Shown piece after piece: positions 1-59,275 of a stretch of 59,275 nucleotides of DNA. The notes beneath the pieces were generated by a model, which made no database searches, was not told the DNA's origin, and saw only the letters and a list, made by a program, of their open reading frames with translations. Origin of the DNA: a virus (taxonomy: Duplodnaviria > Caudoviricetes); the IMG/VR virus record IMGVR_UViG_3300017757_000006, positions 1-59,275 of that record; one strand, written 5' to 3'. How positions within the stretch are numbered: position 1 is the stretch's first letter; every line of letters starts with the position of its first letter. A program made the translations under genes and the position numbers.

Positions 1-42
1 AACAAATGTCAAGCACTTTCTTCACTTTTTTTCAAAAAAAAT

Positions 43-119
43 TGGTGCGCCTGAAAGGATTCGAACCTTTGACCTTTGGTTTCGTAGACCAATACTCTAT
101 CCAGCTGAGCTACAGGCGC
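43..119 (-). tRNA. tRNA-Arg (anticodon ACG) with encoded CCA
   Basis: Minus strand GCGCCTGTAGCTCAGCTGGATAGAG...TTGGT-CT-ACG-AA-ACCAA...GGTTCGAATCC...CAGGCGCACCA; acceptor, D, anticodon and T arms all pair. Confidence 0.95.
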
Positions 120-126
120 AATCATA

Positions 127-366
127 TTATACTAACTCCATTCCAGCGTTCCAAAGTTTCCACGCACCATCATAGGTGTCAAACCCTTCTTCGTCAGCAA
201 AGTCCATTGAAGAACTGTGCATTGCACCAGAAGACAAACCTTTTGTTTTTACAACGTAGGCAATCATCTCAGCAGTGTTGGCATACCCAACAACACCTTC
301 ACCAGAGAACATTTGAATCCCACCCTCGTGGGCAGCGATGAAGTCGATTTCGTTTTGATTTGTCAT
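127..366 (-). CDS. hypothetical early protein (79 aa)
   Basis: ORF directly behind the sigma70 promoter at 398-426; start trimmed to MTNQNE with AAGG upstream. Confidence 0.7.
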   Translation of the reverse strand: MTNQNEIDFIAAHEGGIQMFSGEGVVGYANTAEMIAYVVKTKGLSSGAMHSSSMDFADEEGFDTYDGAWKLWNAGMELV

Positions 367-397
367 TTGAAGTACCTTTCTCATTAACTATACATAT

Positions 398-426
398 ACT
401 ATACATGTTATTATAACAAATGTCAA
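398..426 (-). promoter_or_regulatory. sigma70-type early promoter TTGACA-N17-TATAGT with TGTT-N5-AACA palindrome in the spacer
   Basis: Minus: TTGACA TTTGTTATAATAACATG TATAGT, T-tracts upstream; the same -35 context (aacaaatgtcaag) recurs at 1-13 at the window edge. Confidence 0.85.
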
Positions 427-447
427 GCAAAAAATGAAAAAAAGTAC

Positions 448-476
448 AAAAAAAAGTCCTTGCAAAACAAGGACTT
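448..476 (-). terminator. intrinsic terminator after the DUF1127 gene
   Basis: Minus AAGTCCTTG-TTTTG-CAAGGACTT followed by a T run. Confidence 0.8.
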
Positions 477-505
477 ATAATTTTTTTGAAAAAAAGTTTA
501 TTTTT

Positions 506-724
506 TTAGTGTTTCCACCCATCTCTGGGCACTTCTTTACCCATTGCAATATTCTTGATATCTCCACGACATATACCCATATCGTTTAGTTCTCTATCAG
601 TCAATGCATGTAGTTCCCTATATGCTTTCTTGTCCATCTTTGGGGTGATACTATCTCTGAAGTTTTTGTACAAGTCTGCGACTGCATCACAAAATGCACA
701 ATAAGTTGCTGTAAGTGTTACCAT
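506..724 (-). CDS. DUF1127 (YjiS-like) small protein with N-terminal CxxC
   Basis: YRELHALTDRELNDMGICRGDI matches the DUF1127 signature; start at MVTLT with GGGGAG SD. Confidence 0.8.
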   Translation of the reverse strand: MVTLTATYCAFCDAVADLYKNFRDSITPKMDKKAYRELHALTDRELNDMGICRGDIKNIAMGKEVPRDGWKH

Positions 725-843
725 GTTGATGCTCCCCACATAATAAGAATTGGAACTGCAAGTGGAAATGATACAAGTACCAAGGCCTCAATTACATTAC
801 AAAATTTACATACATTTTCATTCTCTTTCAATTTCATTATCAT
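718..843 (-). CDS. 41-aa membrane micro-protein with CxxC (not in ORF track)
   Basis: MIMKLKENENVCKFCNVIEALVLVSFPLAVPILIMWGASTW*; fills the gap between neighbours and its stop overlaps the next start. Confidence 0.7.
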   Translation of the reverse strand: MIMKLKENENVCKFCNVIEALVLVSFPLAVPILIMWGASTW

Positions 844-848
844 ATTAC

Positions 849-1049
849 TCATTTTCTATTCTCCAACATCAGTCGTTTTGCTTCTGCATGGTATCCCATA
901 CGAGATAGTTCAGCTGCAGCTCTAGCTCTTCCTACCGATTCCGTAATTGCAATACATCCCATAAGTACTGCGAGTAGTGCTTTACTCATCCAATCACAAA
1001 CCGCACATGTTTGTTTGTAACTTTGGTTTATCAATAAACCGACTGACAT
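849..1049 (-). CDS. small hypothetical protein with CxxC, hydrophobic segment and GRARAAAEL motif
   Basis: AGGAG SD upstream; TCAVCDW then hydrophobic stretch. Confidence 0.75.
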   Translation of the reverse strand: MSVGLLINQSYKQTCAVCDWMSKALLAVLMGCIAITESVGRARAAAELSRMGYHAEAKRLMLENRK

Positions 1050-1051
1050 TT

Positions 1052-1207
1052 CTAGGTTCTCCTTTTGGTCATTATGTGGTTATAAAACTCAACCACATCG
1101 TGGTCGTGTAAGTGTTTTACGTCATCAGCATATTCTGTACGAATAAATCTTACAATATCTGAATGACGATTTTTATTATTGAACAATTTTGCAATCCATT
1201 TTGTCAT
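1052..1207 (-). CDS. small hypothetical protein (51 aa)
   Basis: MTKWIAKLF...; first gene downstream of the 1232-1253 terminator, tightly packed with next gene. Confidence 0.65.
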   Translation of the reverse strand: MTKWIAKLFNNKNRHSDIVRFIRTEYADDVKHLHDHDVVEFYNHIMTKRRT

Positions 1208-1231
1208 TTTATTTCTTTCTCTTAAAACGAT

Positions 1232-1253
1232 AAAAGGGATGCAATGCATCCCC
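1232..1253 (-). terminator. intrinsic terminator hairpin
   Basis: Minus GGGGATGC-ATT-GCATCCC-TTTT. Confidence 0.7.
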
Positions 1254-1257
1254 TAAG

Positions 1258-1308
1258 TTAAAATACAAGCAAGACAAGCTTGCTCATTCTGTCCATAAAT
1301 TTGGGCAT
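1258..1308 (-). CDS. putative 16-aa leader/micro-peptide MPKFMDRMSKLVLLVF
   Basis: AAAGGAG SD 10 nt upstream, CTAAATA late-promoter variant at ~1342-1348, terminator directly after. Confidence 0.45.
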   Translation of the reverse strand: MPKFMDRMSKLVLLVF

Positions 1309-1400
1309 ATTTTCGAATCTCCTTTGGGGGTGGTTCACTTTTATTTAGGTAAATGATGTTGTCGTATGTTACAAAAAGTAATGTTATTTCTGCATATTCG

Positions 1401-1829
1401 CTAGAACTTTTCTGCATACTCTTGTAACAAAACCTTAGAACTACCAACTCTAACATTGATTATACCATTATAGTATTCATCAGTGAGCAAAACTTCTCTG
1501 TCGAATTGTTCTTTAGCTTCTAAGTAACTAAGCATTCCTCTACTTTGACAATAGTAGAGTATCTCTCTTGTGAACTGGTCTTCGCCCAGTTCCTTTACAT
1601 CTTCAATCAACCAATCAGAAGAACCCCAATAGGTTCTCCAATCACTTTCTTTGGTTGATCTTCGTTTGTTCTTTTTTCCTTTTAGTGGGGGTTTTGTAAC
1701 CTTAAACCTTGCTAACTTCTTACCGACATATTTTTTGTCATTAGTTAAGTTGGTTATTAGATATACAAAACCCTCACAAGTCTCTGGCAGGTCATGAACA
1801 GGTTCACCATTATAAGTCCACTGTGACAT
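1401..1829 (-). CDS. GIY-YIG family endonuclease-like protein
   Basis: GFVYLITN...KYVGKK, later LE and YYN motifs; close downstream of nrdB. Confidence 0.7.
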   Translation of the reverse strand: MSQWTYNGEPVHDLPETCEGFVYLITNLTNDKKYVGKKLARFKVTKPPLKGKKNKRRSTKESDWRTYWGSSDWLIEDVKELGEDQFTREILYYCQSRGMLSYLEAKEQFDREVLLTDEYYNGIINVRVGSSKVLLQEYAEKF

Positions 1830-1996
1830 TAGTAATCTTCGTCTTCATCCTCATCAAACAGAACGTCTTCATGTTCTTCTTTGATGTTCTCAGAACAAAA
1901 TGGGCAGTACTTTACCTCATAGCTCCACTCATCCATATTATGAGATATTCTAAAAACTGCTTCACAACTGTCACATAAGATTTCTTTTCTGCTCAT
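1829..1996 (-). CDS. 55-aa zinc-ribbon protein with acidic tail (not in ORF track)
   Basis: MSRKEILCDSC...YCPFCSE...DEDEDEDY*; two CxxC pairs; stop overlaps next start (TAATG). Confidence 0.8.
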   Translation of the reverse strand: MSRKEILCDSCEAVFRISHNMDEWSYEVKYCPFCSENIKEEHEDVLFDEDEDEDY

Positions 1997-2014
1997 TAAT
2001 TGACTTACCTTTTA

Positions 2015-3220
2015 TTATGCGGCATCATAAACGTCATCCCACTTGCCTGTCAAACCAGCAACCTCATATTCTGTTACTCTGTTCTCAGAGAAGTTGGTAT
2101 GATCTGCACCGTTCAGTATCCACTCCAACCACTGTAGGGGATTTTCTTTTACTTTATAATTACCTTTTAGTCCTAATTGTATGAGTCTTCTATCAGTTAT
2201 ATATCTAATATATTGTTTAACTTCTGACTGCTCTAGACCTTCAATGTCACCAAGTTTATATGCAAGGTCAACAAAGTTATCTTCTAACTTCACTGCTTGT
2301 CTTGCCATCTCATATATATGTCCCTTAAATTCATCATCTATAATACGAGGATGTTCTGCACAATATGCCTTGAAGAGTTTTGCAATACCCTCAACGTGGA
2401 TTGATTCGTCACGAATACTCCACTCAACAACCTTACCCATACCCTTCATCTTACCGTAGCGTTGAAAGTTCAACAACATTACGAATGATGCAAATAGTGC
2501 CACACCTTCATTCATTACAGATTTTGCCATTGCAAGTCCAAGTCCACGAACAGTGTTTGGATCACTATCCATCATAAACTCAATCTTGTCTGCCATCTCT
2601 GTATATTCTAGGAAGGCATGATACTCGGCATCAGATAACCCAAGTGTCTCATTAAGAAGTGCATATGCACGTTGGTGTATAGCCTCTCTATTCGCAAACG
2701 AACCAAGCATATTGCGTACTTCATTGTTCTTAAATTTAGGGATAAGTTGGTCGTAATAGTTTTGCCCAACTGCAACATCTGACTGTGTAAACAGTCGTAG
2801 AATGTTTGTGATGTATTCTTTCTCAATTGCACTTACCTTTCCAGACTTCCAATCTGCAACATCTTCAGACAAATCAAGTTCGTCTTCAATCCAGTGTACC
2901 TTCTCATGTCTTGTTGTGATTTCAACTGCCCAAGGATAATGGAATGGTTTGTATGTTTCTGAAAACACCATTAGTCCACCACCTTTTTTCTTTACGAACA
3001 TTTCTGATACAGCTTCGAATTGATTCCAAGATCCAATTAACTTATCGTCAATAAAGATTTGTGGTACAGATCGAGCTCCAGGCACCTTTTGATAAAACGC
3101 AAGACGTTCCTCTTGATTATCCATACGATGTTCTGTGTATTCATATCCATGTGATTTGAACCAGTTCTTTGCTTTCTCACAGAATGGACAATTTGATTTA
3201 CTATAAATTTCTACTTTCAT
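2015..3220 (-). CDS. nrdB: glutaredoxin fused to class I ribonucleotide reductase beta subunit
   Basis: N-terminal YSKSNCPFC...SVPQIFID Grx domain; EAIHQRAY and DESIH diiron motifs; C-terminal ENRVTEY. Confidence 0.95.
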   Translation of the reverse strand: MKVEIYSKSNCPFCEKAKNWFKSHGYEYTEHRMDNQEERLAFYQKVPGARSVPQIFIDDKLIGSWNQFEAVSEMFVKKKGGGLMVFSETYKPFHYPWAVEITTRHEKVHWIEDELDLSEDVADWKSGKVSAIEKEYITNILRLFTQSDVAVGQNYYDQLIPKFKNNEVRNMLGSFANREAIHQRAYALLNETLGLSDAEYHAFLEYTEMADKIEFMMDSDPNTVRGLGLAMAKSVMNEGVALFASFVMLLNFQRYGKMKGMGKVVEWSIRDESIHVEGIAKLFKAYCAEHPRIIDDEFKGHIYEMARQAVKLEDNFVDLAYKLGDIEGLEQSEVKQYIRYITDRRLIQLGLKGNYKVKENPLQWLEWILNGADHTNFSENRVTEYEVAGLTGKWDDVYDAA

Positions 3221-3224
3221 TTCT

Positions 3225-5054
3225 TTAACCCTCGCACGCTACACACTCATCTTGTGACTGTGCTTCCATTGTTTGTGTTTCGTAATCTTTCAATGCATCA
3301 CGAGAAACTTTTAGTGATACATTTTCTGCTCTTTGGGAAGTCTCTGTTCTAAGATAGTACAGACCTTTTGTCCCTAACTTCCACGCAGCAAAGTGTGCCC
3401 TGTGTAAGTCTTTCTTATCTGCACCAGCAGGGAAGAATAGATTTAGTGATTGTCCTTGACAGAGATACTCTTGTCTATCTGCGGCTTGTTCTACCAATAC
3501 CAACTGGTCAAGTTCTATTGCTGTTTTGAAAACATCTTTGATTTCCTCTGATAAGAAATCTAAATGTTGTACAGAACCACCATTGGTTATGATATCAGAC
3601 CAAACATCTGGGTGATTCTTTCCAACCTTTTCTAGTTCTTCTTCCAAATATATATTCTGCACCAAATGTGAACCAGCACGAGTACGATGTGTATATGCAT
3701 TCGCTTTTGCTGGTTCGATTGATGGTGAAGTAGAAACAATAATACTACTGTTGGCATTAGGTGCAATTGCCAGTAGATGTGCATTACGTCTACCAGTACC
3801 CCTCATATCGGGTGCCTCACCCTTTTCTGCACCAATATTTATAGTTTCTCTAACAGACTCATCTTTGATGTATTTGAACACTTCACGATTCAATTCTCGT
3901 GCTTCTGGTGAATCAAACGCAATTCTCTTCTGGTGTAGAAGAGAGTGCCATCCCATTGCACCTAATCCAAGACTACGTTCTTGTGTTGCTGAGTAGCGAG
4001 CACGCTGAATTTCATCGCCTGCGTTATCAATGAAAAACTGTAGAACATTGTCAAGAAAGCGAATAAGATCACGAACAAGACTTGTATCTTTCCATTCATT
4101 ATATTTCTCCAAGTTTAGAGAAGATAAGCAACACACCGCAGTTCTATCTTCAGAGGTCGGTAGGTGAATCTCATTACATAAATTAGAACCGTGAATCTTT
4201 AGTCCTTTCGCCTTCATTGTGTGTGGTAATGCACGATTAGCAGTATCAATAAAGTTTAGATATGGTTCACCTGTACGATATCTTACTTCTAGAATTTGTT
4301 GCCATAACGTCCTTGCAGGCATACTTTCACGAACTGTTTTGTCATTGGGGTCTTTCAAGTCCCAAATTTCATCACGTTCTACCGCCCGCATGAAATCATC
4401 AGTGATGTTGATTGCATGGTGTAGGTTAAGGTTCTTTCTGTTTACGTCACCTGTTGGTACACGCATATTTAGGAACTCAATAAGGTCTGGGTGTGAGACA
4501 TCCATATACGCTGCGTATGAACCTTTCCTTGTCTTACCCTGACGGTATGCAGTCATATCTGCGTCTACCGTATGCAAAAATGGCATTGGCCCAGGCGCCT
4601 TATCTGAGATGGCACGAATGTCACTCCAGTGTCCACCAACACCACCACCCTTAACTGACAACCAACGTAACTCAGCAGAGTGGTCGATTAGTCCTTCTAA
4701 TGAATCTGGTACATATGTTAGGAAACATGAGATGGGAAGAGCTCTTGCTTTCTGCCCTGGCGCTGGTGCGTTTGACAACACTGGTGATGCAAACATGAAC
4801 CAACCATTAGATACTCCATCATAAATGCGTTGTGCTAATTTCAAATCACCATCACAATATGCGACAGCAGCACGAGCAAACGCTTCCTGTGGGGAAGATT
4901 CGTTGTCATTACAATAATAGTCTTTTAGAAGTTTGTATGCTTGTTCCGATAATTCTTTGTCTTTATTTCTGTTAATTCTGATACCAAGGTGGTCGAGACC
5001 AATGTCTTCGCCAGTCTTGGTGAAGGGTACGATGACTTCTGCCAGACTTTTCAT
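3225..5054 (-). CDS. nrdA: class I ribonucleotide reductase alpha subunit (no ATP cone)
   Basis: ISCF, SNLCNEI, AIAPNANSS, GQSLN, LYYLR and C-terminal CVACEG. Confidence 0.95.
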   Translation of the reverse strand: MKSLAEVIVPFTKTGEDIGLDHLGIRINRNKDKELSEQAYKLLKDYYCNDNESSPQEAFARAAVAYCDGDLKLAQRIYDGVSNGWFMFASPVLSNAPAPGQKARALPISCFLTYVPDSLEGLIDHSAELRWLSVKGGGVGGHWSDIRAISDKAPGPMPFLHTVDADMTAYRQGKTRKGSYAAYMDVSHPDLIEFLNMRVPTGDVNRKNLNLHHAINITDDFMRAVERDEIWDLKDPNDKTVRESMPARTLWQQILEVRYRTGEPYLNFIDTANRALPHTMKAKGLKIHGSNLCNEIHLPTSEDRTAVCCLSSLNLEKYNEWKDTSLVRDLIRFLDNVLQFFIDNAGDEIQRARYSATQERSLGLGAMGWHSLLHQKRIAFDSPEARELNREVFKYIKDESVRETINIGAEKGEAPDMRGTGRRNAHLLAIAPNANSSIIVSTSPSIEPAKANAYTHRTRAGSHLVQNIYLEEELEKVGKNHPDVWSDIITNGGSVQHLDFLSEEIKDVFKTAIELDQLVLVEQAADRQEYLCQGQSLNLFFPAGADKKDLHRAHFAAWKLGTKGLYYLRTETSQRAENVSLKVSRDALKDYETQTMEAQSQDECVACEG

Positions 5055-5074
5055 ATTTTCTTTCTCCATTTTTT

Positions 5075-6091
5075 CTAATATGTACGTTTCCACGAATTGA
5101 AAACGGTTTGTGCTTTTAATCCCGAATGGGAGTTACTATGTATAATGCCAAGAATCTCTGCCGGCGTCCTTCCCGACAATATCATGTCATTAATATCTTT
5201 TTCTTTTATTGAAGAAGGCCATAAACACACTGTGTAACCATCTTCAATACACCTTTCAATCTGTCTAGTAATCTCTTGATTTCTAGGCTCGTTGTCTGGT
5301 ACAAGAACAGCTTTATTTTTGAACTGAGGTACACGCAAATCACTTTGGGCAACGGCAATAGCATTGTCTATGAATAAACTATCTAGTGGCCCTTCTGTAA
5401 CATATACGGTACGAGTAGGGTCAAGTTTATTCATTCCAAAGATTTTAGGATACTCTGTATCCAGAATTATTGTAATGTACTTCTGTTTCTCTTCACCAAA
5501 TGATCGCCCTTGATATGCGAATATTTGTCCGTTCTCCTTTCGAAAGGGAATAACCATACGAGGATGGTCTCCGTCCAATGAAGGGAACTTATTTTGGACT
5601 TGAGTATTGGTGAACTCATAAAACTTAGGACTAAAATATATATCATTCCAAGCATCTCTAGGCAACGATCTTTTGGATAAAAACGACACAGCAGGATGAT
5701 TTTTTTCAAGTTCTGCAAAAGTTTTTAGATCACCCAAACGACTCTTGAATTTGGGCGCTTTGAAATCGAACTGTGGTTTGGGAGTTTTGTATGCACCCTT
5801 ATAGGGTGTACCATTAGTACCTTCTTTGTACCGTTCCATTACATATTCTTTGTATAGGTTTGCATCTACAAACTCTATAAGTTTTGCAACGGTTGTACCC
5901 ATAGCACAGTTGTGACATTTATAGAACAAATCATTCTTTGTCCTGTAAACGAAACCTCGTGCCTTGTTCTTTTTCTTGGATGAATCACCACAATAGGGAC
6001 AAGAGAAGTTCCACAAATAGTCTTTCTTCTTTGTGAAGTTTCTGAGTCTTGGGCCTATGAGAGAGACATACTTTGTATCAATATAATTCAT
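5075..6091 (-). CDS. gp61: DNA primase (T4 gp61-like)
   Basis: CPYCGDS...CHNC zinc finger, YQGR, VTEGPLDSLF, DNEPRN, KDINDM. Confidence 0.95.
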   Translation of the reverse strand: MNYIDTKYVSLIGPRLRNFTKKKDYLWNFSCPYCGDSSKKKNKARGFVYRTKNDLFYKCHNCAMGTTVAKLIEFVDANLYKEYVMERYKEGTNGTPYKGAYKTPKPQFDFKAPKFKSRLGDLKTFAELEKNHPAVSFLSKRSLPRDAWNDIYFSPKFYEFTNTQVQNKFPSLDGDHPRMVIPFRKENGQIFAYQGRSFGEEKQKYITIILDTEYPKIFGMNKLDPTRTVYVTEGPLDSLFIDNAIAVAQSDLRVPQFKNKAVLVPDNEPRNQEITRQIERCIEDGYTVCLWPSSIKEKDINDMILSGRTPAEILGIIHSNSHSGLKAQTVFNSWKRTY

Positions 6092-6097
6092 AGTAAC

Positions 6098-6126
6098 AAT
6101 ATACCAGAATTATATAGCAAAGTCAA
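6098..6126 (-). promoter_or_regulatory. sigma70-type promoter for primase, predicted leaderless
   Basis: TTGACT-N17-TATATT, then 6 nt, then ATG. Confidence 0.65.
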
Positions 6127-6131
6127 TAGAT

Positions 6132-6587
6132 TTACATGATTGCTGGAAGTATTTCTGTAAGAGCGAACCCTACCACAATCGAACCACCGATTATGACATA
6201 ACGCCACTTTTCAAGAACACCTACCCTTGTGGATAGTTCTTCTCTTAGTTTGATGAACTGTTCTGCCTCGTTACGTCCATGTTCACGCATAGCATCAACC
6301 AGACGCCTTTCCATCTCACCCATCTGAGTAGATGTTTCCTTTGCATTAGACGTAATTCTACTATGTAGTTCTTGTACGGTATTCTTGAATTCTTTTTCTT
6401 GTTCGTCCAAAGCTTCTTCCTGACGTATTAGTTTTTCTTCATGCACCGCCATAATAGTGTGTAAGGCAGAAGATACGTCAGCAATTTTCTCAATTGCAGA
6501 ATCCAATCTAAGATGGATCTGTTTCATTTCGGAAACTTCTCTCTTTAGAAGTTCTACCTCTGTATCTAATGTTTTAACCGTTGCCAT
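6132..6587 (-). CDS. coiled-coil protein with C-terminal TM helix
   Basis: heptad-rich body; LEKWRYVIIGGSIVVGFAL tail. Confidence 0.75.
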   Translation of the reverse strand: MATVKTLDTEVELLKREVSEMKQIHLRLDSAIEKIADVSSALHTIMAVHEEKLIRQEEALDEQEKEFKNTVQELHSRITSNAKETSTQMGEMERRLVDAMREHGRNEAEQFIKLREELSTRVGVLEKWRYVIIGGSIVVGFALTEILPAIM

Positions 6588-6846
6588 CTTCTATTTTCTT
6601 TATTCGGGTTTCTAGTTCATCTATCTTCTTTGTAACATGTGGATACTTCTTTCTCCACGCATCTTCTGGTTGTCTTAACCAATTCCAGTTATATTTATGT
6701 ATTAAGTAATCTAAGAATTGGTCTAATTTACCATAACTCCAGATACCTAATTTAGTGTCCTTAAAGTACGCAAGGAATGCTGCACCGAGCAACGCACCAA
6801 TGATACTTGTGTATATCCATAGAGTGTCATCAAACAATCCCATCAT
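6574..6846 (-). CDS. small membrane protein
   Basis: N-terminal TM IYTSIIGALLGAAFLAYF. Confidence 0.7.
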   Translation of the reverse strand: MMGLFDDTLWIYTSIIGALLGAAFLAYFKDTKLGIWSYGKLDQFLDYLIHKYNWNWLRQPEDAWRKKYPHVTKKIDELETRIKKIEDGNG

Positions 6847-7538
6847 AATCCCTCTGTCAACTTACAGTATTGACCCATACCGTGGTCTTTTACACCATCA
6901 AGTAAACCACTTCTCCAACCTCTCCACTTATCCTTCACTGCTTGCCAGAATGTAAGTGTTCTTATATTACCATAGAAGTTGATATACGTCAAGTCTCCAT
7001 GATGCTTGTATCCCATAACCCACAATGGAACTCTTGTTACGAGATCATTATTGTTTACAACTCTTGTATGTGGTGTCTGAATATTCTTTACAAACTTACG
7101 AGTACCAACACGAGGCGAACCAAATGTAAACAGTTCTTCAACAACTTGGGTTTCTTCGAATCTTGAACATGCAATAGTTGCCATAGCAGCACCTAATGAA
7201 TGTCCAGTGATATAAAATTTCTTTTTAAGATGTTTACTTCTATGAGCAACAACTTGTTCCCATAACTTATTACACTCGCCCACGAAACCAGAATGAACTA
7301 AACCATGTGTCATTGCACCACGAGGCCATGCATTCAAGTCTGCAAGAACATCAGATAGTTCATCTGGTTCTGTTCCTCTAAAACATAGGACATACATCTC
7401 TTTGTTCCATGCGGCATGACATTGAGCGCCATCCACCTCAAAAAACTTATGGGTAAATCCCATACTTCTAAAAATAACTTTTGCTTCCTTACCGTCTAAG
7501 TAAGCATAAGCTGCTAACTTACTCATCTGATTTATCAT
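6843..7538 (-). CDS. class 3 lipase (alpha/beta hydrolase)
   Basis: FRGTE, VHSGF, GHSLGAA nucleophile elbow, TFGSPRVG, NNDLVTRVP, DH; start uncertain (7526-7565). Confidence 0.9.
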   Translation of the reverse strand: MINQMSKLAAYAYLDGKEAKVIFRSMGFTHKFFEVDGAQCHAAWNKEMYVLCFRGTEPDELSDVLADLNAWPRGAMTHGLVHSGFVGECNKLWEQVVAHRSKHLKKKFYITGHSLGAAMATIACSRFEETQVVEELFTFGSPRVGTRKFVKNIQTPHTRVVNNNDLVTRVPLWVMGYKHHGDLTYINFYGNIRTLTFWQAVKDKWRGWRSGLLDGVKDHGMGQYCKLTEGL

Positions 7539-7914
7539 CAGTCTCTTCCTTATTTTTAATAGCACTTTCGTAGTAGAGGATAATCTGTTTCTGTTGTTCG
7601 ATGTATCTTCTTAGTTCTGCAAAATTCTTAGATAAGTTCTCATAGTCCTTTACTGATATTGCAATGTATGAGTCAGCGCCGTTCTTAGCAGAAAACTCTT
7701 GCACAAACTTCTCATAGTTCTCCTCTGGTGAAACTACATAAATTTTAATATCATTCATCTGTACTGCTTTTGGTGACGGTACAGTTGGTATGTTTCTCTC
7801 TACAACTTCTGTTACGGTAACAACTTGTGGTTCTGGTCTAAGTGTTGAACAACTACTCAGTACCACTGTCGCCAGTAACAGACTCAAGGTCATCCCAAAG
7901 CTTATCTGTCGCAT
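7519..7914 (-). CDS. outer-membrane lipoprotein, o-spanin (Rz1-like)
   Basis: Lipobox LLLATVVLSSC, Pro-rich segment, overlaps 3' end of the i-spanin candidate. Confidence 0.75.
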   Translation of the reverse strand: MRQISFGMTLSLLLATVVLSSCSTLRPEPQVVTVTEVVERNIPTVPSPKAVQMNDIKIYVVSPEENYEKFVQEFSAKNGADSYIAISVKDYENLSKNFAELRRYIEQQKQIILYYESAIKNKEETDDKSDE

Positions 7915-8242
7915 TTTGCATCCTCTTTTCAATCAATCCTGGCTTTTTGTTTGCCAGATGGGTTAAATCATGTTTATTCAGAGTAGCCCTTAGTTCATCC
8001 CCATACTTTTCTGACTTCTGTAAGTCAAGAACAAGTTGGTTAGTCAGTGCGTTAAGTCTTTCTGAATCTCCCTTTAATTTGTTTATAGTCGCTTGGTTAG
8101 TATCATTTGCGACTGACAGTTTTGCGTTATTATCACGCAACTGTGCGATTGTGTTTTGGGTGGTGTCATAGTAATACTTAGCACCATATGCGGCACCACC
8201 CAACAATCCAACTACAATTAGTATTGCATATAATCTAAACAT
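7853..8242 (-). CDS. inner-membrane i-spanin (Rz-like)
   Basis: N-terminal TM then long coiled coil ending KKPGLIEKRMQ; overlapped by lipoprotein gene. Confidence 0.75.
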   Translation of the reverse strand: MFRLYAILIVVGLLGGAAYGAKYYYDTTQNTIAQLRDNNAKLSVANDTNQATINKLKGDSERLNALTNQLVLDLQKSEKYGDELRATLNKHDLTHLANKKPGLIEKRMQNATDKLWDDLESVTGDSGTE

Positions 8243-8243
8243 A

Positions 8244-8498
8244 TTATCTCCATGGCAACATTGTCATACCAATTTGGTTTAGTAGTAGTTCAATAACTAT
8301 AAGTCCAATACCACCAGCACCCAATTGCCACGCCCACCATTTCCATCCAGTGAGCGATCTTGACCATTGTGCAAGTTTGCTGTTATGTGCTTTTTCATAC
8401 GCACCACTTTTATCACCAATCTTTTCTGCCCACCAATTCCCATCAAGGATATTCTTGAGCATAATAAGAGGCCAAAAAATGATACGCAAGATTTTCAT
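8244..8498 (-). CDS. Trp-rich membrane protein, possible lysis accessory
   Basis: hydrophobic segments; adjacent to spanins. Confidence 0.55.
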   Translation of the reverse strand: MKILRIIFWPLIMLKNILDGNWWAEKIGDKSGAYEKAHNSKLAQWSRSLTGWKWWAWQLGAGGIGLIVIELLLNQIGMTMLPWR

Positions 8499-8705
8499 TT
8501 ACTCAGACTTCCAAATCGTCCAAGCACCATATGCAATTGCAATACCAGCAGCAATCTTTGCAAGGGGCGCCATGAATAGAATCATCAGTCCTAGTGCAAT
8601 ACATACTCCACCATCAAGTGATGTTCTTTCTTTTAGTCGATTGGTAATCCAACCTCTAATTCCAGTTTTTACAACTGCTTTCTTAGTAGCTTTTTTAGTA
8701 GCCAT
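8499..8705 (-). CDS. small 2-TM protein, holin candidate
   Basis: basic N-terminus, RLKERTSLDG, two TM segments; upstream of spanins. Confidence 0.5.
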   Translation of the reverse strand: MATKKATKKAVVKTGIRGWITNRLKERTSLDGGVCIALGLMILFMAPLAKIAAGIAIAYGAWTIWKSE

Positions 8706-8715
8706 ACTCTTCTCC

Positions 8716-9105
8716 TTAAAAAGATAGTTTTGTATCTGGAGTCTTGAAGTCTTTCTTTCTCATAACAGTCTTCGCAACTAAGTCCAGTTCTTTACCATCC
8801 CACTTTAATACAAACGGCATATTAACATCTGTTTGCATATCGTTGATTACCGCCTCGGCATCAGGCCCAAGTTTGGCAATCTTCTTACCGTACTTCTTAT
8901 AAGACTGTTTGAATAATCTAATAAGTTCTGCAACAGTAATCTGTTTCTTATTTCGTGTATCATTCACTCTATCTAAAAAGTGTCTGGTAAACTCAACATC
9001 AATACCGACTGCTTTATATAGTCTATCGGCATACTTCTCAACACCATCTAAGTCTTGCTTAGTAATCTCTTGTTCTGATAACAGATGTTGTCTGAAGGTT
9101 TTCAT
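8716..9105 (-). CDS. hypothetical protein with CTS-like N-terminus, possible BECR-fold domain
   Basis: MKTFRQHLLSE; VEFTRHFLDRVND...KTVMRK. Confidence 0.7.
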   Translation of the reverse strand: MKTFRQHLLSEQEITKQDLDGVEKYADRLYKAVGIDVEFTRHFLDRVNDTRNKKQITVAELIRLFKQSYKKYGKKIAKLGPDAEAVINDMQTDVNMPFVLKWDGKELDLVAKTVMRKKDFKTPDTKLSF

Positions 9106-9109
9106 TGTT

Positions 9110-9640
9110 CTATTTTACTTTAGACAATGCAAAGTTGGCAATCTTCTGAAAGTCTGCCTTTTTACCATTAATAAGTTTCTTCATCTTATCTTTATTAGAT
9201 TTGTTTACTAAATCAAATACCTGTGTAACGGCAGAGGCAGTAAACATATCTACCTTCATAGAACCATCTTTGAATTTCACAGATTTGTGTTGTTTGGTTT
9301 TTACAATGTTCTTTAGAACGTCAATGTTGTCTTCTGCAAGAAGATATTCATGTTCTCTATTGATTGTGTTTTCTTGAACCTTTGCGGCAAGTTTGGATTG
9401 TTTTTTCATTTCTCTTTTTGCCTTCAGTTCAGTCATACGTTTGTAGAACTTTCTTGCTTCCTTTGTTCTACCATCGTATGGGGATTTTGTTTTTGTTTTC
9501 TTTTTCTTCCAATGTACTGGATCATCTCCTGTACCAGCAACAGCAGCACCTGTTGAATTTGCTGGGGCGTCTTCCTGTGTCAACCCCAACATTGGATCGT
9601 CATAAAACTTTTTCATTAATTCATCAAAGTTAAGTGACAT
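9110..9640 (-). CDS. basic hypothetical protein, probable head-internal
   Basis: Lys-rich; EDAPANSTGAAVAG and YDGRTK motifs. Confidence 0.7.
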   Translation of the reverse strand: MSLNFDELMKKFYDDPMLGLTQEDAPANSTGAAVAGTGDDPVHWKKKKTKTKSPYDGRTKEARKFYKRMTELKAKREMKKQSKLAAKVQENTINREHEYLLAEDNIDVLKNIVKTKQHKSVKFKDGSMKVDMFTASAVTQVFDLVNKSNKDKMKKLINGKKADFQKIANFALSKVK

Positions 9641-9641
9641 A

Positions 9642-10256
9642 CTATAAATCTCCTATGTCTAATTCCTTTATATCCTCAGAAGATACAAATATCTTCTGTT
9701 TTGTTTTGTTATGAATTACAGGAAACACATCTACGCCAAGGATAGTATCAGCGGGTGGTGTATCTTCGAATGCTTCAACTTCGTCACCTTGAAGGGCATC
9801 AAAGTCTTCTTCATCTTCTCCTGTTACGATAACGTCCTGTGTAAGAACATAAATTCCTTTAGATAACTTACCGTTATCCAAAGTTACTTCTTCCACAATA
9901 GTATTGTCAAGTTCAATATTATTTTCTTGTAAGTATTTCAAAAATTCTTTTTCAAACACTTGAGGGTCTTCAACATGTTCCTTAAAGGTATCTTTCAATA
10001 AGAATAGCGCAGCAGCATACGTTCCTACCTTAGAACGTAATCCTGGCACCTTACCAAATATTTTCTTGATATTAAAGACAAGCTTATGCAATACAGTGTA
10101 TGCACTCTGCTCTGTTTGTTTGTACAGTTTCTTGCCTGCTATACGATTACCATTCTCATCAATGATGCCAAGTTTATATGCATCAGTCTTTACGAATGGC
10201 GTTGTTAACAGTCTAATGAAACGGTAGGTAACAAATAAATCAATTGCTCTTCCCAT
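9642..10256 (-). CDS. conserved T4-like protein (61.1-like)
   Basis: AIDLFVTYRFIRLLTTPF...AYKLGIIDENG resembles T4-family 61.1. Confidence 0.65.
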   Translation of the reverse strand: MGRAIDLFVTYRFIRLLTTPFVKTDAYKLGIIDENGNRIAGKKLYKQTEQSAYTVLHKLVFNIKKIFGKVPGLRSKVGTYAAALFLLKDTFKEHVEDPQVFEKEFLKYLQENNIELDNTIVEEVTLDNGKLSKGIYVLTQDVIVTGEDEEDFDALQGDEVEAFEDTPPADTILGVDVFPVIHNKTKQKIFVSSEDIKELDIGDL

Positions 10257-10618
10257 TATAGTTTCCCTAGAACTTCCTTAATTCTCAAATCTTCGTGAAT
10301 ATCTTGTAGTTCTGATTCTGGCAACATACCTAAAAATTTCATAAAAGTTTTTAGAGTTGTCCAGTAAACAGGCTCAATCTTAAATATCAACAAAGTAGAA
10401 CCAGCATCTACCCCAAATACATTAGTGATAACAATTAAATGATTTAGTATCAAGCGTTCTTTCAGTTCACCACTCTCATGGTATTTTCTGAACAAACGCT
10501 TAAGATACTTAAAGCGTTTCATGTCATCATCGAATTCGGGTTCACCTTCACATTGAGGATTGTTGTAATGTTTTATTGCAAACATCCTAACATTCTCATT
10601 AGTTATTTTTTCAAACAT
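10256..10618 (-). CDS. conserved hypothetical protein of marine T4-like phages
   Basis: MFAIKHYNNPQC, DMKRFKYLKRL, ERLILNHLI. Confidence 0.7.
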   Translation of the reverse strand: MFEKITNENVRMFAIKHYNNPQCEGEPEFDDDMKRFKYLKRLFRKYHESGELKERLILNHLIVITNVFGVDAGSTLLIFKIEPVYWTTLKTFMKFLGMLPESELQDIHEDLRIKEVLGKL

Positions 10619-10635
10619 TATATGTCTTTAACCGT

Positions 10636-11043
10636 TTATACGATTCTGGTTTTTAGAAAGTGCGTTCCTCCAGATGCGGTATGTTCAATCTCAATTGAAA
10701 GACCACCCTCAACTTTGTGAGAGATACCATCATCGTTAATGTCTTCGCCTGTTTCATCTTTACCGAATCTGCCACCAAACTGTGCAAGTGGCATGGATAC
10801 TTTACTACCCCCTTCTGCGAGTTCAACATCACCAAAAGAAAGTCCTAGTCTACCTAGTCTTTCTCTGATAGTACTCAAAGCATGCTCTGGGACAAGATAT
10901 TCCATCTGTCCCATTGCACCTAAGAATGAGTTGATTCTCTCAACATTTTTGGGGTTAGCAATATCATTTGAAAAGGAATCAGTATCCACTGGATAACCAG
11001 CGTCTGTTGCCTTCTCTGTTATGAATTTACTAAAGTTTTTCAT
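10636..11043 (-). CDS. hypothetical protein with CTS-like N-terminus
   Basis: MKNFSKFITE closely resembles T4 IP signal MKTYQEFIAE. Confidence 0.75.
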   Translation of the reverse strand: MKNFSKFITEKATDAGYPVDTDSFSNDIANPKNVERINSFLGAMGQMEYLVPEHALSTIRERLGRLGLSFGDVELAEGGSKVSMPLAQFGGRFGKDETGEDINDDGISHKVEGGLSIEIEHTASGGTHFLKTRIV

Positions 11044-11252
11044 TACTCATCATCCTCTTCGTCTTCGTCTTCCAGTTCGTCTTCAAGATCTTCTTCAATC
11101 TCTTCAACTTCTGGTTCAACGTCAGAATGATTTGGGTTTACTTCTAGAATTTCTTGAAGTGTTTCTGTTTCAGAATTTTGCGCTTGCAATTCTTCCCAAG
11201 TAACAATCTTCTTATTCATCGGTAAACCATTTGCTCCAATACGTTCAGCCAT
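11043..11252 (-). CDS. highly acidic small protein
   Basis: AGGAG SD; D/E-rich C-terminus. Confidence 0.7.
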   Translation of the reverse strand: MAERIGANGLPMNKKIVTWEELQAQNSETETLQEILEVNPNHSDVEPEVEEIEEDLEDELEDEDEEDDE

Positions 11253-11262
11253 GATTATCTCC

Positions 11263-11715
11263 TTATGCTAATACTGCACCGTTGTTTGCAACGACTACCC
11301 AGCTACTGTTTGTAAATAAACAAGTAACAGTATCACCAACAGAATTAAATGTGATAGTACTGTAACCAGTAAGATTGGCAGGAGTTACAACTGAGTTGTT
11401 AGAACCGCCTTTTACAATCATAGTTAGAATTTTGATTTGACCATTTGTACCATTCGCCATCGCACCAGCGTGAGCGCCGGCAGTTGTGTTGATGTGCGTA
11501 ATAGACTTAGTAACGTCAATCGCTTCACTCGTTGTATCACATAGGTGAACGGTATCATCCAATGCAATATATGTTGGAATGTTATTAAAGAAGTTAGCAA
11601 CTGTCAACTTCTTGTTAACAGGGTTGCCACTTGGGTCATCAATAACGTGTAATAGATCCTCGGCGGCAATGCCTGAACCTAGATCTGCTAGTGCAGTAAT
11701 TTTTTTATCTGCCAT
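11263..11715 (-). CDS. putative virion structural/decoration protein
   Basis: MADKKITAL start, beta-rich C-terminal domain (NGQIKIL...W). Confidence 0.6.
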   Translation of the reverse strand: MADKKITALADLGSGIAAEDLLHVIDDPSGNPVNKKLTVANFFNNIPTYIALDDTVHLCDTTSEAIDVTKSITHINTTAGAHAGAMANGTNGQIKILTMIVKGGSNNSVVTPANLTGYSTITFNSVGDTVTCLFTNSSWVVVANNGAVLA

Positions 11716-11742
11716 TTCTTTTCTCCTTAATTGTTAAAACCC

Positions 11743-11997
11743 TCAACTCAGTACAGTATTTACTGCACTATTGTCTTGCGAGGGAATGCTACTGTCGGGA
11801 CTCGACTCACTTAATTGGTTTAGAAATACATCACATTGTTGGATTGCGCCTTGTAAAGCATTACCCTGTGAAGTTAACTGCACCTTCATTCTTTCTAGTT
11901 CATTCAGGCGTTCTTGAACTTTGTCTAGATCGCCCTTCAGAACATTTTTAGTTTCTTCAATTTCGCTAACACTAAGTGTCTTTTCATTTTTTTTCAT
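11743..11997 (-). CDS. coiled-coil small protein
   Basis: late promoter at 12020-12027 and GAGG SD; heptad pattern. Confidence 0.7.
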   Translation of the reverse strand: MKKNEKTLSVSEIEETKNVLKGDLDKVQERLNELERMKVQLTSQGNALQGAIQQCDVFLNQLSESSPDSSIPSQDNSAVNTVLS

Positions 11998-12019
11998 AAT
12001 AACCTCTATATTATACTTT

Positions 12020-12027
12020 TATTTATA
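12020..12027 (-). promoter_or_regulatory. T4-type late promoter TATAAATA
   Basis: exact consensus, intergenic. Confidence 0.75.
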
Positions 12028-12031
12028 CTAC

Positions 12032-13063
12032 TTATGCGACTACAGTTAACGACTGTTGAGTTGCACCAGTTGTTGCAAGTGCAGCAGCAGAACCAGCAAG
12101 TGTTGCAGTTGCCTGTTGAGCAAGTCCTGTACCAGCAAGTAGAATGTCTGGAGCAGTTGAATAACCAGCACCAGCGGCGTTCACTGCAAGTGAAGCGACT
12201 GCAAGTGTCAAGTCAAATGTTGCACCAGAACCACTACCAGTATTTACTGATTGTTGTGCAATTCCTGTAACACCACCAGCGATTGCAGAGTATACGCCTG
12301 GAGCAGCAGGTTTTACTGTTGCAGTTAATACTGCACCAGAGTTAACTGTTGCAACTACTAGTACTGCATTAGTTCCTGTACCGAAACCGTTTGCAATAGT
12401 AATTTCGTTACCTACTGCATAGTTAGCACCACCAGCAGCAACTGTCGCAGAGTGTACTTTAGCAACAAGTGTATTTACTGTACCAACTGTAGTTGATGCA
12501 ACATTCGTATCAACTGAAGCAGTTGGGAATGTTGTAGAACCAGCAGTTGCAGTAGCAATAGCGATTGATGCAAGTTTGTCACCTTCTGCACCAACAATAG
12601 TACCACCGTTAAGTGTTACTGCTGAAGCAGATGGTGAACCACCACCAATTTTCAGCACGTCTGTTGCAGAAACAGTTTGAGATGCTTTAGTGAATCTCAA
12701 CTTGTTAGTTCCTGTACCACTTGCGTAGTCTAGTGTGTAATCTCCGTTACCAGCACTTGAGTTGTTGGCATTATCCACAACCAACCTTGGAGTACCAGTT
12801 ACAACAACCTTTTCGTTGAATGTGACATCAACAGAAATTGTTCTTGAACCAGCAGCAAGAGATGATTGTACGAAACGCACAGCAGTAATATCAGAAGCAT
12901 TTAATGCACCTGACAATCCACCGATTGCACAAATGACTTCTTCAAGTCCTTTGCCGTTTAATTGTGTCCAACCAGCATTGGTTGCAAACACGTTAGTTTT
13001 TTGGTCAGCAGTGAGCCACTTTGGTTTGGCTTCATCTGCATCTGTATTTCCCCATAGGGCCAT
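12032..13063 (-). CDS. putative virion surface/decoration protein
   Basis: MALWG start, Ala/Gly/Thr-rich beta domains (VTFNEKV, YASGTGTNKLRF, GGANYAVG, GAGYSTAP). Confidence 0.65.
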   Translation of the reverse strand: MALWGNTDADEAKPKWLTADQKTNVFATNAGWTQLNGKGLEEVICAIGGLSGALNASDITAVRFVQSSLAAGSRTISVDVTFNEKVVVTGTPRLVVDNANNSSAGNGDYTLDYASGTGTNKLRFTKASQTVSATDVLKIGGGSPSASAVTLNGGTIVGAEGDKLASIAIATATAGSTTFPTASVDTNVASTTVGTVNTLVAKVHSATVAAGGANYAVGNEITIANGFGTGTNAVLVVATVNSGAVLTATVKPAAPGVYSAIAGGVTGIAQQSVNTGSGSGATFDLTLAVASLAVNAAGAGYSTAPDILLAGTGLAQQATATLAGSAAALATTGATQQSLTVVA

Positions 13064-13097
13064 GATATTTCTCCTAGTTTATTGTTTACTTATCTAT

Positions 13098-13610
13098 TTA
13101 TCTAAATCCATTTCTCTTCAGCTGAGAAATAGTGTTGTTGGGGGATGTATGATGAATCCCAATACCACCGGCAGCCTCCCATTCTTTGATATTTTTGAGA
13201 TAATCATCAATCAAAATGTTGGGTTTACCGCTTGTCGTGGCATATTTCTGTTTATCTGCACGTTGCACCAAATGAATCCTACCAGTAGGTCTTGCATTTT
13301 TTGCTAACCACTTCTTCTTGCCAGGTCTACTGTTCGCATCCCTGTTAGAATATGCAGACAAGATGTTTGCTTTATATCTATTAATAAATTTCCACATCTT
13401 TTCAGAACCAGGCATCCAATCAAGTGTCGCCCAGAAATCCTTCTTGGACGTAATTGCATCCCATCGTTCTTCTTTGTCAGTCTTATCGAACTTCTTACCT
13501 GTAAGTTTTTCATAACCACCGATAAAATTACAGATAACCTGATCCATATCACAATAGATTTGTGGAAGTTCTTCTTCTGAAATCTTTGTAAGTTCCACAA
13601 GACTTTTCAT
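13098..13610 (-). CDS. HAD-family 5'(3')-nucleotidase-like protein
   Basis: YCDMDQVI, ILSA, GKKKW, ILIDD...NIKEWEAAGGIGI. Confidence 0.85.
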   Translation of the reverse strand: MKSLVELTKISEEELPQIYCDMDQVICNFIGGYEKLTGKKFDKTDKEERWDAITSKKDFWATLDWMPGSEKMWKFINRYKANILSAYSNRDANSRPGKKKWLAKNARPTGRIHLVQRADKQKYATTSGKPNILIDDYLKNIKEWEAAGGIGIHHTSPNNTISQLKRNGFR

Positions 13611-13613
13611 TTA

Positions 13614-14204
13614 TTAGTCCTTCTCTTTTGGGGAGACTTGAACTTTAGACATAGGTTTACCTGTCATTGTGGTATCACCACCTTTGATAGTCTTTTTCTT
13701 TTCGTCTTCATCATCATCTTCTTCAGTCTTACCATCTGCTTTCTTTGCGGCCGCTTCCCACATTGCACGAACAGAATCAGCAACTGTATCTTCTTTCATA
13801 GACTTAGAAACTGCCTTGCGTCTTTTGTGCAAGAACTTATCAGAGTCATCAACATCACCATCGTTGTCGATATCTTTGTCTTTACGGTCAGCAAACTTCT
13901 TCTTTACTGCTTTAGGTTGAACTGCGTCCAAACCTTCACCGTCATCAGACTTATCATTTTTATTGGTTTCTGTTTTCAGAACTTCTTCAACGTCATACTG
14001 TTTACCGCCGATAGTAAAGGTCTTGTCACCTTTTTCTTTTGCCATCTTTGCAGCATGGATGTAGTTATTCTCATCCTTTTCGTCTTTGGGTTTCTCACCC
14101 TTTTCTTTTTTAGAGATAGCGATTGCAGCTTGTTGAGCAGGGGAAACTGCCTCAAGCACAGCCTGTTCTAGACTACCTTCTTTTGTTTTAAGATACTTGG
14201 GCAT
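13614..14204 (-). CDS. charged hypothetical protein with DxDxDG (EF-hand-like) loop
   Basis: DKDIDNDGDVDDSDKFL; AGGAG SD before MPKY. Confidence 0.7.
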   Translation of the reverse strand: MPKYLKTKEGSLEQAVLEAVSPAQQAAIAISKKEKGEKPKDEKDENNYIHAAKMAKEKGDKTFTIGGKQYDVEEVLKTETNKNDKSDDGEGLDAVQPKAVKKKFADRKDKDIDNDGDVDDSDKFLHKRRKAVSKSMKEDTVADSVRAMWEAAAKKADGKTEEDDDEDEKKKTIKGGDTTMTGKPMSKVQVSPKEKD

Positions 14205-14205
14205 A

Positions 14206-15771
14206 TTATTTCTCCTGTGCATTCATCTTGTTAATAGTTTCTTGCGCCTTTGCGATTTGCAACTGCAACTGTGCGATACGAGTTTTCTTCTTATCATCAC
14301 GCCCCTGTTCTACCTCTTTAGCAGAATCTGGTTTCTTGGGTTCTTCTTCTTCTTTTACTTCAGGCTTATCGTGTGTATAACCCATCTTCTTCATTTTAAG
14401 ATGGTCATCCATAGTATTCGCCTTATAACCTTTACCAGTTTTAGGGTCGTACATCATGTGTGGTTCAAAGTTTTCTGGTAGTGGTTGTGATGGCCACTGA
14501 ATTGGTTCAATACCTTCTTTGATATCTACAGGCGAAACTGCCATATCTCCGAAAGCCATTGTAACCTTTCCATCTCTTTTATACAAATATCTTTTAGCAC
14601 TTGTAGGACTATCTTTTCTTGCCATAGTAATCTTTTCTACTGTACCTCTGCGAACCATATTCTTAGACTTGACAATATACTCAATAAAATCTTTACCCTT
14701 CTCTAGTGTAGAGTCGTGTTTGATTTTAACAGTAGAACCTTTCTTCAGTTTATCAAAAACTCGAAGCAACTTAGGGTCGTTCATCTTCATGCCTTCAACC
14801 AAAGCGTCTGTGATTTCTACTTCTTCTTTGTACATATTAAGTTCATATCTCTTATTGTCAAGATTTGCAACTTGAATTTGTACACCTTTAGACTTTCCTT
14901 TTTTATCCATACCCATCAAACGATATTTGTTTGTTTTTCCTGATGATGGTTTACGAGGCCCCATTGCAACTTTATCATCTATTTCATCTGAGTCAATTTC
15001 AATTCCAAGTTTCTTTTTTGCATAGTCATATGCATGTTGCATTGCAGCAGAGAATGTCTTGTGATATAAGTCATACTTCTCATCAAGTTCAACTTCTTCA
15101 CCCATTCTAAGTTGTTTTGAGACCATCTTAGTAGTGTTCAACATATCACGATACGACTTAGAAATCATAGCGACAAACTTTTCTTTGTCTCGTGGTTTAC
15201 GAATCATGTCGTATGCTTTTAGTAGAGTATCAACAATCTTAGAATCAACTTTTTGTTTCTTGCCGTCTTGGAATTCTAAAGAAAAGTTACCTCGTGTATC
15301 CATAGCTTTACGCAACTGTGTAACCATATTCTTACCAGCAGACTTCTGATCAGCATCAGTTGCAACGTCATCAACGTCAGCAGGGTCAATACCACGTTTA
15401 CCCATAGCCCTCATTGCATCACGTTTTGCCTTAGATGATTCTTTTACATCTTTAGGTTTGCCACATGACTCACATATTGATTCTTTACAATCACAATCAC
15501 ATGAACACATCTCTTTAACCTCTGGGTCATAGTCCGTGTTTAGTCTTTTCAGAACAGCAGCAACCTGTGGGTGGTCTGCCAATCCCTTTTTAATTTTCTC
15601 AATCGTTCTTACTGCACCACTATAGTTACCACCTTTGTAACGTGGGTCGTTTGCAATACCGATTGCCATTTTTACTTGTTTAGTGGTATACCCTCTAGAT
15701 TGAAACTTTTCATCCAATCCCTCACGAACCTCTTGAAGAGCTTCAGTCATAGTTTTAGTATATCTAGTCAT
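14206..15771 (-). CDS. multi-module basic protein, probable head-internal polyprotein
   Basis: modules separated by (V/L/I)-X-E; CSCDCDC..CESC; YHKTFSAAMQ...RYELNMY; HMMYDPKTGK. Confidence 0.75.
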   Translation of the reverse strand: MTRYTKTMTEALQEVREGLDEKFQSRGYTTKQVKMAIGIANDPRYKGGNYSGAVRTIEKIKKGLADHPQVAAVLKRLNTDYDPEVKEMCSCDCDCKESICESCGKPKDVKESSKAKRDAMRAMGKRGIDPADVDDVATDADQKSAGKNMVTQLRKAMDTRGNFSLEFQDGKKQKVDSKIVDTLLKAYDMIRKPRDKEKFVAMISKSYRDMLNTTKMVSKQLRMGEEVELDEKYDLYHKTFSAAMQHAYDYAKKKLGIEIDSDEIDDKVAMGPRKPSSGKTNKYRLMGMDKKGKSKGVQIQVANLDNKRYELNMYKEEVEITDALVEGMKMNDPKLLRVFDKLKKGSTVKIKHDSTLEKGKDFIEYIVKSKNMVRRGTVEKITMARKDSPTSAKRYLYKRDGKVTMAFGDMAVSPVDIKEGIEPIQWPSQPLPENFEPHMMYDPKTGKGYKANTMDDHLKMKKMGYTHDKPEVKEEEEPKKPDSAKEVEQGRDDKKKTRIAQLQLQIAKAQETINKMNAQEK

Positions 15772-16039
15772 TTTTTTCTTCCCAAATTTTAAGAACTAGT
15801 TGACCCGTTCTCTTTATTATTCTGTGATACTCCATCTTAGGTATCCTGTATAGTTTTCCTTTTGACATCTCTTCTGGTAATTGATTGTCCATTTGTAATT
15901 TCCAACCTATACCAGATATGACAGATACTTCTCTTGTCCTTTTATCTCTGTGCCAGATTAACTCTTGTTCATCTACAGACTCACTAAAAGTTCTCAGTAT
16001 TGTATCTTCGTGTCTTTGGTCATCATATGGGTTTACCAA
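15764..16039 (-). CDS. small cupin-like protein
   Basis: ELIWHRD...GWKLQMD...IPKMEYHRIIK. Confidence 0.6.
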   Translation of the reverse strand: MVNPYDDQRHEDTILRTFSESVDEQELIWHRDKRTREVSVISGIGWKLQMDNQLPEEMSKGKLYRIPKMEYHRIIKRTGQLVLKIWEEKND

Positions 16040-17991
16040 AAGAAGTTGCCCCCACCAGACAAACCAAGTTGTTTAGCATATCTCGGCATGTTACATGCCC
16101 AATATCCTGCCTTTGTCTTATCTTTTTTATTTGCACAATCATGTCTTGCAGCAAATGATTTTCTTGCCTCTTTGTCATTTAACTTGATTTTTAATCCAGT
16201 TGTATCACCCCATGATACCTTTTTGATATTTCCAGATGATGGGTCTTTGACATAGACATAGTATTTCTTCGGCCCGCCTGCCTTAGGTTTATTTAGTTCA
16301 ACGTCTTTTCCTTGATACTCTGATTCCATCATTGGACAATCTAGTGGAACATTCTCCCCCTCATAGACTGCGTACTTACCGATATCACCTTCCATCAATT
16401 CCTTATTGAACCCTGTAGGATTAAACTCTCCAGACTTATACTCAACTCTTTTCTCTTGGAAGAACTCGTAGTACTTCTCAGAACCAACACGATATTCGTT
16501 TGATTCTATTAAACTTGCAGTCTTGCATTCTTGACAACAATCTTCTGTTCCACAATGCAAATGTTCTTTGAATGAGATGATAGGTTTAGAAGGAGCCATT
16601 TGATTACTTTCTTTTACTTCAGTTTCTTCTTTCTGTCCCTTTGCTTGTTTCCACAAGTCTGCATCACCAGTAGTTCTAGTCTTACCACCAGTGATAAAAG
16701 AGTTAACTCTAGCAAACGCCCACTGCTGTGGTGTTGTGCCAGGGCGGTGTCCTGTCTTCCACGCCGCCATACCTCTATCGTATACTTTCTTTAGAATACC
16801 ATATGAGATACCAGACTTGTCTGCTTTCTTAACAAGTCCTTCAATCTTCTCATCTAGCAACATAAGTTCAACTTCAGGCGGATAATTATATCCCTCTTTA
16901 GGAACACAGTTTGGCACCATTTTGCCGCCCTTCTTCTTCATTCCTTGTTGTGTGTGAGTATCCCAACATGGGTCGTCTTCACCAAACATTTGTTTGAACT
17001 TCTTTGTATGCTTGGATGGTTTAGTCTCTGCACCCTTATCGCCAGGAGCAGGCCCATCCTTTGCTTTTGCAAAATGTGCTGCACGTTTCTTTTTAGTAGA
17101 TACTGACATTTCATCACCATCAGCATCTTTTGCATAATACTTTGCTGGTTCAGTACCTTTTCTATCTTTAATATCTTTGTCTTGTTTTACTTCATATAAC
17201 CACTTCTTGTGAGTAGTACCGTCTTGTTCTGAGAACACAAGATAGTTTGTGCCTCTACGAATAACTTTACCAGATACGCCTGTGTAGTTATCTTCTACAA
17301 TATCACCAATTGCATAGATTGTACCTTCAATGTACATATCACGAATTACATCTTCTTCTGTCTGTTCTACTTGGTGTACAATGAAAGACTCACGAATGCC
17401 CATATGTTTACGAACATCTTTGAATAAAGACATTCCTTGTTTGAAGTTTTTAGGAAGTCCATTCTTAAAAGAATCAAAATCATCAGCAGATGCTGCAGCA
17501 CGCATCTTAGAAGCAGACATCCCTGTCACTCCCTCTGCATCTGGGTCTCTTTCACCAGCAGATACAACCTCAATATTGTCGAACCCATAGTAACCGTGTC
17601 TACCTTCAACACCATTATACTTGTTCAACAATGTATCAAACTCTGTTACACGATCAGAACCAACAACCATCACGACTGATTTATGTCCTTTATTGTGTAG
17701 TGATACTGCAATTTCGAATACTTGTCTCGCTTTATCAACAACAATGTTCCTTGCATGTTTTGGGAACATCTTCTTCATGTAAGCAACTTTCTTACTGTAA
17801 GGAAGAGGGTCTTTCTTAGGGTTCTCTGAGTGTGATGCAAAAACATAGTATGGAGCGCCAGGATTTTTCTTTGCCTGTTTCTCTACTGCTTCTAAAAGTT
17901 TTTCATGTCCTGTAGTTGGTGGATTGAATCTACCAAAGGTGAAAACACATGTATCCCCACGAGCTTCTCTAATGTCTTTGAAACTTTTCAT
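16033..17991 (-). CDS. HIGH-motif nucleotidyltransferase (cytidylyltransferase-like) fused to several small domains
   Basis: FTFGRFNPPTTGHEKL, VVGSDR, MSASKMR; later PCW..VPNCVP, RGMAAWKTGHRPG...ARVNSF, ARKSFAARHDC. Confidence 0.85.
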   Translation of the reverse strand: MKSFKDIREARGDTCVFTFGRFNPPTTGHEKLLEAVEKQAKKNPGAPYYVFASHSENPKKDPLPYSKKVAYMKKMFPKHARNIVVDKARQVFEIAVSLHNKGHKSVVMVVGSDRVTEFDTLLNKYNGVEGRHGYYGFDNIEVVSAGERDPDAEGVTGMSASKMRAAASADDFDSFKNGLPKNFKQGMSLFKDVRKHMGIRESFIVHQVEQTEEDVIRDMYIEGTIYAIGDIVEDNYTGVSGKVIRRGTNYLVFSEQDGTTHKKWLYEVKQDKDIKDRKGTEPAKYYAKDADGDEMSVSTKKKRAAHFAKAKDGPAPGDKGAETKPSKHTKKFKQMFGEDDPCWDTHTQQGMKKKGGKMVPNCVPKEGYNYPPEVELMLLDEKIEGLVKKADKSGISYGILKKVYDRGMAAWKTGHRPGTTPQQWAFARVNSFITGGKTRTTGDADLWKQAKGQKEETEVKESNQMAPSKPIISFKEHLHCGTEDCCQECKTASLIESNEYRVGSEKYYEFFQEKRVEYKSGEFNPTGFNKELMEGDIGKYAVYEGENVPLDCPMMESEYQGKDVELNKPKAGGPKKYYVYVKDPSSGNIKKVSWGDTTGLKIKLNDKEARKSFAARHDCANKKDKTKAGYWACNMPRYAKQLGLSGGGNFFW

Positions 17992-18383
17992 TATTCCGTA
18001 CCCATTCCTCTTGCCTTTTTAAGTCTTTCCAACTCCGACTTACGGAGTTTAACCATTAACTTTTTTGCAATCTTTTTAACTGCAGCGCCCTTAGTTTTCA
18101 TTATTCTATTATCTAGGTTCTGTCTTTGCATCAAAGATAGGTTTGCATATTCGTTTGGTTCTAGTCCAGCAAACTTCTTAATAATAAATTGCTTTGCTTG
18201 TTTATTTGCACGTTGTTTAAGTTTGCCATCTGAGGCTAACTTCTTTTTATTTCTTGCAACCTTTGCCTTGAATGCAGAAGACTTTGTAAGTTTCTTCATT
18301 CGTAAACCCATCTTGCGTCTAGTCGCAACAGACAGCGCTTTACGTTCAGTCAAGTCAGATATGAGATCATTCCATTCAATCAT
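17991..18383 (-). CDS. very basic (Lys/Arg-rich) protein
   Basis: ATGA overlap with upstream gene; nucleic-acid-binding-like composition. Confidence 0.75.
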   Translation of the reverse strand: MIEWNDLISDLTERKALSVATRRKMGLRMKKLTKSSAFKAKVARNKKKLASDGKLKQRANKQAKQFIIKKFAGLEPNEYANLSLMQRQNLDNRIMKTKGAAVKKIAKKLMVKLRKSELERLKKARGMGTE

Positions 18384-19630
18384 TTGTCCCACGCCTTAAT
18401 TGCAGTAAAGTTATTAAAACTAAATTCCATACGGTCTACTAGTTTTACTGCATCACCAGATACCCTGTCGATTGCAACATAACCTTCTGGATTAGTAACC
18501 TTAAATCCATTTGATGTTTTAATGAATGTATCAGTTAATCCCTTGACACTATTTAGTTTCTTAACAATTCCCATCTTTGCATCAACCAAGTGTCCTTGGA
18601 AGGCAATGATGTTCTCTAAATTCTTTGTGTGTTTTTTGACTTCACGAAGATACTCAGTCTGAAGATTGGTATACTTCTCTTTACCTTTGTCACTTTTAAC
18701 TTTGTCTATTTGTTTTTGAATTGCATCGAATACCCACTTCTCGTATCCCTTTGCATGTCCTCTGGGGTCACTAATCTTCTGTCCCTGTCGAACTTTACTA
18801 TTATTGTATGTTTTTAATTGAGCACCGGCAAGTTGTCCTGTAAATACATCCTGTAGTTTTAAGAACTTGTTTAATTGTGCAGAATTAATTTTCCTAAATG
18901 TAGAACCAGCAGATGATAATGATTTAGTGACAACAGCAGTCTCAGTTGCTGTCATAGTTGCCTTACCAGATACATCCTTGTATGTTGCATCGTCCATCCA
19001 AACAGATGAGGGTTTGGTAAGTCCCTTAATGTTTGCACCGAATTTAGCTTTCATCCCTTGCAAATCACTACCAGAATATGTTGTGTGCCATACGACACCA
19101 ATCTTTGAATACTTGATTATTTTGCCCAAGTCAGAGTTTACATCTACTGCATATACGATTGTGTTTGGTTGAAAGGTATAATACTTCTTACCTTCGATAG
19201 TTGTTGTGTCAACATCTTCAGAAGTATACATCAAGTCGCCCTGTAGAACGTCTTTGATACCTAACTTGGAAAACTCTGCAAGTGCAATTTTGAACTTAGT
19301 GTTCAGTGAACCAGAAAGTCCATCTGCATCAATCTCTTCAGATGTTTTGTAGAGTTTTGGAGTTGCGTTGAATACTGACTTCTTTGCAACAAAGAATTTA
19401 CCATCAGCAGGGTCGATACCAGCAAAGATTGCGGGCGCACCATCCCACTTGACAGTCATATTTACAGATGAACGAGATGCACCAGCTAACATGTCTCTGA
19501 GTGAACGAACAAAGTTAATTGCTGCTCTACCGCCAGGCACTCCGAAATTCAAAATTTCGTCTTCGATGTGTTCTAAGTGTAGGTTTTTCCCACCTTTATC
19601 TTCAGCGAGATACCCCGAAAAGTTTAGCAT
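18380..19630 (-). CDS. DUF6267-like protein with ligase-type nucleotidyltransferase motifs
   Basis: KNLHLEHIED; TVKWDGAP, LQGDLM, PEGYVA, AVKLVDR; N-terminus MLNFSGYLAE. Confidence 0.75.
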   Translation of the reverse strand: MLNFSGYLAEDKGGKNLHLEHIEDEILNFGVPGGRAAINFVRSLRDMLAGASRSSVNMTVKWDGAPAIFAGIDPADGKFFVAKKSVFNATPKLYKTSEEIDADGLSGSLNTKFKIALAEFSKLGIKDVLQGDLMYTSEDVDTTTIEGKKYYTFQPNTIVYAVDVNSDLGKIIKYSKIGVVWHTTYSGSDLQGMKAKFGANIKGLTKPSSVWMDDATYKDVSGKATMTATETAVVTKSLSSAGSTFRKINSAQLNKFLKLQDVFTGQLAGAQLKTYNNSKVRQGQKISDPRGHAKGYEKWVFDAIQKQIDKVKSDKGKEKYTNLQTEYLREVKKHTKNLENIIAFQGHLVDAKMGIVKKLNSVKGLTDTFIKTSNGFKVTNPEGYVAIDRVSGDAVKLVDRMEFSFNNFTAIKAWDK

Positions 19631-19668
19631 TTAGCACCGTTTCCATTTATACAAAGTTATTACTATTC

Positions 19669-19676
19669 TATTTATA
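19669..19676 (-). promoter_or_regulatory. T4-type late promoter heading the 19.6-6 kb block
   Basis: exact TATAAATA, intergenic. Confidence 0.8.
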
Positions 19677-19687
19677 AGGAAACATAC

Positions 19688-21076
19688 TTAGAACTTTATA
19701 TCACCGAACTTTTCATAGCGTGAATTTTGTCCTTTATCAAAGGCTGGTGTGTCATCTTGTCCACTATCTATTATATCTTCTTGCGCTTCCTGTTCACAAT
19801 CATACAACTTCATCTTACCCCTGTCAATACCCACAACAAACCTTTTGTTTGTGCCAGGGTCATTATATCTGTTTTTCAACTGTTTTACCATCAACTGATT
19901 CAGTCCTTCTAACTCTTCAGTAGATATTAGTGCAAACATCAAATCAGCAGTAGCAGGCAAACCAAATGATTCTGAAGTATCTTCAAGTCCAACATCAGAG
20001 TTTGCATAACCACCACGAGTAGTTTGAGTAGCAGACATAATAGGTAAATTCATTTCAACTGCAAGTCCACGCAGTTCTTCTGCAATCGCCTTGATATAGA
20101 AATAAGAACCAATAGTTGCATTACCCTTGAAACGAGATGACCCACAAATGTTTAGATAGTCAATAAAGATAATATCTGGTGCAAATGATTTTTTCAATGC
20201 AAGTTCTTTGATTAGACTACGAAAGTGTCCACTATGAGCAGATGCAGTAGGATATTCTTTAATGATTAGTCTACCACTTGTTTTCTCATTAATCTTCTTA
20301 ACCCTATCAGTGAACATCTTCTTTGGTAGATTGTGTAAGTCTTCCATAGACACATTCATCAAGTTTGCATCAATACGTTCTGCAATACGTTCTTCTGCCA
20401 TTTCTAAAGTAATGTATAGAACATTCTTACCTTGCATCAAAGTAGATGCAGCCATGTGACACATAAACAACGATTTACCTACACCAGTACCAGCAAGGGC
20501 AATGTTTAGTGTTTTCTGTGGAAGTCCACCTTTAGTAATCTTGTTGAAATACTCTAAGTCAAATTCTAGTTTCTCTTCTTTCTTGTGATAGAATTCAAAA
20601 CGATCTTCTGCGTCTTCAATATAGTTGTGTCCAATATGTTGGTCAAATCCAACTGCAAGTGCCTCAGATAGAATAGATGGAATTGCTTCTTGATTATGTT
20701 GTTTGTCTTTACCTTCAATAATCTGAATACCAGATAAGATTGCATTGTATACTGCTTTGTCTTTACAAAACTTCTCAGTAGTATTAACCAACCACTGCAT
20801 ATCAACTTCAGCTTCATTAAGAGATTCAAGTACCTCAACAACTTTCTGGAATTCAGTACCATTCAAGTCTTTTCTGTTATCAAGTTCAATAGACAAAGTT
20901 TCCTTTGTCGCCATCGCCTGATACTTATCCATGAAGTTGTAAATCTCTTCAAAGAGTATACGATCAGTTTTGTCTTGGAAATATTCACCCTTAATAAAAG
21001 GTAACACCCTACGGGCATACGATTCATTAAAAATGAGGTTACTGAATATTGTCTTTTCTATCGTCATCGCTTGCAT
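19688..21076 (-). CDS. gp41: replicative DNA helicase (T4 gp41-like)
   Basis: ALAGTGVGKS, LEMAEE, IDYLNIC, SATQTTR, ESFGLPATAD, KQLKNRY. Confidence 0.95.
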   Translation of the reverse strand: MQAMTIEKTIFSNLIFNESYARRVLPFIKGEYFQDKTDRILFEEIYNFMDKYQAMATKETLSIELDNRKDLNGTEFQKVVEVLESLNEAEVDMQWLVNTTEKFCKDKAVYNAILSGIQIIEGKDKQHNQEAIPSILSEALAVGFDQHIGHNYIEDAEDRFEFYHKKEEKLEFDLEYFNKITKGGLPQKTLNIALAGTGVGKSLFMCHMAASTLMQGKNVLYITLEMAEERIAERIDANLMNVSMEDLHNLPKKMFTDRVKKINEKTSGRLIIKEYPTASAHSGHFRSLIKELALKKSFAPDIIFIDYLNICGSSRFKGNATIGSYFYIKAIAEELRGLAVEMNLPIMSATQTTRGGYANSDVGLEDTSESFGLPATADLMFALISTEELEGLNQLMVKQLKNRYNDPGTNKRFVVGIDRGKMKLYDCEQEAQEDIIDSGQDDTPAFDKGQNSRYEKFGDIKF

Positions 21077-21365
21077 CTGTAAAGTGGCCCTCATCTATAT
21101 TCTGTTCAATTAAATGTGCTAGAATGTCTCCAATGAGATTAAAGAAATCATCACCAAAGCATTCTTTACCTAGTCCATTAGAGTCTAACATATTCCACTC
21201 AAATTGTAAAGAGGCATTTTCTTTTTTTTCGTCTTCTATTATAGAAACTTTACCATACTCGTATACAACACCTTGCCACATACCAGCTTTTTCTGTAAGT
21301 CCTATACCTGTCCATGTCTTAGATTCGTTCTCTACAAACTTGTAATACTCACCCATGTCAGACAT
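21039..21365 (-). CDS. hypothetical protein at the T4 gp40 position
   Basis: GVVYEYGKVSI...FFNLIGDIL; immediately upstream of gp41. Confidence 0.6.
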   Translation of the reverse strand: MSDMGEYYKFVENESKTWTGIGLTEKAGMWQGVVYEYGKVSIIEDEKKENASLQFEWNMLDSNGLGKECFGDDFFNLIGDILAHLIEQNIDEGHFTDASDDDRKDNIQ

Positions 21366-21903
21366 AATGTAGATAACTCCCTATAATATATTTTGGTTTA
21401 TCAATTGGTTTTCTTCCAGCATGTAAATGTGTCCACATTGGGGGGAACATTGTCATCCTACCTGTCTTTGGTTGAACAGAAATATCAAATTGTGGAAACT
21501 CTGTGTGGCCACCTTCATTATCATTTAGATATAAAAAGAACACCAAGAACCTTGGCGCACTATCAATACTACCAACGTCAACATGATTGTCGAACTCATC
21601 AACATCATTAGGCATATATCTTTTCATTCTAAAGTTTTCAAATGCAAACTGTTGTGGAAACATTCTTTCTGTTATATCACAGTCTTTCATATACTTATCA
21701 ATGTAACTGAAGAAAACCTCTTGAAGAGTATCTTCAAAAGGCTTCCACTGTTCATGCAGTTGTAGTGTTACTTGTTTGAAAGAACGATGACCATCAAGAA
21801 CGACTTCCTCATGGTGTTGAGGAAACCGTTCAAACATGGCAATGAGTTGTTTTGATAACGACTCAGATATTACGTTCTCATACGTCTGTATTAGGTTCTG
21901 CAT
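21358..21903 (-). CDS. 2OG-Fe(II) oxygenase
   Basis: HVD, FFLYLND, GGHTEF, FPP..THLHAG, KY. Confidence 0.9.
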
Positions 21904-22957
21904 CTTCTGGTAATTCCTCAACTGATTCTTCAACATCTGCCAGTTTTGTCCCATACTTAAATTCTTTACCAGCGACAACATCTAGTTGTTGCATCACTTC
22001 CTCAGTAAAGTATTTCTCTGGGTTGTTATTAATAGTTTTACCAAATGTTTTTGTACCATCAGGCAACTCAATACGAGTTGATACTGACTTAAATATACCA
22101 TACTTGATTGCAAGTTCTAGCAAACCATAGTATCTATCAAGTCCACGTTCATACATTAATCGTACATCAACCATCTTATGTTCAATAGTTAATCGTGACT
22201 TAGCATTCTTACAGTGAATAATGTTACCAACAACAGCAGTTCCATCTTTCTCTTTCTTCTTGGAAAGATATACGATAGATGATGCCGCATACTTTAGTCC
22301 AGAACCACCACCCATTTCTTTGGTAGGGAACATAGAACCAACTACGTCATATGTGTGATTAGTAACAATCATAGGTACTTTTGCTTTACCTAATTTAAGT
22401 GTCAGTACACGAAATGTTGCCTTAACAATCTGAGCCCTTGTCATATCCCTAGTCTCTTTACCTTCGGCAGTATCTTCTACTTCTTTCGTTGTAGATAACA
22501 TACCAAGTGAATCAAGACATAACATCATAGGAGCTCGTTGTCCTTCTGGTGTTTCTAAGTATTTGTCTAGAACCTTAATCGACTGTGTTCTAAACTCTTG
22601 TACTGTTGTTACAGGTAAGATAACCATACGAGAGGGGTCAATTCCTCTGTCAACTACCATCTGTCTTGTGATTGCAGATTCAGACTCAAAATACAACACA
22701 CCAGCATCTGGGTTTGCATCAAGGAATGACTTTACCATGCCCATCAAAAAGAATGTTTTACCTGTTGCACTTTCGCCTGCAATAGCAGTAATCTTGTTGG
22801 ATGCAAGTCCACCATAGATACTACCAGACAAAAGAGCGTTGAAGATATATGAACCAGTATCAATGAAGGAATCTACATCCCCCGCTTCAACGCCATCTGA
22901 TACTAGTGCAGCGTATTCATTGCCCGCTGTTTTGGCAATATCTTTCAAAAAGTCCAA
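21878..22957 (-). CDS. uvsX: RecA-like recombinase
   Basis: [31 protein letters not shown]. Confidence 0.95.
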
Positions 22958-23365
22958 TTATAAATCTCCTTCTTCTCTGTTTTCAGAACGAAATGAGTCG
23001 AACCCATCTGGGTATCGTGCTTCAAGTTTGTCTGTGTTCATATATATGATTTCCTCTATATTAGTATCCAGAGCAATACATGCCTGACTAATATACCAAA
23101 GAATATCACCCAATTCACGCTTAGCGTGCCATACAGTTTGGTCGTCCATAGGTTTTCCTTGGAACAAACACTTCTTCACAATCTCTGTGAATTCACCACT
23201 CTCTGCACTCAATCCCATTGCAGCAGTGATTAGACGTTCTGGTGGAACACCAAAATCATCAATAATGTCCAGTGCATCACCAAATGCATCTGGATCTTTA
23301 GATTCGTCACTAGTCACCTGATCGACAAATCTTATGTAATCTATCAATAATGTATCGTCACGCAT
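22958..23365 (-). CDS. MazG-like NTP pyrophosphohydrolase
   Basis: GLSAESGEFTEIVKK, KRELGDILWY, KLEARYP. Confidence 0.9.
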   Translation of the reverse strand: MRDDTLLIDYIRFVDQVTSDESKDPDAFGDALDIIDDFGVPPERLITAAMGLSAESGEFTEIVKKCLFQGKPMDDQTVWHAKRELGDILWYISQACIALDTNIEEIIYMNTDKLEARYPDGFDSFRSENREEGDL

Positions 23366-23400
23366 ATAGCATCTCCTTTAGTTATAGGTTATAGTTTACT

Positions 23401-23429
23401 ATAATAACAAATTATTAAGCGTTTGTCAA
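23401..23429 (-). promoter_or_regulatory. sigma70-type promoter for mazG-uvsX
   Basis: TTGACA-N17-TATTAT. Confidence 0.7.
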
Positions 23430-23725
23430 GAGAGAATTACACCTTTTTGTGGAACTTGTATTCCACTAGTCTGTGTTTGCCATCCTGTAGCAATCTCTTT
23501 CATAGTAGGTACTACAAAAGCAATACAAGTCTTATTGAACTGCAAAGTTCCGTCAACCTTTTCACCTGTCATACAGACACCATCAACAAGAGCTACACCC
23601 TTTTCATTTACTTGTACCAAACGTGGACGTTCAATAGTATAGGACATCATATCATCTACAATGTATTTACCAATTACTTCTGCACCGTTTGTTAGCACAA
23701 GTGTTACAATATCATTTTCTTTCAT
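23426..23725 (-). CDS. Sm/LSm-like small beta-barrel protein
   Basis: IVTLVLTNGAEVIGK, C-terminal TSGIQVP. Confidence 0.6.
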   Translation of the reverse strand: MKENDIVTLVLTNGAEVIGKYIVDDMMSYTIERPRLVQVNEKGVALVDGVCMTGEKVDGTLQFNKTCIAFVVPTMKEIATGWQTQTSGIQVPQKGVILS

Positions 23726-23739
23726 TTTATTTTCCTTTG

Positions 23740-25089
23740 TTAGTCTTTCCAACGGTATGTTGGAAAAGAACCGTTCACATCAAATATGTTTGGGTGATTC
23801 ATAAGAGCACGCCGATATGGTGTCCACTTAATTCCTCTACCCCAACACAACCAATCCATCAAATCTATCTTTCTAACTTCTTTGTTAGTTTTTATAAATT
23901 CAACAATTTCTTTGAACTTCTCACTATCACCCATAACTTTCTGTTTTGATAACAAGTCATTCATATATTCATTCATACCAATTATCTTATCTTTGTAGAT
24001 AAGTTTATTGTTAATCCAATCTAGTGCTTTTGATGCTTCTTCATTTCTATATTGAGGGTCATCCAAATATGTATTCAGTAACATTAGTGCATCATGGTCA
24101 TCTGAAAAGAAGTCTCCCTGCTGATATAGTTCTTCATAGTAACCAGCATCATACATGATATAAGGAACACCGTTCATCATACCGTCTGTAGTAGCAACAC
24201 TCCATCCACCATATTTCTGTTTTGGAGAGAATCCAACATAACACTTTTGCAACTCTTTATAATACCATTCCTTATCGCCTTTTGTTGTTACAACATAATC
24301 ACGATTAGGTTTATCTAAGAGTGGAATCCAAACTTTGAAGTCCTGTCGCATTTCCCATAACCTATCACACATTGCAATAAATTCTTTGAAGTGTTTATAG
24401 GTATCTGGTCGATGGTTGAATACAATAGTCTTTTCATTATGCTTTGTTACATCTATATCATCAACAACATCTTTTTTATTTACACCCAAATGTTGAACAG
24501 TCAATATCCTATCCAAGTCTGTAATAGTTTTAGTATTGAATGTTTCTGAAGCCTGTTCAAGTACCAAGTCTTTCTGTGCCTGTGTATTGATATAACATCT
24601 ATCATATTCTAATAGCCCAGTCATGTTCTGTAGGAAACTATCTTTAGGCCATGCAACAACATCCTTTAGGTCGAACCAATGAGAATATCCCATCACTGGA
24701 GGCATATGGTGTGTAACATTGTAAAGTGTATTAACAAGTTGATGTGTATGTTCAGGCAAGTGTGACATGACTATATCGAAATCTAGACTTTTGTTAAGCA
24801 TCCTTCGTATTACATCTACTCTAAAATGAGAACGCATAGTCTGGGGATAAGTTTCAAAATCCATGTACCACTGCGTTACGTTATCAAATTGTAATGATGG
24901 AACTTCAAAAGGAAGAATCATATAATGCCACAAGTCATCACGAATTTCATTCAGAAGTTTAATCTGATTCTTAACAACTTGAATATAACTATCTTTTTCG
25001 ATATCCTTCTGGAAAGTAATGTTAGGATACCAGAGTACTCTAACAGTTTTTTGAAGTTTTGGTTCTTTTCCTATATCAAATAAATTCAT
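23740..25089 (-). CDS. GT-B fold glycosyltransferase
   Basis: DIVMSHLPE, IVFNHRPDTYK, YYKELQKC, GWSVATTDGMMNGVPYI. Confidence 0.8.
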   Translation of the reverse strand: MNLFDIGKEPKLQKTVRVLWYPNITFQKDIEKDSYIQVVKNQIKLLNEIRDDLWHYMILPFEVPSLQFDNVTQWYMDFETYPQTMRSHFRVDVIRRMLNKSLDFDIVMSHLPEHTHQLVNTLYNVTHHMPPVMGYSHWFDLKDVVAWPKDSFLQNMTGLLEYDRCYINTQAQKDLVLEQASETFNTKTITDLDRILTVQHLGVNKKDVVDDIDVTKHNEKTIVFNHRPDTYKHFKEFIAMCDRLWEMRQDFKVWIPLLDKPNRDYVVTTKGDKEWYYKELQKCYVGFSPKQKYGGWSVATTDGMMNGVPYIMYDAGYYEELYQQGDFFSDDHDALMLLNTYLDDPQYRNEEASKALDWINNKLIYKDKIIGMNEYMNDLLSKQKVMGDSEKFKEIVEFIKTNKEVRKIDLMDWLCWGRGIKWTPYRRALMNHPNIFDVNGSFPTYRWKD

Positions 25090-25478
25090 TATATAACTCT
25101 CTTTCTTAAACTAGAAGAGGAGAAAGAATGTCTCCTACTAGTATAAAATACTTCTATAGGTAAGTCATCACCAGTAAATGACCTTTCTCTATAATCCTCA
25201 CCAATAAACCTAACATCAATCTCTTGTGATTGAAGTAAGTCTATCAAACTTTGTTCTGTATCGTATGGAATAATTTCATCTACATACTTTACACCAGACA
25301 GTTGTACATATCTTTCATACACTGACTGAACTGGTTGATTCTTTTCTTGTCTATCAATAGATGGGTCAGTTTGCAATCCTACTACTAACCTGTCACAGTT
25401 CTTTCTTGCTTCCTTCAACATAACAACATGTCCAGCATGTAGCAAGTCGAATGCACCACAAGTAAAACCAATTGTCAT
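25089..25478 (-). CDS. TagD-like (glycerol-3-phosphate cytidylyltransferase family) nucleotidyltransferase
   Basis: GFTCGAFDLLHAGH, VVGLQTD, KYVDE, GEDY, FSSSSLR. Confidence 0.9.
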   Translation of the reverse strand: MTIGFTCGAFDLLHAGHVVMLKEARKNCDRLVVGLQTDPSIDRQEKNQPVQSVYERYVQLSGVKYVDEIIPYDTEQSLIDLLQSQEIDVRFIGEDYRERSFTGDDLPIEVFYTSRRHSFSSSSLRKRVI

Positions 25479-26080
25479 ATAGCAACACCCATAAACTGAG
25501 TCAAGTCTTGTTGTTTGATAGAGTTCATTCTATATTGAGAATATGATTCAGTATTTTTTCTAGTAAGTGCATCACCATTACCTAGAGTTTCTTTTCCAAA
25601 ATTAATTCTATACTGAAGTAACTGCATCTGTTCTATCGTATATGCCCACCGATTCATTAGTTGTTCATCTTCTTTTTCGAAGTCTGGTTGTGGTAAAATC
25701 AAACCCAAATACATTGGAAGATTTGTCAATGTACCGTTCAAAACATCATCACCATAACCATAGACTTCTATAATTTTTGCATGACTTGATTCAGCACCAA
25801 CACCTGTAGTCAGAGGTTTATGGTGAGTTGTCATTCTTTTATGAATATGACTTCTAGTTTTCCCCTTATGACCATTTTGTTTATCATAATAATTACCAGC
25901 AGACTTTCCAATATATACACACCCCTCAAACTCACAAGGGAACTGGTAAGGTTTTGGCATTACATCATTAAAAACAAATCCATAAGTTGCACCGTGAAAA
26001 GCGAGTTGATCACAGTGTTTATAGTAGTCTGTAAATTTCATCCATTCACATTTGTAAGGCGATAGTATTCTACTGTCCAT
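25475..26080 (-). CDS. GIY-YIG-like hypothetical protein
   Basis: ATYGF...CVYIGKS...KRMTTH...IEQ...GN. Confidence 0.5.
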   Translation of the reverse strand: MDSRILSPYKCEWMKFTDYYKHCDQLAFHGATYGFVFNDVMPKPYQFPCEFEGCVYIGKSAGNYYDKQNGHKGKTRSHIHKRMTTHHKPLTTGVGAESSHAKIIEVYGYGDDVLNGTLTNLPMYLGLILPQPDFEKEDEQLMNRWAYTIEQMQLLQYRINFGKETLGNGDALTRKNTESYSQYRMNSIKQQDLTQFMGVAI

Positions 26081-26090
26081 TTTTTTCTCA

Positions 26091-27203
26091 TTATCTAATA
26101 ATATCAATCTTATTCATTGTCTCTTGATTCCAGACTTCTAGTTCTGTACGAACCTTATTCTCTGCAATCATTTTGTTGTAACGCTTGATAGCAAGTTTTC
26201 TCCACCATGCAATCACACCTTCAAGTTCAAATCTATCATAGTTTTCAGCTTTTGTCAATAGATTAGTTTTACCTAATAGAACATCTTTTGCATTAGAGTA
26301 TCCATACTCTCCCATGTAGAATCTTTTCTGTGTGGTAACATCACCAGCCTTTGCAATCTGTTTAGAGAACAACTCATACGCTTTTGTATCGTGTTCCTTT
26401 AGACTTGCTTTGATAACACCTACCATCTTAGTCTGCATTTTTAGTTTACGAGATGATGCACCTTTATGTATCAAGTCTTCGCCACCATTCTTTTCTGTAA
26501 ACCAATCACGCATCTCAAAGTAGATTTCTTCTCCAAGTGTCAATAAAAACTTAGATTGAGTATCTCCCTTGTAACGTAAGAATGGACGCATACCATCATA
26601 CATAGAAGAACCTTTGATGTTACCATAAAGAGATGTTGTCTCAAATAAACAAAACTCTGTATCATATTTCTTGTTTAACATCCTACGAACTTCATGTGAG
26701 TTGCAGATTGCCGCCATCAATTTACCACCAAGATAGTTATATCCAAATGGTTGTACAGGAACAATGTTGAAACCCATGATAGCACGTTTGTTAAAGATAT
26801 CTAAATCTGGAACACCACCCAAGTAATCATTACGAGGTTTTGAATTGATTAGTGGTGAACCTAGTTTGATAAATCCAACCACAGTATTTGTAGTTGTTTC
26901 CTTAACAACTAGTTTCATCTCTTTGCCTGGCGCATTGTCAGGCGAGAATGATGCAACTTTCTCCAACATAGTATCAAAGGTTTGTGATGGAACTTGTACA
27001 ATAGAAAAGTTCATATCCTCTGGATGCATATCATATGATTGAAACATATCATCTTCCAATCCAAATCCTGGCAGTGCAGTAGGAATATTCTTTACACGTT
27101 CAATCTTACGAGCACGAAAATAGTCATCAATGCGTCCAAAGTCTTTGAAGTAAGTCATCAACTTTGTTGCGGCAAATATTGCATCATCTCGTTCTAGTAT
27201 CAT
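26091..27203 (-). CDS. DUF4338 (DruA-like) protein
   Basis: GFIKLGSP, VPVQPFGYNYLGGKLMA, ETTSLYG, SMY, KGDT. Confidence 0.75.
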   Translation of the reverse strand: MILERDDAIFAATKLMTYFKDFGRIDDYFRARKIERVKNIPTALPGFGLEDDMFQSYDMHPEDMNFSIVQVPSQTFDTMLEKVASFSPDNAPGKEMKLVVKETTTNTVVGFIKLGSPLINSKPRNDYLGGVPDLDIFNKRAIMGFNIVPVQPFGYNYLGGKLMAAICNSHEVRRMLNKKYDTEFCLFETTSLYGNIKGSSMYDGMRPFLRYKGDTQSKFLLTLGEEIYFEMRDWFTEKNGGEDLIHKGASSRKLKMQTKMVGVIKASLKEHDTKAYELFSKQIAKAGDVTTQKRFYMGEYGYSNAKDVLLGKTNLLTKAENYDRFELEGVIAWWRKLAIKRYNKMIAENKVRTELEVWNQETMNKIDIIR

Positions 27204-29734
27204 CCAAAAAAGTCCTCAAGTGTTGTTTGTGTCCCATATGAACGGTCAATGTTCCATCCAATCTGGTTCATAATAAATGTCAATGGTTCTACAAACGCTT
27301 TCTCATACTGTAGATCATAGTCGATATAACGATGAATGTCAAGTTCTTTTGGTAATTTAGTTATAAAGGATATCACATTAGAAGACATAGGGTTTGGTGT
27401 TCGCATGTTGATAAACTTGATCTTCTCACCTTCTTGAATAAGAGGATACTTGTTTGTCAACTTTTTCTGTTTACAGAAGTGATTGTATAACAATGCACCT
27501 TTACAATGCATAGGTACACCTTTAGAGAAAATACTAGAACTACTAGTCCACTTCTTTAGTCCATTCACTGAACGAGGAAATGCAATCTCTTCTGGTGGAA
27601 GTTTCATAAACTCTTCACGAAAGTCTTGGATAAAGTTGTTTACATCTTTCTCTGTACCAGACATAATAATCTTTAGACATTCTTTAATCTTGTCACGACA
27701 TGGGGCAGGCGTAGAAGACTTGACTGCCTCAATACCCATAATCTTCAGAGAGGGTTCGTGATAACGTACACCCTCAACATCCCATGCATTTAGAATGTAT
27801 CTTTTCTTTGCAGTCCAGATGCCTTTGTCAGCGATAACTTCACGTTTCATTTGCATCTTCTGGTCGAATGCATTTACATAAGTAGCAAGATCTTGATAAC
27901 TCTTATCAATAAAAGGTTCAATTTTCTCTTGAGCAATTCTATCAAGGAAATCCACCGCCCTCCCACGATACGCACTCTCCGACTCATCTGTTCTCTTCGG
28001 TAGCACTTTATTAATAAGCTCGTCAAACCTAATGTATACTGAATCCGTATCCGATGCAATAACATAATCAACTCCTTCACTCTTCAATAGTTTATTTAAG
28101 TAACCATTCAGTGCTTGTTCAATCCACCGAATAGATAATTGTCCAGAAGTAGTAATACCTTCTGCAATACGCAAGTCATAGTATCTGAACCATTCGTTAC
28201 CAATCGCACCATAAGCAGAGTTCAAGGAAATCTTTCTTGCCATCTGGATGTTTTGATAACGAGACACATCATTGAGATACTTTGGATCTTTCGTATCTTC
28301 GTATTGTTGTTTTGCAGTCAACATCTTTTTCTTGTAGATAGTACGGTCATTGTACATCTCTTGCATCATATCAGGCAAGAATCCCTGTTGTTTGGTTCTG
28401 AACAACGCACCATTTGGTGTACAGGTAACAGATGCTGGTTTCAGTGGAGATAAGTCGTGTTGTTTTTGCAACAACTCATCAACAGATTTGTCAGAATCAA
28501 ATCCCATAGTTTTGGGAAGAAGTGTTTCTGGGGAAATGTTGTATTGCATAATCAAGTGTGGATACAGAGAGTTCAAGTCAAAAGACAGAACCCATTTGTG
28601 TTCTCCCACTTGTGGATCTTTTACATATGCACCAATATACTTCTCACCCTTAGACTCGTTACTGCGTTTCTGAGGGATAACGATTTTACGTTTGAGTAGG
28701 TGATTGTAAATTAGTACGTCCCAATACTTCACGGATGTGAATGCATCAGACATGTTGACTTTCGCCTCATACGTCATAGTAAGAAGCAGGTCAATCAGTT
28801 TCATCTTGTCATCTAGTCTATCGACTAGTTCAACGTCCATGATGTTATAGTCGATAAAGGATTGATAGTCTTTAGTGTACCAATCACGAAATGTCTCATA
28901 TGGATTCTCATCCTTACGTTGTCCAAGTTCTACATGAGCGATATGGTCAAGACGATATGATTCTTGGTTTGAGTATGTAAACTTCTTGTACAATTGTAAG
29001 TAGTCGAGATTGTTTACACCCAAGATTTCATATACTTGATCTTTACGTCCAAACCCACTGTTCACCATACGAGCGCTTACAACACCCCAAGGAGATAGAC
29101 GTTTCATTGCGTCTTCACCCATTTGGGAGTTGATACGATTACAGATGTAAGGTAAATCAAAGAACTCAGTATTCCAACCAGTAATGATATCTGGGTGGTC
29201 AGATTCCCACCAGTTTAGAAACCGAGCAAGTAGTTCACGTTCTGTAGGACAATGTATATACTCTACATCATCACGAGATGTTTTGTAGGGTTGCATACCC
29301 CATACAAGAAACGTGCCCTTGTTGTGATCTTTGACAGTGATAGACAGCATTGGTTCTGCTGCTTGGTCTGCATTAGGGAAACCATTCTCACATTCCACCT
29401 CAATATCAATCGTGACAATCTTGAGTTGTTTAGAATCAAACTCAATTTGTTTTGGATACGTTTCAGATAGATATGAGTATGGGAACTGATTCATTCCATA
29501 CACAAGATGCGGTTGAGACTGATACTGTTCTATAAATGCTTTCGCTTCCTTGATAGAAAGAAACTTCATTGGATTGACGTTTTTGTCATCCAAGGTTTTC
29601 CAACCAGTTTCTTTCTGAACAGGCACGAAAAGAGTGGGTTCATACTTCACTTTGAAGTTAGAACGAACCCCATTCTTTACTGCACGAACAAGAAGTTGAT
29701 TACCCCATTGGGCAACATGTGTGTAGAAATTCAA
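27200..29734 (-). CDS. gp43: family B DNA polymerase (T4 gp43-like)
   Basis: DIEVE, FDLPYI, SFDLNSLYPH, KISLNSAYG, SDTDS, KKRY; TTG start inferred. Confidence 0.97.
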   Translation of the reverse strand: MNFYTHVAQWGNQLLVRAVKNGVRSNFKVKYEPTLFVPVQKETGWKTLDDKNVNPMKFLSIKEAKAFIEQYQSQPHLVYGMNQFPYSYLSETYPKQIEFDSKQLKIVTIDIEVECENGFPNADQAAEPMLSITVKDHNKGTFLVWGMQPYKTSRDDVEYIHCPTERELLARFLNWWESDHPDIITGWNTEFFDLPYICNRINSQMGEDAMKRLSPWGVVSARMVNSGFGRKDQVYEILGVNNLDYLQLYKKFTYSNQESYRLDHIAHVELGQRKDENPYETFRDWYTKDYQSFIDYNIMDVELVDRLDDKMKLIDLLLTMTYEAKVNMSDAFTSVKYWDVLIYNHLLKRKIVIPQKRSNESKGEKYIGAYVKDPQVGEHKWVLSFDLNSLYPHLIMQYNISPETLLPKTMGFDSDKSVDELLQKQHDLSPLKPASVTCTPNGALFRTKQQGFLPDMMQEMYNDRTIYKKKMLTAKQQYEDTKDPKYLNDVSRYQNIQMARKISLNSAYGAIGNEWFRYYDLRIAEGITTSGQLSIRWIEQALNGYLNKLLKSEGVDYVIASDTDSVYIRFDELINKVLPKRTDESESAYRGRAVDFLDRIAQEKIEPFIDKSYQDLATYVNAFDQKMQMKREVIADKGIWTAKKRYILNAWDVEGVRYHEPSLKIMGIEAVKSSTPAPCRDKIKECLKIIMSGTEKDVNNFIQDFREEFMKLPPEEIAFPRSVNGLKKWTSSSSIFSKGVPMHCKGALLYNHFCKQKKLTNKYPLIQEGEKIKFINMRTPNPMSSNVISFITKLPKELDIHRYIDYDLQYEKAFVEPLTFIMNQIGWNIDRSYGTQTTLEDFFG

Positions 29735-29760
29735 AACATTTTTCCTTATCAATTAGATTC

Positions 29761-29789
29761 ATTATATACGTTTTAAGGGTAAATGTCAA
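29761..29789 (-). promoter_or_regulatory. consensus sigma70 promoter for gp43
   Basis: TTGACA-N17-TATAAT. Confidence 0.85.
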
Positions 29790-30019
29790 GAGAAAAGTGG
29801 CATTTGATCCTTTGGCGTTTCTGGGAAATATTTATCAACCATGTCGATAACATCTTGCCATTTAGCCATTTCCATTAACTCATGTTCTACTGCTTGAGAG
29901 ATATCTGAGTGTTCTCCGATACCAGCGGGATTCTTCATGTAAATCATTACGTTTACTTGATGCATTGCAATCTGTGCCTGAGCATGTCCCTTCACAGCAT
30001 TAAGAATATCATTGTTCAT
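29786..30019 (-). CDS. conserved hypothetical protein
   Basis: NPAGIGEHSDI motif; between regA and gp43. Confidence 0.7.
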   Translation of the reverse strand: MNNDILNAVKGHAQAQIAMHQVNVMIYMKNPAGIGEHSDISQAVEHELMEMAKWQDVIDMVDKYFPETPKDQMPLFS

Positions 30020-30035
30020 TGTTTCGCCTTTCATT

Positions 30036-30440
30036 TTATAGTTCTCGTTTCTTACCGATATTGTATTTTGTTTCCAAATCCCATTCGTTCTTTTCCTTAA
30101 AGGAAATAACTTTTATTTGGGACAGTGGTGCTTTCGGTTCAGTATCACCAATTATTTCAATCAACCCCCAATCACTCAAAAGAACTGATATTGAGTTCCT
30201 ACGAGATATATCATTCTCAGTTATGTTTGTCTCCTTACCATCAAGGGCAAACAGTTCCTTAAAATGCACAATGTAATACCTACCTTGTTTATGTAGGATA
30301 TGACATGATTGGTATAGTTTTCTCTCTTTACGAGATGCGACACCTATTCTTGATAGTGTCTCACGAACCTTTAAGAAGTCATCAGGTTCTTTTAGTTTTA
30401 CTTCTAGCATCTTATCTGGATGCCATTCAATTTCTTCCAT
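30036..30440 (-). CDS. regA: translational repressor RegA
   Basis: DDFLKVRETLSRIG, LYQSCHILHKQG, VHFKELF. Confidence 0.95.
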   Translation of the reverse strand: MEEIEWHPDKMLEVKLKEPDDFLKVRETLSRIGVASRKERKLYQSCHILHKQGRYYIVHFKELFALDGKETNITENDISRRNSISVLLSDWGLIEIIGDTEPKAPLSQIKVISFKEKNEWDLETKYNIGKKREL

Positions 30441-30825
30441 TTCTTCCACCTTTATTCAAACTATCTTTGATAGTCGTTATCTGTTCATTATTAAGTACGG
30501 AAAGAGCGACCTTTGCCTTTTCATTACTATAACCATAATACTCTTTAACATACTCTAAATCTTCCAACTTTTCTGCCTTTACCCAAGGCGCAAATCGCTT
30601 TTTCGATCTAATAGTATTTAGTAAAAAGTCATATTGAAGCTTTGCGTCAAGGTGGTGACGCATGTTCAACTCATTAACGAACATAATGGTATCATTGAAT
30701 GCACCCAAACATCTGTTTACAACATATGCTGGATACTTCTTCTCCCACATAGGATCATCTGAATCCATCAGATTTTCCTTAGTGTGGTTGATTGAATTGA
30801 GATAATGTTTTAGTTCATAACTCAT
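30427..30825 (-). CDS. gp62: clamp loader small subunit
   Basis: YLNSIN, QYDFL, KRFAPW, VKEYYGYS. Confidence 0.9.
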   Translation of the reverse strand: MSYELKHYLNSINHTKENLMDSDDPMWEKKYPAYVVNRCLGAFNDTIMFVNELNMRHHLDAKLQYDFLLNTIRSKKRFAPWVKAEKLEDLEYVKEYYGYSNEKAKVALSVLNNEQITTIKDSLNKGGRNGRN

Positions 30826-31760
30826 TTGAACTGCACCTGTGACATAATCTCAATCATAAACGCTTGCATGTTTATTTCTTGATCTGCAACAAATGCTGAT
30901 TTGTATTGATAGTCAGCAACCGACATAACCATGTGTGGTATTGTTTGTGGTTGAACACTATCATACAATGTATCATAAATTTTACGATACAGTTGTGAAG
31001 GGTCGTTGTCTAGATTATTTGCAACCCAAGAACGAATAGACTTGAAGTCTTTTGCCTTGAGATGTGTAGTCAACTCCTTCATATTTGATTCTGATATATT
31101 GACAAGTATTCCAGTGTCAATCATTCCAGAAGCAGAATATCTTTGCAGTTCATTCAAAACTCTACGCCAGTCTGGGAAGTGTTTCATTACCAGTTCTTGT
31201 ACAACTTTTGGTTGATACTGAACATTCTCTGCAAGGAGAATATCCTGTACACGTTTGTAAAATTCACCAGCAAGTTTTGGTTTACTAGAGTTTGGAATGT
31301 TGAATACAACACCCGAACATCTACTATGCAAAGGTTCGATAATCCTGTTCTTAAAGTTACAGGTAAGAATGAATCCACAGTTCTTGTGAAACTCCTCAAT
31401 AAACCCACGCAACGCTGGTTGTGTAGATTGTGGATTGAGATAGTCTGCCTCATCAAGAATTACAAACTTGCGATTACCATCCATAGAGACAGTACTTGCA
31501 AAGTTCTTAATCTTGTTTCTCAGCACATCAATACCCGATTCTTCTGAACCGTTGATTAACATATATGTAGCACCGATTTCGTCAAGCATTGCTTTTGCAA
31601 CAGTTGTCTTACCGACACCAGCTCCACCAGACAATAGTAGATTAGGAATGTGTCCATCATCTACAAACTGTTGGAAAGTCTTCTTCAAATCATCAGTAAG
31701 AACACACTCACTGATTGTACTAGGGCGGTATTTCTCCACCCATAACATCACATCATTCAT
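30822..31760 (-). CDS. gp44: clamp loader large subunit
   Basis: WVEKYRP, GVGKTT, ILDEAD, LHSRC. Confidence 0.95.
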   Translation of the reverse strand: MNDVMLWVEKYRPSTISECVLTDDLKKTFQQFVDDGHIPNLLLSGGAGVGKTTVAKAMLDEIGATYMLINGSEESGIDVLRNKIKNFASTVSMDGNRKFVILDEADYLNPQSTQPALRGFIEEFHKNCGFILTCNFKNRIIEPLHSRCSGVVFNIPNSSKPKLAGEFYKRVQDILLAENVQYQPKVVQELVMKHFPDWRRVLNELQRYSASGMIDTGILVNISESNMKELTTHLKAKDFKSIRSWVANNLDNDPSQLYRKIYDTLYDSVQPQTIPHMVMSVADYQYKSAFVADQEINMQAFMIEIMSQVQFK

Positions 31761-31777
31761 AATATATTTCCTCTGGT

Positions 31778-32440
31778 TTAGGATGCTTCTAGAGCAATAA
31801 AGTATTCAATTGGTTTTGCAACATTGTTAAAATGTGAAATCCCTTTTGAAGATACTTCAACCTTGTAATCACCAGAGAGAAGTTTTAGATTTTCAACTTT
31901 GAAATAGTATGTGAAATCACTAGGTGCATTCTCACCAACCTTGATTGCAAAATCGTTTGAAGTTTCATTCTTACGATCAGTTACAGTCAGATTAATATCA
32001 CCACCAGCAGTACCCTTTAGTACTACATCAGGAACACCAAGTACGGCAGATGCCTTTTGGATTTGATTAAATGTATCTTGTGTGAAAGTAAACTCTACAT
32101 CCACAGAAGGCATTGTAATCTCAGTCTTTGGTGTAGTCACCACAGAAGGGTCACTAAAGAAGTAATTCAAAGAACTACCACCACCCTCTTCATTCAGTTT
32201 TACAGACTTATCTGCAAAGTCCAATGTTGGACTCTTGAATAATGAAAGTGCAGACAAGAATTCGTTCAAGTCATAGATTGCAAACTCATCATTGAATGTA
32301 TCTGGAATAGTTGCCTTTGCAACAATGTTTTTCATTGCAGACATTGTATTAATAGTATTACCAGACTTCACCAGAAGGTTTTGGTTAATGGTTGAGAAGT
32401 TCTTGAGAACATCTCTCGTGTCGCCGCTTAATTGCATCAT
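31778..32440 (-). CDS. gp45: sliding clamp
   Basis: LKNFSTINQ, AIYDLNEFL, YFIALE. Confidence 0.95.
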   Translation of the reverse strand: MMQLSGDTRDVLKNFSTINQNLLVKSGNTINTMSAMKNIVAKATIPDTFNDEFAIYDLNEFLSALSLFKSPTLDFADKSVKLNEEGGGSSLNYFFSDPSVVTTPKTEITMPSVDVEFTFTQDTFNQIQKASAVLGVPDVVLKGTAGGDINLTVTDRKNETSNDFAIKVGENAPSDFTYYFKVENLKLLSGDYKVEVSSKGISHFNNVAKPIEYFIALEAS

Positions 32441-32443
32441 AAT

Positions 32444-32719
32444 TTATTTCTCCATTGTATCGTGATTATGTAGAGCCATTATACCATAATGGATCACCTT
32501 TAGCAAGTCATTTCTGTTCTTACCATCTTTTTTTCCGTACCGTTGACTATACTTGAGTATATTGCCGATACAAAAACCTTCGCCATGTCCAGAATCCATA
32601 ATGAATTCGGTGGCTTGAAACTTGTTGTGGGAATAGTGAGCAGCATAGGTTTTGTCTATGTACTCTTGTAATTCTTTCAGAATAGTGTCTTCTGAATATT
32701 TGTAGTCTATCTTTTTCAA
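32444..32719 (-). CDS. DUF3310-like conserved protein
   Basis: TY..HY, GFCIGNILKYSQRYGKK, DLLKVIHY. Confidence 0.75.
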   Translation of the reverse strand: MKKIDYKYSEDTILKELQEYIDKTYAAHYSHNKFQATEFIMDSGHGEGFCIGNILKYSQRYGKKDGKNRNDLLKVIHYGIMALHNHDTMEK

Positions 32720-32740
32720 TTAATACATCCTATAAAGTTG

Positions 32741-32763
32741 GGTAGGGGGGCGAACCCCCCACC
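32741..32763 (-). other. GC-rich UUCG hairpin without U-tract (stabiliser or processing site)
   Basis: Minus GGTGGGGGG-TTCG-CCCCCCTACC. Confidence 0.6.
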
Positions 32764-32773
32764 GCAGTTTCGA

Positions 32774-33037
32774 TTAGCTAGAGTAAGAGTAATCAGAACC
32801 AGTAACCGCTTTCAAACCAGCAGCGATAACACCTTTCGATGGTTCGCCGAGTCTGTATGCAGTTTTGCCTTGGAATTTATTTACATAAATGCAATTACCT
32901 TCACTTCTAAGCGTATCAATCATCGCTCTTGGTGATGTCAAATCAAGTTTAGCTCTGAGAGTATCCCATGTTACATTCTTCCCTGTAGAAAGAAGTCTCA
33001 TAGTTTTTTCTCTTTTTGTTAGTGCTTTTCTGCCCAT
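32774..33037 (-). CDS. small winged-helix-like DNA-binding protein
   Basis: LLSTGKNVTW...SPRAMIDTLRSEG...YRLGEP. Confidence 0.6.
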   Translation of the reverse strand: MGRKALTKREKTMRLLSTGKNVTWDTLRAKLDLTSPRAMIDTLRSEGNCIYVNKFQGKTAYRLGEPSKGVIAAGLKAVTGSDYSYSS

Positions 33038-33091
33038 ATTATCTCCATTATCATATTTTATTCAAATCACCATTATTGATGATTAGATTAT

Positions 33092-33120
33092 AGTATACCC
33101 TATTTCTAGGGCAATGTCAA
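33092..33120 (-). promoter_or_regulatory. sigma70-type promoter with CCCTA-N4-TAGGG inverted repeat in spacer
   Basis: TTGACA TTGCCCTAGAAATAGGG TATACT. Confidence 0.75.
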
Positions 33121-33125
33121 TAGAT

Positions 33126-33557
33126 TTATTTAATTTCAATAGTACGAGGTTTCTTATCCTCTGGGATAACTCGTTCCATTGCAATAGATAAAATTCCATT
33201 CTTCATGTTTGCTTCTTTCACAACAACATCATCCGACAGCGTGAATGCACGCTTAAATGAACGAGCAGAAATTCCTTTGTGTAGGTATTCTGTATCATCC
33301 GTTTCCGATGTTTTCAAATCAATCGAACTAATGTTCAATCTATTTTCAGACATACGAACTTCAACATCTTTTTTAGAAAAGCCTGCAACTGCTACTTCAA
33401 TAAGAAATTCAGTATCAGACTTCTTGATAATGTTGTATGGGGGATAGTTGGTTTGTTGTGTAAAGCTTGACGCTGTGGTCAGACTATCGAACATTCTATC
33501 GAAACCGATAGAGTAAGTATTGATCCTTGATGGATCAAGTGATGCGTAATTTACCAT
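33126..33557 (-). CDS. small heat-shock protein (Hsp20/IbpA-like)
   Basis: IGFD, YPPYNI, IEVAVAGF, YLHKGISARSF, NGIL, PEDKKPR. Confidence 0.95.
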   Translation of the reverse strand: MVNYASLDPSRINTYSIGFDRMFDSLTTASSFTQQTNYPPYNIIKKSDTEFLIEVAVAGFSKKDVEVRMSENRLNISSIDLKTSETDDTEYLHKGISARSFKRAFTLSDDVVVKEANMKNGILSIAMERVIPEDKKPRTIEIK

Positions 33558-33562
33558 TTTTT

Positions 33563-33614
33563 TCTCCTTTAATTAAGCAAGATAAATTGTGATACCCGAT
33601 TATCGGCATATCAC
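33563..33614 (-). ncRNA. ROSE-like RNA thermometer in the hsp20 5' UTR
   Basis: 5' hairpin GTGATATGCCGAT-A-ATCGGGTATCAC; 3' hairpin UCUUGCUU-AAUUA-AAGGAGA with bulged G opposite the SD. Confidence 0.8.
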
Positions 33615-33620
33615 TACTAT

Positions 33621-33648
33621 ATATAAGGATTAGCAGGGGATTTTTCAA
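33621..33648 (-). promoter_or_regulatory. RpoH (sigma32)-type heat-shock promoter
   Basis: TTGAA-N16-CTTATAT just upstream of the ROSE element. Confidence 0.65.
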
Positions 33649-33667
33649 CCCCCCACCAATCTTTTTT

Positions 33668-34627
33668 TTATGCCGCTTCGGCATACTCAAGTGCTTTATC
33701 CAAAGCGTTGAGTTTCACTTTACGGTTACGTCCGTACCAAGCAGATTGTAATCTACCATCATTTGAACGTCCCTGTAAGTGGTCTGTCATGTTGGTGACA
33801 GAGTTGAATGCAGTCCACCATGTACCCTGAGCAAACTCAGCGCCAGGTTGTACATTCAAGTTCTCAAAAGCAAGTTTTGAGTTGCGAGAAGTAAAGGGCA
33901 GGACACCTTCTACTTTCTCTTTTGCAGGCGCACCGAATACTTCATTGAAGTATTGAATAACATTCTCGCCGGTTGCCTTTTTAGAACCAAGGAACGCAGC
34001 CATTGATTTGTACTGTTCCATCTTCTCACGAGCAATACCCATCTGTTCTTTTACTTCAGCAGGGTCAAATGCCTTACGGTGATTTACCGTAACCATTCTA
34101 TCTGCATTCTGTGATAGAGACAGTGTTAGAGTATTGTTACATACCACACGAATTGGTGTCATACGAATATTAATCGCCTTACCAAACTGGTGTGGATTAG
34201 TGAACAAGAAGTAGTTGTCAGTGACATCACCCTTGAATAATTCAAAAGACTCTTTTGTTTTTGCAAGAGCCCACACCATCTGTCCATCTTTCAATGAACC
34301 AGCAGTGTGCATCTCCATGTCACCAGACATGCAGTACTCGTGGAAAAACTCAAACGCTTCTGAGTTCTGTACTGGATTCCAACCAGTACCAACAACATCT
34401 AATACAGAGTTGTCAGAGGTACGAACAAGCGCCTCTTTGTTTTTGATAGGAACACCTGTTGCAGTAACAAGTGGTTGTTTCTCTACTGTCCAATCAAGTC
34501 CAGCAACCTTTTGGAACTGGTCTGGTGTCAACTCTCGTTCTACCAAAGTACCTAGTCCATGCCAAGGAAGTTCCCCAACATACGCCATTTGCGCTTTTCC
34601 GTCAATCATTTCAAGTTCATGTGCCAT
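33668..34627 (-). CDS. DUF932 phage/plasmid-like protein
   Basis: PWHGLG, AGLDWTV, VQNSEAF, TAGSL, TPIRVVCNNTL, GTWWTAFNSVT..DH. Confidence 0.9.
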   Translation of the reverse strand: MAHELEMIDGKAQMAYVGELPWHGLGTLVERELTPDQFQKVAGLDWTVEKQPLVTATGVPIKNKEALVRTSDNSVLDVVGTGWNPVQNSEAFEFFHEYCMSGDMEMHTAGSLKDGQMVWALAKTKESFELFKGDVTDNYFLFTNPHQFGKAINIRMTPIRVVCNNTLTLSLSQNADRMVTVNHRKAFDPAEVKEQMGIAREKMEQYKSMAAFLGSKKATGENVIQYFNEVFGAPAKEKVEGVLPFTSRNSKLAFENLNVQPGAEFAQGTWWTAFNSVTNMTDHLQGRSNDGRLQSAWYGRNRKVKLNALDKALEYAEAA

Positions 34628-34670
34628 TATATATCTCTCCTAGAGTGGTTTTTTTCAATCTTACCTATAC

Positions 34671-34699
34671 AGTATACGTTGTTTTCATAACAAAGTCAA
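34671..34699 (-). promoter_or_regulatory. sigma70-type early promoter with TGTT-N5-AACA
   Basis: TTGACT TTGTTATGAAAACAACG TATACT. Confidence 0.8.
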
Positions 34700-34766
34700 G
34701 AGGTTTTTGAAACTTTTTTGACTTTTTTTCATATTTCTGTGGTTGGTTTCTCATCATTACCTATAC

Positions 34767-34795
34767 AGTATACCTGTTCTTAGAACAAATGTCAA
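34767..34795 (-). promoter_or_regulatory. sigma70-type early promoter with TGTT-N5-AACA (tandem copy)
   Basis: TTGACA TTTGTTCTAAGAACAGG TATACT. Confidence 0.8.
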
Positions 34796-34802
34796 GAGGT
34801 TT

Positions 34803-34961
34803 TTACCAGTTTTTTATGTTTCCGGCAATAATAACAAAACAAGTTATGAAGTTAACGACTACAATGATTGTTCTTATCATAGCAATCTTGTCAGCTTCAC
34901 AATCATTTGCACCCTCTTTTTCACCTATAGCTTTAGCCCATAGTCGCCATACTTTTTTCAT
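34803..34961 (-). CDS. 52-aa membrane protein (not in ORF track)
   Basis: MKKVWRLWAKAIGEK...ADKIAMIRTIIVVVNFITCFVIIAGNIKNW*. Confidence 0.75.
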   Translation of the reverse strand: MKKVWRLWAKAIGEKEGANDCEADKIAMIRTIIVVVNFITCFVIIAGNIKNW

Positions 34962-34972
34962 AGAATATACTC

Positions 34973-36682
34973 TTATGTCACTAAGTGACTAAAGTTCTTC
35001 TCTTTCTTGAATTGAACAACACTTCTAAACTTATCGAATAGCATATCTTGTTTGTGGGAAATGACGAACACGTTCTGGTCTGAGAACGTATCTAGGATTT
35101 TGAGGAAGTCATCTGTACCAGAACCATCTAATGATGAATCAAAGATTTCATCAAGGATTAGTAGATTGGTGTTAGTAGAGTTCTTCATCTTTGCGATTGC
35201 ACGCCATGTGAATAGTAGTGCAAGGTCGATACGCATCTTCTCACCTTCAGAGAATGATGCATAGGAAAACTCATCACGAAAGCGTGACTTGATAGTTTCA
35301 TTAAAGTTCTCATCCAAGTTAAACTGTACATAAAAATCCATAGAGGATAAGTATGTATTGACTAGCTTGTTCATAATAGGAAGGTATTGTTTTACTATCT
35401 TTGTTTTGATACCAGTGTCTTGTAATAGATTACGAGCAACATCAACATAGAATTTATCTTCATTTAACTTAGACTTCTGTTCTTCGATTAGTTTAATCTG
35501 TCCTTTAAGTTCGGCAAGTTTTACTTTATCATCATCAGACACAGAACCCTGTGTATAAGTTTCGATATCTTTTTGTAACTTTACATTAAACTTTTCTAAC
35601 TCATTTATAGAAGAACGAATCTTTGCAATCTCAACATCATGTTTTCTGAACGCTTCTAGATTTTCTCTAATTATTTCTAGTCGTTCTTGTTCTTCTCGTT
35701 CCATTCGCTTGGCGTCAGAGATTGCTTTGTCAAGTTCTCCAACTTTGGAGTTGCGAGTTGCAATCTGCGTCTGCTTTGTTGCATCCGTAATATCTTGCTC
35801 GCATGTCGGACATTCTGCGTTCTCCTCGAAAAAGTTAATCTGCCTTTCATATTCACCTCTTTTATTCTGTAGGGCTGATTCAGTTCTACTTAGTTTACGA
35901 ATTTTCTCTTCTAACTTAATCTTCTGTTCACTATCATATGACAGAGATGTCTTCGCTTTATCAAGCAAAACAATAGAGTCTTTTTTAGTTTTTATTGATT
36001 TTTCGTTACTAGTAATTTTAGACTTACTCTCTTCAATTATTGAAGATTTGTTTTCAATAACATCTTCTATAAACCTTTGTTGCAAAGATGCCTTTTCTTT
36101 TGTTAAGTCAAATTGCGCCTCAGTATTCCGTATGTTCTCATTTAGTTCTTTTGTTTGATTCTTCAATAGAAAGTTCATCAATGAAAAAATCTTAATATCT
36201 AGGATATCCTCAACAACCTCACGGCGGGCCTTAGTAGTAAGTTGCATGAATGGTACAAATGTAGAAGAACCTAGAATAACAACTTGTGTAAATGAACGAT
36301 AGTTTAGTCCCATAATTTGTTGTTCAAGATACTTCTGATAATCACGAGCATTTGCATCTTGGTTAATCATGTTACCATTAACGTAAACCTCAAACTTGTT
36401 AGGTTTAATGCCCCTAACAACCTTAACGTCCTTACCACTTACGTTAAACTCAACCTCAACAACAGAACCACCACCATTTACAGTGTTGACTAATTGTTTC
36501 TTGGAAATGTTTCTAAATGGTTTATTGAACAAACCAAAACACAATGCATCAAGAATGGTACTTTTACCAGCACCATTCTCACCAATAATTAATGTAGATG
36601 AACTTCTGTCCAACTGTATTTCTGTAAAGTTATTCCCTGTGGAAAGAAAGTTTTTCCACCGCACGAATCTAAATGTAATCAA
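34973..36682 (-). CDS. gp46: Rad50/SbcC-like recombination ATPase
   Basis: GENGAGKST, CPTC zinc hook, FSEGE, LILDE, ISH. Confidence 0.95.
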   Translation of the reverse strand: MITFRFVRWKNFLSTGNNFTEIQLDRSSSTLIIGENGAGKSTILDALCFGLFNKPFRNISKKQLVNTVNGGGSVVEVEFNVSGKDVKVVRGIKPNKFEVYVNGNMINQDANARDYQKYLEQQIMGLNYRSFTQVVILGSSTFVPFMQLTTKARREVVEDILDIKIFSLMNFLLKNQTKELNENIRNTEAQFDLTKEKASLQQRFIEDVIENKSSIIEESKSKITSNEKSIKTKKDSIVLLDKAKTSLSYDSEQKIKLEEKIRKLSRTESALQNKRGEYERQINFFEENAECPTCEQDITDATKQTQIATRNSKVGELDKAISDAKRMEREEQERLEIIRENLEAFRKHDVEIAKIRSSINELEKFNVKLQKDIETYTQGSVSDDDKVKLAELKGQIKLIEEQKSKLNEDKFYVDVARNLLQDTGIKTKIVKQYLPIMNKLVNTYLSSMDFYVQFNLDENFNETIKSRFRDEFSYASFSEGEKMRIDLALLFTWRAIAKMKNSTNTNLLILDEIFDSSLDGSGTDDFLKILDTFSDQNVFVISHKQDMLFDKFRSVVQFKKEKNFSHLVT

Positions 36683-37743
36683 AGTTCTAAGTCACTCGCT
36701 TCTAAGTATAGAGATTTCATCATGGATGTTAGTCTATCTTTATCTAACTCCACATCTAATTCATCAATATATCGCTCTAACACTGTCATAGTATCTTCTG
36801 CATTCTCAACAATCTCATCAGACACATTAGATGCATCCAACTCACTAAAGTCCTCTACAATCTTAACCTCATGGGCTCCAGATTCGGACAACACTTTATC
36901 AACAAACCTATCGAATTGATAGATATCTTTTTTATTGACAACGACTATTCTAACATACTTATCCCTTAATGTCAATACATCAAAGTCAGAAAAATCCTTA
37001 GTACTATCATCATAGTATACTTTTTCAAAAATTGTGTGGGGATTGATGATACGTTCAAGTTCCCTCGTGTTCGTGTCAAACACATGGAATCCTTTTGGAC
37101 AACCGTTATCAGACCAAGTCATTTGATATGTGTTACCAAGATAGAACACCTGTCCATCGTCAGATTTCTTGTGGAAGTGTCCACTGAATACTGTATCGAA
37201 TTTCTTTAAGAATCCTTTATCATATCCACCTTCTGCAAAGTGTCCAGCGTGCATCTCAAACCCATTAATCTCTAAGTGTCCCATAGCAACCTGTGCTTTG
37301 GTATCCTCAATATGTTTCATGGTTTCTGCGTAATTATCAGGACAAATCCAAGGAATAAAACAGATAGGTGTTCCGTCAAATTCTACTGTTGTAGCTGCTG
37401 GGTATGTATGAATGTTATTAAACTTACCATTAATCAACTCATCCAGTGAGTTCACCTCATTGGTATTTTTGTAGAATGTATCGTGATTGCCAACCATCAT
37501 ATGGACAGTGACACCCAAGTCTACAAATCTTTGTAGGAATCGTTCACGGAAATCTTTAGCAATCTTGTATGAGACAAACTTACGTCTGTCCATAACATCC
37601 CCCAAGTGAATAACTGTATCAATACCATTCTCCTCAATATAAGGAAAATATACCTCTTCCCAAAATTTGTAGAAGTAATCGTTGAATGCTAGGTTATCGT
37701 TGCGGGCGCCAAAGTGTGTATCAGTTATTAGCGCTATCTTCAT
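36679..37743 (-). CDS. gp47: Mre11/SbcD-like nuclease
   Basis: DTHFG, GDVMD, GNHD, GH, SGHFH. Confidence 0.95.
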   Translation of the reverse strand: MKIALITDTHFGARNDNLAFNDYFYKFWEEVYFPYIEENGIDTVIHLGDVMDRRKFVSYKIAKDFRERFLQRFVDLGVTVHMMVGNHDTFYKNTNEVNSLDELINGKFNNIHTYPAATTVEFDGTPICFIPWICPDNYAETMKHIEDTKAQVAMGHLEINGFEMHAGHFAEGGYDKGFLKKFDTVFSGHFHKKSDDGQVFYLGNTYQMTWSDNGCPKGFHVFDTNTRELERIINPHTIFEKVYYDDSTKDFSDFDVLTLRDKYVRIVVVNKKDIYQFDRFVDKVLSESGAHEVKIVEDFSELDASNVSDEIVENAEDTMTVLERYIDELDVELDKDRLTSMMKSLYLEASDLEL

Positions 37744-38293
37744 TTATCTTTATCTCTTCACCGTCATCATCATAAAATTTTTCAAGTCCTTTAGGTTCTT
37801 TTTTAACCTTCTTCTTAGGTTTATACACTGCTTCATCTGGTAGGAAGTTCTTCTGTAGATAGTCTACATATCCTGCTTGCGACATGTCTTCACCTTCCAT
37901 CATCAAGTCCACATTCATGTTGGATATGATTTGGTGTTTGACATGTTGTTGTTTTTTCTCTTTAGCAATCCTACGAAGAAATGCATAGTAGATTATTTGA
38001 GTAAAATATGCAAAGGGGTTCTTTGATTTCTCTGGATTGAAGTTGCCACAATACTGTAGACAGTTTTCTATACCATCAGAAATCATCTCATCTCTGTATG
38101 TATAATTAATAAAGTTTGGTCGATAGGATAGGTGATTCGCAATTTTAAGGAAACACTCGCCGATGTAATTGGTTACTGGTGGTTGTGGGTCACCAAGTTC
38201 TTCTGCCTCTTTGCATTTCTCCTTCCACTCTTTCATTGCTTCTAGGAACTGTGCATTGTTGACGTAATGAACACCCTTTTGTTTTTTAGCCAT
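37721..38293 (-). CDS. gp55: late-transcription sigma factor
   Basis: HYVNN, NFINY, MISDGIENC, NPFAYFTQI..AFLRRI. Confidence 0.95.
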   Translation of the reverse strand: MAKKQKGVHYVNNAQFLEAMKEWKEKCKEAEELGDPQPPVTNYIGECFLKIANHLSYRPNFINYTYRDEMISDGIENCLQYCGNFNPEKSKNPFAYFTQIIYYAFLRRIAKEKKQQHVKHQIISNMNVDLMMEGEDMSQAGYVDYLQKNFLPDEAVYKPKKKVKKEPKGLEKFYDDDGEEIKINEDSANN

Positions 38294-38337
38294 TATAACT
38301 CCACATTTTGTTGCTTATAATTTACAACTATTCATAT

Positions 38338-38365
38338 AGTATACACTTTTACAGGGAAAAGTCAA
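38338..38365 (-). promoter_or_regulatory. sigma70-type promoter for gp55
   Basis: TTGACT-N16-TATACT. Confidence 0.65.
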
Positions 38366-38400
38366 TAGATATAATAAAATAATTATTTTTCAAAAACTTC

Positions 38401-38429
38401 TTGACTTTCTCTTGACAAGACGGTATTAT
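38401..38429 (+). promoter_or_regulatory. divergent plus-strand sigma70-type promoter (antisense)
   Basis: TTGACT-N17-TATTAT with AT-rich upstream tract. Confidence 0.5.
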
Positions 38430-38458
38430 AGGTATGTGCCGTTTGAGAATAGATAGAT

Positions 38459-38854
38459 CTAATGTATAGTTTTAGATGTTAATGAAGACTCCCATTCATC
38501 AAAGGCTTCTTCTGCTTCAATCTCCATTAGTTCTTCTTCTGTTGGCACCCTAATCTCATCTTCTACATCTCGTAGCATCTTGAGAACACACAACTCATAA
38601 AATCTAGATAATCCCAAAGATGCATCTGCTTTGGTAACAACCATACTTTTGTTAATGCTGTATACTTGTTCTTCAGAAAAATGTATCCATCTTCTTAGAG
38701 ACACAGACTCCTCTAGTCCTAAACTAGTGACTCTAGGTGTAGTGCTGACTAACAAGGGGTTGGTTATTTGTATCATTCCAGACTGTGTATCTTCAACTAA
38801 TCTGCAAACGATTTCTTCGCCACTTGATAATTTCAGAATTATATTTTCTGTCAT
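38459..38854 (-). CDS. Sm/LSm-like conserved protein between uvsW and gp55
   Basis: IILKLSSGEEIVC, NPL, RRWI. Confidence 0.7.
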   Translation of the reverse strand: MTENIILKLSSGEEIVCRLVEDTQSGMIQITNPLLVSTTPRVTSLGLEESVSLRRWIHFSEEQVYSINKSMVVTKADASLGLSRFYELCVLKMLRDVEDEIRVPTEEELMEIEAEEAFDEWESSLTSKTIH

Positions 38855-40326
38855 TTGATTTTTATCCTTGTAATCTCATAGTCAAATTCTTCTTCTGCGT
38901 ATATATTTATGCGTTCTTGAAAATGATTTATAGTAAAGTTCCTTTTTGACTTGTATGAAAAGTCATCTGCTATATCGAAGAGGGTAGCGGTATCTTTACT
39001 TTCACTCTTACGCAATCCTCGTCCAATACTCTGCAAGGTACGGACTCTAGATTTGCTAGGACTTGAGAACACGATGTTATGCAAATTCCGAATATTAATA
39101 CCAGTAGAAAAAGTACCATAAGACGCAATAATGATAGCATCTTTCTCTTTCTCTGTAATAGCACGAATATCTTCCCTTGTTTTAGTATCTGTTCCACCAT
39201 AGACATAGAAAACCTTCCTGTCTGTAGAATCAGATATCAACTTATGCAAAACATCTCCATGCTTCTCTACAAACTGAAATAGTATTAGTGTATTACCTTT
39301 TAGGTTCAATGTCAAGTCTTTAATGAAATCATTTCTCTTGGAGTGGGTTACGATGTAGTCCATCTCCTCTTGATAATTCATACCCTTAACAATTTTACAC
39401 TCTTCTTCTGAATATGTGAGAACTATAGATTTAATCTTAAAATCAGATAGTGTTTTTTCATCAATCAACTTTTTGGTTGATATAACTTTATTTAGAGTGC
39501 CGAACAGTCCTTCTAGTACAAGTCTGTGTGTCTGCATCCCATCTAGTGTACCTGTCAATCCAAACCTATACTTACATTGATCTAGTTTGGTTAGAATAGA
39601 AGTCAAGGACTTTGCCTTAAATAAATGCGCTTCATCTCCCACAACCAATCCAAAACTATCAAAGTATGACTTGGGCATTTTGTATAAAGATTGCCATGTA
39701 GATATTACCACAGACTTTGATATCTCTCTATCATGTCCACTGTACACTCTTTGCATATTGTTTTCAGACCATCCGTAGTCAACAAAATCTGAGTACATCT
39801 GTTCAACTAGAGATGTTGTGGGAACAAGAATGAGGATCTTATCATTTGTTTGTTCTTTTATTTTTAGTTTGTAATATCTTACAAGGATGTATATAATTAA
39901 CGACTTACCAGAAGCAGTAGGACTAAGAAGAAGTGCCCTATGTTTTCTGATTGCAAAATCCACGGCGTCAACTTGGTAATCACGAGGCGATATATTCTCG
40001 CCTCTGGAGGTAAGCTTAAGTTGTCGTATGAATCCATCCAGTGTTTCTCTGTCAATTTGTTTTTCATCTTCTAATTCCTCACTTATTTCATATGGTTCTT
40101 CCCACTCATCCAACCATTTTTTCAAATATGATAATAACCCAAGATACAACTCTCCTGTCTGTGGAGAATACAATCGTATTTTTCCATCCCATATGCGATT
40201 TCGGTATGCAGGCATAAATCTAGCGCCCGGCACTTCAAATGTAAAATGGTCTGATAATGAACGAGCAGTAGAAGGTTCAGTACTCACTTCTAAGTAAACC
40301 TCGTTCTTCTTTGTTACCTTTGTCAC
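38851..40326 (-). CDS. uvsW: SF2 helicase UvsW
   Basis: PRDYQ, SPTASGKS, DEAH, GLTGT, QSIGRGLR. Confidence 0.95.
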   Translation of the reverse strand: MTKVTKKNEVYLEVSTEPSTARSLSDHFTFEVPGARFMPAYRNRIWDGKIRLYSPQTGELYLGLLSYLKKWLDEWEEPYEISEELEDEKQIDRETLDGFIRQLKLTSRGENISPRDYQVDAVDFAIRKHRALLLSPTASGKSLIIYILVRYYKLKIKEQTNDKILILVPTTSLVEQMYSDFVDYGWSENNMQRVYSGHDREISKSVVISTWQSLYKMPKSYFDSFGLVVGDEAHLFKAKSLTSILTKLDQCKYRFGLTGTLDGMQTHRLVLEGLFGTLNKVISTKKLIDEKTLSDFKIKSIVLTYSEEECKIVKGMNYQEEMDYIVTHSKRNDFIKDLTLNLKGNTLILFQFVEKHGDVLHKLISDSTDRKVFYVYGGTDTKTREDIRAITEKEKDAIIIASYGTFSTGINIRNLHNIVFSSPSKSRVRTLQSIGRGLRKSESKDTATLFDIADDFSYKSKRNFTINHFQERINIYAEEEFDYEITRIKIK

Positions 40327-40755
40327 TTACACGACACCATCCACGAACTTGCGCCACTCAATAGCATTCTTAATTTCCCAATTACGATTGCCGACTTGTT
40401 TTAGAATGCGCTCACAGGTATCTTGACATATCTTGAAATATTCTACTTTTTGTTTTGCTTTGATAAGGTCTTCATCAGACTCCAAGTATATTGGTAAGTC
40501 TGCTTTTAGGATTTTATGGTCGAATGGATTGTCACGATATACGGTTGCGTCAGCTTTACCGCCGTAGTATTCCCACTTCTTGCGATAGAGTACTTTATAC
40601 TCTCCCTCTTTCAACAGAACGAGTTGTCTAAAGTTGTTGTATATGGTGATATATTTTTGGTGAAGAGATGCAGCCCTTAGAGATTCATCTCCAAGTTCTA
40701 TGTAGTCAATCTTCAAATCTTTTTCGGCAGATGCCTGCAATTCATCAAGTGTCAT
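40327..40755 (-). CDS. uvsY: recombination mediator UvsY
   Basis: DLKID, YYGGKA, RNWEIKNAIEWRKF. Confidence 0.9.
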   Translation of the reverse strand: MTLDELQASAEKDLKIDYIELGDESLRAASLHQKYITIYNNFRQLVLLKEGEYKVLYRKKWEYYGGKADATVYRDNPFDHKILKADLPIYLESDEDLIKAKQKVEYFKICQDTCERILKQVGNRNWEIKNAIEWRKFVDGVV

Positions 40756-40775
40756 AATGTTTCATCCTATAGTGT

Positions 40776-40866
40776 GTGGACAGGGTCAGCAGAACTTACA
40801 GTTCTATATTTTCTCTGATTAGAGAACCAACTTCAGAGTGTCTAAGTCGCATTTCCCCCTGTCCAC
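40776..40866 (-). ncRNA. candidate four-way-junction structured RNA in the uvsY leader
   Basis: 10-bp closing stem GTGGACAGGG/CCCTGTCCAC enclosing three hairpins. Confidence 0.6.
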
Positions 40867-40871
40867 TGTGA

Positions 40872-40879
40872 TATTTATA
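40872..40879 (-). promoter_or_regulatory. T4-type late promoter
   Basis: exact TATAAATA. Confidence 0.8.
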
Positions 40880-40884
40880 AGTCT

Positions 40885-41457
40885 TTATACCTTATCTCTT
40901 AAAACTTCCAGTGAATAATAATCATAATTCATAGTGGTTGTTGCAACTAAACCTGTTGCATCTGTGTCTTTAGTATCAAAATTAAGTCCAGATAAAGATG
41001 TAGGATATACATTTTTGAACAAAATTCGCACACTAGGATTATTCTTATTTGTCATAATAGTAAGTACTGCATCACTTGTAAGTGCTGATACTTTATCTGC
41101 ACCACTACGAGTCGCTGCAGCATCTAGAATAGCATCTTCATATTGTTTAGTACTTTCTGGAAATCCAATACCTACCATCCAATTATGTATCTCACGCCAA
41201 TTGTGTAAATTTTCCTGTACATTGAATGATAGTTCTATTGGTTCATAGTTGATGGTATCTCCCATCATAGGAAGTGCAGTGAATCTACTATTCAATACTG
41301 CGTCACCAGAAAATGCAATGCCCGGCAAGTTTGCCTCTGTGATAAAGTATTCAGTGTTTGGAATTTTCAGAATAGAAAAACGGAACTGAGTTGGGCGTGC
41401 CAAATCAAGATTATCTGGTTGTCTATCTAGAGGATTTTGTTTAACTGCCATTGTCAT
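40885..41457 (-). CDS. gp3: tail completion/sheath stabiliser
   Basis: ANLPGI, GDTINYE, NWREIHNWM, SDAVL, PTSLS; position after gp23. Confidence 0.85.
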   Translation of the reverse strand: MTMAVKQNPLDRQPDNLDLARPTQFRFSILKIPNTEYFITEANLPGIAFSGDAVLNSRFTALPMMGDTINYEPIELSFNVQENLHNWREIHNWMVGIGFPESTKQYEDAILDAAATRSGADKVSALTSDAVLTIMTNKNNPSVRILFKNVYPTSLSGLNFDTKDTDATGLVATTTMNYDYYSLEVLRDKV

Positions 41458-41475
41458 ACTTCCTTTTCATACAAC

Positions 41476-41483
41476 TATTTATA
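41476..41483 (-). promoter_or_regulatory. T4-type late promoter
   Basis: exact TATAAATA. Confidence 0.8.
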
Positions 41484-41487
41484 AGTC

Positions 41488-41515
41488 AAAAAAAAGGGAG
41501 AACCGAAGTTCTCCC
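41488..41515 (-). terminator. intrinsic terminator after gp23
   Basis: GGGAGAAC-TTCG-GTTCTCCC-TTTTTTTT. Confidence 0.95.
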
Positions 41516-41546
41516 CTAAAGATTGGTTATCCCAATTCTTTTTGTG

Positions 41547-42866
41547 TTACATGATGTTTGTAACTTGTACTCTTCTGTAGTACACGTTGTCGTTAGCAGT
41601 TAAAGCACCACCACGAGCAGTCGCACCACCAGCAAATGGGTTAGCAGTCATGCCGTAGCGTGTCTTGAAACCGATTTTTGGTTGGAAAGTGTTTTCACCA
41701 ACCGCACGAACCATTTGTAATGGAACGTATGGGCAGTAGAAAAGACCTGCGTCATATGGTGAAGTACCTTTGTAACCCACTGTGAAGTACTGTTTTGCAG
41801 CACCGTTTGCAGCATATGGGTCGATGTAGACTTTGTAACGTCCGTTAAGTACACCAGCAAAAGTAGAGCCTGCATCGTCAACATTCAAGTTGTTGTTCAG
41901 AGCAGGAGTGTAATCCAATTGTCCAGCCATTTGAAGTGCAGATGCAACATCAGATGAACAGATAATCATGTTACCTTTTCCTCTACGAGTTTGTTGTGCA
42001 ATTACGTTTGCTTCACGTTCTACTTGGAACATAAGTCCTTTGAACTTTTCAACACTCCAACGTCCGTTTGAGTCAACGTCCATGTCAAATATACCACCTG
42101 TAGCAGTATCTACTTGAGCGCCTGGCTTAGCAGTTACATATACTGTACGAACAACTTCACGGTTGATTTCGTTCAATATTTCAGCAGATAGGATGTTTGC
42201 AAGTTCTGTTTCAGCGTCCAAACCGTGGATTGCTTTAAGGTCTTGTGCAAGTTCCATTGTGTATTCTGCTTTAAGAGCACGTGATTTAGCAGTAACAGTT
42301 TGCTTTTCGATTGAGAAAGACATCTCAGCGAATGCATTGTTAGATGCGTCACCTAGTGCTTCAGCAGTTGTAGTTGACATACCACCATCAGCAGTATATG
42401 CGCCTGGCGAACCATCGTTAAGAACAGCAGGGTTAGTTTCACCGTTAGATGAAGTACCGGCGCTGCCTGGGATGTTTGAGTTTGCAGCAGCACCTGAGAA
42501 TGCAGATTCTGCTTCGTTGTAGAATGCTTCATCGCCTGTCTGTGAATCAAAGCGTGAGCGCATTGCGAAGATCAAGCCTGTTGGGCCTGTCATTGGTTGA
42601 ACGCCAGCAATATCATATGCGATAAGGTTAGGCATAGAACGTCTAACTAATGAGATCATAATTGGATCCCAGTTGTCAACATTTGCGCCTGTAGCGTTAA
42701 CTGGTGCAGCTTCTGAAAGGAAGTTTGAATCCTCACGAAGTGCTTTTTCTTGGTTTTCTAGGATAACTGTGGTTACAGCTTTTTTGTAAGAATCCTTGAT
42801 CTCTGGAAGATCATTGTGTTCTAGGACTGGCTGCCACTTTTCCTGTAGATGTTCTGTCTGGAACAT
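41547..42866 (-). CDS. gp23: major capsid protein
   Basis: VQPMTGPTGLIFAMR, KSRALKAEY, ELAQDLKAIHGLDAE, FQPKIGFKTRYG; LSE|AAP cleavage site. Confidence 0.98.
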   Translation of the reverse strand: MFQTEHLQEKWQPVLEHNDLPEIKDSYKKAVTTVILENQEKALREDSNFLSEAAPVNATGANVDNWDPIMISLVRRSMPNLIAYDIAGVQPMTGPTGLIFAMRSRFDSQTGDEAFYNEAESAFSGAAANSNIPGSAGTSSNGETNPAVLNDGSPGAYTADGGMSTTTAEALGDASNNAFAEMSFSIEKQTVTAKSRALKAEYTMELAQDLKAIHGLDAETELANILSAEILNEINREVVRTVYVTAKPGAQVDTATGGIFDMDVDSNGRWSVEKFKGLMFQVEREANVIAQQTRRGKGNMIICSSDVASALQMAGQLDYTPALNNNLNVDDAGSTFAGVLNGRYKVYIDPYAANGAAKQYFTVGYKGTSPYDAGLFYCPYVPLQMVRAVGENTFQPKIGFKTRYGMTANPFAGGATARGGALTANDNVYYRRVQVTNIM

Positions 42867-42897
42867 TGTTATTTCTCCTTATTGGGTTTTCTAATAA

Positions 42898-42905
42898 TAT
42901 TTATA
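42898..42905 (-). promoter_or_regulatory. T4-type late promoter for gp23
   Basis: exact TATAAATA. Confidence 0.85.
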
Positions 42906-42924
42906 AAAAACGAATCTTTCATCG

Positions 42925-44097
42925 TTATTTTGCACGCTTTACATTTTTGCTAATTGCACTCATATAAGCACTCATAGCGCCAGTTGTATCAAAAGATTGA
43001 CCGTTTTCTTCAACAGCATCTACTGATTCAGCGACAGTTGTTGCCTTTGGAAAATAACTTTCCTTCAGCGTTTCAAGTTTTTCACTGAAAGCTTCTTCAG
43101 TTGTAAACTCTACATCTTCTGCAAGAGACTTAAATTTTTCAATTTCTGTATCTGCAAGGTCAGAAGCGACTTCTGCGAAAACTGACTCACGAACCAATAC
43201 ATCTTTTTCACTCTTCAGTGAAGCAGACTTTTCGATTTGTTCATTCAATTTTGCTTCCAATTCATCAATCTTTACAGACTGTTGACCTAGAATGTCATAC
43301 TTTTCATCTGGAATATCAACATAATGTTCTTCGAACAATGATTTTAGTCCAGAAATAAAGTCTTCTGCGATCTCACCTTTGAGTCCACGCTCAATAGCGA
43401 TTTCGTTTTCTTTCATCCACTCTTCTACAACGTAGTTCATGTATGCGTCAACTTTTTCAGTCAACTCACTGCGTACTGAAGCAACTTCTTCTGCAACTTC
43501 TTGCATTTTAGCTTCTTCAATTCTCGCAACTTCTGAACGAAGTTTTGATTTAACAGCAGCTTCAAAGATTGTGGATGCTTTTTCTTTGAATTCCTCAGAA
43601 AGTTCTTCACCTTGTGTAAGGGCAGTAACATCTTCAGAAACATCTACAGATGCAAGACGGTCTTCCAAAGTAGATTCATCTACTTCTTCTTTATCATCTT
43701 CATCTTCTTCTTCTTCTTCATTTTTCATAAGCTTGTCGTATGACGCTTTCAAATCTGTTGCTTTCATTTTTTCCATTTCGGAATACATTGCTTTCAACAT
43801 TTCTGCTTTTGTCATTTTTCCTTCTTCAAGCTCCTCGCCTTCATGATCGAGTTCTGTGTCTTCTTTGGTTGCACTAGCTTTTGGTTCTGCAGCTTTCTTA
43901 ACTTTTGCAGACGCCTTTTTACCAGCACTGTCCTTTGATTCTGGATCAACGACAGCTTTACCCAAATCTTCTACTTCCCCATCGGCTTTTTCCATTGAGT
44001 CGCTTTTTCCAGCTCCGTCAGTAGGTTTCTTTGCTTCTTCAAGCTCAGCACTAACTTCCGCTTCCAGCTCCTCAATTGTCTTGTCTAGTTCTGACAT
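42925..44097 (-). CDS. gp22: prohead core scaffold protein
   Basis: IFEAAV, VDAYMNYVVEEWM, LKSLFEEHY, LKESYF; start MSELDK after AAGGAG. Confidence 0.9.
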   Translation of the reverse strand: MSELDKTIEELEAEVSAELEEAKKPTDGAGKSDSMEKADGEVEDLGKAVVDPESKDSAGKKASAKVKKAAEPKASATKEDTELDHEGEELEEGKMTKAEMLKAMYSEMEKMKATDLKASYDKLMKNEEEEEDEDDKEEVDESTLEDRLASVDVSEDVTALTQGEELSEEFKEKASTIFEAAVKSKLRSEVARIEEAKMQEVAEEVASVRSELTEKVDAYMNYVVEEWMKENEIAIERGLKGEIAEDFISGLKSLFEEHYVDIPDEKYDILGQQSVKIDELEAKLNEQIEKSASLKSEKDVLVRESVFAEVASDLADTEIEKFKSLAEDVEFTTEEAFSEKLETLKESYFPKATTVAESVDAVEENGQSFDTTGAMSAYMSAISKNVKRAK

Positions 44098-44134
44098 TGG
44101 GATCTCCTTGATTGGTTTTGTCTTATCATAATCA

Positions 44135-44142
44135 TATTTATA
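44135..44142 (-). promoter_or_regulatory. T4-type late promoter for gp22
   Basis: exact TATAAATA. Confidence 0.8.
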
Positions 44143-44146
44143 ATAA

Positions 44147-44794
44147 TTAAAGTTTAGACATAAATTTTGCAAAGGCAAGTGCGGAAACTTTAGAGTCCCT
44201 ACGTCTTACCCCTTCATTTATATCATTCTTGATTTCGGCAACGTCAACTTCTTTCAGTATACCATTGTTCCATACCCACTCTTTACCTTCCATAATACCT
44301 TCAACAAAGGCTTGGGGTGCAGAAGGGTCTGCAACAATATCTGCCCCAGTGGCACGATAAAAATCATCTTTCACATAATTCGCACCTGATTTACTTTCGA
44401 TAGAACCCATGCCTCTTGAAGAGACACCAAGTTTACCACCGTCTTTAATTAGTGCTTTCGCAATTTCCCCCATCGGAGTTGAGAGCAATTTTGCTTCACC
44501 GACAAAGTTCTTTCCATCCGCTTCCAGTTTTGTGATCATGTGCGATACTCTGTCAAGATTGACAGTAGGGCCTTCTGGATGTCCCAGCTCCCCGAATGCA
44601 CGACCTTCAGCAACAAATTCTTTGTTATAGCGTTTCACTTCTTTATTAAGAACCGCCATTGGGTAGACACGACCATTACGGTTTTTCATGTCTGCCTGCA
44701 TAAAGATTCCACGAATCTTCATATCCTTTTTACCATCCTCTTTTTCTTCAAGGATGTATTCTACGTCTTGTATCTGTTCTGCTATTAGTTTCAT
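44147..44794 (-). CDS. gp21: prohead protease
   Basis: NRNGRVY, GELGHP, GVSSRGMGS, DIVADPSAP. Confidence 0.95.
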   Translation of the reverse strand: MKLIAEQIQDVEYILEEKEDGKKDMKIRGIFMQADMKNRNGRVYPMAVLNKEVKRYNKEFVAEGRAFGELGHPEGPTVNLDRVSHMITKLEADGKNFVGEAKLLSTPMGEIAKALIKDGGKLGVSSRGMGSIESKSGANYVKDDFYRATGADIVADPSAPQAFVEGIMEGKEWVWNNGILKEVDVAEIKNDINEGVRRRDSKVSALAFAKFMSKL

Positions 44795-44795
44795 A

Positions 44796-45044
44796 TTAGA
44801 ACCCCACTGATACTATTGGTGTGATAAACAGTGATGTTGCACCACGAAATCCTACACCAATGTCAGTACTGATAACAACACCAGCATTTGCATTAATTCT
44901 GATTGAACCAGTATCACCATCATCAGCAGCGTTTCTAATTGTAACTGCCTGTTTTGAACCGTTATTAAACACATAGTGTGCAGTATGTGACTTGCCCTTG
45001 GTTGCACCAGTGGCGAGCGCTTCTTCTGCTCCGATTATCTTCAT
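44796..45044 (-). CDS. hypothetical head-module protein
   Basis: ORF between head genes; TATAAATA at 45130-45137 upstream. Confidence 0.65.
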   Translation of the reverse strand: MKIIGAEEALATGATKGKSHTAHYVFNNGSKQAVTIRNAADDGDTGSIRINANAGVVISTDIGVGFRGATSLFITPIVSVGF

Positions 45045-45055
45045 GTTATCTCTTC

Positions 45056-45304
45056 CTAAATTGCGAGCATTTCTTTTTCAAAGTAATTCATAAGTGACTT
45101 AGTAGGTACTTTGAACTTCTTAGAAACACTATTTATAGTTTTATCAAAAGTATTTAGGAAATCTGAGGGTTTAGAGTCCATTTCCTTAAAAATAGCATCA
45201 ATAGCCTTCCTCATCTGCGGAGATAACTTCTTATACTCCTTAGATGATTTGTGCTCATCTTTCTCTGGTAAGTTCTGTTTGAACTGTGAAAGAGTTTTAC
45301 TCAC
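45056..45304 (-). CDS. prohead core-region protein with CTS-like N-terminus
   Basis: MSKTLSQFKQNLPE; gp68-like position. Confidence 0.6.
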   Translation of the reverse strand: MSKTLSQFKQNLPEKDEHKSSKEYKKLSPQMRKAIDAIFKEMDSKPSDFLNTFDKTINSVSKKFKVPTKSLMNYFEKEMLAI

Positions 45305-45476
45305 TATCTTCTTCTACCTCTGGTATGTGATGTGTTACAAATGTTTTCGCAACATCTACACGTTTTGTTTCCAATGAATCTCCAACTTTTGCAGCGAGAG
45401 CATTGTTAAAGTGGGTTTCTGCTGCAAGGTTATTTCCTGATGCAATAGAGTCCACAAAGTTTTTTACGTCTTCCAT
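45297..45476 (-). CDS. gp67: prohead core protein, gp67-like (59 aa, not in ORF track)
   Basis: MEDVKNFVDSIASGNNLAAETHFNNALAAKVGDSLETKRVDVAKTF...; directly after portal. Confidence 0.75.
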   Translation of the reverse strand: MEDVKNFVDSIASGNNLAAETHFNNALAAKVGDSLETKRVDVAKTFVTHHIPEVEEDSE

Positions 45477-47005
45477 TATCTATCTCCTGTTTCTGGATCG
45501 TTGTTTGCAAACATACCATCGTCTGCACCCATTTCGTCATCTCCGCCCTCACCTTCATCTTTGATTTGAGCGTCAATGTCACTTATCTCCTCATCAGTCA
45601 TACGAAGAATTTGTTTCTTAACGTACTCTTGTGAGAAGTATGTTCCTACATAAGATTCGATTTGTCCAAGCATATCCAATCTTTCTCTAAGTATTTCTGC
45701 ATTCTTTAACTCTGCAAAGTGTCCGTCTTGTAGGAAGTCGAACTGAATATGTTCTTTGAATGTATCCCACTCTTCTAGTGCAATAACACCTTTGAGTAGA
45801 AGTTGTGTCTTGAGCATATCTGCAAAAAGCATTGTAAACTTCTTACGAAGTCTTTGTACAAACTTAGTAAATTTAAGTTCGTCACGAGTAATGTTATCAG
45901 AACGTCCAATCTGAAATCCTGACTCTTCTGCAAGTCTGGATACTGGTACGTTCAATGAGCGATATAATTTTTTCTGGAAGTATGTGATATCATCAATCTC
46001 ACCAAGGTTTGAACCGCCCGGCAAAGTTGTAATCTCTGTACCTCTACCACCTTCTCTACGAGGCAACCAGAAGTCTTCCAACATTGACATATGATTTCTA
46101 TCATCTCTAATTTCACCAGTTCGTGCATCGTAAACCATTTTGTTTCGATAACGATTCATCACATCTTTTAGATATGATTCTGCTTTCATCTTTGGTAAGT
46201 TACCAACGTCAATATAAAATATACGTCTTTCAGGCGCACGAGAGATACGATAGATAACTAAAGAGTCCTCAATCATACGCAACTGATTGACAGGTTTAAT
46301 TGCTTTGTTTAGGTGGGAAAGGACTGTTCCTTTATGCATATCAACAAGTCCAGAAGGGCAATAACTGATAGAGTCTTCAGTAATCTTTACGCCTTGTGTT
46401 GAACCTTGTTGTGTATCCCAACCTGATTGATTAAACAGATAATAGTTTTTAATATCTGTAACGATATCTATACCTGTCTTTTGATCTTTATCTTTTTTAG
46501 TCTCTCTGACTTTTTTAATCTTACGAGGGTCGATATATCGAACTTCTTTGATGCCCTTGCGAGGGTTCTTAGTGTCGATTACTTTGTGATAGTATACTCT
46601 ACCATCAACATACCAACGTCTAAAGATGTCATGTCCCTTTGCATTAAAATCTAATAGGTGTAGGATTTCATGGAATTCCTCACGAATTTTTGTTTTAATT
46701 TTAGGGGAGACTTTAAGACGATCAAGAGAGATGGATACTGACATATCCCTCTCATCTGAAACGATTGCTTCGTTTACAATATCTTCAATCGCACTATCAC
46801 ACTCTGGTTGTTGTGCAATGTCACGATATCTTTTAATTAATTCAAGTTCACTTTTATCACGACCATCCAAATCTAGGACAGACGCATAATGTCCACCGCC
46901 CGAAATTACATCAAGGGTGCCATCGTCAGAAGCGGGGGCGGTGAATCCATCACCGCCTCCGTCCTGATTTGCTCTTGTAATTTTGAAACCAAAGAGTTCC
47001 GCCAT
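45476..47005 (-). CDS. gp20: portal protein
   Basis: FRRWYVDGR, RAPERRIFYIDVGN, EDFWLPRREG, LNVP. Confidence 0.98.
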   Translation of the reverse strand: MAELFGFKITRANQDGGGDGFTAPASDDGTLDVISGGGHYASVLDLDGRDKSELELIKRYRDIAQQPECDSAIEDIVNEAIVSDERDMSVSISLDRLKVSPKIKTKIREEFHEILHLLDFNAKGHDIFRRWYVDGRVYYHKVIDTKNPRKGIKEVRYIDPRKIKKVRETKKDKDQKTGIDIVTDIKNYYLFNQSGWDTQQGSTQGVKITEDSISYCPSGLVDMHKGTVLSHLNKAIKPVNQLRMIEDSLVIYRISRAPERRIFYIDVGNLPKMKAESYLKDVMNRYRNKMVYDARTGEIRDDRNHMSMLEDFWLPRREGGRGTEITTLPGGSNLGEIDDITYFQKKLYRSLNVPVSRLAEESGFQIGRSDNITRDELKFTKFVQRLRKKFTMLFADMLKTQLLLKGVIALEEWDTFKEHIQFDFLQDGHFAELKNAEILRERLDMLGQIESYVGTYFSQEYVKKQILRMTDEEISDIDAQIKDEGEGGDDEMGADDGMFANNDPETGDR

Positions 47006-47057
47006 ACTATAATTCTCCTAATTTTACCTAACTATTTAGTAGGTTCAAAAAGACGAA

Positions 47058-47585
47058 TTATACAGAGGATGCAGTGAAGTCTGTATATCTCCACGTTACA
47101 TCAAAGGTCTCAACTTCACTTACTGTGTCATAAGACAGTTCAATTGCTGAAATTGCAGTTGGCCAACAGTTCTTCATCTCATAAGATTTGAGGAGATTAT
47201 TATCTCTGTCTAGTTGTTCAACTCTTAACTGCGAATAGTAAAGTGCTGGATCTGTTACACCAGTACTTGTTTCCAAGTCATTGATGCCACTCATCCATTT
47301 TTCAATACCATTACGGATTCTAAAATCAGTTTCGTTAATAACAGTTGTAGTCCACGTTTCGAACTCTCTGTCACCAGCAAGATACAAAGTTCTACCCCTA
47401 AAAGGAATAGGAACTTCTGTAATTGTTTGTCCTGGCAAACTTGATGCCTTAATCAAGAAAGAGTCGCCCGCAGGCTGCAAACCTGTTGCAATTGACGGAG
47501 TATTCAAAAATACTCTGAACTGGTTAGCACGAGCACCGCCACCGGCGATGTTCGCTTTGAAGTCATTAATATTTGCTGTTGTCAT
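47058..47585 (-). CDS. gp19: tail tube protein
   Basis: GGARANQF, LPG, FRGR, GDREF.TW, WPT. Confidence 0.95.
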   Translation of the reverse strand: MTTANINDFKANIAGGGARANQFRVFLNTPSIATGLQPAGDSFLIKASSLPGQTITEVPIPFRGRTLYLAGDREFETWTTTVINETDFRIRNGIEKWMSGINDLETSTGVTDPALYYSQLRVEQLDRDNNLLKSYEMKNCWPTAISAIELSYDTVSEVETFDVTWRYTDFTASSV

Positions 47586-47596
47586 TGTTTTTCTCC

Positions 47597-49756
47597 TTAA
47601 CCGCCTACCTCACTAAACGATACGCCAGTTCTTACGGCAATAAAGCTTAGTGTGATAAAGTTAATTGAGCGAGCAGGTTTGATGTAGATATCTGCAACAA
47701 ACTCGTTTCTATCAATAACTTCACCTGTGTTATTTCTTTCATCACAGACTACTGAGAAGTCTGTAATACCTCTACGTCCCTGTACATCACGCAAGAATGG
47801 TTCAACCATATTTCTGAACTGAGCCTGTGTGAATGCATCGTTGAATTCAAACAACTGATACTTTGCAGCAGTAGCGATTGACTTCTCAAGAACAAGGAAC
47901 AATCTACGGACGTTAATCCTATCGAATGCACTTGGTCTAGACAACGCAGTTTTGTCACCAAAGAGAACTGTACCTTGGCCTGGGAATGTGACAATTGGAT
48001 TGACACGAGCAGGATAAAGAATATCTCTTTGTGGTTTAGTTGGGTTGTATGCAAGTTTAACTGCACCACGAACCTGTCCTCTGTTGTAACCAGCTGGTGA
48101 GAACCAAGGGTCAGCAACATTATCTGTGTTCGCAGCAAGTCCAGCCATATCACCGTTCAAAGGAACGAAGCGATATACGTCTGAGTACTTGTCGTACATA
48201 TACTTGTATCCAGAATCGAATACTGCATATGAGGAACTAGCAAGTCCATCAAAGAAACCTTTGACGTTTGCAGTTTGTGTAGCACCAGAAGTTACACCAA
48301 CAACATCTGCCCTACGAGGGGAGATGAATGCAACCATATCTTTTCTTGACTCTGCAAGGTCGATAATTGCAACAGCGTGTGCAGTTCCGTCTGTACCAGC
48401 AGGAGTTGATCCTGCCATTATGAGGTTAACATCAACTGTTTCAGTATCAGCAAACTGGTCATAAGCAGCTGTTAGTTCACCTACAGATGCAGCAAAATCA
48501 TCTTGTCCGATTGACAATGTGTCAACGTGTGGAAGATGTTGAGCATCAAACACTTTATCAGTACCAGCAGATGTAAGGGCAGTACCCCAATCTGTTGCGC
48601 CAGTAGCAGGGTGATCCATCCACCAAATGTGAGTAGAACTTACATTTACTTTATTTGGATAGAAGTTAGTTCCACCTTGTGGTGTTTTAGCATTTGGATG
48701 CTTTGACAAGAATGCGTGTGTTTCGATAACAGCGTTACCTCTGTTTCCAGCAACATCAATGTCGTAACCAGTGATTGCACCAGTTGTGTCATATACTACA
48801 ACGTGAAGTTCGTCTTCAGCAGTAGATAGTCCTTGTGAAACAGCCCAAGCAGATGTGCCTGGCGCAGAATCGAACAAGTCATAGAATCTCCAACGTCTAC
48901 GGATAACTGTATCATCTGCAATTGCAGAAAGTAAACCGCCACCATTTGGATTGTCTAGTTGACGAATAGTAAGGTTGTGACTACTAATCGAAGTAACTTC
49001 ATACTGAGCGCCTGATTCTTCTTGGAAGAACAGGATATCGCCTACAGAAAACTCTGAACCGTCATCAACAGTAACTATTGTAACACCAGCAGCTTTTGCA
49101 CCATTAATCTTGTTGTCAGCAGGCATAGTTTGTTCGTATGCTTCAGCAGAAGCACAAACAGATACACCAAGTGCGTTACCCCATGCGCCTGGATACTTGG
49201 AAGCCCAAGAACCTACTGAACCAGAACCATCTGCATAGTTATCGTCATAGAATTGGTCGTTTGTTATTTTAAGTCCTAGTTTAACTACTACGTTATTTGA
49301 ACCAGAAGCGGGTGCTGAACCAAATGTAATTGTAGTCGAACCATTGACTGTAAAGTTAGTTGTTTTGACGCCTGCAATTGTTACTTCTAATAGGTCTGCA
49401 TCAGATACCGCATTCGACATTGTAAATGCTGTAGTTGATCCATTTCCGCTGAAAGTTCCGATTGTGGCACCACCGTTTGCTACAGCGTTACGTGCTCCGT
49501 TGTTCACACGAACAACACGAAGTGCATTACCGTAGTCTAGAAAGTTAGCGGCAGTGAACCATGTTTCAAAGTTACTTGAATTTGGTTTACCGAAGAACTG
49601 AACAAGTTCCTTCTCACTTCCAACTGGTATGATTTCATCCATCGGGCCATTTTCGGCCACGATGGCAACGCCACCAATTGATGTTGCGAGAGCTGGAACA
49701 ACATTAGTCAGATCAACCTCTTTTACGAGTACGCCAGGTGATACTTGAAATGCCAT
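47597..49756 (-). CDS. gp18: tail sheath protein
   Basis: SPGV, YPGAWGN, PWFSPAG..RG, FDRINVRRLF, IKPARSINFI. Confidence 0.97.
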   Translation of the reverse strand: MAFQVSPGVLVKEVDLTNVVPALATSIGGVAIVAENGPMDEIIPVGSEKELVQFFGKPNSSNFETWFTAANFLDYGNALRVVRVNNGARNAVANGGATIGTFSGNGSTTAFTMSNAVSDADLLEVTIAGVKTTNFTVNGSTTITFGSAPASGSNNVVVKLGLKITNDQFYDDNYADGSGSVGSWASKYPGAWGNALGVSVCASAEAYEQTMPADNKINGAKAAGVTIVTVDDGSEFSVGDILFFQEESGAQYEVTSISSHNLTIRQLDNPNGGGLLSAIADDTVIRRRWRFYDLFDSAPGTSAWAVSQGLSTAEDELHVVVYDTTGAITGYDIDVAGNRGNAVIETHAFLSKHPNAKTPQGGTNFYPNKVNVSSTHIWWMDHPATGATDWGTALTSAGTDKVFDAQHLPHVDTLSIGQDDFAASVGELTAAYDQFADTETVDVNLIMAGSTPAGTDGTAHAVAIIDLAESRKDMVAFISPRRADVVGVTSGATQTANVKGFFDGLASSSYAVFDSGYKYMYDKYSDVYRFVPLNGDMAGLAANTDNVADPWFSPAGYNRGQVRGAVKLAYNPTKPQRDILYPARVNPIVTFPGQGTVLFGDKTALSRPSAFDRINVRRLFLVLEKSIATAAKYQLFEFNDAFTQAQFRNMVEPFLRDVQGRRGITDFSVVCDERNNTGEVIDRNEFVADIYIKPARSINFITLSFIAVRTGVSFSEVGG

Positions 49757-49814
49757 CTCTTTTTTCTCCTTTGTGGATTATTCAATAATTTAGTTATTTT
49801 CAAACTTACGAATA

Positions 49815-49822
49815 TATTTATA
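49815..49822 (-). promoter_or_regulatory. T4-type late promoter for gp18
   Basis: exact TATAAATA. Confidence 0.85.
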
Positions 49823-49878
49823 AAAAACCAAGTCTACACTTTTGTCTTTTATAGGTTCTGCGGCACATAAATAATACT

Positions 49879-50178
49879 ATGTCGGAACACTATCAGAAAT
49901 ACAAAGATACCATTAAAAGGGTATCACAACGCAATTATAGGGCTCGCAAGATATGGGTTAATGAATATCTTGGGGAAAAGTCCTGTCATTACTGTGGTGA
50001 ATCTGAAACCGCCTGTCTCCAGTTTTATCCTCACGAGAAGGATATTCGTAGACTAACCAAAAGAAAAGGCTTGAACGAAGAGTCTAGGACTGAGGTTAGA
50101 GGTCTAATCAACATGTCCAAGGTAGTCTGTGCAAACTGTTTCCTTAAACTAGAAAACGATATTATTGATATTATGTAG
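49879..50178 (+). CDS. HNH-like zinc-finger protein, probably catalytically degenerate
   Basis: CHYCGE...CLQF...VVCANC; only credible plus-strand gene; CATAAATA 5 nt upstream of ATG. Confidence 0.75.
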   Translation: MSEHYQKYKDTIKRVSQRNYRARKIWVNEYLGEKSCHYCGESETACLQFYPHEKDIRRLTKRKGLNEESRTEVRGLINMSKVVCANCFLKLENDIIDIM

Positions 50179-50192
50179 GGTTTTTGATATCT

Positions 50193-51842
50193 CTACCAAT
50201 CTGAGTCATAACTACGCACCACTGGACTCCAGCGTGTACCATACTCATCTATAATGGTTTCTCCATATGGAGACTGTAATCCATCGTCCATAAATCCAAA
50301 TGGAGCCATGTCCTGTTCTAGTTGATTCTGTTGTTCTGAATACATTCTAGCACGAATATCATCGTCTGTCAACTCTTTGAAATATGTTTGTTGTACCAAC
50401 CATCCGAATATAACACAACACATTGCTAAGTCATCTGAATGTCCATCTTCTGCTTCGTAGGACTGTCCTTTCAATATAAAGGTAGACCACTCGTTGATTA
50501 GTTCATAATCATTGACAATAAGTTTGTCTGATTCAATAATTTGTTTAATATTAGAACAACCCATCTTTTTGACGGCCTTTGTTGTTCTTACCCCCAACTG
50601 CGCTTTACCACCACTGAAGCCACCCCCAACGACTTGTCCCGCTCGACCTCGCATGCTTGCCATTATAAGGTTCTCATACTCCAAGTCAAACTGTAGAGCA
50701 GTTGCAACCTGTTCACCTATATCATTTACCTCAACTAAGACGTAAGCTTGATTATAAGCGTTAGCAACATCGTAAATGATGTTAGGGTATAGTAGTGGTT
50801 TAATCTCGTTATTACGGTACTTTGCAACAATCTTATAGGGTACTGTTGTTACGTCAAATACAATAAAAGCAGAGTAATCATTACTCGTACCCCTAGCAAC
50901 ATCTGCAATAATAACGTATGTGTTATTTGGTTCTGGACGTTCATGCATGTCCAACCCAGCATTTGATTGTATAGGGTTGTGGAAAGCCATCGTTTTAATC
51001 TTAGCAGGGTGTATTAGTGTGTTAGCAGAACCTAAGAACTCACACTCAAACTCTCGTTGAAATTGTTCTAAGGATGTGTTCGCAATAGTCTCTTCACGCC
51101 ACTTGTCATCTCTGCCAGGCACTTGACTCCAATGAACATCTACGATATTATATGAGTTGCGTTTATTCTCTGCATCAATCCACAACTTGTAGAACATGTT
51201 CATACCATTTGGAGTTGATACGATAACAACTTTAGTAGACTTACCAGATGATATTGTTGGGTATACCGAACTAAAGAAGTCCTCTGCAACATTCTGTGGA
51301 ACGAATGCAAACTCGTCTAGGAACAGCATATTGTAAGAACCACCACGAACAGCAGATGATGATGTAGATGATGCTACAACACGAGAACCGTTCTCTAAGT
51401 CCACTGAACCCTTGTTCCAAGACACAACTCCTTGTTGTAACCACTTGGGTAGGTTCTCATATGCAAGTTGCAAACGTCCAAGAATATCTCTTGCAGTCGC
51501 AGCTTTGTTAGCGAGAATTGCAACATTCATGTTTGGATTGAATAGGATATAGTGTAACACATATGATACAAGTGTGGTAGATTTACCAGACTGTCGAGGC
51601 AACTTACAGATAGTGAACCTGTCGTTGTGTATTGTGTTTACAATATCTTCTTGGAAATCATAGAGTTCAAAGGGAACTAATCCCTCATCAAGTGATACAA
51701 TTTTGATGTAGTTTTTGATGAAGTATATGGGGTCTTCCATACACTTCTGATACTCTAAAATGTTATCCTTTGTCCAGTTTACAGGGACATTAGATTTTTT
51801 TAGTAGTGGATTTCCAAGGTAGTGTTCATAATTATCAGACAT
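50193..51842 (-). CDS. gp17: terminase large subunit
   Basis: YLGNPLLK, RQSGKST, LDEFAF, STPNG, ADVARG, DDL. Confidence 0.98.
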   Translation of the reverse strand: MSDNYEHYLGNPLLKKSNVPVNWTKDNILEYQKCMEDPIYFIKNYIKIVSLDEGLVPFELYDFQEDIVNTIHNDRFTICKLPRQSGKSTTLVSYVLHYILFNPNMNVAILANKAATARDILGRLQLAYENLPKWLQQGVVSWNKGSVDLENGSRVVASSTSSSAVRGGSYNMLFLDEFAFVPQNVAEDFFSSVYPTISSGKSTKVVIVSTPNGMNMFYKLWIDAENKRNSYNIVDVHWSQVPGRDDKWREETIANTSLEQFQREFECEFLGSANTLIHPAKIKTMAFHNPIQSNAGLDMHERPEPNNTYVIIADVARGTSNDYSAFIVFDVTTVPYKIVAKYRNNEIKPLLYPNIIYDVANAYNQAYVLVEVNDIGEQVATALQFDLEYENLIMASMRGRAGQVVGGGFSGGKAQLGVRTTKAVKKMGCSNIKQIIESDKLIVNDYELINEWSTFILKGQSYEAEDGHSDDLAMCCVIFGWLVQQTYFKELTDDDIRARMYSEQQNQLEQDMAPFGFMDDGLQSPYGETIIDEYGTRWSPVVRSYDSDW

Positions 51843-51850
51843 ATCATAAC

Positions 51851-52024
51851 TTAATCTGCGGCAGCGATAGTTAAATCTCCTGCCTCTACTTGTCTCAGAA
51901 TTTCTGCATAGTGTGTGTTAGCAGGGTCTAAAGGCACTAACCAATCAACACCATCTATAGTACATTTTACACAAGAATTCTTTCCATCCAAATCTTTAGA
52001 GTATTTTGCATTTGTAATATTCAT
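51851..52024 (-). CDS. 57-aa fibre-associated small protein (not in ORF track), paralogue of 54333-54521
   Basis: MNITNAKY...VPLDPANTHYAEILRQVEAGDLTIAAAD*. Confidence 0.8.
   Translation of the reverse strand: MNITNAKYSKDLDGKNSCVKCTIDGVDWLVPLDPANTHYAEILRQVEAGDLTIAAAD
52002..52024. repeat. 23-bp exact direct repeat, second copy at 54499-54521
   Basis: tattttgcatttgtaatattcat at the 5' ends of both MNITNAKY genes. Confidence 0.85.
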
Positions 52025-52027
52025 TTT

Positions 52028-53149
52028 CTATACCTCCGCTGACATAGCAATTGCGCCTGGAAATAAGATGTGGGGTTTGGAACTCGTAGTCGATGTAATA
52101 GTCGCATCAACCGCCCCTCCTAGAAAAAAACCAGAGCCGGCACCGGCAGATAGACCACCTAAACTAACGAGATTTCTATTTCCAGTTCCAAAATCTTCAA
52201 CTACTCCAGTAGCCGAAACTATACTTAGAGATGGTGAGGCTCTCATTGCTGAGTTACCAGCAAGTCCTAGTCTAACAGCAGTTGTCGTCATTGCATATCC
52301 AGTATTAGTAATATTTAATTGATAGTATCTTTGACAAAGCGAAAGCTCTTCTCCGTATGAACGGTGTTCGAAATTTGTGGCTGCACTGCCAACTTCAATT
52401 TGTAAACCAGTTATTTCACAAGTCGCATCATTTACTGTGTACCAACTTGTAGCAGCTGCACTTGCACCCCAATCATTTGAATCATGAGCTTTCCATGCGT
52501 TTGGTGTACCACCACCAGTATAATTTGTTCCTAGATAAGGCCATAATAACCACTGTAAACCAAGTCCATTATCATTATTGACAGTTACTCCAGAAGCGCC
52601 TGGAATGGTTTTAATTACTTTTGTCCATGTATTTGCTGATAAAGCACCAGTATCCCAATTATAAATTTTAGTTGAATCAGTTGCTCTAAGCGCACCTAAG
52701 AATGTTGTAGCGACACTTGATTTTATCCAGAAAGACATAGTAATATTACTACTAGTAGAAGTTGAATCCCAACCAGAAGTTGCTACGTTTTGTGCTTCAA
52801 TCCCTTGTTCATATTGAATATAATCAGCAGCACCAGCACCACTTGTTTGATTTCCGTTTGTAACTCTGAATGCTTTTCTAAAACCCAATGAATATGGTTG
52901 AGTACCACTTGCAACATCTACTTGTGCTTGCGTTGGTGCCTCGTCAGTACCACTATGAATAAGATTAGTTCTGTCTACTGTTTTCATACCACTGGTTGTT
53001 GATGATGTTCCTCTCTGGGCCACTACAAACGACCCATTGATGATAAGATTTCTACCCATCATGTTCGATGATGTTATATTATGTCCATTTACTGTTGTTG
53101 TATTACCACCAGAAGCATCAACGATTGCGTTTGTTTGAATTGTACTCAT
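52028..53149 (-). CDS. fibre/receptor-binding-like protein with carbohydrate-binding-like domain
   Basis: RNLIINGSFVVAQRGT...LQIEVGS.AT.FEHRSYGEELSLCQRYY. Confidence 0.75.
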   Translation of the reverse strand: MSTIQTNAIVDASGGNTTTVNGHNITSSNMMGRNLIINGSFVVAQRGTSSTTSGMKTVDRTNLIHSGTDEAPTQAQVDVASGTQPYSLGFRKAFRVTNGNQTSGAGAADYIQYEQGIEAQNVATSGWDSTSTSSNITMSFWIKSSVATTFLGALRATDSTKIYNWDTGALSANTWTKVIKTIPGASGVTVNNDNGLGLQWLLWPYLGTNYTGGGTPNAWKAHDSNDWGASAAATSWYTVNDATCEITGLQIEVGSAATNFEHRSYGEELSLCQRYYQLNITNTGYAMTTTAVRLGLAGNSAMRASPSLSIVSATGVVEDFGTGNRNLVSLGGLSAGAGSGFFLGGAVDATITSTTSSKPHILFPGAIAMSAEV

Positions 53150-53496
53150 TATGGTTTCTCCGGCCAAGTCACATCATCTAACGATGTTGCGCTTTTTGTA
53201 ATATCTCTAAGTGCTTGTCTATATGTTTTCATAGCAGAAGGAATGTTTGTTCCCAACTCTTTGTGCATAGTGACAACCCAATCTGTATCTACAAGCTTTT
53301 GATTTCTTTCTTTTCTTACTTCATGTAACTTTTCTTCGGCAGTTAGAGTAACTTCATTAGTTGTGAATTTTGAACCATCATAAGTCCAACCTATTGCAAC
53401 ATTATTATCACAATCTACCCAAGACATAGACGAATGAACTTCAAATCCACTTTTGTGTAAATCTACAACTTTACCATCTAGAATAAGCGCTTTCAT
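53149..53496 (-). CDS. tail fibre assembly chaperone-like protein
   Basis: IGWTYDG; RKERNQKLVDTDW...YRQALRDIT...WP. Confidence 0.8.
   Translation of the reverse strand: MKALILDGKVVDLHKSGFEVHSSMSWVDCDNNVAIGWTYDGSKFTTNEVTLTAEEKLHEVRKERNQKLVDTDWVVTMHKELGTNIPSAMKTYRQALRDITKSATSLDDVTWPEKP
53162..53223. repeat. 62-bp imperfect direct repeat, second copy at 56435-56496
   Basis: both encode YRQALRDITxSATSLDDVTWP; ggccaagtcacatc is identical. Confidence 0.8.
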
Positions 53497-54302
53497 TATG
53501 CATACTCCTCAATATAAATTATGCCAATTTTTCCAGCACCACCGTTACCAAAAGCACCACTACTGCCTGAATGGCCACCACCACCACCGCCAGAACCATA
53601 TGCTCTACCAGCTTCACCATGCAATCCTGCTTGATCATCACGACCACCAGCTGAGCCAGTACCACCGCCGCCCCAGAATGATGCACCACCTATTGCACCA
53701 CGAGGTTGATCAGCAGTAGTACCTCCACCTTGAGATTGTCCTTGACCGCCGGCAATATTAATTACACCACCAGAACCAACGCCAGGCTGTGCTCTTGGTT
53801 GGGTGCCACCTTCTTGTTTACCACCTTCACCACCAGTTGCTGAACAATAAGAACCAAAGGAAGAAGATGAACCAGCATTACCAGCAGAACCATTTCCAGC
53901 AGTAACAGTTGCGCCTCCAGAGCCAACTGTCACAGTCACAGTAGAAATTCCAGATGCGTCAATAATATCAATTGCAGTACCACCAGCAGCTCCACCACCG
54001 TTGTAGTTATATGTACCTTTACCTTCACCACCACTACCTCCGCCGCCAGTGCAAATAACTTTTAGTTTGGTAATACCAGATGGTTTCGTATATGTTCCAC
54101 TTGAAGTAAATACTTGAACAGATTTTAAGCCACCATGTCCAGCAGCTAACATTGTTGGACTTACTGTAGCACTGTCACCAGTTGTAACAATGTTACCAGC
54201 AGCATCTGGAATATTCAGAGTTCTGTTCGTATTTGTATTAGGACTGGCAATGGTAATACTACCAGTTCCACTTGCATTTGGTTGTAGGACAATGTTACTC
54301 AT
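53496..54302 (-). CDS. glycine-rich fibre protein
   Basis: VQVFTSSGTYTKPSG, GGGGSGG, many GGxG repeats, ends IIYIEEY. Confidence 0.75.
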   Translation of the reverse strand: MSNIVLQPNASGTGSITIASPNTNTNRTLNIPDAAGNIVTTGDSATVSPTMLAAGHGGLKSVQVFTSSGTYTKPSGITKLKVICTGGGGSGGEGKGTYNYNGGGAAGGTAIDIIDASGISTVTVTVGSGGATVTAGNGSAGNAGSSSSFGSYCSATGGEGGKQEGGTQPRAQPGVGSGGVINIAGGQGQSQGGGTTADQPRGAIGGASFWGGGGTGSAGGRDDQAGLHGEAGRAYGSGGGGGGHSGSSGAFGNGGAGKIGIIYIEEYA

Positions 54303-54332
54303 TTATATCTTTTCCTATTTTCTTTATACTAT

Positions 54333-54521
54333 TTAGTCTGCATCTGCAATGGTTAATTCTTTAGCTTCTACTTGTTTTAGAATTTCTATATAATCTGTAT
54401 TCTCTATATCTTTTGGTACACTAGATGCTACACCATTAATGGTACATGAAATTGCAATGATATCATCTGTTGCTTCACCATTAACCATATCTTTTATATA
54501 TTTTGCATTTGTAATATTCAT
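54333..54521 (-). CDS. fibre-associated small protein
   Basis: MNITNAKY...VPKDIENTDYIEILKQVEAKELTIADAD. Confidence 0.8.
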   Translation of the reverse strand: MNITNAKYIKDMVNGEATDDIIAISCTINGVASSVPKDIENTDYIEILKQVEAKELTIADAD

Positions 54522-54533
54522 ATCAAATAATCC

Positions 54534-55610
54534 TTAATAATCTGCGTGAAAAATACACTGTGATAACGCACTGGGGCCAATATTTACAGCATAGTTATTG
54601 GTAAATGAACTAGAAGGAAAACCAGCTACTCGCAGTGCAATAAAACCATGTGTCGTCCCATGTCTAGTTACAGTCGCTACATTGGAAGACGTTACCATTG
54701 CTCCAGCAGGTCTAAAAGCTCTCCATCCTGTTCCACTGTGACTTATGGTTGGACTTACTCTTAATGGAACTGCAAGCGGCCAACCAAAGTCAATTTGTGT
54801 GCTGCCCTGTCCCTTTCCAGCAAAAATTAATGCATCTCCAGACTCACTCCAAACTTGACAATACCTTTGACATAAATGAAGTTGTTCACTAAATGATAAT
54901 CTCTCAAACGGTGTAGCTTCTGTGCCTATTTCCATTTGAATATTTGTAATATCAATATTACCATCTCGTACTTTATTTGAACCCTGATTAGTTGACCAAT
55001 AAAATAAAACAGACCAGTAATTAACTGATCCGATTGTTTTACTACTGAAATCTACAGCATCGTAAGTGTGTGTAAATTTTGTCCATGAGGTAGTAACAGG
55101 AACATCTACAAATCCACTATATTCGGTAGATGAACTGCCATAATAATATTCTCTTCTTAATTGAAAGGTTGTAGCAGTATTAGCCTTAACCATAAATGAT
55201 ACAGTTACTTGTTTATTACTAAACTGTTCTATGCCTTCTATTGCTTGTCTTGAATAAACTGTAGCACTAGTACCAGCAGTACCAGCAGTAGTAGCTCTTA
55301 AAAATTTAGGTGCATCTACACCATCGTGTCCAGCATGTTGTTGACTTAATGCTAATGTTCCACCAGCACTAAAACATGCACTAAACAGTCTATCTATAGT
55401 ATGATAACCAGATTGACCGTTTGAATATGTGTGTGAAGTTCCTCTTTGAGCTATTTGGAAGTCTCCATTCATAAAACGGTTTCTACGTCCAAGATTTACT
55501 GTATCAGCAATCTTTGGGGGAGTGATTGCATCTGTAGCAATATCTGCCGTTCCGATTGAACCGTCTTGTACTTTGTCAATCCCTGTTGTTCCGTTAATTA
55601 CTACAGCCAT
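54534..55610 (-). CDS. fibre/receptor-binding-like protein, paralogue of 52028-53149
   Basis: RNRFMNGDFQIAQRGT...QMEIGTEATPFE...LHLCQRY. Confidence 0.75.
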   Translation of the reverse strand: MAVVINGTTGIDKVQDGSIGTADIATDAITPPKIADTVNLGRRNRFMNGDFQIAQRGTSHTYSNGQSGYHTIDRLFSACFSAGGTLALSQQHAGHDGVDAPKFLRATTAGTAGTSATVYSRQAIEGIEQFSNKQVTVSFMVKANTATTFQLRREYYYGSSSTEYSGFVDVPVTTSWTKFTHTYDAVDFSSKTIGSVNYWSVLFYWSTNQGSNKVRDGNIDITNIQMEIGTEATPFERLSFSEQLHLCQRYCQVWSESGDALIFAGKGQGSTQIDFGWPLAVPLRVSPTISHSGTGWRAFRPAGAMVTSSNVATVTRHGTTHGFIALRVAGFPSSSFTNNYAVNIGPSALSQCIFHADY

Positions 55611-55999
55611 TATACTACCACCCATCTTGCGCCAGAAGGTACGGTAACTGTCACACCACTATTCACAGTGAGAGTACCAGCACTTACGGCATTCTTATTA
55701 GTTGAAATTGTATAGTTGGTTGTCACTGTCTGGTCGTTTTCGATAAACACTTGGTCTGAACCACCACCAGTAGCACCACCACCGACTGCACCCCAAGCAC
55801 TATTTGAATATCCTTCAAATTGGTTTAGAGTGGTATTGAATCTGAACTTACCATCAGCAGCTGTACCTCTTTGTGCAGTTGTACCTTTTGGTAGAGTAAT
55901 AGAGTCTGTACCTGTAAGTACCATGTTACTTGCAAGGTCAGCACTTGTGACTCCACCTCCGTCTGCAATAACACTAGATTTAATTCTTGTCAAGGGCAT
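55610..55999 (-). CDS. short fibre/adaptor protein
   Basis: MPLTRI; LPKGTTAQR...RFNTT..FEGY; GGGATGGGSDQVF..N...VTVTVPSGARWVVV. Confidence 0.7.
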   Translation of the reverse strand: MPLTRIKSSVIADGGGVTSADLASNMVLTGTDSITLPKGTTAQRGTAADGKFRFNTTLNQFEGYSNSAWGAVGGGATGGGSDQVFIENDQTVTTNYTISTNKNAVSAGTLTVNSGVTVTVPSGARWVVV

Positions 56000-56000
56000 A

Positions 56001-56414
56001 TTATTCTTTTCCTTTTAACATCTTTTGTAGTTCAGCGGTAGAACCAACAAACAATGCATTCGTTACATTCTTAGGGCCTTGGTTAGGCACTTCTTTCAAC
56101 TTCTTCATCTTCGCCTGCAAGTCACCAAGTTTCTCTGTTACGTCTGCAACCTGTTTAATCAAGTTCCCAGCAACCTCATATGCTCTGGGATGTTCACCTT
56201 CTCTTGCGAGGTCTAGAATACCATCAATTGCATCCTGTCCTCTTTCTACCAACTGATAAAAATTCTCTCTCTGATATTTATAATCATTGTCAGTGTCTTG
56301 TTCATTTGTTTCTGGAACAATTACTGGGCGAGGTGGAGTAACTTCTCTTGTAGTTGTTTCCACAACATCTGTTATTCCAAGAACATTATCTAAAATTTCA
56401 GTTTGGTTTGACAT
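56001..56414 (-). CDS. gp16: terminase small subunit
   Basis: DYKYQRENF, HPRAYEV, NALFVGSTAELQKML. Confidence 0.9.
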   Translation of the reverse strand: MSNQTEILDNVLGITDVVETTTREVTPPRPVIVPETNEQDTDNDYKYQRENFYQLVERGQDAIDGILDLAREGEHPRAYEVAGNLIKQVADVTEKLGDLQAKMKKLKEVPNQGPKNVTNALFVGSTAELQKMLKGKE

Positions 56415-56421
56415 TTCATAC

Positions 56422-56811
56422 CTATGGTGCTGTTGGCCAAGTCACATCGTCTAGTGAAGTTGCACTATCTGTAATATCTCTTAGAGCTTGTCTGTAAGCA
56501 GTTTGTGCATCTGTCATAGTCAAGTCTGAACTTGCCCACCAATCAGTTTCAGCAATCAATCTATCTCGTTCTGCACGAAGTGCTTTCATTGGTTCTGCAG
56601 CAGTCAAGTCTTGCATCTTGGCATTTACCGCATCCCATGTTAAACCTTTAGGCCAGTCAGAAGAGTTGTCTGATTCGATTGCAGTTCCATCATCAGTTGA
56701 ACCTGTTACCTTACGGAACATTGCTCCAAATTCGTCTGCATTTGTTGGTTCGCCTCTAAGAACCCATTGTGTGACACCAAGAGCACTTAGTGCGTCTGAT
56801 ACTGTTGCCAT
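56422..56811 (-). CDS. tail fibre assembly chaperone-like protein
   Basis: LRAERDRLIAETDWW...YRQALRDIT...WP. Confidence 0.8.
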   Translation of the reverse strand: MATVSDALSALGVTQWVLRGEPTNADEFGAMFRKVTGSTDDGTAIESDNSSDWPKGLTWDAVNAKMQDLTAAEPMKALRAERDRLIAETDWWASSDLTMTDAQTAYRQALRDITDSATSLDDVTWPTAP

Positions 56812-56838
56812 TATTTTTTCTCCTGTTTATTCATTTTG

Positions 56839-57378
56839 TTATCCACTAATTTCCATAAGAACTATATTACCACCCTTAGCAGAATCATAAGTTAGTATGT
56901 AACCACCAGTTAACAATTTAGTTTGGATTGTGTATGTTAAAACTCCTGTTGTACTTGGTGAATCTAGAACGCCAACATATGCTGGTGTGTCATGTTCATT
57001 GTCTGCATTTCTAACTTGCATAGTTTCACCAGAACCATCACTATTCCAAATATAAGCTGCACTACCACCATTAATTTCTCTGCGTAATCTAATACCACCC
57101 CTAATTGGACTACCAGAACCATTAATACGCATATGGTTACTAAATGCAACGTATATCTTACTGTTTGCAGAGGTTGGGGTAATGTTGAGAGTATAATTAG
57201 TACTTGCCCAACTGGTTGCGGTGTTACTGGTAGATGCAATTGTACCAGTAGTTAATACTTGAATAACATGTCCTGCTGGTGGAGTAAATCCATTAGATGC
57301 ATTTAGAGTCTTGCCAGATGCAAGTGAAACTGTGCTACCTGTCTCTGCGGTGATTGTGTTAACTGCTAAAGTACTCAT
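56839..57378 (-). CDS. short fibre tip-like protein
   Basis: MSTLAVNTI, GHVIQV, ITPTSANSKI, LDSPSTT, LMEI. Confidence 0.7.
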   Translation of the reverse strand: MSTLAVNTITAETGSTVSLASGKTLNASNGFTPPAGHVIQVLTTGTIASTSNTATSWASTNYTLNITPTSANSKIYVAFSNHMRINGSGSPIRGGIRLRREINGGSAAYIWNSDGSGETMQVRNADNEHDTPAYVGVLDSPSTTGVLTYTIQTKLLTGGYILTYDSAKGGNIVLMEISG

Positions 57379-57848
57379 TGTGCAATCTCCATAAGTGTAA
57401 TTGAACCAGTACTACTATCATTATTTATTCTAGCTGTAGATCCACCTTTATAATAGAGTTGATATGTAGTTGAAGAAGTTGTACTAGGAGAATCTAAAAT
57501 TTGTAATGATGTATGACCGTGGACATAAGAACTTCCACTAAACATAGTACCAAATCCACTTGTAGAGTTACCTAAATTTGTTGAACCTCTGTATATTGTT
57601 GCATTAAAATTATTAGTTCCAGATGGTGTACCATATGAAAAACTAGTAGTTACAAATATTTTACTATTAGAAAACTTTGGTGTTATTGCTGCTACTAAAC
57701 CACTGTGTGCTACAAATGAACTAGCGTTAGTAGTGGTTTGTTGAGAGCTATTTGTTACACTTACTACTTGTATAACGTGGCCTGGAGCATGCACTGTACT
57801 TGCAGTTGTTGCCCCTACAATGTTGTCTACTGTTAATGTTGATGCCAT
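57375..57848 (-). CDS. short fibre tip-like protein, paralogue of 56839-57378
   Basis: MASTLTVDNI, GHVIQV, ITPKFSNSKI, LDSPSTTS, ITLMEI. Confidence 0.7.
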   Translation of the reverse strand: MASTLTVDNIVGATTASTVHAPGHVIQVVSVTNSSQQTTTNASSFVAHSGLVAAITPKFSNSKIFVTTSFSYGTPSGTNNFNATIYRGSTNLGNSTSGFGTMFSGSSYVHGHTSLQILDSPSTTSSTTYQLYYKGGSTARINNDSSTGSITLMEIAQ

Positions 57849-57860
57849 CTCTTATATCTC

Positions 57861-58202
57861 CTATACGATTGACAAGTTGCCACTAACAGTAAGTGTGACA
57901 CCATCTGCAACCGCCAGAGGGCCTGCTGCAAGTGCATTGTCTGTTGATGCAATTGTTACATTTGTGTTTAATGTTGGTTCGTGTACTCTGAAGATATGTC
58001 CCTTACCACTAGTAGAATTTCCACCAGAAGTTTCTCCTTGGAAAAATCCACCACCCAAATTTGCTTGTGCAGAAGTAGCAATCTTCGCCAGTGTTACCGC
58101 ACCATTTGTAAGTTCAGCAGTTGTTACTGAGTTGTTTGCTAAGTCCTCGGCAGCGATGACATCCACTCCGATACTTCTTGATAATATTTTTCTAATTGCC
58201 AT
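57861..58202 (-). CDS. short fibre/adaptor protein
   Basis: VTTAEL/VTLAKI repeats; GGGFFQGE...IFRVH...NVTI...AAGPL.V..GVTLTVSGNLSIV. Confidence 0.7.
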   Translation of the reverse strand: MAIRKILSRSIGVDVIAAEDLANNSVTTAELTNGAVTLAKIATSAQANLGGGFFQGETSGGNSTSGKGHIFRVHEPTLNTNVTIASTDNALAAGPLAVADGVTLTVSGNLSIV

Positions 58203-58208
58203 TTTTTT

Positions 58209-58739
58209 CTATCCTATTAAATGTCCGCCAAAGTTACAATTTGGGCCGTAAAACTCACCGTTTTGTGCGCCGGTCGATTGGGCATGAAGAGTAATTTCAT
58301 CATTTGCAGCCAATTGAATGGTCATTGAGTCAGTTGCTGCTTCATCCCTTGCACCAATATTGTAGTAGTAAGCCATAATCATACCAGAGTGACCAGTAAT
58401 TGCGCTGTTGTTTTTCTGAAACCGTGATTGCCAATACGTTGAGTCAGCACCACCAGATTGAACTCGCCCATATAATCTGTAGTAGAAGTGATAAACACCT
58501 GCTACTGGAGCAACGAATTTAGAATTTGTACTATCGTAATGACCACCTACGTTCAAAGTTGGCGTTGCGTTCAAAACAATTTTTGTCCAAGCACCGTTGC
58601 TAAATATAGTCCAAGCACCAGTGCCATAAGCGTTGAACGCTGGTTTTGTTGGTTGAGAAATTCTACCAGCACTATCTAATGTCATTGCTGTTGTGCCACC
58701 AGTGTGAACTATTGTATCTACTTTTAATGTACTTGCCAT
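58209..58739 (-). CDS. C1q-like domain protein
   Basis: MASTLKVDTI; KPAFNA, NVGGHYD, FVAPVAGVYHF, LAANDEI, FGGHLI. Confidence 0.8.
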   Translation of the reverse strand: MASTLKVDTIVHTGGTTAMTLDSAGRISQPTKPAFNAYGTGAWTIFSNGAWTKIVLNATPTLNVGGHYDSTNSKFVAPVAGVYHFYYRLYGRVQSGGADSTYWQSRFQKNNSAITGHSGMIMAYYYNIGARDEAATDSMTIQLAANDEITLHAQSTGAQNGEFYGPNCNFGGHLIG

Positions 58740-58765
58740 ATCGTTTTCCTAATTCTTTGTATTAT

Positions 58766-59275
58766 TTATTCGTCTTGACCAGTAGTTGGGTTATAATTTT
58801 TTGCATCCGTAAAGAAAGATGTTGTTTCATTGAAACCGAAATCACCGTCATCTGTATCCCAATCACTCGGCGCAACGTCAGCCGGTTTAGGTGTAGCAGA
58901 ATATCTCTGTTCTCTCTTAGGTGCTGCAACTTGTAAGTCTGTGTATTGATCGACTTGTACAGAACGAATAACACCTTGTGACGTTACTGGGCCGTACATA
59001 TAATACTTTGCAGTAAAGTTTAGTGTGTAAATGATTGCCCTACGATTTGCAAAATCTCCCTCATAGTCATCCTCATAACTGATATCATTTAACACAATAG
59101 GAACGTCCCTAATGATATCAAGTTCGGCAGACTCCTTCAAAGTAATCGTGTACTCTGGTTGGAAGTATGGAAGAATTTGTTCAACAATCTGTAGTGCATC
59201 ATCTGAGTTTTTACTCATAATGAATAGTTCAAAGTCAACATTATAAGGTACAGGCATAAATCCAGACTTGATAGA
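58766..59275 (-). CDS. gp15: tail sheath stabiliser/completion protein (5' part outside window)
   Basis: PVPYN, QIVEQILPYFQP, RDVPIVL, RRAIIYTLNF. Confidence 0.9.
   Translation of the reverse strand, partial: SIKSGFMPVPYNVDFELFIMSKNSDDALQIVEQILPYFQPEYTITLKESAELDIIRDVPIVLNDISYEDDYEGDFANRRAIIYTLNFTAKYYMYGPVTSQGVIRSVQVDQYTDLQVAAPKREQRYSATPKPADVAPSDWDTDDGDFGFNETTSFFTDAKNYNPTTGQDE

Follow-up and report, generated by a model that had tools for sequence, protein, structure and literature searches.

A probable, very divergent relative of DNA- and RNA-joining enzymes with a T4-type head-loading tag, encoded by a marine T4-like phage

In a marine T4-like phage, the product of a DUF6267 gene is probably a distant member of the enzymes that join DNA and RNA, preceded by a tag of the type by which phage T4 loads proteins into its head. 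The gene lies in a stretch of 59,275 nucleotides (positions 1 to 59,275 of the IMG/VR record IMGVR_UViG_3300017757_000006), which as a whole is called the window here and whose relevant features are collected in Table 1. Our preferred reading, tentative and with a little less than an even chance of being right, is that the product is a very divergent covalent nucleotidyltransferase which in this Melnitz-like phage would be packaged by means of its leader together with the products of two neighbouring genes.

Table 1. Position of the DUF6267 gene, its motifs and associated features in the window
Feature	Position	Strand	Description
DUF6267 gene	18380..19630	-	ATG start, 416 aa; candidate covalent nucleotidyltransferase (ligase superfamily)
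Leader MLNFSGYLAE	19601..19630	-	Residues 1-10; T4 capsid-targeting-like; predicted gp21-type cut after L-A-E, before D11
HLEH	19568..19579	-	Residues 18-21; His motif near the N-terminus, where helix 22-48 begins; outside the canonical ligase motifs
TVKWDG	19439..19456	-	Residues 59-64; motif I candidate; K61 is the proposed nucleotidyl-lysine
LQGDL	19232..19246	-	Residues 129-133; motif III candidate, Asp instead of the usual Glu
Basic helical insert	18551..18949	-	Residues 228-360; length varies across the family
EGYV	18476..18487	-	Residues 382-385; motif IV candidate
VKLVDR	18431..18448	-	Residues 395-400; motif V candidate, single Lys K396, then R400
TATAAATA	19669..19676	-	Match to the T4-type late-promoter consensus, 39 nt before the DUF6267 ATG
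Small, very basic protein	17991..18383	-	130 aa from ATG, pI 10.9; own leader MIEWNDLISDLTE/R
652-aa multi-domain protein	16033..17991	-	N-terminal NMNAT-like HxGH nucleotidyltransferase with leader MKSFKDIRE/A, then DUF5824 and further regions
gp21-type prohead protease	44147..44794	-	Pfam Peptidase_S77, E 2.2e-32; predicted remover of leaders
A slash marks the cut at the end of a leader.

Results

The DUF6267 gene and its family

An earlier note on this DNA had described the open reading frame and called its product DUF6267-like; its coordinates were recovered as claimed, for a minus-strand frame that starts with ATG and encodes 416 aa, and the family assignment is confirmed by a match to Pfam DUF6267 (PF19782) over residues 16-411 with an E-value of 1.3e-102 (score 344.4 bits, cut-off 27; positions 1-375 of the 376 in the profile). 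No second ORF of at least 55 aa overlaps the gene in the other frames of its strand. The protein, which is basic (pI 9.4 overall) and has a mass of 46 kDa, also belongs to phrog_455 (E 6e-89). DUF6267 comprises 2,641 clusters at 50% identity and corresponds to T4-GC 71 in the annotated records of S-PM2 and P-HM2. Among cultured phages, 399 records are matched, and most of these carriers are cyanophages. Literature searches retrieved no paper on DUF6267 and, with the S-PM2 locus tags, nothing relevant; NCBIfam holds no family for the protein, and feature searches of the ESM Atlas with the whole protein and with residues 12-225 returned only unnamed viral clusters at scores of 0.84-0.90.

Three alignments were used to assess conservation, a main family alignment of 101 members that are 34-61% identical to the query, a cross-subfamily alignment of eight long and short forms at 23-40% identity, and an alignment of 71 short forms of 290-310 aa.

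Ordered motifs and their conservation

The strings HLEH, TVKWDG, LQGDL, EGYV and VKLV (residues 395-398), to which the earlier note had drawn attention, are all present and occur in the order claimed, and the long helical insert that it had placed before motif IV is borne out by seven helices between residues 228 and 360 of the AlphaFold2 model. The K-x-D-G, Q-G-D, E-G and K positions are among the most conserved columns of the family. The reading of motif V needs one correction, as it is K-L-V-D-R and not the K-x-K of ligases and capping enzymes.

Twelve residues, H21, K61, D63, G71, N156, Y160, G178, H182, N277, G383, K396 and N407, are invariant in the 101 members, and those conserved in at least 90% of them include H18, G64, P66, K84, Q130, G131, D132, E382, V385, L397, V398, D399 and R400. 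The K-x-D-G, Q-G-D, E-G and K columns are invariant also in the eight-sequence alignment across long and short forms. In the 71 short forms, the insert of which is about 100 aa shorter, K34, D36, G37, Q103, E271, G272 and K283 are invariant and G104 and D105 are conserved in at least 90%; HxEH is kept as well, with H5, H8 and D11 invariant. Neither the Rnl1 nor the Rnl2 profile contains an equivalent of the N-terminal element HxEHxED. The insert itself is strongly basic (pI 9.96 for residues 226-362).

Three deviations concern residues that are expected in a ligase. Motif I is without the Arg of KxDGxR, with P66 in that position, motif III has Asp in place of Glu, and the position of the second Lys of motif V (398) is Val in at least 90% of the 101 members. 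To our knowledge, the second lysine of motif V is needed by all ligases and capping enzymes studied; R400 might replace it. A loose regular expression for the ordered motifs matched 15 of 100,000 composition-preserving shuffles (K.DG alone, 25,761), a figure which is generous because the pattern was defined after the sequence had been seen. Conservation is a stronger argument for the motifs than the shuffle statistics.

Predicted structure and fold matches

The AlphaFold2 model of the protein (pLDDT 92.0, pTM 0.88) shows K61 as the last residue of a strand (56-61), with xDG in the turn that leads to the next strand (67-72); QGD is found on strand 128-136, and EG-YVAID and AVKL form two adjacent C-terminal strands with K396 in strand 394-397. 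The predicted layout of motifs on strands is that of the ligase motifs I, III, IV and V, and the conserved QGD, with Asp for Glu, and E382-G383 are located on or at the start of predicted strands. Past K396 the modelled chain continues for 20 residues, which form one helix, and an OB domain is missing.

Comparison of the model by Foldseek, the check proposed in the earlier note, yielded DNA and RNA ligases as neighbours of a confident model, but no solved structure in the PDB at E<=1e-3. The best PDB match, Thermococcus DNA ligase 3rr5, has an E-value of 0.083, a probability of 0.63, a TM-score of 0.19 (query) and an rmsd of 9.4 Å over 190 columns. All nine PDB matches with a probability of at least 0.25 are ATP-dependent DNA ligases, each aligned over about 190 columns; the best 50 comprise 12 ligases and 25 carbonic anhydrases, the latter at probabilities of 0.03-0.04, and the T4 Rnl2 entries 2hvq, 2hvr and 1s68 are found within the same 50, whereas Naegleria NgrRnl (5cot) is not. 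Among the viral models of BFVD, the main named matches outside the family are nine RNA ligases within ranks 24-50 (E 3.7e-3 to 0.18), such as those of Agrobacterium phage Atu_ph07 (E 3.7e-3, probability 0.94) and Lactococcus phage phiQ1 (E 1.3e-2, probability 1.00, rmsd 5.0 over 169 columns); an iridovirus model named 'polynucleotide kinase/ligase' matches at E 5.4e-2. The modelling supports a ligase-superfamily fold of DUF6267 only moderately, and the resemblance to ligases is weaker than at first sight.

Sequence and profile comparisons with ligases

With phmmer, the protein found no ligase in the PDB, and the family profile matched there only ribosomal protein eS8 and coiled coils, both on the helical insert. 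Alignment of the family by hhalign with single sequences of T4 Rnl1, Rnl2 and gp30 and with family profiles of Rnl1 (35 sequences) and Rnl2 (36 sequences) gave probabilities of 0.05-4%, with an E-value of 0.1 over 20 columns for the Rnl1 profile and of 0.46 for the Rnl2 profile (0.12 when the short-form profile was used); reduced alignments, global mode and low mact still produced no significant ligase match. The sole consistent piece covers 17-20 columns at motif IV-V; with T4 Rnl1 there is a single local profile match, in which EGYV falls on residues E227-G228 of Rnl1. Greedy hhalign put QGD on F-G-E99 of Rnl2 in a non-significant alignment. In a Pfam scan of the 101 members, RNA_lig_T4_1 ranks third by frequency, yet it matches four of them only (best E 6.2e-4). 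HMMs built from Rnl1 and Rnl2 alignments weakly match many family members in the helical insert, which, being the topologically wrong place, led us to treat these matches as compositional.

Assignment to an established class was rejected in three cases. The protein has no match to the Rnl1 family (PF09511) and its helical region is situated before motif IV and not after motif V; it has no Pfam match to the Rnl2 family (PF09414) and its motif I is KWDG and not K-x-H-G; and for an ATP-dependent DNA ligase (PF01068 plus OB) there is no PF01068 match in the whole window, no KxDGxR and no OB domain.

Neighbouring genes

The main and regular partner of DUF6267 is an NMNAT-like HxGH nucleotidyltransferase. 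Here, it is the N-terminal part of the 652-aa protein, which matches Pfam CTP_transf_like and DUF5824 as well as phrog_3041 and phrog_395, annotated 'cytidyltransferase', and in which GRFNPPTxGH and SASxxR are conserved. Of 54 DUF6267 loci, 44 have a homologue downstream in the same orientation, at a distance of at most 11 nt in 13 of these, and the domain is fused on either side of DUF6267 in 11 of the 20 long forms tested. The small basic protein, the Melnitz orthologue of which starts MKKFSELTSELIE/R, is less regular, with a homologue following DUF6267 in 15 of the 54 loci. Directly upstream, a gp41-like helicase is encoded here and in 42 of 59 related loci; the gene order in S-PM2 is gp43-UvsX-gp41-...-DUF6267.

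In one relative, P0013, DUF6267 is preceded at the N-terminus by a P-loop kinase, which BLASTP aligns to the kinase domain of T4 Pnkp (E 1e-4, 23% identity over 149 residues). Such a kinase fusion was found in one of the 20 long forms tested, and no kinase adjoining DUF6267 was identified in the window. A reading as a tRNA-repair enzyme was considered and not adopted, because an anticodon-nuclease context was not seen and the kinase partner is rare. We know of no described RNA repair system which uses an NMNAT-like HxGH nucleotidyltransferase.

Leader, late promoter and packaging

The N-terminus of the DUF6267 protein (MLNFSGYLAE/D) follows the pattern of the leader of T4 IPII and IPIII (MKTYQEFIAE/A), and, as for T4-type cargo, about ten residues end in (L/I)-x-E and the phage encodes a gp21-type protease. 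The leader is predicted to be disordered, with a pLDDT below 50 for residues 1-11 of the AlphaFold2 model. A [LIVM]xE triplet ahead of HxEH is present in 80 of the 101 family members, most commonly ending at residue 10 (32 members), while 16 members have no leader at all; by pattern, a leader is found in 56 of 74 related loci. It is absent from all 71 short forms and from the orthologues of Xanthomonas phage XaC1 and the four cyanophages examined, P-HM2, S-CAM9, S-PM2 and S-CREM2. Judged by these sequences, the leader is a detachable module.

The octamer TATAAATA occurs ten times in the window, each time on the coding (minus) strand, against 4.2 copies expected on both strands together, and it is found in the same place, 36-39 nt upstream, in the nearest relatives (L010, L013, L015 and L016). 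Across the family, 10 of 66 loci have an exact copy in the 70 nt before the gene, compared with 0.9% of random windows, and the other 56 have none upstream. On this sequence evidence, the gene is probably transcribed late in the Melnitz-like phage. As a sigma-70-like site matching 11 of 12 positions lies about 170 nt upstream, within the helicase gene, early transcription is possible as well.

In S-CREM2, the cytidylyltransferase gp154, which starts MKNFSSFLTE/A, is present in the virion proteome, whereas the leaderless DUF6267 protein gp87 is not listed in the published virion proteome table of the same phage, a pair that amounts to a natural control for packaging. The cytidylyltransferase family T4-GC190 is also reported from S-SM1 virions (PMC3037559). 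In the literature text searched, no DUF6267 protein has proteomic support as a virion component, and the Melnitz paper, in which 'mass spectrometry' does not occur, contains no virion proteome. That the enzyme is virion-borne, as the earlier note had proposed, is plausible for the Melnitz-like phage, where the ten-residue resemblance, the late-promoter consensus and the gp21-type protease point to it, but the proposal does not carry over to the short forms or to the leaderless cyanophage orthologues, among them the unlisted protein of S-CREM2.

Discussion

Proposed function of the DUF6267 protein

We propose that DUF6267 is a divergent member of the covalent nucleotidyltransferase superfamily, which includes the ATP- and NAD-dependent ligases and the capping enzymes. 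The more specific RNA ligase that the earlier note had named is a candidate only. K61 in the K-W-D-G loop would attack a nucleotide donor, by default presumed to be ATP, to give an enzyme-Lys-NMP, while D132 of motif III, E382 of motif IV and K396 and R400 in the motif V region would hold the nucleotide and metal. The NMP would then be transferred to a 5'-phosphate end, which would subsequently be sealed, and the basic helical insert may bind nucleic acid in the role that an OB or C-terminal domain has elsewhere. In the Melnitz-like phage, the T4-style leader would direct the protein to the core of the prohead; there, cleavage behind L-A-E by the gp21-type protease would release a mature enzyme starting at D11, to be carried inside the capsid and delivered to the host along with the DNA. 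The small basic protein and the NMNAT-like HxGH nucleotidyltransferase would be co-delivered with it.

Alternative readings

A nucleotidyl transfer to an acceptor other than a polynucleotide end is doubtful, though the likeliest of the alternatives. The enzyme could operate with its NMNAT-like partner in a small-molecule or protein-modifying pathway, for example an NAD-related or a dinucleotide one, or it could AMPylate host proteins after injection. In favour of such a role are an NMNAT/PPAT-type HxGH enzyme with intact signature motifs as the dominant and most conserved association, in loci and fusions alike, the rarity among fusions of the kinase, the classical end-healing partner, and motifs I, III and V, all of them off the ligase consensus, next to an extra invariant HxEHxED foreign to the Rnl1 and Rnl2 profiles. 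The structural neighbours speak for polynucleotides, however, as the named non-family BFVD models and the PDB matches with a probability of at least 0.25 are polynucleotide ligases; in addition, the insert is as basic as expected for nucleic-acid binding and the kinase fused in P0013 resembles T4 polynucleotide kinase. No member of the superfamily is known to act on small molecules or proteins.

The location of the gene in the replication block, downstream of the gp41-like helicase, would instead suit a cytoplasmic DNA ligase which replaces a missing T4 gp30 in marine T4-like phages and joins Okazaki fragments or closes nicks in concatemers ahead of packaging, with a leader unrelated to capsid targeting; we regard this as unlikely. 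The complete genomes of Melnitz, S-PM2, P-HM2 and S-CAM9 are without PF01068 and PF09414 matches and Melnitz, the sole carrier searched for PF01653, is without a match to that family too, while T4 possesses gp30 and no DUF6267, and gp30 is listed among the quasi-core genes missing from some marine cyanophages (Petrov et al., PMC2993671). The most probable PDB matches, all DNA ligases, and the leaderless cyanophage orthologues fit a gp30 substitute as well. Against it stand the missing OB domain in a protein that stops 20 residues past motif V, a late-promoter consensus in place of an early or middle context, and a leader like that of the neighbouring NMNAT-like protein, the family of which occurs in virions. 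Furthermore, the distribution of ligases and DUF6267 is not strictly complementary, since both a PF01068 ligase and an RNA ligase occur beside a DUF6267 homologue in Xanthomonas phage XaC1. A further point against it is that phages without a ligase are usually explained by the NAD-dependent LigA of the host.

A more daring, and improbable, idea is that DUF6267 and the NMNAT-like enzyme constitute an undescribed two-enzyme joining system delivered by the capsid, for which two versions can be envisaged. Firstly, DUF6267 could be an NAD+-using ligase in which the HxEHxED helix takes the role of domain Ia in bacterial LigA, and the HxGH partner would rebuild NAD+ from the released NMN and ATP, so that sealing would proceed even in a host whose NAD+ had been depleted by a defence system. 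Secondly, the HxGH enzyme could make an A(5')pp(5')N end, by linkage chemistry as in NAD and FAD synthesis, and DUF6267, with its crippled motif V, would mainly perform the sealing step.

Least probable is a non-catalytic internal head or DNA-binding protein with KxDG, EG and K as a structural relic or coincidence, which would agree with the weak Foldseek statistics and a PDB list crowded by carbonic anhydrases, with a ligase homology detected by no profile method and with a basic charge like that of T4 internal proteins, but conflicts with the invariance of H21, K61, D63, N156, H182, N277, K396 and N407 in 101 sequences and subfamilies at 23-40% identity, polar and charged residues typical of an active site and not of a packing protein, with ordered motifs in so few shuffles, and with the persistence of the family in leaderless form in four cyanophages and every short form, which indicates a role outside the capsid.

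Significance

Among the unannotated genes of marine T4-like phages, DUF6267 ranks with the most widespread. If the protein, as we tentatively propose, is an active joining enzyme, it would provide ligase-type activity for Melnitz, S-PM2, P-HM2 and S-CAM9, in which no ATP-dependent DNA ligase or Rnl2-type RNA ligase was found, and would represent a structurally odd branch of the ligase superfamily which is without an OB domain and has a basic helical region inserted internally, an additional His motif and only one Lys in motif V. [quoted passage not shown] That DUF6267 is so constantly paired with an NMNAT-like enzyme suggests a chemistry foreign to known RNA and DNA repair systems.

Comparison with known systems

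With the OB-less RNA ligases, T4 Rnl2, T4 Rnl1 and the viral models of BFVD, DUF6267 shares the order of motifs, a lysine loop and then predicted strands with the acidic residue, with EG and with K, and, as T4 Rnl1 and Rnl2, it has no OB domain. Its motif I (K-W-D-G-A-P) is, like that of Rnl1 (K-E-D-G-S-L), without the Arg of DNA ligases, and the model predicts an extra helical region which, as in RNA ligases, could bind RNA. Unlike RNA ligases, DUF6267 has this region ahead of motif IV instead of behind motif V, only one Lys in motif V, Asp in motif III and an invariant N-terminal HxEHxED; the protein reaches an hhalign probability of at most 4%, has no PF09414 or PF09511 match, and shows Foldseek E-values of 3.7e-3 to 0.5.

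The nucleotidyltransferase domains of DNA ligases, those of Thermococcus (3rr5), human Lig IV (3w5o) and human Lig I (1x9n), have KxDG in common with DUF6267 and are the best-scoring solved structures, at E-values of 0.08-0.5, TM-scores of 0.16-0.19 (query) and rmsd values of 8-9 Å. In contrast to these enzymes, DUF6267 is without a DNA-binding domain, an OB domain, the Arg of motif I and the K-x-K of motif V.

The ten-residue leader ending in aliphatic-x-Glu resembles those of T4 IPI-III and Alt (Alt, MELITELFDE/D), and as for the T4 internal proteins, the phage has a late-promoter consensus, a gp21-type protease and one type of leader on unrelated neighbouring proteins. The putative cargo, however, would be a 46-kDa enzyme and a 652-aa multi-domain enzyme and not small anti-restriction proteins; many DUF6267 members are leaderless, and processing and packaging are predictions from sequence. 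With the kinase-ligase systems, such as T4 Pnkp plus Rnl1, fungal Trl1 and the iridovirus PNK/ligase fusions, DUF6267 has in common that P0013 joins it to a T4-Pnkp-like kinase, but this is the case for a single one of the 20 long forms, and the usual partner of DUF6267 is the NMNAT-like HxGH enzyme.

The DUF6267 gene and its conserved motifs

The 59-kb window, which comes from an uncultured virus and is 42% complete by CheckV estimate, carries every gene on its minus strand and represents a T4-type myophage, with a T4-like gp23 major capsid protein, portal, sheath and large terminase, a gp21-type prohead protease, a family B DNA polymerase, RecA/UvsX, ribonucleotide reductase and a DnaB-like helicase. 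Its closest cultured relative is Methylophilales phage Melnitz, whose DUF6267 orthologue is 76.9% identical and annotated as 'hypothetical protein'.

The open reading frame called in the earlier note is exact in coordinates, strand and length, and its product, a basic protein (pI 9.4) spanning the full Pfam DUF6267 length (E 1.3e-102), bears all five proposed motifs, HLEH, TVKWDG, LQGDL, EGYV and VKLV, in the proposed order. The long helical insert noted ahead of motif IV appears in the AlphaFold2 model as seven helices (residues 228-360; pI about 10). When the protein was shuffled 100,000 times, a loose ordered-motif pattern turned up in 15 of the shuffled sequences; since this pattern was written post hoc, conservation weighs more than the shuffle figure. 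K61, D63, G383 and K396 are among the columns that never vary in 101 DUF6267 members, and conservation reaches 90% or more at G64, Q130-G131-D132, E382, V385 and L397-V398-D399-R400. The K-x-D-G, Q-G-D, E-G and K columns are still invariant between subfamilies at 23-40% identity; in the short forms (n = 71), a distinct subfamily of 289-320 aa with a much smaller helical insert (IMG/VR loci L093-L172), each of them is either invariant or conserved to 90% or more.

A likely ligase-superfamily fold

Built on the alignment of 101 sequences, the model has high confidence (pLDDT 92.0, pTM 0.88), and its pLDDT drops below 50 at residues 1-11 alone. A strand ends at K61 and leads through the xDG turn into a second strand, QGD lies on a strand and, after the seven-helix block, two adjacent strands bear EG-YVAID and AVKL, a predicted secondary structure that fits the nucleotidyltransferase domain of ligases. 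The Foldseek comparison that had been proposed as a check ranks DNA ligases first in the PDB and names RNA ligases in BFVD, but with weak E-values. No PDB match reaches E ≤ 1e-3; the top match is the Thermococcus DNA ligase 3rr5 (E 0.083, probability 0.63, TM 0.19; rmsd 9.4 A over 190 columns), all nine matches with a probability of at least 0.25 are ATP-dependent DNA ligases, and the best 50 comprise 12 ligases, 25 carbonic anhydrases (probability 0.03-0.04) and 13 other proteins, with three entries of T4 Rnl2 among these 50. In BFVD, the 19 matches at E ≤ 1e-3 are phage proteins, unnamed, 'uncharacterized' or 'cytidyltransferase-like', one being labelled NrdB; the best of them align at TM 0.5-0.9, so that the group reads as DUF6267's own family. 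Nine named RNA ligases occupy places in ranks 24-50, the best from Atu_ph07 (E 3.7e-3, probability 0.94) and another from phiQ1 (E 1.3e-2, rmsd 5.0 over 169 columns).

Neither phmmer nor family-profile searches of the PDB gave ligase homology for the protein or DUF6267, hhalign of DUF6267 against T4 Rnl1, Rnl2, gp30 and the Rnl1/Rnl2 profiles was not significant, and an NCBIfam search returned no family. Faint signals are a match of 17-20 columns to Rnl1 motif IV-V (E 0.1 and 0.0098, as single comparisons) and of Pfam RNA_lig_T4_1 to 4 of the 101 members (best E 6.2e-4). Although the confident model, the fitting strands and the ligase-biased matches favour the ligase fold claimed earlier, it is graded as likely and not established, because the structural statistics are modest and the sequence tests negative.

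Leader sequences, promoter matches and probable packaging

Residues 1-10 of the protein (MLNFSGYLAE/D), disordered in the model, resemble the T4 capsid-targeting sequence, read from the T4 sequence as MKTYQEFIAE/A in ipII and ipIII and MELITELFDE/D in alt; a published account describes it as conserved among the T4 internal proteins and enough to encapsidate foreign proteins (PMC3012670). The gp21-type protease of the window would cut off this leader. By pattern, leaders occur in 80/101 DUF6267 members, most commonly ending at residue 10, and in 56/74 related IMG/VR loci; 16 of the 101 members have none and start directly at the HxEH motif. The leader thus behaves as a detachable module. The next gene, encoding a small basic protein (pI 10.9), has its own leader (MIEWNDLISDLTE/R), as does the NMNAT-like neighbour (MKSFKDIRE/A), in whose homologues a leader directly precedes the first Rossmann strand in 37 of 40 cases, by pattern or by eye. 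T4-like leaders also open three other proteins (see the table). The phage may load a whole protein set into its head.

A copy of the late-promoter consensus TATAAATA lies 39 nt upstream of the DUF6267 gene. The window has ten copies, every one on the coding strand, against 4.2 expected over both strands (3 of 100 shuffles reach ten); several closely precede structural genes, those for the major capsid protein and sheath among them. Exact copies at most 70 nt upstream are found in just 10/66 related loci, a roughly 17-fold enrichment over the 0.9% background. Within the 3' end of the helicase gene, some 170 nt ahead of the DUF6267 ATG, stands a sigma-70-type match (11/12); the region shows no enrichment of sites of this type (7 observed versus 16.3 in shuffles).

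Features of the window, all on the minus strand
Feature	Position	Remarks
Glutaredoxin fused to ribonucleotide reductase small subunit	2015-3220	
Class 3 lipase domain protein	6843-7565	E 2e-23
Leader protein MKTFRQHLLSE/Q, 129 aa	8716-9105	no family
Leader protein MKNFSKFITE/K, 135 aa	10636-11043	no family
Leader protein MKSLVELTKISE/E, 170 aa	13098-13610	NT5C 5'-nucleotidase-like, E 9.2e-6
NMNAT-like nucleotidyltransferase, 652 aa	16033-17991	
Small basic protein, 130 aa	17991-18383	
DUF6267 protein, 416 aa	18380-19630	
Sigma-70-type match	19799-19827	TTGACA-17-TATGAT
370-aa protein	26091-27203	adjoins DNA polymerase gene; marginal Pfam match to Druantia protein DruA, E 1e-6, 28.6 bits (cut-off 27)
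DUF932 protein	33668-34627	E 7.5e-41; between clamp-loader and SbcC/Rad50-like genes
TATAAATA sites	3836, 12020, 19669, 40872, 41476, 42898, 44135, 45130, 49815, 56275	coding strand

No leader is present in the four cyanophage orthologues examined (P-HM2, S-CAM9, S-PM2, S-CREM2), in the homologue of Xanthomonas phage XaC1 or in any of 71 short forms, which always start M-(K/Q)-N-x-H-(L/I)-E-H-P-E-D. S-CREM2 is a natural control: its leader-bearing cytidylyltransferase gp154 (MKNFSSFLTE/A) is listed in the virion proteome with three peptides, whereas its leaderless short-form DUF6267 protein gp87 (58890-59777) is absent from that table. For S-SM1 virions, the main text of Sullivan et al. (PMC3037559) likewise reports the cytidylyltransferase T4-GC190 and not T4-GC71, the label that DUF6267 carries in the S-PM2 and P-HM2 records. 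The virion-borne location put forward earlier is thus made plausible for this phage by leader, late-promoter consensus and protease, but not by the leaderless relatives; packaging in the head is a reasonable inference for the lineage of the window phage, and cannot be essential to the function of the DUF6267 enzyme.

Partner genes and fusions

The DUF6267 gene lies between a gp41-like helicase gene, upstream in 42/59 related loci, and the NMNAT-like gene, a gene order maintained in S-PM2, P-HM2 and S-CAM9. The NMNAT-like HxGH nucleotidyltransferase, with conserved signatures GRFNPPTxGH and SASxxR, is the constant partner: of 54 loci with sufficient flank, 44 encode it downstream on the same strand, 13 of them at most 11 nt away, and 11 of the 20 long members scanned have it fused to one side or the other of DUF6267; the PHROG profile matching the protein is itself such a fusion. 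Besides the NMNAT-like domain, the 652-aa neighbour contains a stretch that matches a PHROG wrongly labelled 'ribonucleotide reductase alpha subunit', a DUF5824 domain and, at the C-terminus, a phrog_7595 region. The lengths of related ORFs span about 220 to 1214 aa, and the neighbour may be a polyprotein cleaved by the head protease. One long relative, P0013, carries in its place a P-loop kinase similar to the polynucleotide kinase domain of T4 (pairwise E 1e-4), the sole hint of classical end healing.

In the S-PM2 record (NC_006820, locus L004; 3992-5771), the DUF6267 homologue is split in two, p141 covering profile positions 1-157 and p142, annotated cytidyltransferase, positions 156-376. 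A 591-aa S-PM2 protein in BFVD covers the whole fold (TM 0.88). Together, these findings point to a frameshift in the record, or a sequencing difference, and to a natural DUF6267-cytidyltransferase fusion.

Relation to known ligases

That DUF6267 replaces the ligase in phages without a known one fits Melnitz, S-PM2, P-HM2 and S-CAM9, DUF6267 carriers without a match to PF01068 (ATP-dependent DNA ligase) or PF09414 (RNA ligase); PF01653 (NAD-dependent ligase) had no match in Melnitz, the sole genome searched for it, and T4, the positive control, has gp30 and lacks DUF6267. However, DNA ligase, RNA ligase and a DUF6267 homologue coexist in XaC1, and a replicative role for the protein is also made less likely by its leader, its late promoter and the absence of an OB domain. 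In the literature, no paper was found naming DUF6267, PF19782, phrog_455, DUF5824 or PF19141, and the word 'ligase' is absent from the Melnitz paper.

Most likely, the DUF6267 protein is an enzyme of the ligase superfamily that has diverged very far; in this lineage it is probably packaged, and it would work with the NMNAT-like nucleotidyltransferase. Its earlier reading as a covalent nucleotidyltransferase is partly supported, in that the motifs are conserved and the model fits, but motifs I, III and V depart from the consensus, and two departures, the single lysine of motif V and the His motif at the N-terminus, would also be compatible with non-ligase chemistry. Compared with DNA ligases, motif I has Pro at the Arg position; motif III has Asp in place of the Glu of the ligase consensus, and in motif V (K-L-V-D-R) Val replaces the second lysine of ligases.

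Follow-up and report, generated by a model that had tools for sequence, protein, structure and literature searches.

A candidate DNA hypermodification cassette between the DNA polymerase and uvsX genes of a marine T4-like phage

Which function does a T4-like phage encode between its DNA polymerase and uvsX genes when it does not carry the T4 genes there? In T4, this slot runs 43 - imm.1 - imm - 42 - beta-gt - segA - uvsX, so a preliminary description of the present locus was right to place 42 and beta-gt between 43 and uvsX. The window analysed here is a whole stretch of 59,275 nt (IMGVR_UViG_3300017757_000006) from a marine T4-like phage (Caudoviricetes), and its record is approximately 42% complete, leaving 58% of the genome unseen. 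The features of interest are listed below, where GT449 denotes a 449-aa glycosyltransferase, p210 a 210/201-aa protein and p99 a 108/99-aa protein.

29761..29789, minus strand: sigma-70-like promoter match upstream of the polymerase (TTGACA-17-TATAAT, 12/12)
27200..29752, minus strand: family B DNA polymerase, gp43 homologue (phrog_262, E=0; Pfam DNA_pol_B, 4.1e-31)
26091..27203, minus strand: DruA/DUF4338 protein, 370 aa (Pfam DruA, phrog_19197, PADLOC DruA)
25475..26080, minus strand: p210, 201 aa (ATG at 26080 is the probable start; the mechanical ORF begins at TTG 26107)
25089..25478, minus strand: nucleotidyltransferase of the TagD/RfaE-domain-II class, 129 aa (CTP_transf_like)
23740..25089, minus strand: GT449, GT-B (GT4-like) glycosyltransferase, 449 aa (family-level profiles)
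23743..23970, minus strand: C-terminal 76 residues of GT449, including its basic tail (helix-helix-wing pattern)
23426..23725, minus strand: p99, 99 aa (counterpart of Melnitz gene 9; no family match)
23429-23401, minus strand: promoter-like site of MazG (consensus match)
22958..23365, minus strand: MazG pyrophosphatase (same position in Melnitz)
21878..22957, minus strand: UvsX (profile searches)
21358..21981, minus strand: 2OG-Fe(II) oxygenase (profile searches)

Four of these genes, encoding DUF4338, p210, the nucleotidyltransferase and GT449, form a cassette (27203-23740) that is translationally coupled behind the polymerase. All genes lie on the minus strand, and their order and the presence of MazG, UvsX and the oxygenase are as previously described. 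So is the coupling: ATGA start/stop overlaps join the polymerase to DUF4338 and p210 to the nucleotidyltransferase, while the nucleotidyltransferase/GT449 junction is TAATG. Co-transcription of the cassette with the DNA polymerase is proposed. No intergenic terminator-like site was found from the polymerase promoter match to the end of the p99 gene, and both minus-strand terminator-like matches in this stretch lie inside the polymerase and nucleotidyltransferase reading frames. The promoter sites are consensus matches only, with 46 in total against 38.7 +/- 6.2 in shuffles, i.e. not above the shuffled number.

Comparison with OM43 phage Melnitz, its closest relative in culture (polymerase 81% identical), separates this cassette from its surroundings. 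Between its polymerase and its p99-MazG-RecA genes, Melnitz carries four genes, encoding a C5 DNA methylase (E=7.4e-55), a Tet_JBP dioxygenase (E=3.6e-11), a 427-aa protein of unknown function and a P-loop kinase-like protein. p99 is 31% identical to Melnitz gene 9 at the same position (E=1e-25) and MazG also holds its position there. p99, MazG, UvsX and the 2OG oxygenase are, by this comparison of gene content, conserved backbone outside the cassette. The Sm-like protein, MazG and the oxygenase had been counted as members of the locus, but they also occur in Melnitz, and the Sm-like label itself was not confirmed for p99, which matched no family in three libraries. The content of the slot is variable, with HTVC008M, Melnitz and the window each differing.

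As had been noted, no hydroxymethylase was found in the window, at the completeness given above. Searches for Thymidylat_synt (ThyA-like) and Tet_JBP domains returned nothing in the window and five related records (16-71% complete), although the Tet_JBP search does recover the Melnitz gene; no C5 methylase was found in the window. Together, the T4 and Melnitz arrangements support reading the polymerase-to-uvsX interval as a DNA-modification slot.

The identity of DUF4338, whose start overlaps the polymerase stop, is agreed upon by Pfam DruA (E=1e-6, 28.6 bits against a cut-off of 27), phrog_19197 (E=7.7e-150) and PADLOC DruA (E=2.1e-8). All 20 family members match the DruA profile (best 1.9e-30), and the motif QP(F/L)G(Y/F)N(F/Y)LGGKL is invariant across 20 sequences. 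The window protein has a pI of 8.9. It thus shares its Pfam/PADLOC family with DruA of Druantia type I, but this membership gives no mechanism. Unlike Druantia type I, the window gene sits in a lytic phage replication module without DruB-E neighbours, and phage DUF4338 proteins make up their own PHROG, phrog_19197.

Two published statements bear on what DUF4338 may do. One sentence of PMC10853773 assigns a GNAT-like domain to DruA/DUF4338, and PMC12801897 labels a cyanophage DUF4338 protein 'mom' from structure prediction. Mom of phage Mu is a GNAT responsible for Gly-tRNA-dependent N6-carbamoylmethyladenine (PDB 8bv8), described in PMC13219725 as the sole GNAT known to modify bases of DNA; in that text 'glycosyl' and 'sugar' occur 0 times and sugar addition to the Mom product is not mentioned. 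DUF4338 is approximately 140 residues longer than Mom. The preliminary description had DUF4338 install a handle on a base. This role remains conjectural, since homology to Mom is undetectable (hhalign probability 3%; no Pfam Mom match) and true Mom genes co-exist with DUF4338 in relatives and in Melnitz.

The nucleotidyltransferase, previously called TagD-like, keeps that class (CTP_transf_like, E=6.5e-17) and carries the HxGH motif (HAGH). rfaE_dom_II (77.6 bits) scores above TagD (71.7 bits), with both far under their equivalog cut-offs. The enzyme is proposed to make an NDP-sugar or NDP-polyol donor.

For GT449, the GT-B assignment holds for the family, while the window protein alone is sub-threshold for Glycos_transf_1 (E=0.0098, 15.9 bits; cut-off 26.4). 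This profile is matched by 14 of 35 relatives, and the family profile matches the PDB GT4 enzyme 7qsg (E=6.9e-5) as well as 3mbo. Homology to T4 beta-gt is undetectable (hhalign probability 2%). The cassette proteins are soluble, including GT449, which has no hydrophobic segment. Its residues 376-449 are basic (pI 9.4), in contrast to a catalytic core of pI 5.1-5.9, and their helix-helix-wing pattern suggests a winged-helix nucleic-acid-binding module. Profile comparison leaves this fold unconfirmed (best PDB-profile match E=0.39), and Pfam HTH_45 is matched by one of 35 relatives (0.0021). GT449 has 1492 metagenomic relatives and 323 clusters at 50% identity, with no relative in 50,697 phage records or in a pattern-limited scan of the genomes of 185,579 species.

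Do these genes work together? Co-occurrence statistics, suggested earlier as a check, favour this. A sample of 73 loci with a GT449 relative included 40 with at least 3 kb upstream; many loci are near-identical and hence not independent. DUF4338 lies at most three genes upstream of GT449 in 30 of these 40, DUF4338 or Mom in 32, and neither in seven. Each of the seven GT449 clusters (65% identity) has some locus with DUF4338 directly upstream or with only cassette genes between. At least five genomic settings preserve the arrangement of DUF4338 followed by GT449, two of them without a nearby replication gene; these settings include positions after the polymerase, upstream of it, in the gp44-gp62 interval and at a distance from replication genes. 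In the reverse sample of 80 DUF4338 loci, GT449 was within three genes in 20 and a nucleotidyltransferase in 15. It is therefore supported, on gene neighbourhoods, that DUF4338, the nucleotidyltransferase and GT449 belong together. The DNA-modification reading gains further comparative support from other genes that occur beside GT449 in relatives, namely Mom, TAGT, GmrSD-like, Kdo-synthesis and DNA-methylase genes; the solubility of the proteins, the basic GT449 tail and the pI of DUF4338 also fit it. Known hot spots for insertion in T4-like genomes are, however, preferred sites of both DUF4338 and GT449.

Established here are the gene families, the coupling of the genes and a linkage that is conserved across phages; from these we infer every step of a possible pathway. 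Most likely, the cassette gives the DNA of the phage itself a sugar-bearing base that is not yet described. That it modifies phage DNA at all is probable, while the complete scheme of a GNAT reaction followed by a sugar is tentative, with somewhat less than an even chance. In this scheme, 27203-23740 would be a swap-in hypermodification cassette. DruA/DUF4338 would first acylate or aminoacylate an exocyclic base amine in replicated phage DNA, a step likened to the Mom reaction with Gly-tRNA. The TagD/RfaE-class enzyme would then produce the NDP-sugar or NDP-polyol, most likely a heptose-like or glycerol-like donor. Lastly, GT449, anchored to DNA through its basic C-terminal tail, would move this group onto the acyl handle. 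Such a pathway would yield a glycosylated N-acyl base, which would protect the genome against host nucleases.

Several known systems offer parallels. T4 42 and the alpha/beta-glucosyltransferases share the slot, the core logic of a handle enzyme plus a GT-B enzyme, and an endonuclease gene in the slot (segA). Unlike T4, the window has no thymidylate-synthase-family enzyme and encodes its own donor-activating enzyme, and a GNAT-like enzyme would attach the proposed handle once the DNA has been replicated rather than at the nucleotide level. Clusters of C5-methyltransferase, TET (5mYOX) and glycosyltransferase genes described in bioRxiv 10.1101/2023.12.21.572611 are likewise post-replicative and cassette-like, with LPS-related GT4/GT-B enzymes and a cytidylyltransferase-type gene for the donor. 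One such cluster, with a cytidylyltransferase and a GT-B enzyme, puts heptose on 5hmC, and Kdo is also reported on DNA there. Melnitz has the methylase/TET pair in the very slot where the window has DUF4338 instead; clusters similar to that of the window may be listed in the supplementary tables of the preprint. The arabinosylated 5-hydroxycytosine pathway of RB69/DLP3 (PMC13326640) combines, in a T4-like phage, a nucleotidyltransferase with GT4-like DNA glycosyltransferases. These arabinosyltransferases are described as resembling 7qsg and 3mbo, which makes both structures neighbours common to them and GT449. In contrast to the window, their acceptor comes from a ThyA homologue and their nucleotidyltransferase is MurU/GlmU-like.

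An alternative, rather unlikely but the best placed of its kind, is that the nucleotidyltransferase and GT449 do decorate DNA, on an acceptor whose maker is encoded outside the window, be it a true Mom or some other enzyme that hydroxylates or aminoacylates. DUF4338 would then have a separate job, such as a second, independent modification of a base or acylating the sugar once it is attached. The acceptor could come from Mom or a different enzyme because Mom and DUF4338 co-occur, Melnitz has a Mom and more than half of the genome is unseen. True Mom proteins (Pfam Mom, E=4.8e-43) are encoded one to three genes upstream of GT449, and their cluster profile matches PDB 8bv8 (E=4.9e-18); in one lineage, which also has DUF4338, GT449 directly follows Mom. 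Mom and DUF4338 occur together in five islands and in S-SSM7; related records G002-G004 each have two to three Mom paralogues and Melnitz encodes Mom at 69.5 kb. Furthermore, DUF4338, which isolates such as HTVC008M, S-SSM7 and S-CAM9 encode, is present in 31 cultured-phage records, all 31 without GT449, and therefore has a sugar-independent job. Against this, GT449 neighbours DUF4338 in 30 and Mom in four of the 40 well-flanked loci, G003 and G004 have DUF4338 inside the island but their Mom copies tens of kb away from GT449, and no Mom was found in the window or in record G001.

It is improbable that the GNAT-like enzyme and GT449 instead form an anti-defence or takeover module that acts on protein or RNA (host defence proteins, tRNA, replisome or virion proteins). 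According to PMC13219725, the substrates that GNATs acetylate include proteins and charged tRNA, DruA belongs to a defence system by its Pfam and PADLOC names, and the cassette is probably expressed early because a sigma-70-like promoter match precedes the polymerase. However, no protein-glycosylation partner or signal was seen, and neighbouring genes in relatives encode enzymes of DNA modification and of modified-DNA recognition. A TAGT glycosyltransferase adjoins GT449 (E=1.6e-15), DUF4338 and GT449 flank GmrSD_N(+HNH) proteins, and DUF4338 islands contain an N6/N4 DNA methylase, an FkbM methyltransferase and a further GT4.

A shade less probable still is that the nucleotidyltransferase and GT449 change a surface glycan of the host, lipopolysaccharide or another, for instance to prevent superinfection, with DUF4338 unrelated. 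RfaE domain II and TagD are the families nearest to the nucleotidyltransferase, whose phage homologues adjoin sugar dehydratase/epimerase genes, as in the cluster of cyanophage S-B43. In one locus GT449 is followed by KdsA and KdsB (Kdo synthesis), and LPS synthesis is just as usual a setting for Kdo, heptose-type activation and GT4 enzymes. JGI names relatives 'glycosyltransferase involved in cell wall biosynthesis', and pelagimyophage rfaE/glycosyltransferase genes are so read in PMC7029224. Yet heptose and Kdo are documented DNA decorations (the preprint above), the cassette is polymerase-coupled in the replication module rather than in a host-recognition region, and its recurrent neighbours are DNA-directed (Mom, TAGT, GmrSD-like, DNA methylase), as is the methylase/TET pair in the Melnitz slot. 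The absence of a membrane segment, the basic tail and the empty scan of species' genomes also argue against a surface role for GT449.

The remaining cassette gene, p210, had been described as GIY-YIG-like and as a nuclease that discriminates unmodified DNA. Neither claim was borne out: the Pfam, PHROG, NCBIfam, PADLOC and PDB-profile libraries gave no match, and comparison with T4 SegA gave an hhalign probability of 0.3%. The sole lead comes from a language model, by which p210 resembles GIY_YIG_2 and Eco29kI clusters (scores 0.92-0.93), so p210 is possibly a GIY-YIG-type endonuclease. It has 37 homologues with a conserved His-rich motif, and it is missing from all 30 of the closest GT449 loci. 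Its relatives sit at the 3' end of gp44 in 23 of 46 cases and of the polymerase in eight, whether or not DUF4338 is present. This distribution is more in keeping with a mobile homing-type gene than with a discriminating nuclease. p210 is probably a mobile insertion, most likely an endonuclease gene that landed within the cassette and not a pathway enzyme.

Least probable is that these genes share no function and are independent cargo of T4-like insertion hot spots (after the polymerase; gp44-gp62), helped by p210-type mobility: the slots are variable among the three phages, p210 relatives recur at such 3' ends and T4 has its GIY-YIG homing gene segA in the same slot, but the start and stop codons overlap and the DUF4338-GT449 order persists across settings, including the two away from replication genes.

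The window has a G+C content of 35-42% and carries nearly all of its genes on the minus strand; the record is an estimated 42% or so complete, with 58% of the genome unseen. Along the minus strand from 32.4 kb downwards, gp45, gp44, gp62, regA, a small ORF and the DNA polymerase precede the cassette considered here, and MazG, UvsX, a 2OG-Fe(II) oxygenase, a 108-aa protein and the gp41 helicase come after it. This order of replication genes is that of T4, in which imm.1, imm, 42, beta-gt and segA (a GIY-YIG homing gene) lie between gene 43 and uvsX; the placing of gene 42 and beta-gt there in the preliminary description is thus correct. The closest cultured phage is Melnitz, a myophage of OM43 (Methylophilales), with a polymerase identity of 81%, compared with 50-54% for cyanophages and Pelagibacter phage HTVC008M. 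The cassette comprises the following genes:

27203-26091, minus strand: DUF4338 (DruA) protein
ATG at 26080, minus strand: p210, an ORF of 210 aa (201 aa from this ATG)
25478-25089, minus strand: nucleotidyltransferase, 129 aa
25089-23740, minus strand: GT449, a putative glycosyltransferase of 449 aa

DUF4338 does overlap the polymerase stop, through an ATGA, and the coupling of the genes that had been noticed is also seen in start/stop overlaps at p210/nucleotidyltransferase (ATGA) and nucleotidyltransferase/GT449 (TAATG). A sigma-70-like site matching at 12/12 positions lies ahead of the polymerase, and the next strong intergenic site is in front of MazG; a further match, at 11/12 positions, lies within the 3'-terminal part of the polymerase gene, ahead of DUF4338. 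Downstream, a 99-aa protein is homologous to Melnitz gene 9 in the same place (31% identity, E=1e-25), and MazG, RecA/UvsX and the 2OG oxygenase come next in both phages. The variable cassette is therefore 27203-23740 only. The pathway had been drawn more widely: DUF4338, the nucleotidyltransferase and the glycosyltransferase keep their place in it, but MazG, the 2OG oxygenase and the 99-aa 'Sm-like' protein are backbone genes, the same in Melnitz, and were dropped as members. The protein behind the 'Sm-like' label matched no family, LSM/Hfq or other, in Pfam (E<=0.01), PHROGs (E<=0.001) or NCBIfam (E<=0.1). In two other loci (L181:6430-7497 and L182; L-numbers denote fetched viral loci), an IMPDH/GMP-reductase-family gene (E=3.6e-70) lies between the 99-aa backbone gene and MazG.

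The same interval is filled differently in related phages. In Melnitz (L123:4010-8090, MZ577097.1, between polymerase and MazG) it holds four genes, encoding a C5 cytosine DNA methylase (E=7.4e-55), a Tet_JBP dioxygenase (E=3.6e-11), a 427-aa protein and a P-loop kinase-like protein. The set is of the methylase/TET type known from post-replicative hypermodification clusters; of its genes, the available excerpts of the Melnitz paper mention the methylase alone. HTVC008M has DUF4338 and a 73-aa ORF only. The slot thus differs in content among all three related phages; in two of them its genes are recognisably for DNA modification, as they are in T4. Methylase/TET/glycosyltransferase clusters differ from the cassette in their C5 DNA methylase and Tet_JBP dioxygenase, both absent from the window. 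Judged from gene families and neighbourhoods, from which all functional statements here are drawn, the cassette probably modifies DNA.

The first gene was correctly described as DUF4338: its product matches Pfam PF14236 (DruA; E=1e-6, 28.6 bits against a gathering cut-off of 27), phrog_19197 (E=7.7e-150) and the PADLOC DruA profile (E=2.1e-8), and the DruA profile is matched by 20/20 aligned relatives (best E=1.9e-30). In Druantia type I, DruA shares an operon with DruB-DruE (large helicase); the immediate neighbourhood in the window contains none of these partners, its genes being the polymerase, p210, the nucleotidyltransferase and GT449. Longer, fused DUF4338 forms were not found, which is weak evidence. 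A Q-x-x-G-x-N-x-L-G-G-K motif is invariant in the family alignment, which gave nothing significant against PDB profiles. Excerpts of the literature call DUF4338 a GNAT domain (PMC10853773) and label a cyanophage homologue 'mom' from structure prediction, without experiment (PMC12801897). Mom, as described in excerpts of PMC13219725, aminoacylates adenine N6 in dsDNA with Gly-tRNA as the source. Neither the window protein nor its relatives match the Mom family PF25680, and hhalign of the two alignments gives a probability of 3.2%. This low probability, the presence of Mom and DUF4338 together in several islands, the two to three Mom copies in viral records G002-G004 and the location of Mom elsewhere in the genomes of Melnitz and S-SSM7 argue against equating the two. 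The Melnitz gene, at 69.5-70.4 kb, is a true Mom annotated 'DUF465'.

DUF4338 is abundant among oceanic T4-like phages infecting cyanobacteria, SAR11 and OM43, with at least 597 loci in IMG/VR. Among cultured phages, it stands alone in HTVC008M and many Synechococcus phages, and all 31 DUF4338 records lack GT449. An argument for horizontal transfer, from DUF4338 being more conserved than the polymerase, was dropped because UvsX is equally conserved.

To our knowledge, all sugar-bearing bases described so far are built on a pyrimidine with a 5-hydroxymethyl or 5-hydroxy group. In agreement with the preliminary description, the window (about 42% of the genome) contains no hydroxymethylase: thymidylate-synthase-family enzymes are absent from it, from five related records (16-71% complete) and from five complete cultured genomes. 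Tet_JBP was likewise absent from the window, the five related records and HTVC008M; the same search recovered the Melnitz gene, and therefore works. The window also lacks a C5 methylase and, over the same 42% of the genome, a match to Mom. The candidates left for making an acceptor are GNAT-type enzymes. It is unlikely that another enzyme, which the unseen part of the genome could encode, supplies the acceptor to a cassette that still modifies DNA.

GT449 by itself scores below the cut-off for Glycos_transf_1, the C-terminal Rossmann half (E=0.0098; 15.9 bits against 26.4). Its relatives do better, with 14/35 matching (best 3.2e-6), and the family profile matches GT4 structures in the PDB, including 7qsg (E=6.9e-5) and TreT (6e-4). 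The GT-B assignment proposed earlier therefore stands for the family, which by sequence is clearly GT-B/GT4-like, but not for the window protein taken alone. In such enzymes the acidic residues of the donor-binding motif lie in an EX7E region; when the GT449 family is aligned with 7qsg, its near-invariant D302 and E320 occupy acidic positions of the template, while the first Glu position is Ser/Gly. By hhalign, GT449 matched neither the Melnitz 427-aa protein nor a ~330-aa family found beside DUF4338 (A7), and showed no detectable homology to T4 beta-gt (probability 2.1%). The C-terminal 74 residues are basic (pI 9.4) with a predicted winged-helix-like pattern, and gave nothing significant against PDB profiles. 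Relatives number 1492 in metagenomes (323 clusters at 50% identity), ten distant cluster representatives having metagenomic sources only. There was no match in 50,697 phage records, a pattern scan of the genomes of 185,579 prokaryotic species found no relative, and a scan with pattern P0162 gave no match. According to excerpts of PMC13326640, the RB69 and DLP3 arabinosyltransferases resemble the same GT4 structures as the GT449 profile. A protein or RNA target for the cassette is distinctly unlikely.

The nucleotidyltransferase matches CTP_transf_like (PF01467, E=6.5e-17), with its HxGH motif as HAGH at residues 13-16. 'TagD-like' is apt for its class and its closeness to RfaE domain II and TagD, but the protein scores far below the equivalog cut-offs of NCBIfam TagD (glycerol-3-phosphate cytidylyltransferase; 71.7 against 165.4 bits) and RfaE domain II (heptose-1-phosphate adenylyltransferase; 77.6 against 181.5 bits). 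It is optional, occurring in 19/73 GT449 loci. A role in LPS, the reading in print for pelagimyophages (excerpts of PMC7029224), is marginally less likely than a protein or RNA target. Excerpts of bioRxiv 10.1101/2023.12.21.572611 describe heptose placed on 5hmC by a phage cluster that combines a cytidylyltransferase with a GT-B, and also report Kdo on DNA. At L016:9361-10928, KdsA (DAHP_synth_1, E=3.6e-51) and KdsB (CTP_transf_3, E=7.2e-27) directly follow a GT449 relative, which points to a CMP-Kdo supply encoded by the phage of that locus. Under the preferred reading, that of DNA modification, a full scheme is possible, if somewhat short of probable: DUF4338 would add an acyl or aminoacyl handle to DNA, the nucleotidyltransferase would make the donor, and GT449, docked on DNA through its basic C-terminal 74 residues, would transfer the donor group.

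A second nucleotidyltransferase lies at 16033-17991 (minus strand) of the window; this protein of 652 aa combines a cytidylyltransferase-like domain at its N-terminus with DUF5824 and is a homologue of HTVC008M gp130 'cytidyltransferase'.

Linkage was assessed in 73 viral GT449 loci (30 close, 41 around a 32%-identical representative and two found via p210). The co-occurrence count, proposed as a check, supports the association: DUF4338 lies at most three genes upstream of GT449 in 30 of the 40 loci with at least 3 kb upstream. DUF4338 or Mom is upstream in 32/40, and neither in 7/40 (L043, L046-48, L069, L073, L075). All seven GT449 clusters at 65% identity include the DUF4338-adjacent arrangement. 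The loci are not independent because many are near-identical, and the number of distinct settings is a fairer measure. The pair is found:

after the polymerase: window lineage
upstream of the polymerase: L022-L028
between gp44 and gp62: L100/101, L159-L169
directly before the polymerase: L050
in regions without replication genes: L035-L040, L058, L064-L074

With the pair in these settings, mere co-location in hot spots is the least likely explanation. In the reverse sample, the 80 loci most similar to the window DUF4338 (of at least 597 in IMG/VR), genes within three positions were GT449 (20), the nucleotidyltransferase (15), TAGT, a TET-associated glycosyltransferase family (5), and GmrSD-like genes (3); in many, DUF4338 is alone. 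The pattern is one of a core enzyme with optional add-ons.

Other genes recur in these islands. A Mom-family relative is present in 14/73 GT449 loci; among the first 71, Mom is one to three genes upstream in 11, with two paralogues in L053, L057 and L059. These proteins match Pfam Mom (E=4.8e-43), and their cluster profile matches the Mom crystal structure 8bv8 (E=4.9e-18). The Mom paralogues in G002, G003 and G004 (the records of L053, L065 and L074; E ~1e-45) are in some cases tens of kb apart. TAGT flanks GT449 in L026/27 and L071/74, and a further GT4 occurs in L029 and L127. GmrSD-type enzymes are known as nucleases with which hosts attack sugar-modified DNA; in six loci, phage-encoded GmrSD_N (DUF262) proteins, one of them carrying an HNH domain, separate DUF4338 from GT449 (L018:5359-6819, L067:855-2309 and four others). 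N6/N4 DNA methylase and FkbM methyltransferase are also found in DUF4338 islands.

The ~330-aa family A7 (L139:6110-7096 and 15 other loci) has 74% mean column identity and no Pfam or PDB match. In loci without GT449, it stands just downstream of DUF4338 more often than any other gene (16/80 loci, five with TAGT nearby), whether adjacent to it or separated from it by the nucleotidyltransferase or by one or two small ORFs.

The remaining cassette gene, p210, had been called GIY-YIG-like and assigned a role as a nuclease discriminating unmodified DNA. The label found no match in Pfam, PHROGs, NCBIfam, PADLOC or PDB profiles, and hhalign with T4 SegA gave 0.3%. Two leads only point that way: a conserved GIY-YIG-like pattern (YGFV...CVYIG.S...R..H...E...N) and language-model neighbours among GIY_YIG_2 and Eco29kI (0.92-0.93). 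p210 is absent from 30/30 close GT449 loci, where the nucleotidyltransferase directly follows DUF4338. Its 46 viral relatives lie right after gp44 in 23 cases and right after the polymerase in eight, with DUF4338 within three genes in 26/46 and not in the rest. Free-standing homing endonuclease genes lodge at the 3' ends of highly conserved replication genes, and in T4 the homing gene segA occupies the slot of p210. Given this siting and the presence of segA, a mobile endonuclease was rated above a discriminating nuclease as the probable identity of p210.

In relatives, the gap between nucleotidyltransferase and GT449 holds at least four unrelated large proteins, including GmrSD-like proteins and a conserved family of 410-444 aa (A5). 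This family adjoins GT449 in 18 loci of two distant lineages (L003:3289-4521, L051:2254-3582 and 16 others). Its N-terminal part shows a YLY...Y(L/V)GIHKG pattern, and a GDGN(H/N)T motif, which may be reminiscent of ParB-like domains, is invariant; the family matched nothing in Pfam, PADLOC or PDB, and p210 did not match it by hhalign.

Which of the restriction, CRISPR and type IV defences are effective against a phage depends on its DNA hypermodifications. In the cassette, a glycosyltransferase is coupled to a putative GNAT-like enzyme, with no hydroxylase of the usual kind in sight in the window. If true, the scheme predicts a new class of DNA base, offers DUF4338/DruA a first hypothesis of function, and with it a way into Druantia type I, and accounts for the variable island that recurs among the replication genes of these phages. 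A wider and more doubtful proposal is that DruA/DUF4338 may be a second, Mom-independent family of DNA-base acyl-/aminoacyltransferases, widespread in marine T4-like phages, with GT449-, TAGT-type and other transferases proposed to add sugars to the acyl group; the products would be the first glycosylated N-acyl DNA bases. By extension, DruA of Druantia type I might mark or sense DNA alike. No description of a DUF4338-glycosyltransferase or Mom-glycosyltransferase pairing was found in the literature searched; the cluster lists of bioRxiv 10.1101/2023.12.21.572611 and the Mom similarity network of PMC13219725 may hold such loci.

Further features of the window include its sole tRNA (Melnitz also has a tRNA-Arg, in a different neighbourhood) and three genes of the replication/recombination region:

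43-119, minus strand: tRNA-Arg (ACG)
13098-13610, minus strand: NT5C-type 5'-nucleotidase (E=9.2e-6)
18380-19630, minus strand: DUF6267 protein (E=1.3e-102)
33668-34627, minus strand: DUF932 protein (E=7.5e-41)
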